This document shows, piece by piece, positions 1 through 64,000 of a stretch of 64,000 nt of DNA. The DNA comes from Octopus sinensis (taxonomy: Eukaryota): contig NC_042998.1 of assembly GCF_006345805.1 (NCBI RefSeq), positions 139,686,001-139,750,000 of the forward strand, written 5' to 3'. Below the pieces are notes generated by a model. That model worked only from the letters and a program-made list of their open reading frames with translations. It was not told the DNA's origin and searched no databases. The position numbers were made by a program, and so were the translations under genes. Numbering within the stretch: the first letter of the stretch is position 1; every line of letters begins with the position of its first letter.

Positions 1-1260
1 TCACAGTCATAACACGTCTTGAACAAGAATCAGTAGTTTACTCAAACGACTTCAACCAATTAACCTCTCCTTCCCGGCAAACAATAGCTCTTTCACCAAA
101 CGAAATACCAATTAGACCCCTTAACAACAAGTTCTGTCACTTCTCAATCGCCTCTTATTGCTATTACGGTGAAGTTCGTTTCTTTTTTTTTGTCTATTAC
201 TTCTTTTTCTTTATTTCGTTTACTTTTTTCTTATTCTCGTTTATTTCTTTTTCGTTATTTTATTCTCTCTCATCTTTATTTGCTGTATATTTTATTTGCA
301 TGTGATTTTCAAAGAAAAGAAAAAGAAGGTGGAAAAAAACAAACTAACAAACAAAGAAACAGAATAAAATAATGTATTGCTCATTACGGGACTGTTATTA
401 AGTCTGAACGAGGTGTTAACACTTTAACCGGACTTCTCTTTCCATGGGAGAAAACAATAGGCGAAGAGAAGAGAATGAGAAGTAGAACCAGAAGATGTAA
501 CATAACCAGAAGATGCAAGCAACAACAACAACAGCGAAGACGACAACACCGATTATGAATGCATGATGAGAAATCAAGAATAAAATGGGGGAATTAAGGA
601 GTGTCCATGTGTGTAGCTTGAATATTGAAAGAACTGCGGAAGAGGAAAGAAGAAAAGGAAGAAAGACAGTAAAGAATGCAAGAAAGTCGTGAAAAAGGAA
701 AAGAGCCGATAAATAAGTATATAAATGAGTAAATAAATATATAAAAAGAGAAACAGTTGGATTGGTAAGTGGAGGAAGATGAAGTTGAAGAGTAAGATTT
801 ATAAATATAGATTATTATGTACATGATAATTGTGTAAGAGCGTGAAAACTGAATAAAGACGGAGAAAAGAAGGGAAGAGAAACTAGACGTAGGGAAGGAG
901 TGAAGAAAAGAAAAGAAAAAAGATTGTTGAGGTGTTAGGTGAGGAGAGGAGCTGTGAAAAAAAGCAAATCACTAAAGAAAGAGATGGTGAACAAAGAGAG
1001 AGGAGGTGTGTGGGAAGTTGGAAAGGACGAAGTCAATACAGAATGACTTCGCAGAAGACAGTGTTTTCACCTGAAAATATCCAATTGGTTGGTCATAAAA
1101 AAATACACAGCGAGTGTTTTACTAATTACCTGCTGGTCTTTTGACTTTAGTCAATTGGTTCTCACAGCAATCTTTATGGACAGCGGCCATTGTTGTTGCA
1201 TGTTTCCATTGTTGTTTTAGTCGTTATTGTTATTTTCTTTCTCGTTAAACGAGCAAATAT

Positions 1261-1261
1261 G

Positions 1262-1357
<96 letters not shown>

Positions 1358-2475
1358 CATACATACATATATACGTGTATGGATGTATATACATATACAC
1401 ACACACACACAAACACACTCATACATATGTGTGTGTGTGTGTGTGCGTATGTGAGTATTTACATATGAATGTATAAATTGATATATGCATATATATATAT
1501 ATACACGAGCGCGCACGCATACATTCCCAGTCACAATCACACGTACGTATGAATATAGCTGTGTGTGAATTAATTATATACGCGCTACATATGTGTATCT
1601 ACGTATAGATTCACCACCACCATCAGCACTAACAACATCACTACCTCCATCACCATCATCGACACCGCCACCAGCACCAGCACCACCACCAGCACCACCA
1701 CCACAACACAAAACACACACATACACACTGCAATAGATGCCTCCCCAAATATTTGTCTATTAATTATTTTCTAATCATATTTCCAAAAGTCTAATCACTG
1801 CAGTGAATGAGAAGCTAACTTATATTGTTGCGCTAATGGGTTCTCTTTAACTACCATCTCACACATACCCATTAACTTTCTCATACATACATACATACAC
1901 ACACATACATGCATATATACACACACACATACATACATCCATACACACACATGCATAAATCCATACATACATACATGCATGCATGCATACATGCGTATAT
2001 ACATACATGCATACATACACACATATCCATCCATCCATCCATCCATCCATCCATCCATACATACATACATACATACATACATGCATACATACACACATAC
2101 ATACATACATGCATATATACACACACACATACATACATCCATACACACACATACATAAATCCATACATACATACATGCATGCATGCATACATACGTATAT
2201 ACATACATCAAACATGCATAAATGTATATATACATACATACTTTCATGCATACATACATGCATACATACGTACATACATATATGCATACATGCATACATA
2301 CTTACATATATGCATACATACATCCATACATACATGCATATATACATGTATGTATGAATGCAATATATACATGTATACATACATACTCATATACATACAT
2401 ACATACAAACATAAATAAATACGTACATACATAAATACGTGCATACACACACGCACACATATACGTATACATATG
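1261..2475. repeat. Compound microsatellite block: (AT)n, (AC)n, (CAC)n, (ATAC)n, (ATCC)n
   Basis: Direct reading; source of the IY/HTY/CMYV pseudo-ORFs. Confidence 0.97.
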
Positions 2476-2480
2476 TATAT

Positions 2481-2722
2481 TTACTCTTTTACTTGTTTCA
2501 GTCATTTGACTGTGGCCATGCTGGAGTACCGCCTTTAGTCGAGCAAATCGACCCTAGAGATTATTCATTGTAAGCCTAGTACTTATTCTTTCGGTCTCTT
2601 TTGCCGAACCGCTAAGTTACGGGAACGTAAATACAACCAGCATCGGTTGTCAAGCGATTTCGGGGTGTCAAACACAGACTCACAAACACATACATACATA
2701 CATATATATATATATATTATAT

Positions 2723-2808
<86 letters not shown>

Positions 2809-3697
2809 ATGAAATAGAAAATAGAAAATAGAAAATAGAAATAAACAGACTCCGACTGCTATTTCTAACTTTTTCGGTATGCGGCTAAGCAACCTGTTGC
2901 CTGCCCCTTCTATTTATATACAATATATATATATACTGAACTTTACAGAAGTTCCTACCGTTAATGGTTATATTTACATGCCGAAATCTACCAGTAAATA
3001 GTTGTTGGTTTTTTGAAAAACCATCGAAGAAATTATTTACTCTCATCATTATATTACTAATTGGAATTTTCACCCCTTACGACAACCCATAGTTTCTACC
3101 CCTAAAGAACTATCTTTGTAATGCGCATGGTAAAACTTTTGGAGGGAAAATTTACGGATTCAATTGTCTATATAGGTTTAGCCTATGCTCGCTTTCTTCC
3201 ACTATTTTGATGTCGCCTGGTCAGAGGTGGAGGTACGTGGCATTTGATAAATCTATGGAAGGTTGCGCCGATGAAAGACATGAAATATATATTCATATTT
3301 CTAATCTAGAAACATGTTCGCAAATAACTGTTAGGCTTTGTTTTCGTTATTTATTCCTTCTGTTTTACATATGTGAATTACAGGGATATGTCGTATGTGA
3401 AGTCCCTCTTGTAGAAAATAGAAATAAACAGTCTCCGACTGCTATTTCTAACTTTTTCGGTATGCGGCTAAGCAACCTGTTGCCTGCCCCTTCTATTTAT
3501 ATACCATATATATACATATATATATATATATATACGACGGGCTTCTTTCAGTTTCCGTCTACCAAATCCACTCACAAGGCTTTGGTCGGCCCGAAGCTAT
3601 AGTACAAGACACTTGCCAAAGGTGCCACGCAGTGGGACTGAACCGAAACCATGTGGTTGGTAAGCAAGCTACTTACCACACAGCCACCCCTACGCCT
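2481..3697 (-). mobile_element. SINE family A (tRNA-derived head, central microsatellite, tail), split by an insert
   Basis: Head 3535-3697 reads on minus strand GGCGTAGGGGTGGCTGTGTGGTAAG (A box) and GGTTCAGTCC (B box); tail 2481-2690 matches tails at 12750-12955, 13690-13860, 25770-25960. Confidence 0.9.
2811..3504 (-). mobile_element. Unclassified ~690-bp insert bounded by 93-bp direct repeats
   Basis: 2829-2921 and 3412-3504 differ at one base (CAGAC vs CAGTC); (TAGAAAA)n run at 2811-2835; sits in the microsatellite of the SINE A copy. Confidence 0.75.
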
Positions 3698-3945
3698 ATG
3701 ATAGGGACGTATTTTGCAAAAAATACTTGATATAGTGACAATATTTGGAGATTTCCTTAAAATATAAATCATTAAATGTATATTAAAAGAAAAGTCTTTG
3801 AATAACAACGACACAAATCTTATGGTAGGAAATTTTCGTATGGTCTGCAAGCGCATTCGCTTTCAAGTTTTTCAAACACACATGTAATGGTGTGATCCGT
3901 AAATGCATAGACGTACATATATACATACATACATACATACATACA

Positions 3946-3979
<34 letters not shown>

Positions 3980-4019
3980 CAAGTGTGCATATTTGTATGT
4001 GTGTATGTGTGTGTGTGTA

Positions 4020-4220
4020 GGTGCAAGCGTTGCTGCCTGGGAAGAAGTTCGCTTTCCATCCACATGGTTACGGGTTCAGTCCCACTGTGTGTGTGTTTGT
4101 GTTTGCGTTTGTCCCTCACCACCGGTTGACAACTGGTGCTGGTTTGTTTACGTCGCCATATACTAGCGGTTCGGCAAAAAGAGACTGATAGAATAAGTAC
4201 TAGGCTTTAAAAAATAAGTA
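4020..4220 (+). mobile_element. SINE family A, degenerate and 3'-truncated at a Penelope junction
   Basis: GGTTCAGTCCCACTG B box and tail GCGGTTCGGCAAAAAGAGAC, ending at AATAAGTAC. Confidence 0.8.
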
Positions 4221-5572
4221 CTCGCCACTTCATCTTTCGGGGATATCCCCTCACCACTATCCACACTGCCCTTGTACGTTCTGTGGACCTTATCTCTGCT
4301 CGCTCTCCTCGCACCCGTCGTGCCGTTGCTGGCCTCCCGTTTCCTCTCACCTACCGCCCATCCACCCTTCCCCTCTAACACACCATTCTCCGAACCTTCT
4401 ACCGACTCCAGTCCGACCCTTCCCTCCTTCAAACCAGTCCAAACCTACGTGACCTCCTGGTCCAAATTTTCTTCTCTAACCCCACCTCTCAACCTGTCTT
4501 GTCTCCTGCTCCTGGCCACGCTGCCACACTTGCCCCTACCTCTCCAACACCACCACCCTCACAAGCACCCATCATCGTCCCTATCATATCACTGACTCCT
4601 TTACCTGCACTTTTAGCAACGTCATTTACTGCATATCCTCCTCTTTCTTCCCTTCTCCGTACATCAGTGCTTGGCTGACCGGTTCGCGGAGCACCTCCGA
4701 GACATTAGACTCGGCAATGACACCCCGGTCTCGTGCCTTTTCCGCTCTATCTGTTATTCATTACAGCACTTGTCTGTGTTCGGATTGTCTTTGTACAGGG
4801 GCCATCCTAACTCACGCCTTCGCCGTGAACAAGAATTAATCTTCTTTCTTCGCTCCTTTGCTTCACATGGGCTCTCCTCTTCATCTGACTCCCCTCCTCT
4901 CTTCTCTTCAGCTGACACCTACTTCATTTCTTCACTCCTACCCACCTTTCCTCTTCTCTCTTCTCTCTTACCCTAACATCTACTTCCTCTCTTCACTCTT
5001 ACCCACCCTCTCCCTTCATTAATACCCACCCCCCATACATCCCACTCCTACTTCCACACCTCCGCCCTCACATCCTCACCCCAAATCCACACCCTGCCCT
5101 CTCATCCCCACACCTCACACCACCACACACCACCACACTACCACATCAAATCACACCACCCCACCCACTCCGCACACGCTAGCACTGACCACTTCCCAGA
5201 ACCCACACCTTCATCTACACACCCAAACCTTCATCTACACACCCACACGCACACATCCACACGTCAAAGTCACCAGCCCCTATCCACACGCACATACACA
5301 CACGCACGCGCACCTTCGTTTTGGGATCACAAGTACTTTATTATCGCCCCTTCTTCCTAGCTCTCCCGTCCAACTATCTTCAACCATTCGCCATCCACAA
5401 GTTTTTTTTCTCTTTCTGTTTATTTCATCGTGTTCCTTTCTGTTGAAGAGCGTAGGCTCGAAACGTATTAGACTTTCTCACCTTCCCGGGCGTCAAACTA
5501 GTTCACCTGCTTGTTGTTTATACACCTGTCTTCGTCTTTTGTTTTTCTGTAAATTGCAGCTATATATACGCC
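4221..5572 (+). mobile_element. Penelope-like element, 5'-truncated: RT C-terminus, GIY-YIG endonuclease, 3' terminus
   Basis: RHFIFRGYPLTTIHTAL from 4223 (PLE RGYP motif); SFTCTFSNVIYCIS and LADRFAEHLRDIRLGNDTPV...RLRREQELIFFLRSFASHGL (about 4590-4875), typical of PLE GIY-YIG; frameshifted; 3' end 5400-5572 homologous to 31982-32200. Confidence 0.88.
5435..5476 (+). ncRNA. Minimal hammerhead-ribozyme-like motif at PLE 3' end (variant core CUGUUGA)
   Basis: CTGTTGA-A-GAGC-GTAG-GCTC-GAAAC-GTA: PLE-type HHR layout with 4-bp stem II; core has U where the consensus CUGANGA has A. Confidence 0.55.
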
Positions 5573-5582
5573 TTGGGCTCCA

Positions 5583-6017
<435 letters not shown>

Positions 6018-6018
<1 letters not shown>

Positions 6019-6340
6019 TAAAACGAGGCATAAATAATGGTCACTGCGTATTTTTTTATTGTAAATTTGCCTTACAGTTGTTTTCAGTAGTCATTATAGG
6101 TTCGTTGTTGGTCGGTTTACTCAATCGGCTCACTGATCGGCTGAGAAAAATTGAACGACCCAGAGAAGCAATACTATTCTCGTTAGAGCCGTTCGTTCAA
6201 TTTCTCTCAGTCGATCAATGGATCGATTGAGTAAACCAATCAATAACGAACCTATAATGGCTACTGGACACAAATGTAAGTCAAATTTACAACAGTAAAG
6301 AAAAATATATAATGATCATTATTTGTGTCTTGTCTTGTAT
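6018..6340. mobile_element. Foldback/palindromic MITE-like element, ~140-bp imperfect arms
   Basis: Left arm ATTGTAAATTTGCCTTACA...CATTATAGGTTCGTT...GGTTTACTCAATCG...TTGAACG (6021-6157) is the reverse complement of 6194-6335; ~35-bp spacer. Confidence 0.8.
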
Positions 6341-7023
6341 ATCACTCTGCATACCTGGAACACACCATGGATCTACAATATAGAACGGTGATGATCTATA
6401 ACCCCAGACTCTGTCACCAGTATATGCGGAGTTGTACTAACAGAGCTTATAAAGTATTTTGCCCGGATTGATCGGCCCTCACTAATAACTTTGTTTTATA
6501 TACATATATTTCGTGTTAGCTTAAGAAGCGATGCTCGGTACCAGAATTTTCGACTCGATTCAAATATGACAAACTACTCCGAATCCTTGTTAGAATGAAC
6601 ATTCGCATAATTGGAGTCTGACCCGGCTAACTTTTACTGGCATCAAGTCGTATAAGTTGTAACATATAAATACTTATACACATATACTGGTATTCCCGTG
6701 TCATTAAAACATGACATCCATGTCATGTTTTAATGGCAGTAAGTAAGCTGAAGGTGATATTTATTAAAGTAAGCTGAATGTGTGATATTTATACATTTAT
6801 ATCACAGAGTTTTTACAACACAACCTACCTGGCTAGGTTCCTATTAAAGTTCATTCTCCAAAAGTTGTATAACATGATGACAAGCTGTTACGGTGAAACA
6901 TAGGTACATCATAATATATACATCTTATTTAATATACGTTCACTTGCATATCTTACCTATGGTTAATACAAATAAGTTCCCATATAAAATGTAATTTTCA
7001 TATGCTAAAGTAAACACATGAGT

Positions 7024-7285
7024 GGAGGCGCGTGGCTTAGTGGTTAGGGTGTCAGCATCATGATCGTAAGATTGTGGTTTCGATTCCTGGACCGGGCGAT
7101 GCGTTGTGTTCTTGAGCAAAACACTTCATTTCACGTTGCTCCAGTCCAGTCAGCTGGCAAAATGTGTAACGCTGCGATGGACTGGCGTCCCGTCCCGCTG
7201 GAGAAGACATACGCCATTGAAACCAGAAAACCGGGCCCATGAGTCTGGCTAGGCTTTAAAAGGGTGCATTTATTATTTTTTATTT
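7024..7285 (+). mobile_element. SINE family D (GGAGGCGCGTGGCTTAGTGGTTAGGG head; TTGAGCAAAACACTTCATTTCACGTTGCTCCAG core)
   Basis: Homologues at 23885-24225, 37965-38222(-), 40718-40960, 45035-45260. Confidence 0.88.
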
Positions 7286-8199
7286 AAAGTAAACACATAC
7301 ATTTTAAACAGTACGCATGTACAGCGTACAGTGTTGCTCCATTCTACATTCCAGGAAACATAACCTCATAACTAACCTCTCCTAACATCTCCACAACTGC
7401 ATTGAATTTAAAATATATACATACACAAACACATACGCATACATATACCTGCACACACATACACATATATAGTATAATATATATCTATATATGGAAGTAT
7501 GTATATATGTATATATGCAGGTGCGTGGTAGAAGCTGTTGCATAACTCTGTGTACGTCGTGTGGTATGCCCACATGGTTACACATGTTTGCATGTGTGAA
7601 CAGTAACACCGCGTGCATGTGTTTATTGTCCGAGTATGTATGCACGTTCGTTTTTTTGAGATTTTGTATTTTCATACTGTTCTTTTTTTTTGTCGTTGAG
7701 TGTGTTGTATGAGTGGGTGTATATAAGTTGCATGCTGTATATAATGTAGGTTCATAGTGTGCGCGCACATCTGTGTGTACTCGCGCGCGTGCACTGCTAC
7801 AATAAATGTATGTATATGTGTAAGTTGAATGCATGCGTGTGTCCGGCGTAATTTCGTGCACGTTTGAATATTAATGTGCTTTTCATGGGGTGGGGTGGGG
7901 TGAGGGGTGTATCTGGTATAGTGCATGAATGAGTGTCTTGTGTGCGTGTGTCTGTGAGTGTGTGCGCGTGCGTGTGTTTGTGCGCGTGTCGTTGTTGCGT
8001 GTTGCGATTGTATAAGACGTTCGTGTGATGTGATTAGGAGAAACTAATTGGGTGTGTTGTATTTGGGTATGAATGTCATGTATGATGACTACACTTCAGC
8101 TTATCTCCCCTATATCTCTCATTAAACTCTTTTCTTTTATTTTCTCACTTCCTGTGACGTTTAATTTGGTGTTATTTTGAGATTCATGAGTAGACTTAT

Positions 8200-8645
8200 A
8201 ACTTCTTTATAATTTTTTCGTCTTTCCGATTTTTCCTCTTCTCTGGTTCATTCTTCTGATGAAAGACTTACATCCGAACTAATACATTTAACTTTTATTG
8301 TATTATATCGTATCTTTCGTGTTGTTTGTTTTTTATTTCCATCTATCAGTGGCTCATAACGGATACACATCTACCAATTCTACTTCGATTCTTATAGTTC
8401 TTACATAACTAGATTTTGGCTTCAGGTTACTATTAAATTACACTTGTTATCTTATATTTTTTACTTTCATCATGCCAATATACCATGATTCTCACTCCTC
8501 CACCCTTTACTTCCTGCTTCTTTCTTGCTCCTCTTCCTTACCCTCTGAAGTTTACTACACTTACAATCTTACAGGTGATTTCACCTGCTCACCGCTTTCT
8601 TGTCGTCGTAGAGAACAAGAACTCATATTGTCTTTCTTAAATTTC
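8200..8645 (+). mobile_element. Decayed, internally deleted Penelope-like remnant
   Basis: NLTGDFTCS fused to RRREQELIL (GIY-YIG start and end); upstream CTGATGA-AAGA-CTTACA-TCC-GAAC at 8256-8279 resembles the motif at 11936. Confidence 0.45.
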
Positions 8646-8649
8646 GTCT

Positions 8650-9540
8650 TGACATGTGGCTACGAGTACACGTCATTGTTTGTCGTGATAAAAGATTATG
8701 CCTTTACGATTAGCAAGTGTTGGTCGCTTCTGGTGGAGCACTGCGTTTAATTTGTCCAATTGGTCACAATACATATCCGAATTGATGATTCTGTCAACAG
8801 GAAGAAACTCATAAAAGACGACACCCTTCCAATCTCACCAATTTGAATGCATATCCGTCTTATGGTGAAGTCCTGCTTTGGCGTTTGCTTGTAGTGGTTC
8901 GCTGTGATTCCTCCATGATCGTTTACGCTTCACTTTGTTATAGAATATCCATTATTTTGTCCCGTCACCATTCCCTTCAAAAAGAAAAAAAAAGATCGTT
9001 TTTTTTTTCACGTTTGTGCTACAAAACGCAGATGGAAATCCGCTGGGCGAAGTTAGCTTCATTCGATTAATGTTCGGCCAAACATTAGGCCTCCTGAATT
9101 GATGCAGATGGTTTTCAACGCTCAATTTCGATATTTGGAGAATATCTGCGACCATCTTGGTCGTATAATGGGGCTTGGCGTCGCTGTTGATCTCGGCTGA
9201 CCAGAGCAAGGTGCATCTTGAACCGAAAAATTTCCAGATCGAAATCTTGAAAACCACCTCTGGCACACACGTTATGTAACAATATCTCTGTACACAGCGC
9301 ATATCTTCCAATGGGTTTCCACCACTTTCTTGCGTTTTTTTTTTTTTTTGAAAATTAAAAAAGCATGAGGTGTTGATAATGTTTATTTTTGTTCTCCATT
9401 TTGAGGGTGATCCCATGCAAAAAAAATGCATCCCGTCTCCTCGCAAGTTCACATCGAACAACGTTGAAGTATCAAGCATCTACTGAATACGAATGCGCAA
9501 GAGAAAGACTGAAGTAAGCTACTTACCAGTGCTTGAAGTT
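8650..9540 (-). mobile_element. Mariner transposase remnant
   Basis: Minus-strand frames give KPHYTTKMVADILQISKLSVENHLHQ, WIFYNKVKRKRSW, DWKGVVFYEFLPVDRIINSDMYCDQLDKLNAVLHQKRP; stops and frameshifts. Confidence 0.85.
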
Positions 9541-9603
9541 TAGTGTTGACAAAAACCGAACTTTTTAGCCAACCCACACATGTTTATTTCTACACACACA
9601 ATA

Positions 9604-10432
9604 TATACAATATTGGTTTCAAATTTTGGCGCAAGGCCAGCAAGTTCAGGGGGTAGGGGTAAGTCGATTACATCGACCCTAGTACGAAGCTGGTACTTAT
9701 TTTATCGACTCCCAATAGAATGAAAGACAAAGTCGACCTCGGCAGAATTTAAACTCAAAACGTAAGGACGGACGAAAAATGCCGCTAAGCATTCTTATTT
9801 CTTTACTGCCTACAAGGGGCTACAGACAGAGAGGACAAACAAGGACAGACAAACGGATTAAGTCGATTATATCGACCCCAGTGCGTAACTGGTACTTATT
9901 TAATCGACCCTGAAAGGATGAATTTGAACTCAGAGCGTAACGACAGACGAAATACCTATTTCTTTACTACCCACAAGGGGCTAAACACAGAGAGGACAAA
10001 CAAGGACAAACAAACGGATTAAGTCGATTATATCGACCCCAGTGCGTAACTGGTACTTATTTAATCGACCTCGAAAGGATGAAAGGCAAAGTCGACCTGG
10101 GCGGAATTTGAACTCAGAACGTAGCGGCAGACGAAATACCGCTAAGCATTTCGCTCGGCGAGCTAACGTTTCTGCCAGCTCGCCGCCTTACACATTACAT
10201 ATAACTTTAGTTTTCTAAGGCGGCGAGCCGGCAGCTTCGTTAGTACGCCGGGTGAAATGCTTAGCAGTATTTCGTCCGTTTTAACGATCTGAATTCAATA
10301 TTTCAGCGAGATCGACTTACCCTTTCATCCTTTCGGGACCGATAAATAAGTATCAGATGAGCACTGGAATCGATGTAATCGATTTAGCCCTCCCTGAAAC
10401 TGCCGGCCTTGTGCCAAAATTTGAATTCAACA
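9604..10432. mobile_element. Cluster of SINE family B (GGCGGCGAGCTGGCAGAA head): minus-strand multimer plus plus-strand monomer
   Basis: Repeated GTCGACCTCGGCGGAATTTGAACTC and GTCGATTATATCGACCCCAGTGCG modules; plus copy 10218-10432. Confidence 0.9.
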
Positions 10433-10759
10433 TTAATTAATTTCCTAATTAATCGTACTTATGACTTTTAAAATCAGTTACCTCCTTATCTCCCTTAGAT
10501 TTTTTTTTTTCATATCTCACTCACACACGCACAATTTTTTTCGTTATCGCAGAAGTATATTTAATAGAAATCATATATTTGAACAAATTATCTAAACCTT
10601 TTAAATAGACTCGCACACGTTTCAAAAATACTCTAGAAACGACCTCATATCAAATATATTTTTTTTATGAGTTATATACTGAGAAACAAAATCATTTGTG
10701 GCATTTCATGTTATTCCGTTATTTATCTATTTCTGGTCGTTCGCTGATCGCCTCAGCCT

Positions 10760-10990
10760 CCCCTCACCCCTGCTACCACCATCATTACTACTGTCACAAC
10801 CACTATCATCATTACCACCGCCATCACCCCTACAAACATCAGCATTGCCATCACCACCACCACCTCCACCTCCACCTCCACCACCATCACTCCCACTGCC
10901 ATCACCACCACCATCACCATCCAGCATCACTACTATCACCACCACCACCACCACCACCGAAACCACCACCACCGCCACCACCACCAGGCT
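10760..10990. repeat. (CAC/CAT)n trinucleotide low-complexity tract
   Basis: Direct reading; yields poly-His/Pro/Thr pseudo-ORFs. Confidence 0.9.
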
Positions 10991-11599
10991 GTTGTATGTT
11001 CGCCATTTGTCAACCAATATGAAAACAAAACTCGACTTTTGTTTATGTATATTATAGGTTTCCGAGAGCTCAGTCAACAACAACAAAAGTAATCATTAGA
11101 AACGAGGCGTGTTGTCGCATGAAAAAATAAAATAAGATAAAATATCACAGTTCTAAAAAATCGATGTCCATTTTCATTCAGAATTAAGAAAGCAAGATTG
11201 GGAACGAAAGGAGAAAAGGTGGAAGGAAAGAGAGCAGGAAGGAAGGAAAGAAAGCAAAATTTAACCTCCTGCCTTCAGATATATTTATATGTATGTATGG
11301 GGTGTATTATAATAAGTTATACAACATTTATGTACGTACATTAAAACACATACATACGTACATACATACATACATACATACGTACATACATACATACGTG
11401 CATACATACATACATACACACATACACACACACACACACACACGCAAATAATGAATATATCTCTTCTCTCCCTTGTTTCTCGCTCCATTTCGTCACCACC
11501 AACACTACCATCGTATATTAATTCATTTTGTTAATATGAGATATACATGTATGTATGTGTGTGGGCATATGTATATATATATATATATAGAGAGAGAGA

Positions 11600-11760
11600 G
11601 GTGTAGGTGTGGCTGTGTGGTAAGAAGCTTGCTTCCCAACCACATGGTTCCGGTTTCAGCCCCACTGCGTGACACCGTGGGAAAGGGACCTCTACTATAG
11701 CCTTGAGTTGACCAAAGTCTTGAAAGTGGATTTGATAGATGGAAACTGAAAGAAGACCGT
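11600..11760 (+). mobile_element. SINE family A head
   Basis: GTGGCTGTGTGGTAAGAAGCTTGCTT...GGAAACTGAAAGAAG, followed by (CA)n(TA)n(TG)n. Confidence 0.88.
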
Positions 11761-11770
11761 TATATACATA

Positions 11771-11893
<123 letters not shown>

Positions 11894-11899
11894 ATATTC

Positions 11900-12280
11900 T
11901 CTTTCACTCACCTCCTTCAGTTTTATATATTTCTTTCGATGAAGGACTAACTTCTGAAACGTCAAAACACCCTTCATTTTAAGCGTAAAACTTGTCTCGC
12001 CAGTGTTGTCTACTATATTCTTCTCACAGGCATCGGAGCGCGAAGCACTCTTCACGAACCCGGGTTCGTGAGATGGTTGTGATCTGTAAACAGTTTTGAC
12101 TAGGAACCGGAAAAAGAAGAATGAATATGCAATGAGCATGTGCACACTGACTTCGTAAAACGGAAGAGAAGAATAAACTCGTAAAGCGCATGTCAAACAA
12201 GTTTTATGATGATCTGCATACCACATCTGACACCACTTTCACGCGACTTCAGTTTTCTTGTGTTCACTGCTTTCATTGTA
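11900..12280 (+). mobile_element. Unclassified insert between microsatellites with hammerhead-like motif and 20-bp palindrome
   Basis: TCGATGA-A-GGA-CTAACT-TCT-GAAAC-GTC at 11936-11963; perfect palindrome TCACGAACCCGGGTTCGTGA at 12052-12071. Confidence 0.45.
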
Positions 12281-12319
12281 TACATCCATCCATCCATATA
12301 TATATATATATATATATAG

Positions 12320-12419
<100 letters not shown>

Positions 12420-12482
12420 CATACATACATACATACATATACAGAAAACACATATACATATATACACACACATATCTATATT

Positions 12483-14735
12483 GGCGTGACTGTGTGGTAA
12501 GAAGTTTGTTTCCCAACCACATGGTTATGAGTTCAGTCCCACTGCATGGCACCTTGAGCAAGAGTCTTCTACTGTAGCCTCGAGCCGACCAGAGCCTTGT
12601 GAATGGATTTGGTTGACGGAACTGAAGAGAAGCCTATCATGTGTGTGTGTGCGTGTGCGTGTGTGCGTGTGCGTGTGTGCGTGTGCGTGTGTGCGTATGC
12701 GTGTGTGCGTGTGCGACGCGTATTTCTGTGTCTGTGTCTTTGTGTCTGTGTTTTCCCCTACTACTGCCTGGCAATTGGTGCTGGTGTGCTTATGTTCCCG
12801 TAACTTAGCAGTTCAGTAAAGATGACCGAAAAAATAAATATTGGCTTAAATAAAAAATACTGGGATCGATTCATTCGACTAAAAACTCTTCACCGCGGTG
12901 CCCCAGCATGGCTGCAGTCTGATGACTGAAACAAATAAGAGATAAAAGGTAAAAGATGCGCGCGCGCCCACACACAGACACACATATATCAAGCAATAAA
13001 TCGATCGATTTTGCTCGAAAAATGTTCAACGTTGCCTGATGAAATGGTGTAATTTCGCAATGACGTTATGCTATGTAATATGATTAAATGAATAAATGGC
13101 CATACTATAGAAACAAGCGTAGCATAAATTGAGCTTTCCATTCAAGTTCACTTGCTACATTCTAGTTAAATTATATGCCACGTAATATAGGCAATATTTT
13201 GTTACATAGAAAGATTTACAGGATGCTTAATATATTATACTTAACATTGCGCTGCCTACTATATTGACTGGTAGTTGATTGATTGTATTACTGTATTCCT
13301 CTTAAGTATCCCGTCAGCCAAATATATGCTGGAGCGCTATCAAGTTAATTGCTAGGATCATTTAGATACCCACTACTTGATATATTTTGCCGGACCGCTA
13401 AATTACGGAGACGTAAACACACCAACACCAATTATCAAGCGGCGGTGGGGAACAAACACAGACACAGAGACACATACGTGCATAAATATATGCAGATGTA
13501 GCTGTGGTTGTGTGGTAAGAAGCTTGCTTCTCAACCACATGGTTCCAGGTTCAGTCCCACTGTGTGACACCTTGGGCAAGTGTCTTCTGCTATAGTCTCG
13601 GGCTGACCAAAGCCTTGTAAGTGAATTTGGTAGACGGATACTGAAAAAAGCTCGTTATATATAAATGTGTGTGTGTGTTTGTGTGTGTTTGTGTGTCTTT
13701 GTTCCCCACCATCGCTTGATAACCGATGCTGGTGTGTTTACGTCCCCGTAACTTAGAGGTTCGGCAAAAGAGATAAAATGAGTCTTGGGATCGATTTGTT
13801 CGACTAAAGGCAGTGCTCCATCATGGTCGCAGTCAAATGACTGAAACAATGTAAAAGAGTAAAAAAAATATATGTGGCTATGTGGTAAGTGGCTTGCTTA
13901 CCAACCACAAGGCTCCGGTTTCATTCCCACTGCATGGCAACTTGGGCAAGTGCCGTCCAAAGACTTGTGAGTAGACTTGGTAGACGGAAACTGAAAGAAA
14001 CCTGTCGTGTATATATATATATATATATATAATATATATATATATATATTATATATATATATATTAATAAATAAAATAAAACATATGCATATATATAAAC
14101 ATATATGTACGTACCTACCTCTACATGTACATATACACGCATATATGAGTACAGGACACCAAAAGGACGTCGAACACAATGAGAAACGAAAACATAGACA
14201 CAAACCTAAGGAACTGGACATTTTTTTAAACAACAAAAGAATAGAGTACAGGACACTTAACACACAGAAAAAGACCCCTTCTTCAGTCGCTATTGTTTCA
14301 TCTACTCTACGTTTCGAAGGATAAAAGGTATGTATGTATGTATATATATATGGATATGTGAGTGTGTATGTGTCTGTGTGTGTCTGTGTTTGTCCCCTCA
14401 CCATCGCTTGACGACCGATATTAGTGTGTTTACGGCAAAAGAGACCGATATAATAAGTACTAGGCTTACAAAAAAATAAGTCCTGGGGTTGATTTCTTCG
14501 ACTAAAGGCGTTGCTCGAGCATGGCCGCAGTCATATGACTGCAACAAATAAAAGAATAAAAGAATATATATACGACGTGTTTAGAAAGACACACACATTG
14601 ATGTATATATCCACTCACAAGGCTTTTGGTCGGCTCGAGGTTTAAAGCAGAAAGATACTTGCCCAAGGTACCACGGAGTGGGACTGAACTGTGGTTGGGA
14701 AGCAAGCTTCTTGCGACAGCCCATGCTTGCGCCTG
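12483..14735. mobile_element. Cluster of SINE family A: 12483-12955(+), 13377-13470(- tail), 13493-13862(+), 13873-14565(+, interrupted), 14609-14735(- head)
   Basis: Head and tail modules recognisable in each copy. Confidence 0.88.
14145..14328 (-). mobile_element. Short insert in SINE A microsatellite with 13-bp direct repeats and hammerhead half-motifs
   Basis: GAGTACAGGACAC at 14147-14159 and 14244-14256; minus strand has GAAACGTA (14308-14315) and CTGAAGAAGGGG (14275-14286). Confidence 0.5.
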
Positions 14736-14767
<32 letters not shown>

Positions 14768-14966
14768 ATATAGATAGATAGATAGATATATAGATAGATA
14801 TATATATATATACATACATTATATGCATGCATGTTGGAAGATATATATAAATATATATTGTGAGAGTGTATGTGTGTGTATACATACGTATATATACATA
14901 CATATATGTATCTATACATAAACACACATATACGTATGTATGTATGTATGTATGTATGTATGTATG

Positions 14967-15058
<92 letters not shown>

Positions 15059-15786
15059 CACGCATATACACATATATATAACTTATAGCATATGTATATA
15101 TATGTATACATTGTATACGTATATATGCGGATATAAGCGGAGTGTATGCATGTATATGTGTGCATATATATGTCGCATTACTAACGAGGGTTGTAAATAT
15201 TCAATACAAATGATTCATATATGTTTAATAACATAGATTGTTTGCTAATTATAAGAAGAATTGTAAAGAAGTCTGGAGCTTAATATAGACAAAATAACGT
15301 CGGAGTGGCTTTGATAATGAATAACCTGTCACAGACCATTGTCAAAATTATTCTTAGAAAGGCATGGTGTCTTTCTGTATAGATTTTGTGAGTGTGAGCG
15401 TGTGTGTATATTTGTTCATGTGTGTGTGTGTATGTGTTGTGTTTATGTGCGTGTATTTGCGTGTGTACATGCGTGAATGTGTGTATGATATTTGCATATA
15501 AGTAGACGTATATTTATATGAACGCTTATAATTAAGTTCGTTGATCTAAGTGCGTTGATATAGGTGCAAGGATATTTAGAAATGCATACACAGAACAATC
15601 ATACAAACATACAACCATGCATACGTACATGCATACATACATACATACATACATACATACACTCACACATACATACATACATACATACATAAGTACATAG
15701 ATAGATAGATAGGTACATACATACATACATACATACACACATACATACATACATACACACACACATACATACATACATACATGCAT

Positions 15787-15819
<33 letters not shown>

Positions 15820-16337
15820 TACATACATTCATACATACATAAATACATAGATACATACATACATACATACATACATAAATACATAGATAGATAGATAGAT
15901 AGATAGATACATACATACATACATACATACATACATACATACATACATACATACATACATACATACATACATACATAAACACACACAAACAAATATGTGC
16001 GCGCGATCGAGCGCACATATACATATTCCATACATACATCTATACCTACGTGTATAGTAATTAGATGTGCTGTATAAGTGTGTAGATATATATGGGTGGA
16101 TATGTATATGTGCGTAAACATATACAGGTTTCCATACGCTCGTGTATATGTATGTATATTTTTACATACATTTGCGTGCGTGCATTAGTATTTGTGTGTG
16201 TGTGTGTGGTGTGTGTGTGTTTGTGCACTTTAGCGTGCATGTACATATGAACACGTGTATTTATACATAGATGCGTTTAATATATGTGAGTGTGTGTGTG
16301 TGTATTTATATATATGTATATATATATATATATTATA

Positions 16338-16371
<34 letters not shown>

Positions 16372-16588
16372 ATATATATATGTATTATATATTATATATA
16401 TATATATAATATATATATATGTATATATATGTATATATATATATATATATATAATAATATATATATATATGCGTGTGTGTGTATGCATATGTATGTATAT
16501 ATGTGTGTGTATATATATATATGTATGTATGTATGTATATATATATATATATATAATATATATATATATGTATATATATGTATGTATG

Positions 16589-16629
<41 letters not shown>

Positions 16630-16790
16630 TATATATATATTATATATATATATATATATTATATATATATGTATATATATATGTGTGTTTGTGTGTACAT
16701 ATATACACGTATGCATATATGTATCTGTGTGTTTGTGTATGTGTATGTGTTGTGTATGTGTATGTGTTGTGTATGTGTGCATATATACCA
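14735..16790. repeat. Large compound microsatellite block: (AT)n, (ATAC)n, (ATAG)n, (GT)n
   Basis: Direct reading; short unique spacer near 15180-15380. Confidence 0.95.
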
Positions 16791-16925
16791 TTCACAATTG
16801 AAAAAGAAAACTAAAACAAGTTAGCTAAGATCCAGTTTTGTTGCTTTATTCATTTTTGTTATTTACGTTTTTTTCTTTTTTAGTTTACTTCACACGGTCA
16901 TAATAATAATAATAATAATAATAAT

Positions 16926-16965
<40 letters not shown>

Positions 16966-17024
16966 ATTAAATGGGCTTCTCATTGAATTTTCGTGTATGC
17001 TTTTGTTTCTCTACCTTTTACACT

Positions 17025-17735
17025 TGGCAGAATCGTTAGCACGCCGGGCGAAATGCGTAGCCTAATTTCGTCTGCCGATACGTTCTAAATTCAAATTCCG
17101 CCGAGGTCGACTTTGCCTTTCATCCTTTTTGAGGCGGCGAACTGGCAGAAACGTTAGCACGCCTGGCGAAATGCATAGCTGTATTTCGTCTGCCGTTACG
17201 TTCTGAGTTCAAATTCCGCCGAGGTCGACTTTGCCTTTCATCCTTTCGGGGTCGATTAAATAAGTACCAGTTATGCACTGGGGTCGATATAGTCGACTTA
17301 ATCCGTTTGTCTGTCCTTGTTTGTCCTCTCTGTGTTTAGCTCTTTGTGGGTAGTAAAGAAGTAGGTATATCGTCTGCCGCTACGTTCTGAGTTGAAATTC
17401 CGCCGAGGTCGACTTAGCTTTCGTCCTTTTGGAGTCGATAAGTTAAGTACCAGTGAAACTGGCACTTGAGATCGATGCAATCGACTGGTCCCCTCCCCCA
17501 AAATTTCAAGCCTTGTGCCTTTAGTTGAAAGGATTATTGTTATAATTAAGGCTGCGGGCTTGCAGATTCGCTAACACGCCGGGCAAAATGCTTAGCGGCA
17601 TTTCGTGTACCTTTACGTTCTGAGTTCAAATTCCGCCAAGGTCAACTTGCCTTTCATCCTTTCAGTGTCAATAAATTAAGTTGCAGTCAAATACTGAGAT
17701 CGATGTGATCGACTATCTCCTTTCCCCCAAATCGG
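17025..17735 (+). mobile_element. SINE family B cluster including a head-to-tail dimer
   Basis: Heads at 17025, 17131, 17548; junction AAAGAAGTAGGTATATCGTCTGCC near 17357-17380. Confidence 0.9.
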
Positions 17736-17740
17736 TTTGA

Positions 17741-17788
<48 letters not shown>

Positions 17789-18429
17789 TTGTCGGTGAGT
17801 GGACGTCGTTGGTAGTTGATGGTGACAGTTATGGTGACAGATGCAATTCATGTTGACGACGAGTTTTATGATGATGATGATGATGATGATGAGGAGGAGG
17901 AGGAGGAGGAGGAGGAGGAGGAGCAGGGTCATGACCATGACGATCTTGATGGCCGCTAGTGCTGATGAAGATGACGACCTCAACAATGACGACGTTGATG
18001 ACGTTGATAACGATGATTGAGAAGAGGAAGCGGGGGGGGCAACGAAGTGGACGACTGTAATATTGGCAGCTATGGTGGATGGTAGCTGTGTGGTGGCTCT
18101 TATTCTTGTCGAGCCTGTTTCAGTTTTGTTTTTTCATTTTTGTTTATTAATATTTCTATTTCGTTTGTCATTGTTGCTTTTGAACGTGATCGTCACTATG
18201 CCCACCTATAATAGTTACTACATATATTCTAGTGTTTTCTGTTGACTATTGATTATTGATTTGGTAACTTCATGGAGGAGAAAAACAGAAATACATATAA
18301 ATACAAACACATATTTGTTACTATATTAAACAGGTTTTTATATTAACGCATTGTGATAGAAGTATCAAGCTAATAAGGAACCGTCATTTATTTTAACAAA
18401 TTATAACAGTCTATCATTATATGAGTGAA

Positions 18430-18835
18430 AGGCGGCGAGCTGGCAGAACCGTTGGCACGTCGGACGAAATGCTTAGCGGTATTTCGCCTGCCATTACGTT
18501 CTGAGTTCAAATTCCGCCGAGGTCGACTTTGCCTTTTATCCTTTCGGGGTCGATAAATTAAGTACCAGTTACGCACTGGGGTCGATGTAATCGACTTAAT
18601 ACCTATGTCTGTCCTTGTTTGTTCCCTCTATGTTTAGCCCCTTGTGGGTAATAATGAAATAGGTATTTCGTCCGCCTTTACGTTCTGAGTTCAAATTCCG
18701 CCGATGTCGACTTTGCCTTCCGAATTCCTTCCGGGGCCGAAAAAATAAGTACCCATTGAATATTGGGATTGATATAATCGACTTACCCTCCACTCCCGAA
18801 CTTGTTGGCTTTGAGCCCAAATTTGAAACCATTAT
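18430..18835 (+). mobile_element. SINE family B dimer
   Basis: Head AAGGCGGCGAGCTGGCAGAA; junction AATGAAATAGGTATTTCGTCC near 18653-18673. Confidence 0.9.
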
Positions 18836-18839
18836 TACT

Positions 18840-19222
18840 ATTGATTGAGAAAGCAGCACGCGCCATCTAAGTGACGCTGAGGTACAAATATACGAAGCCC
18901 AATACACCCATTATGACTACCCGTCTGATCGGGGTACATTAGGCACATGCATCACAACCATATGTGCGCAACATGGTGATTTCATATCAAAATAAACAGC
19001 GCACGACCTTGCAAGTGGGGGCTCGTTCAGAATTTTCTTCAGGTTGAGCAGCTCATCCTACTCAAAAGATCCTTGAATAAGGTTTGTTTAAGAATGATGA
19101 ACGAAACACCCATGTTTCCAAAGATGAATTGTTCAAACCCCAAAGAATTCCTCTCATCACATGGCTATGATGCACCCCCACTACTTCTACTCGTGATCAG
19201 AGATGCACATATCGTCAACCAC
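18840..19222 (-). mobile_element. Probable unclassified retroposon
   Basis: Single copy here; ends in an (AAT)n-like tail on minus strand; resembles a repeat recalled from octopus sequence (unverified). Confidence 0.35.
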
Positions 19223-19326
19223 CAAAGAAAAAAAATGCTCAACTGGTTATGGTCAAACAGCTGACAAGCAAATTTGTGGTATTGAGCAGAATATTCACTG
19301 TAGCCCATCTTTTATACCAAGACAAA

Positions 19327-19368
<42 letters not shown>

Positions 19369-19377
19369 GCTATTCTT

Positions 19378-19438
<61 letters not shown>

Positions 19439-20177
19439 GCGTCATTTTCATCATCATTAGTTTAATACTGGCTTACACATGTCATGTTTTGGATAGGCCT
19501 ACAACTCAATTTCTTCCTATGTAGTTTGAAACTGAAGTCCAGTCTCTCCCGATCAACCACACAAGCTCATGCCCTGTAACAAGATAATAATTGCTATTTA
19601 TCTTTTAGCCAAGTGGAAAGGTCCTTTACAAAGTCCCCCGGACTGGTGGTAGAGTAGAGAAGGAGTGGAAGGAAGGTATCCGCAAACCAAAGAACTGACT
19701 CGATTACCTGTATAAGTGGACTCCGTTAAAGACACCAAAGATTCCAAGGAGCGTTATTAAATCTAACGACGGATTAATTTTACCATCCATTTAAGCCACG
19801 GCGGGATTTGAACAGGATCTGAACGGGATTTGAATATCGTAACGTATGATTGAGAAATAATCACATCTTAGGAATGAGAGGTGCCCGACCGGTGAGATAG
19901 CAAAACTGAAAAATATAAAATCACCTTTTTGGTTCTAATGCAGTTATGGCGAATCTTTTCACCATGTGTAACGAAATTATAATTTATTTAATAACCCTAT
20001 TACACCGGGTAACACGATTTTTGTCCTTGAGTAGCATCTGTTCTTTCCTATTTACTCACCCTAGAAAGTATCAAAAATGGCTAATATTTCTATCAAACTT
20101 TGTTTTTGTTACATTTATTCGACTTTGGAAGAGTCGACTTTGATGAAGTTTGGACTCGAAACACTAAAGACGGATTA

Positions 20178-20600
20178 AATACCTATTTCTTTATTGCCCA
20201 CAAGGAGCTAAACATAGAGGGGACAAACAAGGACAGACAAAGGGATTAAGCCGATTCGATCGACCCCAGTGCGTAAATGGTACTTAACTTATCGACCCCG
20301 AAAGGATGAAAGGCAAAGTCGACCTCGGCGGAATTTCAACTCAGAACGTAGCGGCAGACGAAATACCTATTTCTTTACTACCCACAAGGGGCTACACACA
20401 GAGGGGACAAACAAGGACAGACAAACGGATCGAGTTGATTATATCGACCCCAGTGCGTAACTGGTACTTATTTAATCGACCCCGAAAGGATGAAAGGCAA
20501 AGTCGACCTCGGCGGAATTAGAACTCAGAACGTAACGGCAGACGAAATACTGCTAAGCATTTCGCCCGGCGTGCTAACGTTTCTGCCAGCTCGCCGCCTT
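20178..20600 (-). mobile_element. SINE family B dimer
   Basis: Two units with junction GACGAAATACCTATTTCTTT near 20358-20377; head ends CTCGCCGCCTT. Confidence 0.9.
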
Positions 20601-20624
20601 AAATAGAGTAGTAATAATAAATGC

Positions 20625-20704
20625 ATTAATTAATTAATTAATTAATTAATTAATTAATTAATTAATTAATTAATTAATTAATTAATTAATTGATTAATTA
20701 ATTA
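20625..20704. repeat. (TTAA)n palindromic tetranucleotide microsatellite
   Basis: Direct reading. Confidence 0.95.
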
Positions 20705-21777
20705 GATAGTACCACCACTCCCATCGCAATATTCACCTTGCCTTGGGCGCTGGCAACATCACTGGGTCTCAATTTTAAATTTTATTGTAATATTAGCACT
20801 AGATATGTTATCTGGCAGGACTAAAGGGTCCCCTCTAATCTGCACCAGTTTTTATTCGGTGTCACTGCTTTTCTGTCCAGATTTCTTTTACCACCGTTTG
20901 TAGGATTCACGTCTCGTCGGGCAGAATTTTGTTGAATTACTACTCCTCTTTAGCAGGCGTGAGTCTCTATGATTCTCTATGTGTGATTAGAAGAAACAGA
21001 GAAGTTATTAATGCACTGAGGTATGTGTATGGGTGATATGAGCGAAGTTGCCATGCTATAATGTGGATCGGAATATGAGCCGTGGACGTACACGGTAGCA
21101 GTGAGGCCTGACAGGTAACATCTGATAGATACAAGCACTTAAATTTATGGATATTTGCAAGCAGGGGCATGTTCCGACAGTTACACATTAATGCACAGGA
21201 TGGGAAGGTGGGAATGGGAGGAAGGAGGGAAAGAGGAGGAAAAGAGGAGGGAGAGGAGAAGGGAGGGGAATGAAAGGAAAGGGGGATAAGCGGAGTGGAG
21301 GGAAGAGGGAGGAACAGATAAAATAGAACTGACACAAAGAGAGAGCGTGAGAGAAGATTTGAAAGCTAAAAGGAAACCGACACAATGGAGCGGAAATCAG
21401 TTTAAATAAATAAAATAAAATAAAGCTTGTCCATCTTTAATCCCGTCTAATGGATTATTGTTGGTTTGGTGAATAAATAAATGAATGTATAACTCATAGA
21501 CAGCTAAACAGGCAAGTCATCATTAAATATAAAATATCAATAATCATCATTAAAGTATATGCCATCACATGTGGAGAAAAATTTTTAAACAGCCTGTCAC
21601 TATCAAATGTAAACGCAGACAGCAGTTGGCTTATTGGTTGGTTAGTTGGTTGGCTGGCCAGACATACTATCTTTTTTTGTCGCCCTCATTAGCACGACGA
21701 ATAAAATGCTCAGCGGCATTTCATCTGACTTTGCCTTTCATCCTCTCGGGATCGATGTTTCGAGGGGCATCCAGCGT

Positions 21778-23330
21778 GATCTAGAATGCCGAAGCTTCGT
21801 GTCGGCTTACACGGACGACATCACCGTAATAGTGTCGGACATCCCAGAGATCGAGGTGGTCGGCACTGCTCTAAGTGTATACGAAGCGGTGACAGGAGCA
21901 AATACCAACCAGGAGAAGTCGGTGGGCCTGCAGCTTGGCACCTGGAGAGGCAGGGTCATGCCAACCGCCAGCGTTGTAAGGCGCTGGACGGAAGGACCGG
22001 TTCATGCTCGGGATCTGGTTTGGTCCAGATCTCCAGGTGGACAAGAACTGGTGGGAGGTGACAAGCAGGGTAGCCAATCTCACCCAGAATTGAGCTGATA
22101 GGAAGCTATTCCTGAAGGGTCGGGCGGAGGGCGCGAATGCGTACATCGCTTCTGTCATCTACTACCGCCTGACCGTCGTCCCTTGCCCCATTTCGTGCCT
22201 GATAAAGTTGGAGCACTTGCTCTTCCACTTCCTATGGAAAGGACGAGTTCCGCTCGTCAGACGGTCCTTCGGCTGTCAATAGCCGCTGAGTGGAGGACTG
22301 AGCATGCCGTGGCCAATGATGTGCAGGTATGGTTGCCATCCGTCAAAAGGGGCTTTCCGCAGCTCGTCTCATTGATGGAGCGACAGTCCTGGGTCAAATG
22401 CAGACCAGAAAGAGCGCTTGGCACCTGGAGTGTCGGTAAGCGCTCACGGCCTTCTGCCAGTCGGGCAACGCGGTCGGTGGAAGTTCCACCATGGAGTTCT
22501 CCCGAGGGTTAGTGGAAGGAAAGAGCGATGTCGTACTCGGGGAAACTCTGGACGTCGAGAGAGATCAACTAACTTGTCTTTTCTGGAGGACATTCGGGTC
22601 AGAAATCCCTGGCCTGGCAATGCTACCAGGGAGCTCTGCCAGTTCGAGACAAGTTCTACAGATACGGAAGTGCTGTCAGACGGACTTGTCTGAGGTATGC
22701 GCAGGGTGATGAAACCGTTCTGCATGCACTCGTCCAGTATCCGTACATTACTGAACTATGGAGCTTTGTCGAAAAGTTGTATAGGACGGATCCGGTTATC
22801 AGCCGAGTCCATTGTGAGGATCAACCCGCTGCCTTCTTTTGGCCGGGAGGGAAAGGCAGTTTTCCTCTGCCTGGTGGCTATAGCGAAAGAGATAGTGTGG
22901 TGGACGAGGTTGAAAGGACTGAAGACAGACACTTTCCTCTTCGGCCGAGCCCTCATTGACTTTTTACAAGTGAAGGTAGAGAGGGAAGTACTCCCCGCCC
23001 CCGCCAGTAAGTTTGTTGAATGTGGGTGAATGTTGCGAAAATGGCTCGTAGGAATGAGCCTACTCTGAATATTCGTCCTTCAGCCGGAGCAGTTGAAGGG
23101 AGGAGGGGTACCTACCTGGCGTGCCCTTGGCAGTCGGGGTGACCAGGATGTGTAGGGCACCTTGGTTGGCCCTGGGTGAAACTCACCCCTATTGGGGAAT
23201 TTTGGTGTTTAATTTTTTTTTTTGTTAATTGTTTTTATTTTTATTGTTTACACGTTTTTTCTGTTTTAAACCCTACTCATCCCTTGTTTTGTATTGTCCC
23301 TAATTGTTTTTGTGGCAATCCCTGATCAAC
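21778..23330 (+). mobile_element. Tx1/L1-clade LINE, 5'-truncated ORF2 (RT palm to C-terminal zinc knuckle) and 3' UTR
   Basis: VSAYTDDITVIVSD (YADD-like), EKSVGLQLGTWRG, LFHFLWKGRVPLV, DETVLHALVQ; multiple frameshifts. Confidence 0.88.
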
Positions 23331-23712
23331 TTCTTCAAGTTTCACTTGAAAAGGAAAATAAGGGTAGAGAGGGAAGTGTTGTCTTCTACCCAGTTTGCTG
23401 AAAATTAGATGAAAGTGGTGAGAATGGTGCGGGTGAACGGGCCTGCCCTGAGTATACGCCTGGAGTTAAATAAAAAATATATGTTCCTTTTCGAGCCATG
23501 CCAGGCTCATAAGGGCCTGTTTCCCGGTTTCAGTAGCGTAGGAATTTTTAAGAAAATGATGTTACTCTTGTTTACACGCAAAACCCTCACAGCAACACAC
23601 ACTCACACACATACACACACACATTCTTTGTTTTGTTTTGTTCTGTGCCGTCCATAATGTTTTTCTTAATGTAAACCTTTGTGGTTAATAATGAAATCAT
23701 CATTATCATCAT
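23331..23712 (+). mobile_element. Second, diverged Tx1-like 3' end in tandem
   Basis: AAGGGTAGAGAGGGAAGT (23359) mirrors AAGGTAGAGAGGGAAGT (22973); ends CCTTTGTGGTTAATAATGAAAT plus (CAT)n. Confidence 0.65.
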
Positions 23713-23717
23713 TATTA

Positions 23718-24225
23718 ATATTCCGCCGAGGTCGACTTTGCCTTTCATCCTTTCGGGGTCGAAAAATTAAGTACCAGTGAAATTCTGGGTCGATGTAATC
23801 GACTAGTTCCCTCCCGCAAAACTTCAGGCCTTGTGCCTATAATAGAAAGGATTATTATTATTATTGTTATTACTATTATTATTGAAGGCGCGTGGCTCGA
23901 TAGTTAGAGCGTCGAGCTTACGATCGTGAGGCAGTGAGTTCGAATCCCGGACCGGGCTACGTGTTGTGTTCTTAAGCAAGACACTTTATTTCACGTTGCT
24001 CCAGTTCACTCAGCTGTAGAAATTAGTTGCAACATCACTGGTGCCAAGCTGTATCGCCCTTTGCCTTTCCCCATGGATAACACTGGTGACGTGGAGAGGG
24101 GAGGCCGGTGTGCAAAGGCGACTGCTGGTCTTCCATAAACAACCTTGCCCGGACTTGTGCCTGGGGAGGGTAACTTTCCAGGTGCCATCCCAGGATCAGT
24201 CATGACCGAATGGGGCATCAGCAGT
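23718..24225 (+). mobile_element. SINE B 3' part (23718-23860) and SINE D (23885-24225)
   Basis: Family-diagnostic modules. Confidence 0.85.
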
Positions 24226-24564
24226 ATTATTATTATTATTATTAGTAGTAGTAGTAGTAGTAGTAGTGTGGTGGTGGTGGTGGTGGTGGTAGTAGTAGTA
24301 GTGTGACCGATTTGTTTTTGTCAGTATCTTGTTTTTCGTCTTCTTTAATCCAATATGCCCATGACAAATTAAAGATTCGCCAGTTAATCAGGAACTCAGA
24401 GGGTGGGCATTAAACAACATCCGGTTTATATCATCACCTGAAGTCCGTTCGTTCCCAATGATAACGGCTTGCAAGGCAGGTTTACTAATCAACGCAGGAA
24501 CGTCGCTTTATTTCACACACCGCGCCCACATTTGGCGTTTATTAATGACACGCTAATCCTTCGT

Positions 24565-24936
24565 GCATACATACACACATACACACACACATACACATAC
24601 ATACATACATACATACATACATCATACATACATACATACATACATACATACATGCCTACATGCATACATACATACATGCATACATATATACATACATACA
24701 TACATACATACATGCATACATACATACACACATACACACACACACACATATATATATATGCATACATACATGCCTACATACATACATACATACATACATA
24801 CATACATACGTACATACATGCCTACATACATACATACATACATACATACATGCATACATATATACATACATACATACATACATACATACATGCATACATA
24901 CATACACACATACACACACACACATATATATATATG

Positions 24937-24997
<61 letters not shown>

Positions 24998-25260
24998 GTA
25001 CATACATGCCTACATACATACATACATACATGTATACATAGATGTACACGAACATACATACGTGCATGCTTACATGCATACATATATACATGCATACATA
25101 AAGACATACATATATTCATAGATACATACATACATGCATAAATACATACATGCATACACAAATACATACATACCTACATGCATACATACACACATACATA
25201 CAGACGTACATACATACATATATACATGTGCATATATGCATATTCAAATGTGTGTGCGTA
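24565..25260. repeat. (ATAC)n-dominated microsatellite
   Basis: Direct reading. Confidence 0.96.
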
Positions 25261-25477
25261 TGTATATACAAGAAACTTGCACGTGTGAGTGTGTATGTGT
25301 GACAGAGAGAGAGGGAGAGAGGATAAAAAAAAGAGGGGAGACAGAGGGAGAGAGAGAATTACTTTTATCCAGTTTCAAACCAATAGAAGCCAATAATTCT
25401 CCTTCCATTTCTTTACACGAGGAAAATAAATGAATAAATTAAATGCAATAAAAGTAAATATAAAAAAATTAAAGCCA

Positions 25478-25668
25478 AAGGAGTGGCTGTGATATATGTA
25501 CATATAAGCACAGTGTGGTAAGTAGCCTGCTTACCAAACACGTGGTTCCGGGTTCAGTCCCACTGCGTGGCATCTTGGGCAAGTGTCTTCTATTATAGCT
25601 TCGGGCCGACAAAAGCCTTGTGAGTGGATTTGGTAGACGGAAACTGAAAGAAGCCCGTCGTATATATG

Positions 25669-25756
<88 letters not shown>

Positions 25757-25962
25757 CTTGTGTGTCTATGTTTGTCCCCCTAGCATTGCTTGACAACCGA
25801 TGCTGGTGTGTTTATATCCCCGTCACTTAGCGGTTCGGCAAAAGAGACCGATAGAATAAGTACGGGGCTTACAAAGAATAAGTCCCGGGGTCGATTTGCT
25901 CGACTAAAGGCGCTGCTCCAGCATGGCCGCAGTCAAATGCCTGAAACAAGTAAAAGAGAATA
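25478..25962 (+). mobile_element. Full-length SINE family A with central (TG)n; short insertion in the A box
   Basis: GAGTGGCTGT[GATATATGTACATATAAGCACA]GTGTGGTAAG; head, (TG)n and tail to GAAACAAGTAAAAGAG. Confidence 0.92.
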
Positions 25963-26221
25963 GAAATTAAATAAAATAAAAGTATCTGACAATCACTGTC
26001 ATCATCATCATTATCAATGTCATCATTATTATCACTGTCATCATCATCATTATCACTATCATCATCATCATCATCATCATTGTCATCAACACCATTATCA
26101 ACAGCAGGAGCAGCAGCATTGTCGTTATCATCATAATCATGATCACGATCATGATCATGATCGTGATCAGCAGCAGCAGCAGCAGCAACAACGGCAGTAG
26201 TAGCGCCGTTTCCATCACTGA

Positions 26222-26993
26222 CGTCGAGCTGGCAGAGACGTTAACACGCCGGGCGAAGTGCTCAGCGGTATTTTGTCTGCCATTACGTTCTGAGTTCAAA
26301 TTACGCCGAGGTCGACTTTGCCTTTCATCCTTTCGGGGTCGATAAATTAAGTACCAGTTGCGCACTGGGGTTGATATAATCGACTTCATCCGTTTGTCTG
26401 TCCTTGTTTGTCCCCTCTGTGTTTAGCCCCTTGTGGGTAGTAAAGAAATAGGTATTTCGTCTGCCGCTACGTTCTGAGTTCAAATTACGCCGAGGTCGAC
26501 TTTGCCTTTCATCCTTTCGGGGTCGATAAATTAAGTACTAGTTGCGCACTGGGGTTGATATAATCGACTTGATTCGTTTGTCTGTCCTTGTTTGTCCCCT
26601 CTGTGTTTAGCCCCTTGTGGGTAATAAAGAAATAGGTATTTTGTCTGCCATTACGTTCTGAGTTCAAATTACGCCGAGGTCGACTTTGCCTTTCATCCTT
26701 TCGGGGTCGATAAATTAAGTACCAGTTGCGCACGGGGTTGATATAATCGATTTGATTCGTTTGTCTGTCCTCTGTGTTTAGCCCCTTGTGGGTGGTAAAG
26801 AAATAGGTATTTCGTCTGCCGCTACGTTCTGAGTTGAAATTCCGCCGAGGTCAACTTTGCCTTTCATCCTTTCGGGGTCGATTAAATAAGTACCATTTAC
26901 GCACTGGGGTCGATATAATCGACTTAATCCGTTTGTCTGTCCTTGTTTGTCCCCTCTGTCTTTAGCTCCTTGTGGGTAGTAAAGAAATAGGTA
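26222..26993 (+). mobile_element. SINE family B tetramer (one head, four bodies)
   Basis: GGTA junctions at 26267, 26451, 26635, 26806, 26990 (periods 184, 184, 171, 184); flanked by (ATC)n tracts. Confidence 0.93.
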
Positions 26994-27183
26994 ATCATCA
27001 TCATCGTCACCATCAGCCTCATCATCGTCATCGTCATGGTCGTCTTCGTCGTCACCACCTTCATGACTATCTTAACTACCATCACCGTTTTCATTACCAT
27101 CATTATCCTCATCGTCAAATATTTGTGAGAAGACGAAGACGGTGACGGCGGCGACAGCGTCAGTGGCACATAATCCGACTTTT

Positions 27184-27590
27184 TATTACCTTCGCTTTAG
27201 CGAAGGCGGAGTTATTGCTTCAGTCGTTTGTTTGTTTGACCATGGACAAGATATCTCAAGAACCGCTGGATGGATTCAAATGAAACTTCCAGGGATGTTT
27301 AGCCTCATGACTGGCACGAACTAATTAGATTTGGGGATCGATCCGGTACCGGACAAGGATTCTGGATTATTTTTCCTGTTTTTTATTGTTTTTTTTTATT
27401 GTGTGTGTGTGTGTGTGTTTTTTTACTTAATTTTTGAGATCGATCAGGTTCATTTTTAGTATTCTCATTTGTGAGAGCAGTCGAGCTTATTTCAGATATT
27501 CTTATTTTAAAAATCATCTCCAGCTAATCGTTGAGGGGACGTTGGTGTTGCCTTGGCAAAGGTTTGCACTTTCTGAGTGTTCTTGCTTTT
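27184..27590 (+). mobile_element. Non-autonomous Helentron/DINE-like (HINE) element
   Basis: 5' TTATTACCTTCGCTTTAGCGAAGG hairpin/subTIR, (GTTT)n, 3' subTIR CCTTGGCAAAGGT (27551-27563), terminal hairpin GCACTTTCTGAGTG, T-rich flanks. Confidence 0.75.
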
Positions 27591-27699
27591 GTTTTACTTT
27601 TTGCCCTTCAGTTTTCCAGATTTTGTAGGATTTGTTTTAGGAACTCTGTTTGTCCCATTGGCTTCCGTCTGGTATCTATCCCTAGTGGGTGAAATGTTG

Positions 27700-28600
27700 C
27701 TGCTGTGAGCCAGGCACTTCCTAGTCATTTAGTACTAGCTGTTGTTATCGTTGCTGTTGCCGTCCTTTTCTTTGCCGGTTGTGATTTGGGAAAGGGGGAG
27801 TGGAATTTTTGGTCTCGTGATTTGCTGCTAGTAAAGAAGACGTGACAGTTCCATTTGCTGGCTCATGAGTGGTGCCTGATGTCAATCTAGAACCGAAAAT
27901 TTCCATGGTTTGTTTCTTTTAGTCTTTTGGACTTTCTTTACGGAAATTTTTTGATAAGTTTTGTTTTCATATATCTAGCAATAAGGTCATCTATCTTGGA
28001 TAATGATTTTTAAGGTCTTTTTGTCATCACACTTTACAGGACAATTCTCGCATTATTTTATGGTCTTACAGGGTCATGAAGACTTGTATGTCCATGATGA
28101 TTCCGCCCGACCACATATCATTAGATATTTCACTTGTACTTTCCGCCTGCCCATATTGTGCCACGAAGGTTACTACTAGGCAGTGGTAGTTTTGTTCACC
28201 GATGTACCCAACACTTTTCTTATGTTTCTCCTTCCCAGCTTATGTGCAGGTGCATTGCGTTCTATTTGGGTTTGAGCTTTCACCCATCCTCTATTTTAAA
28301 AACTGCACAAATAGTACCATATGTCCTACTTTCCGATCAAGGATATTTAAATTCATTTAAATTATCTGCTATTATTATCTCGAACTCGTTCTTTGGTGGA
28401 ACGAGAAAACCAGTTCTGTTTTCTGCAAGACAGAAATATGTTACTTTTTTTCATCTCATGGATCTCTGTATTGAATTGTGGAAGTCGAGTTCGATCAACA
28501 AAATATTGCCAGGTTTTCGATCTTTACGCAAAATGTTTCATACTAAGAATTTTTCTTTTAGAAAGAAAACAAATCAAAGATGATTTTTCATTATTCATGT
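27700..28600 (-). mobile_element. Possible decayed LINE ORF1 (gag-like zinc knuckle)
   Basis: Minus frame GRAESSWTYKSS*PCKTIK*CENCPVK near 28030-28110 resembles a degenerate CCHC knuckle; weak. Confidence 0.25.
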
Positions 28601-28664
28601 TTACACCGGAAGTGATACGTACATGTTGTTGTCGTTGAGAGGATTTCTGTTGCGTATAATTAAT

Positions 28665-28849
28665 ATCGGTTTCAAATTTTGGCACAAGGCCAGCAGTTTG
28701 GGGGCAGTAATTTGACACCAGTGCTCAAATTGTTTTTATTTTATCGACCCGGAAAGGATGAAAGGCAAAATCAACTGCGGGCGAATTTTAACTCAGAACG
28801 TAGAAACGGATGAAATACCGCTAAGCAACTTGCCCGGCGTGCTAACGAT

Positions 28850-28912
<63 letters not shown>
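28665..28912 (-). mobile_element. SINE family B (28665-28850) followed by (ATCT)n
   Basis: Family-diagnostic modules. Confidence 0.85.
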
Positions 28913-28994
28913 ATCGCACACACGCGCGCGCACATAAGTCAGCACATAAATGCAAAACAAAGTGGAAAAGATAGTACTCGAATACCAAAGGTAG

Positions 28995-29765
28995 AGTAAT
29001 ATTCTTCTTCTTCTCGGGTCCGTTGGTGCCTTTGAGCAGCACATCGGGCAGTCAGTAATCGCCAATTATCTCCGTCTCTGGCCAACCAGTATGCTTCTTC
29101 GCAGGTGATGGAAGCACTCCGTCGGTTACAACGACGAGGGTTCCGGTTGATCCGAATCAACGGAACAGCCAGCTCGTGAAATTAACGTGTAAGTGGCTGA
29201 GCACTCCACAGACACGTGTACCCTTGACGTAGTTCTCGGGGATATTCAGCGTGACAGAGAGTGACAAGGCCGGTCCTTTGAAATACAGGTACAACAGAAA
29301 CAGGAAGTAAGCGTGAGAGAAAGTTGTGGTGAAAGAGTACAGCAGGGATCACCACCATCCCCTGCCGGAGCCTCGTGGAGCTTTAGGTGTTTTCGCTCAA
29401 TAAACACTCACAACGCCCGGTCTGGGAATCGAAACCGCGATCCTATGACCGCGAGTCCACTGCCCTAACCACTGGGCCATTGCGCCTCCACTCCCGGGTG
29501 ATGTTCAATCTTTGAAGGTGCTACGCTATGTCTTTCTTGGCCGGCCATGTCTTCTCTTACCTTCCAGCGGCATCCAGCCCATGGCTGTTCTGACAATCTT
29601 AGTATGTGCCCAGCCATTCTCATTCACCGTTCGGTTACAATTGCATGCCGAGGCCTTACACTTGCTGCTTGGAGAATAGTTTCATTTGTGACTCTGTCTC
29701 GATAAGTGATTCTTAGGATCCTTCTGAGGTACCGCTGATGAAATACGTCAAGCAATATACTATTA
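28995..29765 (-). mobile_element. RTE LINE 3' end, interrupted by SINE C
   Basis: LDVFHQRYLRRILRITYRDRVTNE, MAGHILR, EGKRRHGRPRKT, ITCEEAYWLARDGDNW; (GAA)n tail. Confidence 0.85.
29109..29490 (-). mobile_element. Full-length SINE family C
   Basis: Head TGGAGGCGCAATGGCCCAGTGG; imperfect flanking duplication CATCACCCGGGA / CATCACCTGCGA on minus strand. Confidence 0.9.
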
Positions 29766-30477
29766 CTTGACGTTCATCGGACAGTTGCAATGATACTAAA
29801 TTAAAAATTCTGTGGTACATGAAATATAATATAATATAACATGATACAATGTAATCATTACTGTTTAACGAATAAACAATTGAATTTGGTTGGGTGACTA
29901 ATTTCTGTGGGGGTGGTTTGCCAGAGGGGGTGAACTTTAATGGTGGAATAAGCAATAATTAATAATTAAATCGAGAAAAAAACTGTGTAAAAGCAAATAA
30001 AAATGAACAGAATATATCTAGAAATAGGAATTGCAAATAATTAAAATGAATAATAGGATTGCAAGATAGTTATTTAAAAGATGAAATTATAATAAAAGAT
30101 TTAGATATAGACGAGAAATGAAATAAGTAAACAATATATAACACCACAAATAAAAGGAAAAGAAGAAATGAAGGCTAAAAACAGAAAAGGTGGAGGAGAG
30201 AGAAGAAATAATAAAGCTGAAAAGGGAAGAGAAAGAAGAAGAAAGAGAAAGCGAAAACTAGAAGAGGACAAGAAAGATAAAATAAATAATGTAGGATAAA
30301 TAATGGGTTGGGTGGGGGAAAGACTGATTACAAACTATCATCCTCTTTAATTGTTTTAGACAATTCTACTTTTCTTGCCGCTCTATACATCATTTCGTCC
30401 GTGGTTTTCTCTTATATTATAAGCTCATGCACCGAAAGAATTTCTGAATATCATTGTGTATTTCTGAAGGCATTTAC

Positions 30478-30860
30478 TATACGTCTAATAAGGTGACCTG
30501 CCGACTTTTTATTCCAGATTGAAGGAGACGGCTGTAACAGCACTTTGAACACACCCTGCTAAATACTGCTTGCAGAATGCAATCGAGACGTGAAGACTAT
30601 TTGGAAACTTGCTATGCAATGATATTTTGTGTGAAATTGCGCAAAAACGCTACAGAAACATATGAAATACTTCAGATTCCCTATGGATTAACTTGTATAA
30701 GTCGATTTTTTTCTTTTGCTGGCACAAGAGGCCACACAACACAAGTCCACCGGGAAGCTCATGATGACCCACTTTCTCGGCAACAAGGATATCATGTACA
30801 TCCGCTGAATTCCCTTTGGCCAGACGGTCAATAAAGAGTATTTTTTTGGAGATTATATAT
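30478..30860 (+). mobile_element. Internally deleted mariner remnant
   Basis: CYAMIFCVKLRKNATETYEILQIPYG (mariner N-terminus) and GQTVNKEYFLEI. Confidence 0.7.
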
Positions 30861-30887
30861 CTCTATATATATATAAACGGCAAAAAA

Positions 30888-31115
30888 GGCGGCGAGCTGG
30901 CAGAAATGTTAGCACACCGGGCGAAATGCTTAGCGGTATTTCGTCTGCCGCTACGTTCTGAGTTCGAATTCCGCCGAGGTCGACTTTGCCTTTCATCCTT
31001 TCGGGGTCGATAAATTAAGTACCAGTTACGCACTGGGGTCGATGTAATCGACTTAATCCGTTTGTCTGTCCTTGTTTGTCCCCTCTGTGTTTAGCCCCTA
31101 TTGGGTAGTAAAAAA
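30888..31115 (+). mobile_element. SINE family B monomer
   Basis: AAGGCGGCGAGCTGGCAGAAATG...GCCCCTATTGGGTAGTAAA. Confidence 0.9.
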
Positions 31116-31438
31116 ATGTCTATGTGCGTGTCCTTTATACAAATTCACAATTTTCCAGTTAGAGGGCTCGCACTTTCTATGGTCATTCAAAACCGTCCAA
31201 GGGTGGTCATGCACATCTTTACATTTCCCCAGTCACCCTGCAAAGCCATTAAAAAATCAGTAGAAGTGACATTTTTGTGAATTTTCTATCCAAAACCCAA
31301 TCAAAATGCCCGAAACTTGATACGCCAATTGAATGCCAGGTAGCTGTATGTGATTGGTCGGAGATTTGGACAGTACTTGCGTGTATGTGCGCACGCATGC
31401 AGCTGTATATAGTACATATGTGTGTGTGTGTGTGTGTG

Positions 31439-31729
31439 TGGAGGCGCAATGGCCCAGTGGTTAGGGCAGAGGATTCGTGGTTGTAGGATCGCGGTTTCGG
31501 TTCCCAGTGAGTGTTTATTGAACGAAAATACCTAAAAGCTCCACGATGCTCCGGTAGGGTGTAGTGGTGACCCCTGCTGTACTCTTTCACCACAACTTTC
31601 TCTCACTCTTTCTTCTGTTAGCCTGCTCGCTTAGCCAGCGGAGTGGCGTCATCGAAGGCTAAAACAATGCGAAGCGTATTGTGACCAGCGATGTGTAACA
31701 ACATCTGATGGCCTGGTCGGTCATGTGAT

Positions 31730-31766
<37 letters not shown>

Positions 31767-31980
31767 TTTAACTCTTTTGCTTGTTTCAGTCATTTGACTG
31801 CGGCCATGCTGGAGCACCGCCTTTAGGCGAACTAATCGACTCCAGGATTTATTCTTTGTAAGCCTCGTATTTATTCTATCGGTCTCTTTTGCCGATCCAC
31901 TAAGTTACGGGGACGTAAAAACTCCAGCATTGCTTGGCAAGCGATGGTGGATAGGGGGACAAACACACACACACACGAAT
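31439..31980. mobile_element. SINE C with alternative tail (31439-31735,+) and SINE A tail (31763-31980,-)
   Basis: Family-diagnostic modules. Confidence 0.85.
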
Positions 31981-31981
31981 A

Positions 31982-32200
31982 CATATAACTATATGTATAT
32001 AGTTCAAATTTTCAGAAAACAAAAGACGAAGACAGGTGAAGGAACAAACAAGTAGGTGTATTAGTTTGACGCTAGGGATGAATGAAAAAGTCTTTGATGT
32101 TTCGAGCCTATGCTCTTCAACAGAAAGGTATGAGGGAAAAAATTGAAAGAGAACGAAAAATAACAGTGAGAGAAAAAAATATGAAGGGATTAACAGTTCA
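31982..32200 (-). mobile_element. Penelope-like 3' terminus, second copy, with hammerhead-like motif at 32096-32123
   Basis: Minus strand CCTTTCTGTTGAAGAGCATAGGCTCGAAACATCAAAGAC...CACCTGTCTTCGTCTTTTGTTTTCTG aligns with 5435-5550; abuts (TA)n of the SINE A copy. Confidence 0.8.
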
Positions 32201-32216
32201 ACATGATGAATGTGTG

Positions 32217-32261
<45 letters not shown>

Positions 32262-32992
32262 TGTGTGTGTTTAACGGCTGCAACTCAATTTCAGTGGCTT
32301 TCTAATTCTGCTAGGGACTTATGCTCTTTTAGACAGGTGTGACAACGATAAGCGCCTTTTGCAGCATAGGTGTTACTATATTGTATGGGTGAACCTTCAT
32401 AAGGTGGTCTGTCCATCTCCTAGAACACATGCTTTTCTACACTCTCTGCAAGTGTAGATGCCGTATAATGCATAGTTAAAAACTACCTTGGCCGTGTGTG
32501 GCTTCTCTGATGACTTCTTAGGCCTTTCTTTCTTAAGACAGACACGTCCCCATTCGTTACATGCTAAACTGGGCTGTATGCTAACATACACAGACAAATT
32601 CAAGCCCTCAACAAATATCTCTCTTTATCTGTTCATGTTCGATACGATTTCGTTCAAATTCTAGAGCGAATGAGATTTCCATCCATTTTCCAAAATTTTG
32701 AACTTTCTCCATACAAACACACACATCTAATCCTTCAGACACTACTAACCGGTATATCTACATTTCAGTTTCCTAAAAAAAATAACAATAATAGATAACA
32801 GGCTATTGTACGCAATGCATTTTGTTTTGTTTTTTTACAGTCATAAAAAAGTGAAAGTAAAATGTGTTAGAAACTGGAAGTGACGACAGTGAAAACCCAT
32901 ATGCAGTTCAAAAATCATTTCATTCTGCGAAATGTTTCTTAATCACGTGCATATCAGTTTAACTATTATTACTGGCAGAGTTAATTAAATAA

Positions 32993-33150
32993 GGCTGCCA
33001 GAATTGTAAGTACGCCGGACAAAATGCTTCGCGGCATTTTGCCCGTCTTTATGTTCTGTGTTCATATTCCACCGAAGTCGACTTTGCTTTTCATCTTTTT
33101 CGGGGTCGATAAAGTAAGTATCAGTGAAGTACTTGGGATTGATGTAATCG
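32993..33150 (+). mobile_element. SINE family B, interrupted; tail resumes at about 34045-34110
   Basis: Body to GATGTAATCG; tail CCTTGTGCCTATAGTAGAAAG after the inserted element. Confidence 0.75.
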
Positions 33151-33160
33151 GATCTTTACT

Positions 33161-34033
33161 CTTTGAACGGCAGATCGAGAAATTAATTTTTGTAATTAAA
33201 CACTTTCAAACTTCGGACACTGGTAGAATGTGTCATATAAAACATCTTTTACTCTTAGTGTTGTTGAGAAAAGTTTGTATTTTCAAAGTTATTTCATGTT
33301 AAAGTAGTCGTGTTTCGGTAATTTCAACCAATCAATGACGTGCATTCAGCTGAATAAAATTACTGTTGTTGTTTGTCAACAATAACTTTCGGCGGTGTAT
33401 ATTTCGTTTGTCACTGTTATTTATGACATATTTAATCTCAGTTACGTTTGTATGAATAAACGAGTGTATCTGAAGTATGTTTACTTCATGACACCACCAC
33501 AATCGTTCGTGCATTTCTACTGCTTTAAGGTTTTTTTTCTGTTTATCAGCAACTATTTTTGGAAAGACTTTTTTTGCCCCCACTACCCCTACCCCTCCAA
33601 TTTGTTCATTTTTCACTTTTTTCCGTAACTCTAACCCTAAAATCCCAGTCCTAACCCTAAAATCCCAACCCTAACCCTAAAACCCTAAAACCCTAACCCG
33701 AACCCTAAAACCCTAACCCTAACCCTAAACCCTAAAGCTAAAACCAGTACAAACGCACGAAGGATGACATAAATAACAGTGACAAACGAAATATACACCG
33801 CCGGAAGTTGTTGTTGACAAACAACGGCAGTAATTTTATTCAGCTGAATACACGTCACTGATTGGTTGAAATTACCGAAATACGATTTCTTTAACACGAA
33901 ATAACTTTAAAAATATAAACTTTTCTCAACAACACTAAGAGTAAAAGATGTTTTATATGACACATTCTACCAGTGTCCGAAGTTTGAAAGTGTTTAGTTA
34001 CAAAAAATTAATTTCTCGATCTGCCGTTCAAAG
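33161..34033. mobile_element. Non-autonomous element with ~270-bp TIRs and internal telomere-like repeat
   Basis: Left arm 33161-33429 (CTTTGAACGGCAGATCGAGAAATTAATT...) is the near-perfect reverse complement of 33764-34033. Confidence 0.9.
33626..33740. repeat. Interstitial degenerate telomeric repeat (CCCTAA)n / (CCCTAAA)n
   Basis: TAACCCTAAAACCCTAAAACCCTAACCCGAACCCTAAAACCCTAACCCTAACCCTAAACCCTAA. Confidence 0.9.
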
Positions 34034-34559
34034 GGGAAAGGTCCATGTAGGAGATTAGTCACGCCCCGCCCCGAAGGAAAATTGAGCCCTTGTGCCTATA
34101 GTAGAAAGAATTATTGGTAGAGTTAAGTGTTCTTCTCAAAAGAAGGAATTGGCTTATATAGTCCAAGTGAATCCAAAGGAACGACGTCACCGCTTCCCTT
34201 CGATTCTTTTTCTAGAGTTCATTAATTGTGCAGGTTTATTGCATTGCTCACATGGCTATCATGTATCGACATACAATCCACCGAGGTGCCTTCTCAGTGG
34301 TGTTTATTGCTGGGTGCAGTACATTTGAACGGTGTCTCTCGACTGCTATTTCTGAAATACTTAAATATATCACTAGAAAGTACTATACTTCTAAGTGACT
34401 AAAAATTAGGGAGATGTCTGCGATGTCACTGTTCATCAATTCCGGTTTTTATCGCAATTTATTTTCACTTGTTTTAAGACATTTACTTCCGCTTTTTTTA
34501 TGACCGTAAACTGATTGTCAACCGCTTTTATTATCGATTATTAACGATCATTTATTTAC

Positions 34560-34900
34560 CTTTCACTTTGATTTAGTGTACTTTGTTTCACTTCATCAGC
34601 CTTCTTAATTGTACAAATTTCGAAAGATCACCCACTGTTGTCCACTGCACTGCTTCTCTCACCATAGCCACCGACCAGTGAAAAACTGCTTGCCTTCTTC
34701 ACCATAATAAAGCAACGAGAAAGTTGAGAGCGTGTCGAGCGATAAAGATAGACACCGGAAGTCAAATACAAAGGGGAAAAAAATCAGTTGTAAGGTTAGA
34801 TTTATAACCGAATAGAATTACGAGAAATTATTATTCGATGAGAAAAAGAATTTTATGATGCCCTATCACCTCCTCCCAGCGGGCTTTTTCCGGTATTGAA
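34560..34900. promoter_or_regulatory. Candidate CpG-retaining promoter/first-exon region
   Basis: Unique sequence with ETS-like CCGGAAGT (~34755) and a minus-strand donor-like GAAAG|GTAAAT at 34560/34559. Confidence 0.25.
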
Positions 34901-35050
34901 TAAGCCTGGTGATCTCTCGAGAGTTTTCATTTCCTTCATATACACACATGCAGACACGAATAACAACGATGTAGTTGATACAAATAATCATTGTATATAT
35001 TAGATTACATTTATATAATTCGAGGATGTTGTCTCCACAATAAGTTGACA

Positions 35051-35052
<2 letters not shown>

Positions 35053-35104
<52 letters not shown>

Positions 35105-35163
35105 TATCTCTTCTTCTCTCTCTCTCTCTCTTTCCCTATCTCTTCTTTTCTCTCTCTCTCTCT

Positions 35164-35211
<48 letters not shown>

Positions 35212-35212
35212 T
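35053..35212. repeat. (CT)n then (ATT)n microsatellites
   Basis: Direct reading. Confidence 0.95.
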
Positions 35213-35639
35213 GTGACTGATACTTAATAGTTCGCTAATGATTGAACCCTTGAGAATTGATTTAATAATCTTGTTTTTCATTATTTGTTTGTTTCCATAT
35301 TAATTAGTTTAATCGTGCTTGTGTGCGTGTGAGTGAGTCTTTTGTTTGCTTGTTAAGTGTTACATAGTTGATTCATGTCGATTTACAATTATCTTAACAT
35401 ATAAAAATGTATGTATGTATGTATGTATGTATTTCTCATGACTGCTACTGATAACATGGAATCCAATACAACTTGTTGCATGATCGAGTCGTCGGTGACT
35501 TAAACAGTACGGTACGCTTGCCAGGCTTACCTGGTGAGCAGAGTTGTTAGAAACCCAGCGGGGATAAAAAAAAAAAGACTTGTCAAAAGGACAGATAAAC
35601 TTAATGCAGGTTCAACGACTATCTAGCAATAACATGGGC

Positions 35640-36780
35640 CCTCAGAAATTCCAGGTTGGTGTACGACATACTGAAAAACCACTGCGAGTGGGGTACTCCC
35701 TCAGTTTTTGGTAAAGCATGTCTCTAGGAGAACAAGCAAAATGACAACAACCACATTAGTCACAAGAAACGGAACTAACAGAACAACATCTCTCGGGCGA
35801 GCCTCTCGGTTACTCAGTTCAACGGAAGAAGAACGAGGAACTGATGAAGTTTGCAGATTCAAATAAAGACAAAATTTTGGCAATAGGCGACGGTTTTGGT
35901 GCTCTCACCATTTCCGAAACCCCAGTAAGGAGAGTTCTGATAAGAACAACTCCCACTACGTATCGTATTTTGAGAAAAAGTTTCCCACATCATGTAGGAG
36001 TTTTCAATAACTTATTGGACAAAAGGTTATTGGAAGGCCTGTTTAAAGGCCTCGAAAAAGGACCAATCCAAGACTTGGGTAAGCGAATGACTCATTCCTT
36101 GGTTCTTTCCTTTCTCTTTGAATGGCAGTTCTAAGAACAGGTTGTGTAAATGCTCGTGGCCTGACGGGAATGTGGAAACAGGGTCACCTGCTCAACGTCC
36201 TCAGGCCACTACGCCTAGGTACAGTAGCCATTAGTGAAACCACTATATCCGAAACACAATCGCTTGCTCTGCTTTTGGACGACTATGAGGTTTATGCCAC
36301 CTCCGGTCGGCTTGGATCAAATAGCGTCGCGGTGACGTGAAGGTGAGTACAGTTTTCCTTGACCTGGTCAGAAGGATGGTGATCTTGGATGTAAGCAGCA
36401 AGGAAGGCAATAGTGGAGCCTTCAGACTAGTGACAGTCAATGCTCCAACAGGAGCCGGGCGACCAGATTTCTTTAAACGTCTGGAGAATTTCTTAGAAAC
36501 ATCTCGCTCATTAGTGGTAATGGGCGACTGGAATGGAATCTTAGATACAGGCAAAGATAATTTGGGAGTAACAGATAGTGGGTGTGGGATGCAAAAGCCT
36601 CGCCAACCTTCTCGAGCATTTCCAACGTAAGACAGGTTTCGTCTCGATTTCCCAAACACACCAATATGCTCTTGGTCAAATCGTAGTGGTTCATCCAGGT
36701 CATACATTGATAAGGTTTTTATTAGGTTAACAGATAAGCAGTGTATAAAAGAGCATTAGGGAAGATTTGATTGCTATTTT
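35640..36780 (+). mobile_element. Tx1/L1-clade LINE fragment: ORF2 APE endonuclease (36122-36770) with probable ORF1 remnant upstream
   Basis: CVNARGL, AISET, VNAPTG, VVMGDWNGIL, WSNRSGSSRSYIDKVF motifs; frameshifted. Confidence 0.85.
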
Positions 36781-36939
36781 TAGCTGGTCAAGCGACCACG
36801 TAGAGAATCTCCGGCTGGCTCATATATTTGGGATGATACTATACAACTAAAGCTGAGAGTTCGCATGCGCAATAAAAATGTACTTCAAAGGTTATCTGAG
36901 ATTATCAATATGGATACGTTCGATTCAACGAAATAATTC

Positions 36940-37135
36940 TTTTTAATTCATGCACAAGGCCAGCAATTTGAGGGAGAGGTTAAGTCGATTACATCGACCA
37001 CCGAACTTTATTTTATCCACCCCAAAAGAATAAAAAGTAAAATGTTCTAGGTGGGATTTGAACTCAGAACGTAAAGAGCCAGAAGGAATGTTGCTAAGCA
37101 TTTTGTCCGATACGTTAACGATTCTGCCAACTCGC
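36940..37135 (-). mobile_element. SINE family B
   Basis: Family-diagnostic modules. Confidence 0.8.
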
Positions 37136-37439
37136 AACCTTTATTCAAGGAAATAATGACATGATTTAGCAAAAGCTGTCATGAACAAGATATTAGACAA
37201 TATCAAGTGGGGAGTCTAGTGTTACTCCTTAGTCATAAGTACTTCCAGATCCGCACTGGTTCGGAGTAGTAGTATCTTTCAAGGACTCCAGATATGGGTC
37301 AATTAGGAAAAGATGGTCCTTTGACTAAGACATACAGAATTTGGAGGAGGGCTATTCCTAGGCATGTATCACATAGGCCCAATGTTGTGTGGACATGGTC
37401 TTATGTTACATAAACCAGTTGCCACTTACTTAATAGCTG

Positions 37440-37935
37440 GTTCCAGTCTTGGTCCGCAGCAACAAAGTCCACCTGCCAGGAGTCCAATATCACTGCCTTG
37501 AGATCCTGGATTCATTCCAGGCTAGCGTCTGCGTTGAAGTCGCCTATGTGTTACAACGTTTTCCTCTCCTTACATCACCTTCACAAGACTAATTTGGATG
37601 CTTCCAGTTCAGGGTAACGCACGCAGTGACCACATAGTCACAGCTGTCTTTGCCTGATGTTCTGGCTAACTGTCAGCAGGCCTCATAGAATCTCAGCTCT
37701 TAGCCCTGAGGCGTATCATAGAAAAAGTTAAATCAAAGCCGCTATATACTATTATAACCTTCATGGATTTCATCAAACCATTTGACAGTATCCATCGTTA
37801 CAAAATGTTGAAAATCCTTCGAGCATATGGCATTCCAGTAGAATTAGTTCTTGCCATTTCAATGATCTACGAGAAGACCAGAGCTCGTGTGTTATCATCT
37901 GACAGAGAAACGGAATTCTTTCAAATACTTCAGTC
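37440..37935. mobile_element. RTE/RTE-X fragments: C-terminus (37440-37560,-) and RT segment (37640-37935,+)
   Basis: LALRRIIEK...MDFIKPFDSIHRYKMLKILRAYGIP; minus IGDFNADASLE*IQDLKAVILD resembles the 61200 fragment. Confidence 0.75.
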
Positions 37936-37964
37936 GCTTCTGTCAAAGGGTTAAGTAAAAAGTA

Positions 37965-38222
37965 AAGGTAAAATTACCTTCTTGAGTCATACTGACTGAT
38001 GAGGGTCGGTTTCCCGATTTCCATGGCATATAAATTCCCTACTTGGACGGGACGCTGGTCCGTCGAAGGAGTACTCATTTATGCCAGCTGAGTGGTCTGG
38101 AGCAACGTAAAATAAAATGTTTTGCTCAAGAACACAATGAATCACCCGGTCCAGGAATTGAAGCCACAATCTTACGATCGGGAGTCCAACACCCTAACTA
38201 CTAAGCCATGCACCTCCACAAA
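37965..38222 (-). mobile_element. SINE family D
   Basis: Head and core homologous to 7024-7285. Confidence 0.85.
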
Positions 38223-38781
38223 GGGTTAAGTAGGCTCTATGCCTTAAGGGTGAGCTCGGAAGGGCAGGAGACGAGTAGAGTGAGCTCTCAATAAACCAGC
38301 AGACGGTAACAGAAAACCACTGCTTTGTTTATTGCTAAGAAAAATCATAAATCTTTAGAGTGGATGGCAGGCTCAATCGTTAACATGTTCAACAAAATGA
38401 TTTTCAGCATCCCTTCTGGCTCTTTAAGTTCTGATTTCAAATCCCGCTGAGAGTCAAGTTTGTCTTTCGTTCTTTCGGGGGTCGATGTAATCGACTTGTC
38501 CCCCTTCCCTCAAAACGGTTGGCACCCTGCAACAAACCGGCGTCCCGTTCAGGAGAATATTGTGATCCCAATCACCTATGGAAACCGGGTGACCGACCTT
38601 ATGAATTCTAGGGCTCAAGAAAGAAATTTCGAAAATGAAGGTCCATGACCGCCGACACCTGTAAACATGGCACATGAAGAGAATGATTAAAACATATACT
38701 ACAATTGTAGAGATAAGGGACTAGGCGAAGTATTTGGTGCTGTGTTTTGGAAATAAAGCACAGCAGGGAAGTTGTGAGGTA

Positions 38782-39678
38782 TGAGATGGTATCAAAAAGT
38801 TCCGGGACTAGTTCTGTAACACTGCCAGCAGATAGCAGAATATGGTTGCGTGCGCAGTTAGAGTGAGCAGTGACCTTCACGAGGCAGTGTGCCGAATGAC
38901 ATCGCTGTGTTTACTTCGCAAACTGTAAAATTTGTCTTTTTGTGATCACATGTATGCTGTAGTCTGCGATTTTGTCATGGACCAGAACAAAGAGCCAACA
39001 TGAAATTTTGCGTTAAACTTGGGAAGTCGGCTATAGAGACATTGAGGATGCTTACAGCGACGAGGCAATGAGTCGTACGCAATGTTTCGAGTAGCACTGG
39101 CGCTTCAAAAGTGGAAGGACCTCCCTGGAAAATGATGAGCAATCTGGAAGACCTGCCGCGAGCATCACCTCCGAATGTGTAGTATTGTGCATCGAGAATT
39201 CGTCCCCCAGAGCCAGGCCATTAAACGAGAGTTCTACTGCGACCTTTTGAAGTGTTTGAGGGAGGACATTCGGCGAAAGTGACCGGATTTGTGGAGCGCG
39301 AAGAATTGGATTCTTCACGACGACAATGCACCCTGTCACCAAGCTCTCCTTACTCATGAGTTTCTCGCCAAAAACATGGTATCTCTCTTACACCGACCCC
39401 ATTCGCCAGATTTAGCACCTACGGACTTCCATCTATTCCCCAAGATGAAAATGCAGCTCAAAGGTCGCCGTTGTTGAGATCCAGAGTGAATCGCAGAAAG
39501 TCCTCGACTCGCTTACGGAAAACGATTTCCAGGCCGGATTCTAAAAGTGGCAGGAACGCTGGGACCGGTGTATTGTTGCGCAAGGTGACTATTTCGAAGA
39601 TGATGATGTTAAAATTTAGGTAAATAAGTTATTTTTTATAAAACATAGCTATACTAGGAACCTTTTGATACCACCTCA
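38782..39678 (+). mobile_element. Mariner element, internally deleted, TIRs and TA TSD intact
   Basis: TA|TGAGATGGTATCAAAAAGTTCC ... GGAACCTTTTGATACCACCTCA|TA; EQRANMKFCVKLGKS, HDDNAPCH, HSPDLAPTDFHLFPKMK. Confidence 0.92.
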
Positions 39679-39934
39679 TACACAATTTATATGTTCAAAG
39701 GGGCAGGAACTGCATAGTAACTGATAAGAGAAACCAGGGTAGGATAAGCAGCATCAACATAAGCGTGTGTTAGAGATTAATCGTTGTCCAACCAGTCGAA
39801 TGGCTTTTGAGGTGTGGGTTGTGTTTTAGAATATTTTGACTTTATTTTATAAGATGAAAAAGAAGCGTTTGAACAAAATTAGTTGAAAACGACTAGTTTG
39901 GCCGTTGCAGCTTTGATTATAGGTGTGATTACCA

Positions 39935-41192
39935 GAAGGGGATGCAGTATAACCGACTGGTTAAAAAGTCTTGGATTCAACCAGTATTTTATGAGTGAAT
40001 GAATTGATGGAAACTGTGAGGAAGCCTATTAGATGGATCGTGCTTGTAATTCAAAGGTGCACCCTTGTCACGCGCTGTGTCAGTTAATTCTGTCTGAGGA
40101 TTACGCTAATGGTGCACTTGTCTGTGGAATACTCAGCCAGTTTTTTACGCTAATTCAATGAACAAGTAACTCAGTTAATTAAACAACTGAATCCTCATTG
40201 TATTTACCGATGGGGATTTACTTATTTACTTTACAAGAGATCAGAGATTGTGAGAGATTAGCATATATATCTATCCTCGTTTATCACGGGTGTTTGGTTC
40301 AAAAAATAATCAGTGTTAAACGAATCAGAATCTTTGATCGCCGACCCTTGTTATCACGGACCAATTTGTGATAAGCATAACACAGTTCACAATGAGCGTA
40401 CCGTGGATCAGTGATGAATGGATCAGAGATAGACGAGAACAGATGTGTAAGGATTTTAGTGTAAGTGTAGGTGAATTGTGATTTGCCTTGATTTCTGTAG
40501 ATATTGTTTTTTAAAGCTGATAATGGAGGCTAGAATATCATGTTTCCATTGGAATGTGTCTGCGATGTGGTGGGGGTCAGGTCTCGCTGAATGTAATATA
40601 TATTGATCCGAAGTGACATCAGACATGTGGCTGTCACTTATGAGCGAAAAGCTATTGAGGAATGAATAACCTCTGCAATGATGTGCATTCGGCTGGAAGC
40701 AATCATCCTTTATGCCGAAGGCACATGGCCTAGTGGTTAGAGTGTTACACTCACGATCGCGAGATCGTAGTTTCAGTTCCTGAATCGGATGGTACTTTGT
40801 GTACCACGTTGCTGTGCGATCACTTCGACGCTAACACCGTGAACCTGTTCAGGAAACGTCGATTTGATGGAGGGAGTGAGCTAATGTGCAGCATATACGT
40901 TTGATCACTATAAACAAATCATTTTTGCAGGTTGTTCAGCAAGAAACTGCAGGACCGTCTTTCTCGGACTACGAGAGATTATCATCAGCATCAGTAACCC
41001 TTTCGACTATATGTACAAGGCCTGAAATCTGGGGGAAATTTTGTGCTCACCTGGTACATCGACTACGAAAGGATGAACGGTAAAGTTGACCTCGGTAGAA
41101 TTTGAACGCAGAACGTAAAAAGCCAAAAGAAATGGTGTTAAGCAATTGTTTGTTTGTCCGACGCACTAACGATTCTACCTAACGTCGCCTTT
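39935..41192. mobile_element. Old SINEs: A-head/C-like-tail hybrid (39935-40215), SINE D (40718-40960), SINE B (41005-41192,-)
   Basis: Degenerate family modules. Confidence 0.7.
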
Positions 41193-41218
41193 TAGGCTGG
41201 AAGTAATAATACAAAGTA

Positions 41219-41740
41219 CTGTAAATCCTCGAATATAGTCCGTCCTTGAGTATAATACGCAAGGAATTTTTAGGGGGCTGTACCTCTGAAAAACCTAAAC
41301 CTTGTGTATAATACGCACCCCTTCTCTAACTTGAGTCGTGCGCAATTAAGCCAACAGCACCTAGTCGAACAAACACTTCCGCGCATGCGTAATATAATAA
41401 TGGTGATGTTCTTAACTGTTATATGGGAATGTAAATATGTTTGCAAATTGTTTTTGTTACATGTTATTCTATGTTCTGAATACTTTTATTTTAATAAATG
41501 TCGTTTACTGCAAGTTATGGCTGATTCTTTTATGACTTCATTGCTTTCAGGCTTAGCTTAAGGTATTTTCGCGCTCGACATCACAAAATGCGTCTGAATA
41601 AACATTGCCGGACAGCAAATAGAGACACGGACATTGCTTAGAAAATATATTTCATTTTTAACATTGTATATAGTATGCACTAGGGATTTTGACCTTCAAA
41701 TTTTGGTGGGGAAATGCGGATTATACCCGAGGATTTACGA
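41219..41740. mobile_element. Tc1/mariner-superfamily (Tc2-like) MITE
   Basis: TA|CTGTAAATCCTCGAATATAGTCCG ... CGGATTATACCCGAGGATTTACGA|TA; 24-bp imperfect TIRs. Confidence 0.82.
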
Positions 41741-41742
41741 TA

Positions 41743-41965
41743 AGTCGTTGATATAAAGAAGGAAGAGTACGCGTGTTGTAATAGAGCCCAGTGACACATT
41801 AGAGTTGATGGAAAAGAGAGACCGCAGCAGACATATTCTGCGATGGAGCAATGTGAAACATAACTTCCAATCCATGTTATGAGAAGTAAGTCGGACAGTT
41901 TTGTGATGAGGTTTTCGTAACAAGCATGGTTGAAGTATTTTATTAATGTCAACAATAGCATTAAT
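41743..41965 (-). mobile_element. CR1/L2/Jockey-type RT fragment
   Basis: FNHACYENLITKL, ITWIGSY, VLFLLYINDL; the MITE sits at the TA of the Leu codon of INDL. Confidence 0.65.
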
Positions 41966-42117
41966 TTCGTCTATATTCTCGATAGAGAGATCACCGATAT
42001 GTTACTAAAAAATAAATTTTTTTAAGCACAGCTGTCACATGCAAACCAATATGACCTGGAAGTATGTGTTACGCTTTCGCTGTTTATTTTAGATGTCAAT
42101 GTACATGATCAGATATA

Positions 42118-43115
42118 TACTCTTTTTTTACTCTTTTACTTGTTTCAGTCATTTGACTGCGGCCATGCTGGAGCACCGCCTTCAGTCGAGCAAATCGACC
42201 CCGGGACTCATTCTCTGCAAGCCCAGTACTTATTCTATCGGTCGCTTTTGCCGAACCGCTAGGTAACGGGGACATAAACACACCAGCATCGGTTGTCAAG
42301 CAATGCTAGGGGGACAAACACTGATACACAAACATATACACTAACACTTATATATACATATACATCTATACGACAGGCTTCTTTCAGTTTCCGTCTACCA
42401 AATCCACTCACAAGACATTGGTCGGCCCGGGGCTATAGCAGAAGACACTTGCCCAAGATGCCACGCAGTGGGACTGAACCTGGAACCATGTGGTTGGTAA
42501 GCAAGCTACTTACCACACAGCCACTCCTACATCTTTTCTCTTTCATTTTTCTTTTCAGTTGTATATATCACTTTACTGATACTAGAAACAGTAGCCAAAC
42601 CTCCTCCACACATATCCTACAACTTATTTAAGAATTGAAAAGTTTAAATAATAGACATTTCTTAAAACGTTAGGTCTTCATTGCGTTTTGCTGCAAGTCA
42701 AACTCATTCGAGCTAACCTGCGAGCAAATGCATTCCGGCCGTGACCAACCTGGTGTTTTCAGGGATATGTAGTTGGTTTCCTTGGTTCGACGATGAGAAT
42801 TCAGTTGTTTGCATGCAGTATGGCTGAAGTTCGTTTTGCGGTCGCCCGGTTTCGATTTCGACCCCATTATATAGCATCATGGGAAAATAATATTTTCTAT
42901 AGCCTTGGGTAAGTGAAAATGGGTAGCTGGAAACTGTATAGAAGCCTGTCTGATGGTTTATGCCAGTAATTTAAAAGGTACAACCTTGTTTATACATTGT
43001 ATCATGTTGATAACACCTGAGAATTACGTTACGGATACAACGTGTCAGGGGAATACTCAGTTACTTACATGCTAATCCAATGATCAACAACTGAATCCTC
43101 ATCACGGAACGACAG
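42118..43115. mobile_element. SINE A full copy (42118-42535,-) and degenerate A-head hybrid (42770-43115,+)
   Basis: Family modules. Confidence 0.8.
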
Positions 43116-43533
43116 AAACCCACCATGTATATACCCGAAAACACCGGGTTAGTCACGGCTGGAATACGTTTAGTCAAAGGTTAGCTCGAGTTGAGTTGAC
43201 TCGCAGCAAAGCGCAATAAAAACCTAATGCTTAAAGAAATGTCTGTTGTTGATGTGGTACTTAGTTTTTCTTTAATTATCTGTGTACGTACATTTGTGTG
43301 TGCGTGCGCGTATGTATGGAAGACTGGGCGCATTCCGAAGTTAGTCGGAATTGTTTTCAGTCATTCCATACAGATATGAAAGATGTCAGTCAGTGTAGGT
43401 GTCTCTTCCTCATAATCCTTTCAACATCCGTAGCAAAGTTAAGTATGACTGTGTGCTTCCTCCCCCACTACCCCGTTAGGCATCTTCTTTGCTTTTATGC
43501 TGAAGCACGCAAAAGTCCTGGGCCAAGGTGCTG

Positions 43534-44474
43534 ACCATCTCCTCTACTATTATCATCAACAACTGCAAACTAGAGGTAGTTCATGAGTTTACACATCTCG
43601 GCCTTACCATCAATGACAACCTCTCTTTCTAGAACAGTGGCTTTCAACCATATTTTACACAAATATACCTACATAGCCATTCAGTGTAGAAAAAAAAAAT
43701 CTTATTGTATTTTTATAATTAAATATTATTAGGAATTGTAATTAAAAAAATTAAATATTTTGTGTATTGTAGAAGTAATTTATTGCATATTAATCTTAGC
43801 AACAAAATCTTAAATGGACCCCAATTGAGAATCCCTGCTCTAGAAGACGTATTGGAAGAGCAGCCTCAGAAACTAGCTTGGCAAACAATGTGAGTCTAGA
43901 AGAACAGTGAACTATCAGTGCACACCAAGGTTTGCAATCTACAGAGTTTACGTCCTCAACACACTATCAAACGGCAATGAGAGATGGAGCATCTACTTGA
44001 GAGAGACAACAGCGGCATCTCAACACCTTCCACCGGCGCAACCTGAAACGTATTCAGGATATCAAATTGTCTGACCAAGTTACCGATAACGACGTCCTGG
44101 TTCATGCACCCTACTGAAACAACTATCCGACCGCATGTCAGATGGGAAGATCCTGAAGGACTTACAATATAGGAAAGTAACCTTGGGCAAGAGAACATAA
44201 TGACACCACCATATTCGTTTCAAAGCTGACTGCAAGAGAGACCTGCTTGTTGGTTACATGAACGTTGAAGAATGGGAAAACATTGCTGGTAATCGCACCT
44301 GTTGGAATTTAGGAAAGGTTGTCAAAAGACGAGAGGGAAAGCTGAGGCCTGCTGATTAAAAAAAAAAGACGCAAAATCGAAGCAAAAACAGCTTCAGGCC
44401 AAGAGTGGCAGACAGTGCCTTCAAATGCAGTCACTGTAACTAGGACTGTCATTCACATGAACGTATGTATACAT

Positions 44475-44480
<6 letters not shown>
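43534..44480 (+). mobile_element. RTE (BovB-like) LINE 3' fragment
   Basis: IINNCKLEVVHEFTHLGLTINDNLS, RIGRAA, HLNTFHRRNLKRIQDIKLSDQVTDNDVL. Confidence 0.85.
43635..43837. mobile_element. hAT (Charlie-like) MITE inserted in the RTE
   Basis: 8-bp TSD TTCTAGAA (43627-43634) / CTCTAGAA (43838-43845); TIR CAGTGGCTTTCAACC / rc CAGGGATTCTCAATT. Confidence 0.85.
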
Positions 44481-45260
<780 letters not shown>

Positions 45261-45282
45261 CGGAAGTGTGGTATAAGTTTCG

Positions 45283-45960
45283 GCATACCTCCGCATGTAT
45301 GCTCCACCGACTTTGTTTCTTCATAACTTCCAGAAAAATGGATATTTTTCATTGAAATTTTCAACAGACACGCTTCAGATGGTGTAGATTCCGATTATGT
45401 CAGAATTTGTTGTGGAAAAAGTTTTTTTTTTATCAGTGGAGAGAGGAGTTTCGGAAAATTCATATATGTTGGCTTTGTTTTCTCATAACTTTCAGAAAAA
45501 TAGGTATTTTTTAATGGAATTTTATATAGATACATTTCAGAGTGTGCAGATTGCGATTATATCGGAATTTGATATGTAAAATAACTCGTACACATACATA
45601 CTGACACACATCATATATGTTTACAAAATGAAACTGGAAATATCGGAAAAAATTGTGATGTGTGTCAGTATGTATGTGTGTCCTCACCAATTTTCTTTTT
45701 CATATTGAAAAAAGAAATGATATAATCATAATTTACACACTCTGATATGTATTTGTAGAAAATTTCATTAAAGGCTTATTTCTTCGAAAGTTATGAGGAA
45801 AAAAAGTTGATTCGTGTGAATTTTCCGAATGTTTTCACCCAATTGGAATCTACACCATTTGAAGGGTATTTGCAGAAAGTTTCTTTGAAAAATATCCATT
45901 TTTCTGGAAGTTATAAGGTAAAGAATTCAGGCGGGGCCGGGCACACATGTGAAGGTATGC
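45283..45960. mobile_element. ~680-bp foldback element with internal subrepeats
   Basis: CATAACTTCCAGAAAAATGGATATTTTTCA...ATGGTGTAGATTCC present inverted on both sides; perfect 24-bp inner IR ACACATACATACTGACACACATCA / TGATGTGTGTCAGTATGTATGTGT; related fragment at 47900-48030. Confidence 0.82.
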
Positions 45961-45993
45961 TCAAGTTACCAAATCTTTCTGTTGTACGTATTA

Positions 45994-46038
<45 letters not shown>

Positions 46039-46566
46039 GATAATAGTCATTCAACATATTTTTAATTCAAGGGTCATGCTGCCAATATATAGTTTCGTTT
46101 CTCTATGTTAAATTTCCAGTAGCATCGATAAAATATCTACTAGGTAAGTATTAAAATCTAAGTTGGCTGTACACTTATTCCGCAGTATGCTACTTTCCTA
46201 AGTTCAACACCAACACATAAAATAAGTAATTGAAGTCGATTACAACAAATTCTATATCCCTGTTCCACTTCATTTTTGGAACTTGTATCTTCAAAGGCTC
46301 TCATTCTCCGACTAATAAACAAACTTCGGCCGTCAAAAATGATTCTCCATTCTTACTAACATAAAAGTTTGTGTGTCTGTGTGTTTGCTGGTTTTTTAAT
46401 TTTATAATCATCCACTAAGTATCAGGATCAGAACTGTTCGTATGAGTCTCGTCTTAAAGCAGACGTAGTACATGTACAATATATATAAGGTAAAAAATAA
46501 AAAGTGGTAATAATTTACAAAAGGATTGTTTTTAATGTTTCACCGCTCGAAGGGAGAGAACAGCTT

Positions 46567-46657
46567 ATGTCTCTCATAGAATTGGGTCAGATGAAGTATT
46601 TCGAGCCGTCACGAAGAATCCGCAAAAATTCTGACAGGTCAGAAAGCTACGAAATAG
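46567..46657 (+). CDS. Candidate upstream coding exon of the GT32 gene
   Basis: ATG 46567, 30 open codons, donor AG|GTGAGG at 46657/46658 in phase 1; joins the 54321 acceptor in frame (MSLIELGQMK...ESYEI-DLPRLDTNRNSI-MQGIPK); CpG-rich context. No transcript evidence. Confidence 0.35.
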
Positions 46658-48666
46658 GTGAGGCTTGGTATTATATTTTGTATCTGCTAATGGCTTTTTG
46701 TTTTTCTCTTTGTGTTCTGTTTACGCCTATATTGGGATTTTAATCTGACCAATTGTTTCACTTTTTTTTTGAGGTCGCTTGAAACAAGTAATTATATCAA
46801 ATGTGATTTATATTATGTAAAGTAATCGATACATGTATATTTAGTAAAAGATTAGCTTTATTATTATTATTATTATTTTATTCAAGTATTTTTTTGTCTG
46901 CCTTTCGCAATCTCGAACTGGCAGTAATAATATAAGTACGTGTTATCAATATTTCTTTCTGGCTCTCCCTACATGGCCTCCGGTAGCTAGCTAGTGTTCT
47001 TTAGCTCCAAGTTAATCCCTATAGAGCTGATCTACGATCAAAGGCATTCTAGCCATGACCATCCTGTGTCTTTAAGGATATACATGTCCACATTACCTGC
47101 CTTTATATAATGTTATGATGTGATTTGAGAAAGATTTTAGCTGCTATTTCTAATAAATCGAGTGATCGTGCAGAGTTTCTCGTCTTGGTTTACGCCGCCT
47201 CTCTCTTGCTCGCTACACACACTCAAATGAAGTAGAACGTTTCATTAAGTTCCTCTACATGGTCTTTCGACCTGTTATGAATAGTCGCAGAATCTCTCTT
47301 AAATCACAACCTACCGTCTTAAATATCAGATAAGATAATGCTGCCGTACAATATCTTTCAAACTATGGCTTTGCCATGCATGTTACGGAAGTGATACCTT
47401 GGGCTGAACAACATTTAACAATCCGATTTACAGTCTGTGGGTTTACGTGCGTTAGGTGAGCGTGCCACAATCACCGCGGATGGTTAAATTTGTCTAACGG
47501 TGTATGAACTGAGAAAGAAATATTTTATGTCCGTTTGAAATCCTATTAGGTTTAGCACAGTATCACGACGACCTATAACAAAATGAACACCATATGCCAA
47601 GCCAGCATGGGTGCGACTACATATTCGCTCGACCTTCCTGAAGTAGTAGGCTAAAATGTTTTAAATCATACTTTACAGTCTTAGAAAAAGGTAGAAAAGG
47701 ATTTTTTGGATGATGTGACCCCATTGTGCTCTGCGTATAGCAAAAAGACAGGATGGTCACCGCTGATTTGCCTTTATTTATCGTCTACTCAGAGCTAGCT
47801 TGGAGTTAACCATTCGCCGAAGAAATCTCTATCTCTCCAAACAGCGCAGGGGATACTAAAGCTAATATATGTGTGTGTGGTATAACACCAGAATGGCCCC
47901 CTGTCAACGTTATTTCCTCATAACTTTCTTAATACTTATGTTTTAATGGAATTTTCCGGGATTACGATTATGTCGGGAAAAGAATTTACCTATTTTTTTC
48001 CCTTTTTAGGAAGAGTGGCTAATCATTTTTCCTCTCCAATATGACTTTAGCACTTTTCATTTTTAATTTTTATTATTCAGAACATCGACACTACGTCGTC
48101 TACTCGAAAATATTTTAAAACGTTTTATTTACAAAAAAAAAAAAAAAAAAAAAGCGTTTTAGCCCGCTACCTGTCCTAAGCATTTTCATAAGTTTGTCTT
48201 AAACGTCCATGTTTGTTTTCAGTCTTTAGAATTAGTCCTTGTTTTATATGTTCTGAGTAATATAAAGCCTTCCTCTCATAAGTTCCAAGTAACTCTAGTG
48301 GTTGAAAAAATTGGAAATATGTATCACCTAGAAAATATGTCCTGTACATCATGTGTGATGAATAAATAAATAATTCTCCCTCTTTGTTTCTCTCCTTTCT
48401 CTCTCACTTTCCCACTCTCTTACTCTTCCTTTCTCTCGGACTCTCCCTCGCTTTTTCTTACTATCTATCTTTCTCTATCTATATCTCTCCCATTTATAAA
48501 GAACAAAAGATCTTGAGTACGTTGAGAAAGAAAATATTTTGAAAGATCAATCATAAATATCAGGCAGTGACAACGGAAAGGTCTGCTTCAAGGTGGACAG
48601 CAAAACAAAACACTAATATTGTAAACCAAAGTTTGAAGGGATAGAATCTCAGGATAGTAGACTCAC

Positions 48667-48903
48667 CATGGCTGGCATTCAAAACTTCTTAACAACAGAC
48701 AGCAACATACTGGCAGTTTAACGACTGGTGCAAAATTTTGAACTTGATGTAAGAGAAAATTCCTAAACACCAAGTTTTGAAGTGATTCTTTCTCATGACA
48801 GGCATTCAAAACTTCTTCGTGACGGATGGCAACACATTGACGATTTAAAGGCTGGCACAAATTTTTTAGCTTGATGTAACACAGAATTCCTAAATGCACC
48901 CTC
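48667..48903. repeat. Diverged tandem dimer, 127-bp period
   Basis: GGCATTCAAAACTTCTT at 48674 and 48801; CTTGATGTAA and AATTCCTAAA in both units. Confidence 0.75.
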
Positions 48904-48914
48904 CTGTAAACTTT

Positions 48915-50535
48915 AAACCCACAAGGTTATGGTCTTTGGCTTGCCGGGTCTTCTCATGCACAGCATATTTCCAAGTTTTGGTCAATAGTCATTTCCTTGG
49001 TGAGGCCTAAAGTTCGAAGGTCATGCTTCACCACTTCATCCCAGGTCTACCTCTTTCACAGGTTCCCTCAACCGCTAAGATGTGGCACTTTTTCACACAG
49101 CTATCCTCATCCATTCTCGCCACATGACCATACCAGCGCAGTCATCTCTCTTGTACACTACATCTGATGCTTCTTAGGTCCAACTTTTCTCTCAAGGTAC
49201 TTACACTCTGTCAAGTATGCACACTGACATTACACATCCAACAGAGCATACTGCCTTCATTCCTTGCGAGCTTACGCATGTCCTCAGCAGTCACAGCCCA
49301 TATTTCACTGCCATGTAGCATGGCTGTTCGTACATATGCGTCATACAGTCTACCTTTTACTCTGAGCAAGAGGCCCTTTGTTACCAGCAGAGGTAAGAGC
49401 TCTCTGAACTTTGCCCAAGCTATTCTTATTCTAGCAGCTACACTTTCAATGCACCCTCCCCCGCTACTGACTTGGTCACCTAGGTAACGGAAGCTATCAA
49501 CTACTTCTAGTTTTTCTCCCTGGAATGTGGCGGAAGTTGTTCTCTATGCATTTTTTGTGTTTATTGCTCCCTAGCATCTGCCACATACAAAAACTATCTT
49601 CCCAGTTAGCCTTCCTTTGATATTTCTGCACCTCTTATGTGTCCATAGCTTACACTGGGTACATCTTATAGAGTTTCTACCTACACCTCTACTACAGATC
49701 GAGCAGGGCCATCTACCTGAAGGGATTTGTGGTTTGCCTGCCTTCCTACTTATTAGGACCTTGGTTTTAGCTAGGTTGACTCTTAGGCCCTTTGACTCTA
49801 ATCCTTGTTTCCACACTTGAAACTTCTTCTCTAGTTCTGATAGTGACTCAGCAATTAGAGCAAGGTCATCAGCATAGAGGAGCTCCCAGGGGCATCCTGT
49901 CTTGAATTCCTTCGTTATTACCTGGAGGACTATGATAAATAGGAGTGGGCTGAGGACTGAACCTTGGTGGACCCCTACCTCTACCCTAAATTCTTCAGTG
50001 TACTCGTTGCCAACCCTCACCTTACTTGCACGGCTCTCACTAACCATTCATCTATCCCTAGTTTCTTCATTGACCGCCAGATAAGGGATCAGGGGACCCT
50101 GTCAAAGGCTTTCTCCATGTCAACGAAAGCCAGGTACAGGGGCTTATCTTTGGTTAGGTATTTCTCCTGCAGCTGTCTTACCAGAAATATAGCATCAGTG
50201 GTGCTTTTCCCTGGCACGAAACCAAACTGTATCTCATCCAAACTGACTCTCTCCCTAATTAGTTGGGCTACGACCCTCTCCATGACCTTCATTACCTAAT
50301 CCAACAGCTTGATACATTTGTAATTATTTGTATCTAAATCGTCACCTTTACTTTTGTAGCAGTTGACTATTATGCTGCTACACCAGTCATTGGGTATGAT
50401 TCCTTCGTGTATCACCTGGTTAACTATACAGGTGACTAGGCTATAGCCGACACTGCCAGATATTTTGAGCATCTCTGCAGCAATTCCTGATGGGCCTGGG
50501 CTTTCCTTGTCTTCATACTTTTAATTGCTTTATCT
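48915..50535 (-). mobile_element. RTE LINE, 5'-truncated ORF2: RT, PHD-like finger, C-terminus
   Basis: LAFVDMEKAFDRVP, GVHQGSVLSPLLF, LLYADDLALI, then C4HC3 finger; few disruptions. Confidence 0.95.
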
Positions 50536-50859
50536 CCATCCAACCCGTGCTAGCATGGAAAACGGACGTTAAACGATGATAATGATGATGATATATATAT
50601 ATAGTATATTTTATAGGAATTTAAAAGTTATAGCCTGTCATTGAGTGACCAATTGGTTTCATACCTATAAAGCACTTAGCAGTAAAAGTGATTTGTCAGA
50701 TTCAAATGGCTGAAGGTACATGACCTCTCTAGGAGCCGGAAGAAGAAATATTTAATGGTCAGTTGATTTTGTAAACAAAAAATAATTGTCCATGCTATGG
50801 GTGAAACATATATATATATGTACAAGTTCAGGCTATTGAACGTAGAGAATGAATGGGAG

Positions 50860-52425
50860 GGAGTCTCCCTTGGTCCTTGGTCCATCATTGCTGAGATGCT
50901 CAAAATATCTGGTAGAGTAGGATACAGTCAAGTCACCTGTGTAGTTAATCAGGTTATTCAGGAGTGTGTAATCGTCTGTGACTGGTGTAGCAGCATCATA
51001 GTTAGCTGCTACAAGGTTAATGGATGTTCCTTAGAAATAATTATAGGGGCATCAAATTGCTGGACCAGGTGATGACTAAACCCAATTAATTAGGAACAGA
51101 ATTAGACTAGATGAAACGCAATCTGGCTTTGTGCCAGGGAGAAGTATTACTGATGCTATTTTCATAGTCAAGCAACTGCAAGAGAAGTATTTAGCCAAGA
51201 ATAAGCCATTGTACTTGACATTTGTTGATCTGGAGAAAACCTTTGACAGAGTATCTCGCTCAGTGATATGGTGGTCTCTGAGGAAGCTGGGGGTAGACAA
51301 ATGATTTGTGAAAGCAGTACAGGGATGCTGTTGGTAAGGTAAGAATTAACCACGAATACAGTGGTGAATTTAGTATATAGGTAGGTGTTCATCAATGCTC
51401 AGTCCTCACCCCATTCATCATCAATTATAACAGGGGAATTTAAGATCAAAAGCCCATGGGAATTATTATATGCTGATATGTAAATTTGAAGTCATAGCAG
51501 AATCTGTAATGGAACTAGAAAAGAAACACCAGGTTAGGAAGCAAAACCTGGAATTAAAGGGCCTTAAAGTTAACTTAGCAAAGGCCATGATCCTAGTAAG
51601 CAAAAAATCAGACAGGACCTTACCCATTTCAGGTAAATGACCCTGCTTGATATGTAGGAAAAGTGTAAGCAGGAATTCTATTCGGTGAACCCAGTGCAAG
51701 CTATGGACACACAAGAGGTGCAGTAGACTAATAGGAAAGTTAACAAAGAAAGTATTGTTTGTATGTGGAAGATGTACAGGAGCCATAAAGTCAACAGTTA
51801 CATGAGAAATTGACTTTCTCAAATGCCTCAGACTCTCTAGAAGTAGGGAATAACTTCTGCTACCTTTAGACCAAATTAGCAGTAAAATAGGATGAACTGA
51901 AAGTGTAATTGCTAGGATAGGAATAGGATGGAGACAGTTCAGAGAACTTTTACCTCTGTTGGCAACCAAAGGTCTCTCTCTCTCTCTCAGTGAAAAGAAG
52001 AATATATGATACATGTATACAAACAGCAATGCTACATGATAGTGAAATATGGGCCCTGAATGTAGAGGACATGCAAAAGCTAGAGAGGAATGAAGCTTGT
52101 ATACTCTGCTGGATGTGCAGTGTCAGTGTACATGAGCAACAGGGCACTAGTATATTGAAAGAAAAATTAGGCATAAGAGGAATTAGTTGCAGTGCGCAAG
52201 AGAGAAGACTGCACTGATGTGGTGATGTGATGCATATAGATGTGGACTGTTGCATAAAGAAGTGTCAATCACTTAAAATGGATGGAACTTGTGGAAGAGG
52301 GAGACCCAGGAAGACCTGGGATTAAGTATTGAAGACTGATCTCAAGACATTGTGCTTTGCAAAGTAGATGACAAAGAACCAAGATATTTGGCACCTTGTT
52401 GTATTCAAGAGGACTTGTCCACCAC
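50860..52425 (+). mobile_element. Second, more decayed copy of the same RTE family, inverted relative to the first
   Basis: GCTGAGATGCTCAAAATATCTGG, FVDLEKTFDRV, PCLICRKSVSRNSIR*TQCKLWTHKRC; many stops. Confidence 0.9.
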
Positions 52426-53189
52426 AGCAGAATTGATATCCTAAAATGACCATAGTAATGCTTGTCTATTAGGGTCTCTGCCCCCCCCCTTTCATCCTCT
52501 CTACTCTGTCAACCATCTCTCCCCATATTACATCCCTTAACACCAACCACTTTCTCTATCACCTGAGAGTAGAATAGGCACATACTACATCCCATGGCTT
52601 TCTCAATTAACTTTTTCCCCTACCTCAAGCCACTTCCATTTCCGCTTGTCTTCCCCTGCCTACTGCCTCCACCAATCACCTCCTTTGTTATCACCCTCAA
52701 TGCCCCCATATATCTACTGTAACCCCTGCCCCCACACCTCGCCTATATTTGTCACCATCATTTGCTAATTACCTCATCCTGTCCACTCACCCACCTCTAT
52801 ATCATCACACTTCTCACTATCCCCAATGTTCCTCAATAGCATGTACTGTCACATCTTTGCCATCATCTTTCTCTCACTATCACTCTGTATCTTACTTTCT
52901 AACTCACTCTTCTTTCCTTTTCAACCAGGGTATCCATGTGTCTACTCTACAGCAAGATACCTATATCTGTTGCTCTATATCTTAACCCTTATTGTTCAGA
53001 TTAATCTGTCAAATGTATTGCTTATTTGTTCACATTATTTTGAATTATTCAGGTTCAAGAGTGGTGTCCACAATGTTTGCTTGTGACTTTGTTAATTTTC
53101 TACATATGTAATTGAAATTTTGACCAGTTGGTGCTTGTGCAAATTTTTTCCACTTTATAGAAATCAATATTTTCTCTGTTGACATCCGC

Positions 53190-53830
53190 CTCAGTTAATT
53201 TTGCTTTTCTCCCTGTTCTGTGGTTTCTGGAAGAAAAGCCCTCATGTAACTGAGATGCAATGTCAACCTGAAATTTCAAATGGTCTAGTCCTTTGGTGGC
53301 GGAAGTACCTTGTGGCTTTTTACATAATTTTTGAATTAACTATAGTTAGACATAATGCTGGAAATATATGGATCACCATACCTTATATCAGGACTCCAGT
53401 AGTTCCTCAGTCGAAGAAGCTGCTTCATACCAAACATAATGTTCAAGGTAAAATAAAGCTCGCATTTCTGCAGTATCAGTTGCTGCCATAGTGGATTAGG
53501 TTTTCCACAAATAGAAATTATGTGTTGAGCATTTGTTTTCTCCACAACAGTTTCACAAAAACTTTTTGATAAAAATAAAGATGATAGTCCAATGGTTGAG
53601 CATTGGGAGGTTAGACTGTGTTGTGGACTAGTCTTTTCTGTGAAATCAGGAATTGTGGTTGATGTAGTAATCTTTAACCATGTTGCCATAATGATTCCAA
53701 TATCATTTTCATCACTCTCATTATCAAAATCTTCCATGTCCAACGAAGATTCATAAATATCAATATCAGATTTGTCTGAAGACAAATCACTGATGTTTTC
53801 GTTTTATATTTTGTACATCATCAAGAGTAA
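53190..53830 (-). mobile_element. piggyBac-type (PGBD4-like) transposase N-terminal remnant
   Basis: Acidic N-terminus, PDFTEKTSP, FCETVVEKTN, LNIMFGM...NYWSPD...YISSIMS. Confidence 0.75.
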
Positions 53831-54302
53831 AATCTTCAAAGTTGGAATTGCCACTTACTGACACCAAATTATTAAAAATAGTTTACACTTCTCTTCAAAT
53901 GTTGAAAAAACCAAGTAGTCACAAAAATTTCACAGTATTTTTATTTGAATAAAGGCAGAAAGGGCTTTATTTCACATTATCTCAAAGCAACGAGAATTCA
54001 ATAACATGATTTGTTTTTTTAGCAGTTTCATAGAGGAATCAGATACAGCCAGATTAAAAGGTACTAGTGATGGTGTCATGCAAAAAGCACTGGTCATGGT
54101 GCTACATAAAAAGCACAAGTGTTGTTGCCACATAAAAAGCACTGGTGCAACTTACTGCCAATATCCTGGTAAATTAAGACAACATAAAATAAAGTATCTT
54201 ACTCTGAGAAATTATTTACTGCAAATATGAAATGCTGTTGTTCTTATTTTATAATTTAAAATTTACATAATAAATTACATTTTATTATATTCAAAATTTT
54301 TC

Positions 54303-54320
54303 TTTTCTATATTTCTGCAG
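54303..54320 (+). promoter_or_regulatory. Splice acceptor of the GT32 exon
   Basis: TTTTCTATATTTCTGCAG|ATCTGCC; polypyrimidine tract plus CAG. Confidence 0.75.
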
Positions 54321-54355
54321 ATCTGCCACGCCTGGATACTAATCGGAATTCCATC

Positions 54356-55381
54356 ATGCAAGGGATACCAAAATTACCTCTCAAAACCCTTTCCTTAGGG
54401 TCTTTTTTTATATTCATTCTCCACTGGTTGGTAAAATTTGAGCAGGTGCGTGAACATGGCAGTTTCTATGATTTAAATATCGCTGTAGAAAAGGACTTCC
54501 AACCTTACGGAATGAAAGAACCAGAATTGTTCCCTGTTACAGGAGTAAGAAGAATTCCAAAAATTATCCATCAGACATGGAAGGACAAAATGGTACCTCG
54601 GAAACTGACATCTTGGGTGAAATCATGGGTTAAAAATCATCCTGATTGGGAATATTGGTTATGGACAGATGCCAGTGCTCGAGAAATGTTGGCTGATAAA
54701 TATCCTTGGTTCCTGTCAACATTTGATAATTATCCTGAAAATATTCGACGGGCTGACGCTCTGCGATATTTTGTACTTTATGAATTTGGAGGTGTTTATG
54801 CCGATATGGATATGGAAAGTTTCAAATCTGTTGACCCATTATCCTTGAAATATTCCTGTTTTCTTGGACAAGAACCATATGAACATCCTGTTTTGGATTC
54901 TAATTTTGAACATATTGTAATCAATGCCATCATGGGTTGCCGTAAAAATCACCCTTTTATGAAAAAGGTAATGGAAAGTTTGCCAGATTTTTCACACATG
55001 TGGAATGTCCTCGACAGCACAGGTCCACATTTTTTAACTCTCCACTACCGTCAATACCAGAAAAATAATATACCCCCTGATGTCGATGATGGGGTTTATT
55101 TAGCACCAGCTGAATATTTCTTTCCAACAATTGATCCTGTAAAATTTTTCTGGATGCGGACTCAATGCGCTAAGTTTGACAAACTCACCAAAATTCAACA
55201 GAAGGCATGCAAAAGCCTTAAAGTAAAAGGCGTCAAGCGGACAATACCTTCAATATCTTTTGCTACACATCATTGGATTCATACTTACCTAGATCTGAGC
55301 ATCACATTGAAGGGACCCGTTGAAATTCACACTGTCGTTCCACACGTGAAAATATATAAAAGTAGTAAAACTTTGAGTTAG
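54356..55381 (+). CDS. Glycosyltransferase family 32 (Gly_transf_sug/DXD; OCH1/SUR1-like), type II membrane protein, 341 aa
   Basis: Intact ORF; hydrophobic anchor aa ~12-26; IPKIIHQTWK (67-76), RRADALRYFVLYEFGGVYADMD with DxD at 150-152, STGPHFLT (TGP 222-224), terminal HHW (305-307); 11 open in-frame codons upstream within the exon, so the N-terminus may be longer. Confidence 0.93.
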   Translation: MQGIPKLPLKTLSLGSFFIFILHWLVKFEQVREHGSFYDLNIAVEKDFQPYGMKEPELFPVTGVRRIPKIIHQTWKDKMVPRKLTSWVKSWVKNHPDWEYWLWTDASAREMLADKYPWFLSTFDNYPENIRRADALRYFVLYEFGGVYADMDMESFKSVDPLSLKYSCFLGQEPYEHPVLDSNFEHIVINAIMGCRKNHPFMKKVMESLPDFSHMWNVLDSTGPHFLTLHYRQYQKNNIPPDVDDGVYLAPAEYFFPTIDPVKFFWMRTQCAKFDKLTKIQQKACKSLKVKGVKRTIPSISFATHHWIHTYLDLSITLKGPVEIHTVVPHVKIYKSSKTLS

Positions 55382-55400
55382 TGGGTGATAGTTTCCAAAT

Positions 55401-56012
55401 AATAAATTGTTCTACATTAAAATTGTTCATAAATGATCAAAAATGTTGTTCATGCAAGAACCATGATTAAATGGATGTTGGTGTGGGAATAATTGATGGC
55501 AGTGAATGTGACTCGATGCTTCATTTGACTCTTGGATATTTCTTTTCTTATTTTTTTTTATACTTCTGAGGAAAAAAAATTATATTTTTATTTTATTACA
55601 ATTTGTCTATCACTTAAAAAAATATATTCATATATTTTTTTTAACGAAACTTATCTTTAAAAAAAAAGCAACAACAAAAATTAACAAACCATGATGTGTG
55701 ATAAATATTGGGAGAATGTCATTGGTTCAGTAGGCCTTTGTAATAATCATTTCTGTTCTATGTCATTTAAACATTAAAACAAAAATTGATCAAGAATTGG
55801 AATTCCACCTTAAAAAATGGAATTTGTCTATCAAGCTGGAATTATTAGTTTCCATGGAGAGAAGCTATGGCTGTACTCTTAAAAATTTGAGGTTCATAAC
55901 TATTAAAAGACATGATTGAATGTGTGAAACTCATTAAGAAAAAAGTAAAACTAATAGAGACATTCAATAAATATCTGGGTCTTCTCGTGTTAGCCTCTTT
56001 ATTGGAAATAAA
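55401..56012 (+). terminator. Candidate polyadenylation signals for the GT32 gene
   Basis: AATAAA at 55401-55406, ~55967 and 56007-56012 in AT-rich 3' sequence. Confidence 0.4.
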
Positions 56013-56447
56013 GTTTCAAATTGATGGATTTTTCACTATAAAGTTCTTAGCAGATCATTTCTAGCTTGGTTGACACCTAAAATGAGCAGGAATATGGCAG
56101 ATCTTGAGCAAACAAAAGACAGATCTTGAACATTGTAAAGCAGAGAATTTGCTGAATTGTTGAAGCATTGAAAACAGTATCTTTCCAGCTCTAAAGTCAA
56201 CTTTGACTTTCATCCTTTCGAGGTCAATAAAAAATACTTGTCTTATACCAGGGTTGATTATTCTCTCTTTTTTCCTCTCCTTTCATTCTTCAACAAATCA
56301 GCTGTGGTCAGATATGGAGAAGCATGGGTTCTGCCAGATCTGTAAGCACTCAAGATGTGCAGTTTTACAACAGCAACCCTTTAACTTTATCAGAATTTGA
56401 AGGCCTGAAATTTGCATTCTATCATAAAATGCATCATGGACAATGAT

Positions 56448-57012
56448 TAACCCTTTAGCATCCAGTTTTCTCTGTCAAATGTAATATTTATTCACTGTGT
56501 TTTGAAGTAATCATACATTACTTCAAAGTTTTGAGATTTTGATGTGATCGCTTATTTTTAGAATAACATTGTAGTGTCGATGTGAGAGGCAGGATACTGC
56601 TGATTTGAACATAAAACAGGCAGGATATTTTGGTCGGATGTTGCCAGTTTAAATCCTAAAGAATTACATATAACACTCACACTTAAGCACTGACCAGTTC
56701 CAGTCAGAGATGTCAGCAGTAAACATAAGTACTATGAGAAGACTTTGTCTTTGTGTTGTATATATGAGATGTGTTAAAATATGCTTAACTAGATTGTCCC
56801 CTTAACCCTTGAAATACACTGTCTTTGTTTCAATTAATTTTGAAAATTATGAAGTATTTACTAAAGTCATTTTGTCATTGTTGAACTAGTATTTAGGATA
56901 TAAGTTAACTTGAAATTTTGATGGAACGTTTTAATTTAAATTACTTTAAAACTAGGAGTTAGTATCATGGAATCAGAGGCAGTCACAGATAGGTTAGTAT
57001 CAAAAGAGCTAA
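56448..57012. mobile_element. piggyBac-like MITE fragments (56448-56672; 56800-57012)
   Basis: TTAA|CCCTTTAGCA start, shared with 52982; second fragment resembles the 57258 terminus. Confidence 0.55.
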
Positions 57013-57069
57013 AACAGGATTTTGTATAATAGAACCAAAAGTAGTCTTTGCTAAGTTAGTATTAGTTTC

Positions 57070-57235
57070 ACATTTTGGCACAAGGTCAGCAATTTCAGGA
57101 GGGAGGGTAAAGTTGATTACCTCAACCCCAGTATTCAGCTGGTACTTATTTTATCAACCCCGAAAGGGATGAAAGGCAAAGTTGACTTCAGAATGTATAG
57201 AGACGGATGAAATACCAGTGCGCTAACAATACTGC
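57070..57235 (-). mobile_element. SINE family B, CpG-decayed
   Basis: GTCGAC/TCGACC replaced by GTTGAC/TCAACC. Confidence 0.8.
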
Positions 57236-57257
57236 CAGGTTAATATTAAATAATTAA

Positions 57258-58309
57258 CCCTTTCGTTACTATATTTCTGACCAAAATACACACCTTATGT
57301 GTTTCAATTAATTTCTAACATAATCATAAATTTAGTCTGGTTTCATTAAACAACTATAACTTTTTTATTTATCAATATATTAATGTGATTTTTGGAAGAT
57401 GATTTAATGAAATGTTCTCAACCAATTCTATACTATAATTTTTGTTACAAAGTGACTCTATTTGCAGGTAGATACAGGTAAATTCAACAAAATATAAAAT
57501 TATTAAAATTTTTGTTCAAACATCGCTATAGAAAATGGGTTATTAGCTAATATTCAATTGGGTATACAACAAAATTTTACTATAGAATTTGTTATTCTGG
57601 GTAACTTTCTGATACCCATAATAATATTTATGGCAAAATAAGCCTTAATTTCATTTAAGGTTGTGGGAAACCACAAAGTATCCTATCTTTCGCTTTGTTT
57701 TCATTTAGCGTAACGGTTCGTTTCCGCTGTAATGATTTCAAATAGGCTCATTCGAAAAAGTAAAAAGAAATAGTCTAAGGCTTTACTCTCCTGGGAAAGA
57801 TTGTGGCTTGGTCCAGTTTCTTCAGAAAAATCACTGAAAGAAACAGTTTCTAAATTTTCACTCCATTCAGGTGCCAATTCATTTTCTTTATTGCTGTTGG
57901 GGCTCTCGGATTCATTATCAAATACCACGTGCATTTTTTTTTCAGTCATAGAGTTAGATTTATCAAGGTCTTCAGTAGAAAAGCCTTCGAATTCTGACTC
58001 GCTGCTTGATATAATGAAATTCGTATCCATTTTTTGTCAGAATTACAAATTTTGAAAACACAATAGGAACAAATTTTGGAAAAAAATCTCCCAAAATTCA
58101 CGGAATTAAAATTACACTTCGATCGTTGTACAAAACTCTAGATGAACTGTTTACAAAGTATAATCAGGTGTTTTCACGAATGTACTAAAGAGATTTGCTC
58201 TGATATTCTCATTTAAATATGAATAGGTAAATACTGGCGGGTTTGGGCAGTTTGGTCACATAAACCTAAATTTTTGGGGGCGGCTTTGGGCAGTTTGGTA
58301 ACGAAAGGG
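57258..58309 (-). mobile_element. Non-autonomous piggyBac element
   Basis: TTAA TSD (57254-57257; 58310-58313); perfect 12-bp TIR CCCTTTCGTTAC; subterminal repeats TTTGGGCAGTTTGGT; transposase N-terminus (FSEETGPSH...FEIITAETNRYAK) at 57701-58030. Confidence 0.92.
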
Positions 58310-58539
58310 TTAAAACAGGAAGTTAGTGTCACAGAACCAAGGGAGGTCTCAGGTGTGTTGGTTTTAAAAGAGTTAAAGTACATTCAATGGAGCATTTGAA
58401 CCCAGTATGGCAAGCTAGCAGAATCCTCATCAGTTTTTCCAAATACACATATTCACAGTTTGTGCCCAATTCTGACAAATTTGTGACCTTTTGGTTGTAT
58501 ATTGAATTTTACATTATTCTTATCTGATAGGATTTTCCA

Positions 58540-60350
58540 TGTGGTGTGCCTGTGGCCAAATGGTTAAGAAGTTTACTTCACAACCACAAAGCCCTCAAGT
58601 TCAGTCCCATTGCATGACACTTGGGGCAAATGTTATTTTTTGCAGCCTCAGGCTCACCGATAACTTGTGAACGGAATTAGGTTGATGGAAACTGTATGCA
58701 ACCCTGTCAGCTGGATTATTCAGAATGTATAACTCTGTCACATATCGAATTATACTAATTCTGCTTGGGAATTATGTTGATGGTATATGCATTTGTGGAA
58801 TACTCAGCTGTTTATATGTTAATTCAAGGGCAAGTAATTCAGTTGATTTAACAACTGAATCCTCATCACCAAACAGCAGAGATCTATTCCCACTATTATT
58901 TGGTGTTTATAGATATTTTATATAAGTGAATAATACAAAAAGAAAAAAACAACGTTCATTGAATTGACAGAATATGAAATTTTAAATGTAATATTGGAGG
59001 CATGACTGTAGTTGAGAAGCTTGCTTTCCAAACATGGTCTTGGGTTCAACTCACTGTGTGGTATCTTGGACAAGTGTCTTCTACTATAGCCCCAGGCTGA
59101 CCAAAGCTTTGTGAGTAGATTTGGTTGATGGAAACTGTGTGGAAGCTTGTATGTATTTGTGTGTATCCTTATCTTGACATCATGTGATGGTTGTAAATGA
59201 GCAAGTGATGTTTGTTTCAAGTCTTCTATGCAAAATATGTCTGGTCATGAGGAAATATGTTTGCTTAGGAACAGGTGAGAGTTGGTAACAGGAAGGGCAT
59301 CCAGCCATAGAAAATTCTGCCTCAACGAATTCCGGCTGACCTAGGTGAGTGTGGCAAAGATGTTAAATAATGATGAGGGATCCAACCTGGTCACCATCAT
59401 CATTTAATGTCCACTTTCCATGCTGGCACAGGTTGGATGGTTTGACCAGAACTGGCAAGCCAGAGAGCTGCATCAGGTTCCAGTCTGATTTGGCTTGGTT
59501 TCTACAGCTGGATTCCCTTCCAAATGGCAACCCCTTTATAGTGTGTGTTTGATGCTTTTAATGTGGCACTGCCACACGCACTTTTACATGGTGCCATGAG
59601 CATTTTATGTGGCAACAGCACAAGACTCTTGCGGGCCAATCCTCTTCACCAGGGGATGCAGCCATAACACTTCTGCTGTGCGGGATGGGTCTTCTTGATA
59701 TATGTAAGAGAAGGTTGAGGATTTGATTCCAATACTGAAAGTTTATTGTGTCAAGTATTTTAATTAAATGATGCTTAATTTCATGGGCTCTGGTGAATGG
59801 ATAAATGATGAAATCACTCCGCTCCAATTAGGATTTTCACTCAGAACCTTGTGAAATGAAAACTAAATATTGTAATACATTTAAACCTGTGTTATACTGT
59901 TTTTTTTTGTCATGGGGAGTTAAAATGGTAAAAATGAGGATCAACCAAGTTATTATCATCATCATTATTATTATTTAACATTCATTTTCCATGCTGGCAT
60001 GAGTTGGACAGTACAACAGGAATTGGTGAGCCAGGAGACTGCATCAAATTCCAAAACATACTTTGGCATGATTTCTATAACTTGAAGCCCTTCCTAATGC
60101 CAACCATTTTTGAAGGTCTGAAGACATTGGATGATTTTTTTGACAAGGGAAATATCACCACTTGTAACTCAACAATTTTCAGAGAAGAGAAAATGTAAAC
60201 ACACACACAAACATGCATAAAAGTATAAAGTGGCCCTCTTTCAGTTTTCATCCACCAAATCCTGTCACAAGATTTTGGTGAACCCAGGGCCATAAGAAAA
60301 CACTTAACCTAGGTGCCATACAGTGGGACTGAACTTGAAACCATGTAGTA
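58540..60350. mobile_element. CpG-decayed SINE A heads with alternative tails and RTE-type tails
   Basis: 58540-58880 (C-like tail), 58990-59380 (RTE-like tail ending TAATGATGA), 59395-59530(-), 59970-60110(-), 60215-60350(- head). Confidence 0.7.
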
Positions 60351-60969
60351 AGGAAGCAATTCATTGTAAATACACAGAGCAGCACTTTAAAACTGACAGG
60401 TTTTGCTCAGCTGCTTTTTTTTTTTTAATGTGCTTGGTTTCCAGTTATAGAAACCAAACCAAAAACAAAACATGAACAAGATAATATTGTCCCTTCCCTC
60501 CTCAGACCAATGTAGATGACTAGCAATGACTTATCTGACCCATGTCAACATGGAAAGCAGATGTAAAATGACAACGATGATTCCTGATATTTTCTTATTG
60601 GATTTACTCTGTGATGCATTTTTACTCACATGAAAATATGCATCAGGCAAATGCTGGTGCAGTTCTCTCTTCACCCAGTTGTCATATCTTGAATGTTTCA
60701 TTAGATGAGAGAATCAAAACAATATCTATTATACATTTACTCATGACTACTTAGACATTTAAAACAATTAGTAAATGCTGGTGCAGCCTTCCAGCTTGCC
60801 AACCCTGACCAAACTGTCCAGCATGGACAATGAATGTTAAATGATGATGATGGTATATGATACCCAGCCATACTTATCCATGAATGATTGCTGGCTCTTT
60901 GATGTTTGTATATCCAGTCTGTAAAATCCACTGACTAGTTGAGCAAAATTTCTGTTTTAAACACTTTAA

Positions 60970-61300
60970 TAGTACTGTATAGAAGAGATTTTGCTGGTAA
61001 GGACGACATGTGATGCATATGAAGACTGAGATTAGCTGGATGAAAGTGAAAATGATGGAAAATGAAGATGTGCAAAACAGTGGTGAAGTCTAATCAGCTT
61101 CATTTTGATTTGCCTGAACTGGAAACATCCAAATTAGTCTTGTAGAACCTACTTCATGGTGATGTGAGGAGAGGAAAACCTTGCCATACATTGGCAACTT
61201 GATCGCAGACACTGGCCTGGAATATATCCAGGATATCGAGGTGATGATGTTAGACTGAAGAGTGTGGTGGGTGGACTTTGTTGGTGCAGCCCGGGTTGGA
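60970..61300 (+). mobile_element. RTE-X LINE C-terminal remnant
   Basis: RLRLAG and LPYIGNLIADTGLEYIQDIEVMMLD*RVWW. Confidence 0.6.
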
Positions 61301-62494
61301 ACTTGGCCATAGATGAACCTCTCAAAGATAGCAAAAAGACCATGACAGAGAGACGGTTGGAATGGAACGAGTCGGAACAAATACCATGAGGTATCTCATC
61401 TGACATTTTAAAAATTCTGCCAATATGCTGCACTTTATTAACCCTGAAAAGATGAAAGGCAATTCTGAGATAGAAAGCATACAGCAATGTATTTTACCTT
61501 CAACTCTTCACACTACTACCAATCCACCCCACTCCCCTTTATAGTGGTATTAATTCTCCTGTTCCACCACCTAAGTTGCTGGGCTGAGTGACTTAGTCTT
61601 AAGTGAACAGCTTTCAAATGATTCAATTACATGAGACTGACTTGTGATAGAGAAACAAAGTCTTTAGTTGTAACCCAACAAGCCACTAATTTTGAGGATG
61701 TGCTATTATCAACTCCTGTTAGTAATAATGAAGAGATATTGAGTGTATCATGTCATCATCATTATTATTTAACAACTGTTTTCCATGCTGGCATGAGTTG
61801 GACAGTTCAACAGAAGCTCACAAGCTAAAAAAAATACACAAAACTCCAAAGTTTGCTTTGGCATGGTGTTTATGGCTAGATGCCTTTCCAAATGCAAACC
61901 ACTTTACAATGTATTGAATGCTTTTTGTGTGGTACCAGCACTGGAGAGGTCACCAAGTAACTAAGAGAAAGCAGTATTAAGGGAAGTGGCTTGAAGCCAG
62001 GTAACAAGAGACTAAAGCATGACAAAAGGACAGGAACAGCAGCTATCTTGCAGTAGAGGAGATATATTGTTACTGCAACTGGAAAAAAAAAAAAAAGAAA
62101 ATGGTAGTGCAGAGGTGTCAGGGTGCACCCTCAGGTTACAAGGTGAATATAAGTAGCATGGATGGATATAGCAGTCCTTGAATACAAGATCAACAGATTT
62201 TTTTACAAGAAACTGGCATATATATAGTTGATCCAAAAATATTGTACAATATTGATTCGTTTTTGATTAGGCACAAAGGCGCTTAATGCTAAAAATTAGG
62301 AAATAAGAGATTGCAATATCCATGCTCATTCCAAGGGGATATATATACATATATACTATGGTCCTGAAAGGGTAAAAAAAACAAAGTATTTCCAAAGCAG
62401 CACTCAACCTGAGCTTGAGGTTATCTCCACTCTTCAATTGGAGTGCCATAAAACCACAAATATTACTTTTTACATGCAACTTTTGAATGCAATA

Positions 62495-63749
62495 CGAGGG
62501 GCGTTCAATAAGTAATGCCCCTGACCCACTTCCCATAGTAGTAGAGCAACGAAACTTGGCACAGTTATTAGTCTTTTTCTACATAGGAACCACCCAGAGT
62601 TACGCATTTCTCCCATCGTTTGATGCGGCTCTGGAGACCGTTTTTGTAGAAGAACCCAGCTTGGTCCTCCAACCTCAACGTGATTTCAGAAATCAAGGCT
62701 GCATCATCTGGGAAACGCTTTCCTTTCAAAAACAACTTCATGATTGGGAAGAGGTGAAAATCAGAGGGTGCAAGGTCAGGAAAGTAGGGGGGATGGGGAG
62801 GAGTTCATAGCCATACACCTGTGCTTCTGATCTGGCGACAAGCGAGTTGTGGACCGGAGCGTTGTCCTGCAGGAGGAGGATGCCTTTGCTTATCTTGCCC
62901 CGCCTCTTGATTTTGATAGCTTCTCTTAATTTCCTCAAAAGTGAAGCATAATAGGCTCCTGCAATTGTGGTACCCTTTGCCAGGAAATCTGTCATCACTA
63001 CTCCGTCCTGGTCCCAGAAGACTGTGAGCATGACCTTGCCTTCTTTGGAGGGGGTGAGTCACGGTGCTTCCACTGCATTGACTGGGCTTTGGTCTCTGGA
63101 TCATCGTGATGGACCCAAGTTTCATCCTGTGTAACCAGTCTTTTGAAAAATTTTGACTCATCTTCTTGGCACATCTCCATTTTCACCCTCGGGCACTCGA
63201 CACGTTCTTGCTTCTGGAAAGGCGTGAGCAACCTGGGAATCCATCAGACACCTTTTGCATATGCAAATGGTCATGAATGATAGTTTCCACAGACCCGGTA
63301 CTAATCTTGACCTCATGGGCTATTTGACGAATAATTATGCGTCGATCTTCCAAAATGGCAGCCTCAACTTGACGGACAGATGCCTCATCAATGGCAGAAA
63401 GGGGCGACCAGATCTGGGAGCTGTTTCCACAGTTCCGACCATGTTTGAATTCACGATGCCAGCGTATTACAAGGTCATATGATGGGGCATCATCACCATA
63501 AGTTACTTTCATTTCATCAAAAGTCTCCCGTGGTGTGCGTCCTTTCAAATACAAAAACCGGATCACTGCTCGACACTCAACAGGCTCCATTTCACACTTG
63601 ACTCGGTTCAAACACCTGTAAATCAGAAACCACAATTAATTCAGAGCTGTAATTTACCACTTACTCTATAGAGATATAAATGATTGCACATGCAGCTAGA
63701 TCAAACAACTGCAAGTGGGTCAGAGGCATTACTTATTGAACGTCCCTCG
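62495..63749 (-). mobile_element. Full-length mariner (D,D34D) with frameshifted transposase
   Basis: TA|CGAGGGGCGTTCAATAAGTAATGCCCCTGACCCACTT 37-bp TIR (2 mismatches); MEPVECRAVIRFLYLKG, VTQDETWVHH, LQDNAPVH, PDLAPSDFHLF (34 residues between D2 and D3 after one frameshift correction). Confidence 0.96.
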
Positions 63750-64000
63750 TAGTGTTAAAAACAGAGTAATACTGAAACAATTGTAACTAATTTCTCCATC
63801 TTGCTTGGGACTTACAAAAAAAAATAAAAGAAAAAAAACAACCAGTCATGATGCTGTCCCGTAAACTACCCTCATGCTCACCAAGTTCTTCACCAAAATA
63901 AAATGCCTCAATAGACTACAAAACAAACGTAAACAAAAGACATTACTGAAGAAAACTAAATTCAGGTAATTGAAAAAATAATTTACACACTGGTTCTGAA

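Follow-up and report, generated by a model that had tools for sequence, protein, structure and literature searches.

A candidate Golgi GT32 glycosyltransferase of Octopus sinensis with two coding exons and a place in a spiralian family

An open reading frame (ORF) of Octopus sinensis has a translation that resembles the yeast glycosyltransferases Sur1 and Och1. The locus raises the questions of whether this is a working animal gene, where its product belongs among the GT32 enzymes and which sugar it might transfer. The ORF (341 codons, 54356..55381, + strand) is by far the longest one in the window, that is, in the whole 64-kb stretch of DNA analyzed here, and it is real, as the first-pass annotation had assumed. 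Ten of the other long ORFs were scanned: eight lack a Pfam match, six of these overlapping (CATA)n, (TATA)n or (TA)n microsatellites, and the last two are transposon fragments. Our verdict is that the octopus gene is an ordinary member of a known family, GT32. As had been supposed, it is also uncharacterized, since a literature search on GT32 or "IPC mannosyltransferase" in molluscs found no relevant paper on the family.

Gene model and state of the locus

The coding sequence, join(46567..46657, 54321..55381), is split between two exons and specifies a protein of 383 aa (Table 1). It had initially been taken for a single-exon gene. This is ruled out by the upstream exon found with tblastn and by the spliced product, which is identical at 383/383 positions to the annotated proteins XP_029657558.1 of O. 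sinensis and CAI9717608.1 of O. vulgaris. The window itself matches the O. sinensis chromosome at 100% identity over 27.4 kb. Read from the sequence, the true start is the ATG at 46567 and the exon 1 donor is G/GTGAGG at 46658; the intron acceptor ends with ...TTCTGCAG, and exon 2 begins at 54321. Exon 1 codes for the cytoplasmic tail with its conserved SRRIRKNSDR, and the first ATG of the 341-aa ORF is the internal Met43 of the 383-aa product. The 42 residues absent from the ORF include SRRIRKNSDR, which reads SRRFRKNSDR in another cephalopod sequence. Decayed transposon fragments lie inside the intron. Comparison of introns revealed the same two-exon layout at the O. bimaculoides locus and in the scallop orthologue; for Haliotis, no orthologue locus was on record. 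Of the single-exon description only the intron-free catalytic region has survived, as the transmembrane segment and the entire catalytic domain reside in one exon.

Table 1. Features of the octopus GT32 locus (window coordinates; residue invariance was judged across 43 family members).
Feature	Position	Strand	Basis or remarks
Coding exon 1, from Met1 to the first base of codon 31	46567..46657	+	tblastn, O. bimaculoides protein aa 1-30 at 100% identity
Phase-1 GT-AG intron, 7663 nt (7.66 kb)	46658..54320	+	donor and acceptor read directly
Reverse-transcriptase fragment within intron	49574-50047	-	Pfam scan
piggyBac-type DDE fragment within intron	53339-53785	-	Pfam scan
Coding exon 2 (remainder of tail, signal-anchor helix, stem, complete GT32 catalytic domain, stop codon)	54321..55381	+	contains ORF 54356..55381
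Single hydrophobic signal-anchor (transmembrane) helix, PLKTLSLGSFFIFILHWLVK	54377..54436	+	Kyte-Doolittle >=1.3; AlphaFold helix
IPKIIHQTWK, beta1 nucleotide-binding motif, aa 67-76	54554..54583	+	H72, Q73, T74, W75 invariant
PF04488 Gly_transf_sug region	54599..54847	+	E 6.7e-23; holds T104-D105, R-A-D134-A-L-R137-Y, DxD
D150-M151-D152, predicted DxD metal/diphosphate-binding motif	54803..54811	+	both aspartates invariant
S-T-G-P, aa 221-224	55016..55027	+	G223, P224 invariant; kept in bacterial, viral and fungal relatives too
Basic helical-hairpin insert, aa 258-300	55127..55255	+	11 K+R vs 2 D+E; C271 at 55166-55168, C285 at 55208-55210
H305-H306-W307, C-terminal motif	55268..55276	+	H305 invariant; H-H-W / H-x-W counterpart in bacteria and giant viruses

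Comparison with O. bimaculoides gives a dN/dS of 0.125, which indicates purifying selection, and the locus is syntenic in three octopus genomes. Bivalve and gastropod orthologues are 57-63% identical to the octopus protein. A decapodiform (squid/cuttlefish-group) orthologue was encountered as a complete intron-free coding sequence on short contigs in 52 blocks of Logan sequencing-run assemblies; these are apparently spliced transcripts, derived from a related cephalopod rather than from octopus. Altogether, this is very probably a functional O. sinensis gene, with two coding exons and a 383-aa product that would be a type II Golgi membrane GT32 enzyme with a D-M-D catalytic domain, belonging to a mollusc-wide clade.

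Protein architecture and fold

The product had been described as a membrane GT32 enzyme, and both parts of this description hold. The signal anchor, at 46-71, is the sole segment of the 383-aa protein with a Kyte-Doolittle value >=1.3, and the AlphaFold model (pLDDT 93.8) shows a helix spanning ORF aa 9-34. PF04488 is matched at 81.7 bits (gathering cut-off 23) and also by 43/43 relatives. From the N-terminus, a short cytoplasmic tail with the conserved dibasic motif is followed by the signal-anchor helix, which a short ordered stem connects to the GT-A catalytic domain; sequence and model suggest that it is localized in the Golgi.

Among solved structures, the top Foldseek match is yeast Och1 (9n3s; E 3.5e-11, TM 0.53, probability 1.00), followed by other retaining GT-A enzymes, YeGT, SetA and PaTox, which use UDP-GlcNAc or UDP-Glc. 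When aligned to Och1, T74, D105, D134, R137 and D150-M-D152 correspond to T103, D139, D171, R174 and D187-M188-D189. These octopus residues are invariant in the family, and their Och1 counterparts are modeled donor contacts. In the Och1 structure paper, a hydrophobic middle residue in DxD is the pattern reported for retaining glycosyltransferases.

All of the motifs listed in the first-pass annotation, i.e., IPKIIHQTWK, DxD, TGP and HHW, are indeed present, and so is the pair C271/C285 in a basic insert. Both cysteines are invariant among the 43 members, and the protein has only two others, C168 and C195. In the AlphaFold model the insert forms helices at 261-272 and 279-291. The hairpin may well be a luminal element stabilized by a disulphide, with a probable role in shaping the acceptor site or a membrane contact. 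By analogy with Och1 H463, H305 is a candidate C-terminal metal or phosphate ligand.

Gb3_synth (PF04572) has no match in the octopus protein at E <= 1 and appears only below threshold (0.0046) in 2/43 relatives, in agreement with the initial view that the protein is unlike A4GALT/A4GNT. PF12919, the domain of large clostridial and LifA-type toxin glycosyltransferases, scores 17.4 bits, below its cut-off of 23.6, over ~20 residues around DxD, a resemblance that reflects common GT-A ancestry only.

Relatives, origin and possible activity

The gene belongs to an orthologue clade found throughout molluscs (gastropods, bivalves and cephalopods). The larger family is intron-poor, and all animals named among its members are molluscs, nemerteans or annelids (Spiralia), with no other animal phylum among the named matches. 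Nemerteans and annelids have many paralogues and bivalves are likewise rich in them; the occurrence of the family outside molluscs means that it is not a mollusc-specific marker. The octopus protein matches the spiralian family over its full length, C271...C285 insert and HHW tail included, and its signal anchor and its position in the mollusc clade likewise place it there. In a bootstrapped neighbor-joining tree of the core region, the spiralian sequences form a clade of their own (67%), and the Sur1/Csh1 clade (100%) contains no spiralian sequence. The backbone is poorly supported: a joint clade of Spiralia and Cys-insert protists receives 3%, and giant viruses are no more than an apparent sister group. 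No grouping with A4GALT/A4GNT or a characterized metazoan clade was seen. Judged by sequence, Sur1/Csh1, Och1 and A4GALT/A4GNT all lie outside the spiralian family.

A sequence alignment led us to discard the idea of an animal-specific C-terminal module, because the terminal His motif is universal. The eukaryote-restricted part is the Cys-pair insert only. It lies between YFFP and the final His motif and also occurs in a haptophyte (Prymnesium), chytrids (Polychytrium, Batrachochytrium), a green alga (Nannochloris) and a picozoan. None of the 160 bacterial and viral loci examined has it. Since bacteria and giant viruses lack the insert, we consider a recent bacterial transfer unlikely. A broader suspicion would be that the locus is no working host gene but was recently acquired from a bacterium or giant virus, entered the assembly as a contaminant or is a dead retrocopy. 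Bacterial and giant-virus relatives with 31-48% identity over the core, as well as the intron-free catalytic region, could raise it. The spliceosomal intron with host transposon fragments inside it, the synteny, the layout common with scallop, the dN/dS value and the eukaryote-type insert speak so strongly against it that hardly any probability remains, and we reject both contamination and a recent transfer from bacteria or viruses. Of the origins initially left open, the data leave ancient retention and old transfer as the two candidates.

As for activity, the enzyme would be expected to carry out retaining (alpha-linkage) sugar transfer with the nucleotide sugar bound via Mn2+, the DxD motif and the C-terminal His, possibly by an SNi-like mechanism as proposed for other retaining GT32 enzymes. 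As donor we favor GDP-mannose, at roughly even chances; our best guess for the acceptor, a membrane-proximal glycoconjugate such as a glycolipid, is more tentative and falls somewhat short of even. Mannose is pointed to by the closest characterized relatives, Sur1/Csh1 and Och1, all GDP-mannose users, by the absence of Gb3_synth, the mark of the UDP-sugar-using A4GALT/A4GNT branch, and by bacterial and metagenomic proteins in which related core domains are fused to Anp1-type domains (GT62 mannosyltransferase family). Reading the donor from Och1's modeled donor residues proved uninformative because these residues are conserved GT32-wide and do not separate GDP-mannose from UDP-sugar users. The identity to Sur1 is limited to the core, and at 38% specificity can differ. 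A further point against GDP-mannose is that, to our knowledge, the vertebrate Golgi has no transporter for it.

A possible, though rather doubtful, alternative is that a UDP-sugar (Gal, GlcNAc, GalNAc, Glc or Xyl) is used and that N-/O-glycans, mucins or polysaccharides of secreted proteins are decorated instead of lipids. GT32 does include UDP-Gal, UDP-GlcNAc and UDP-GalNAc users, the structural neighbors after Och1 take UDP-GlcNAc or UDP-Glc, and the large lineage-specific expansions are typical of enzymes diversifying surface glycans; mollusc glycans are very diverse, and transferases with new specificities are expected behind them according to a review. Against this, the sequence is far closer to the GDP-mannose-using Sur1/Csh1 than to any UDP-using enzyme found, and the hallmark domain of A4GALT/A4GNT is missing. 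With GDP-mannose retained as the preferred donor, the clade might act as a Golgi alpha-mannosyltransferase on glycosphingolipids, possibly at the Man-alpha1-3 step of the mollu-series core, i.e., as a GDP-Man:Man-beta1-4Glc-Cer alpha1,3-mannosyltransferase. Such a role would suit a retaining GT32 whose nearest characterized relative mannosylates a sphingolipid, a single strongly conserved orthologue throughout gastropods, bivalves and cephalopods, and a short ordered stem and basic insert facing a membrane-embedded acceptor; moreover, no enzyme for this step was found in the literature. We nevertheless regard it as improbable. It is speculation, the family is equally expanded in nemerteans and annelids, which are not known to us as producers of mollu-series lipids, and no report of these lipids in cephalopods was found in the literature. 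We also know of no GT32 enzyme that forms an alpha1,3-mannose linkage, and the many bivalve paralogues make the choice of this clade arbitrary.

Another reading is that of the databases. The gene is already annotated in RefSeq as "inositol phosphoceramide mannosyltransferase 2", assigned by similarity only, and automatic names in RefSeq, NCBI and UniRef include IMT2, CSH1-like and CSG1. These names and the core identity to Sur1 are what a true inositol-phosphoceramide (IPC) mannosyltransferase would have in its favor. The separation of the spiralian clade from the Sur1/Csh1 clade, and a Cys-pair insert and HHW tail in place of the Sur1/Csh1 C-terminal hydrophobic region, make that function very improbable. 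The RefSeq name is probably misleading, since animals, as far as we know, do not make the substrate it refers to.

Correcting the name would keep the error out of further annotations. The gene offers a clean, testable entry point to invertebrate glycobiology, with a single strongly conserved mollusc orthologue and a catalytic domain that can be cloned from one exon. If the donor is GDP-mannose, a large branch of animals would carry out alpha-mannosylation in the Golgi lumen, and a glycolipid enzyme that is still missing could perhaps be assigned. If the glycosphingolipid reading were true, spiralian animals would have kept or anciently acquired a fungal/protist-style luminal mannosylation that is lacking in vertebrates. 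The phyletic pattern makes a modest case study of patchy retention versus old transfer. If none of this holds, one more uncharacterized glycosyltransferase has been described.

Comparison with known GT32 systems

By sequence, the closest characterized enzymes are Sur1/Csg1 and Csh1 (Imt1-3 in S. pombe), which are GDP-Man:inositol-phosphoceramide alpha-mannosyltransferases. Sur1 is 38% identical to the octopus protein over aa 44-254 (E 6e-40), i.e., over the catalytic core only. Together with Och1 as the top solved structure, this bears out the Sur1/Och1 sequence type proposed earlier for this animal protein. Sur1/Csh1 and the octopus protein have in common the motifs IPKIIHQT(W/Y)K (IPKIIHQTYK in authentic yeast Sur1p), RADAxRY, GG(V)Y.D.D and STGP, and an N-terminal signal anchor. 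The match ends at ~aa 254, beyond which Sur1/Csh1 have neither the Cys-pair basic insert nor the HHW tail; instead they carry a C-terminal hydrophobic, membrane-embedded region (Kyte-Doolittle segments 261-293 in Sur1 and 258-296 in Csh1), which the octopus protein lacks. This missing region and the clade with 100% bootstrap exclude membership of the Sur1/Csh1 group.

Och1, the GT32 initiating alpha-1,6-mannosyltransferase, shares with the octopus protein the D-M-D motif, the donor-site residues and the type II Golgi topology predicted here. With 480 aa it is the larger protein, and its acceptor pocket differs. Sequence similarity is confined to aa 58-162 (E 1.4e-11) and identity in the structural alignment is 16-19%; as the similarity does not extend over the full length, Och1/Hoc1 membership was rejected. 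A4GALT (Gb3 synthase), A4GNT and Drosophila alpha4GT1 resemble the octopus protein in PF04488, in retaining GT-A chemistry and in being type II proteins of the animal Golgi. These UDP-sugar alpha-1,4-transferases are defined by a C-terminal PF04572, and its absence from the octopus protein speaks against A4GALT/A4GNT membership; the relatives listed by name include no A4GALT-type protein.

Bacterial and giant-virus "OCH1-like" GT32 proteins have 31-48% core identity, the same terminal H-H-W / H-x-W and strong fold matches in BFVD. They differ in having no such signal anchor and no Cys-pair insert. Many of them are multi-domain proteins of 800-1750 aa, and their GT32 domains are often fused to GT2 and Anp1 (GT62). 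The insert is common to the octopus protein and the likewise uncharacterized haptophyte, chytrid, green algal and picozoan members named above, which are ~30-35% identical to it.

Gene structure and genomic surroundings

The first-pass annotation described a single-exon GT32 glycosyltransferase gene, and the underlying 341-aa ORF is present and is by far the longest of the window. The gene itself is not single-exon. Its best database match, a 383-aa Octopus bimaculoides protein, has 42 additional N-terminal residues, and tblastn placed residues 1-30 at 46567..46656 with 100% identity and the remainder from 54320. Splicing across a 7663-nt phase 1 intron gives a 383-aa product which equals the annotated protein P0467 (O. 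vulgaris CAI9717608.1 and O. sinensis XP_029657558.1) at every position; the gene is an already annotated, uncharacterised GT32 member, conserved and real. The catalytic region was correctly described as free of introns. The beginning of the cytoplasmic tail comes from exon 1 and contains SRRIRKNSDR, conserved as SRRFRKNSDR in a squid/cuttlefish-group orthologue. The scallop orthologue is laid out alike, with a short initial coding exon followed by a single large one.

The GT32 intron also contains two decayed mobile-element fragments, and just beyond the window end a minus-strand WD40-repeat gene starts. Ten other long ORFs were scanned: six overlap microsatellites, two more have no Pfam match and two are transposon fragments. 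The microsatellites form long arrays overlapping many other ORFs of at least 150 aa, and the six scanned lack Pfam matches. A SINE-like repeat of ~184-230 bp is found in many copies, in both orientations and partly in tandem, and the intron of the GT32 gene in O. bimaculoides contains a copy as well (locus L162, 17114-17343). Over 27.4 kb the window is 100% identical to O. sinensis GCA_006345805.1 (chromosome CM016860.1); the corresponding figures are 97-99% for O. vulgaris and about 91% for O. bimaculoides.

Coordinates of the GT32 gene, its motifs (residues of the 341-aa ORF) and other features of the window
Feature	Position	Strand	Basis or remark
Start codon ATG	46567	+	direct reading of sequence
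Donor GAAATAG/GTGAGG	46657/46658	+	direct reading of sequence
Acceptor, ending TTCTGCAG	54319-54320	+	direct reading of sequence
Spliced CDS	join(46567..46657, 54321..55381)	+	gene model
341-aa ORF	54356..55381	+	starts at Met43 of the full protein
IPKIIHQTWK	aa 67-76	+	ORF translation
D-M-D	aa 150-152	+	ORF translation
S-T-G-P	aa 221-224	+	ORF translation
H-H-W	aa 305-307	+	ORF translation
Reverse-transcriptase plus PHD-finger fragment	49574-50047	-	decayed, in GT32 intron
piggyBac-type DDE transposase fragment	53339-53785	-	decayed, in GT32 intron
Microsatellites (CATA)n, (TATA)n, (TA)n	1882-2451, 14736-15056, 15600-15977, 16303-16682, 24566-25227		long arrays
SINE-like repeat	9957-10186, 17025-17360, 18432-18661, 20177-20597, 26222-26993, 30889-31099	both
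Telomere-like CCCTAA-variant repeats	33626-33736		short interstitial array
GC-rich block	4001-6000		GC 0.485 vs about 0.38 elsewhere; C-over-G skew -0.41
Match to CM016860.1	36567-64000		100% identity

Active site, fold and signs of a working gene

All the motifs named in the first-pass annotation were found in the ORF, and C271 and C285 do lie within a strongly basic insert (aa 258-300; K+R 11 vs D+E 2). In an alignment of 43 relatives H72, Q73, T74, W75, D105, D134, R137, D150, D152, G223, P224, C271, C285 and H305 are invariant, which far exceeds chance. Assignment to GT32 holds, with 81.7 bits for PF04488 (Pfam; cut-off 23); toxin-type and capsule-type glycosyltransferase models gave sub-threshold matches restricted to the DxD region. 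The AlphaFold model built from the family alignment (mean pLDDT 93.8) has yeast Och1 (9n3s; E 3.5e-11, TM 0.53) as its top solved-structure match, followed by retaining GT-A enzymes, and many giant-virus glycosyltransferases in BFVD match it as well. The donor-binding residues of Och1, T103, D139, D171, R174 and D187-M-D189 (PMC12312940), align to the invariant T74, D105, D134, R137 and D150-M-D152. Taken with PF04488 and the fold, these residues and the single hydrophobic stretch close to the N-terminus show that this is a type II membrane protein whose retaining GT32 active site is competent. The protein has four cysteines and its sequence contains no N-glycosylation sequon; we infer that it resides in the Golgi, uses Mn2+ and has a disulphide joining C271 to C285.

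The O. sinensis and O. bimaculoides genes differ by 12 synonymous and six non-synonymous changes (dN/dS 0.125), and orthologues from bivalves and gastropods reach 57-63% identity. The decapodiform orthologue was found as an uninterrupted complete CDS on ~1.2-1.5 kb contigs in 52 blocks of Logan sequencing-run assemblies, and these contigs look like spliced transcripts.

Distribution and origin of the family

Searching 1.84 billion representative proteins yielded 512 at E <= 1e-30, and approximately 115 of the best 140 span the full family profile, C-terminal part included. Members with a named source are molluscan (cephalopods, gastropods, bivalves), nemertean (Lineus and Tubulanus) or annelid (Paralvinella, Ridgeia, Capitella); among the matches listed (best 120 per search) no name is that of an arthropod, cnidarian, echinoderm or chordate. 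The octopus gene sits in a mollusc-wide orthologue clade, and bivalves have further paralogue clades. Nemertean paralogues are many, also within Lineus, and one of them, P0262 of Lineus longissimus (794 aa), carries a tandem pair of complete GT32 family domains. No introns interrupt the coding regions of the Lineus members or of a Sinanodonta paralogue, but three coding exons make up the Ridgeia gene. In Ridgeia piscesae the intron upstream of coding exon 2 contains extra degenerate copies of that exon's first part, aa 131-150 (locus L165, 4814-5009), three at 85-90% identity and a fourth weaker.

Unnamed members are single-exon genes, sometimes tandem, on gene-sparse animal-like contigs. One such 7.9 kb JGI metagenome contig (L170), probably animal DNA, bears two full-length single-exon members in tandem (3854-5323 and 6620-7552). 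A protein encoded on another metagenome scaffold (L001, 1539-6389) and proteins P0334, P0321 and P0333 are very large and multi-domain, with a closely related GT32 core (45% identical to octopus aa 64-259) fused to NTP_transf_5, GT2 and Anp1/GT62 domains in the L001 protein and to Anp1 and GT2 domains in the other three. This arrangement recalls the yeast pairing of Och1 with mannan polymerase, here within a single polypeptide.

The gene is old in Spiralia. Relatives in giant viruses and in bacteria from many phyla show 31-48% identity over the core alone; in the alignment these retain the terminal H-H-W / H-x-W motif, but the insert with its two cysteines is missing from them. A haptophyte, chytrids, a green alga and a picozoan do have the insert, a distribution which argues against recent transfer from bacteria to molluscs. 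The gene may go back either to ancient eukaryotic retention followed by loss or to an old transfer into the stem of Spiralia.

Putative function and comparison with known GT32 enzymes

We commit to a putative Golgi retaining alpha-glycosyltransferase. GDP-mannose would be the most likely donor, with about an even chance of being correct, because the two closest characterised relatives use it, because PF04572, the domain marking the UDP-sugar-using A4GALT/A4GNT branch, is absent, and because Anp1-type mannosyltransferase domains occur fused to related cores. An acceptor close to the membrane, for instance a glycolipid, is weakly plausible given the short, ordered stem, the basic insert and the action of the nearest characterised relative on a sphingolipid. 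The earlier proposal of a mollu-series mannosyltransferase is uncontradicted and is a guess; the family is as abundant in nemerteans and annelids as in molluscs, and our literature search found neither mollu-series lipids reported in cephalopods nor published work on the family in molluscs.

The CHARACTERISED GT32 enzymes compared were A4GALT/A4GNT, Och1 and Sur1/Csh1. The octopus protein differs from A4GALT/A4GNT in lacking their hallmark C-terminal PF04572, which among the 43 relatives appears in two, below threshold. Sequence likeness to Och1 is limited to aa 58-162. The yeast Sur1 sequence used as bait matched database Sur1p at 100%, and retrieved sequences alone were used afterwards. Sur1p is 38% identical to the octopus protein over aa 44-254 (E 6e-40), a match about as good as those of the bacterial relatives and far stronger than that of Och1. 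It stops at ~aa 254; beyond this point Sur1/Csh1 continue into a C-terminal region that is hydrophobic, and in its place the octopus protein bears the basic cysteine-pair insert and HHW tail. In a bootstrapped neighbour-joining tree of the shared core, Sur1/Csh1 form a clade (100%) and the spiralian proteins a separate one (67%); the backbone is poorly supported. Because of this separation and the C-terminal mismatch, the RefSeq name "inositol phosphoceramide mannosyltransferase 2", which rests on best-hit similarity, is probably a misnomer.
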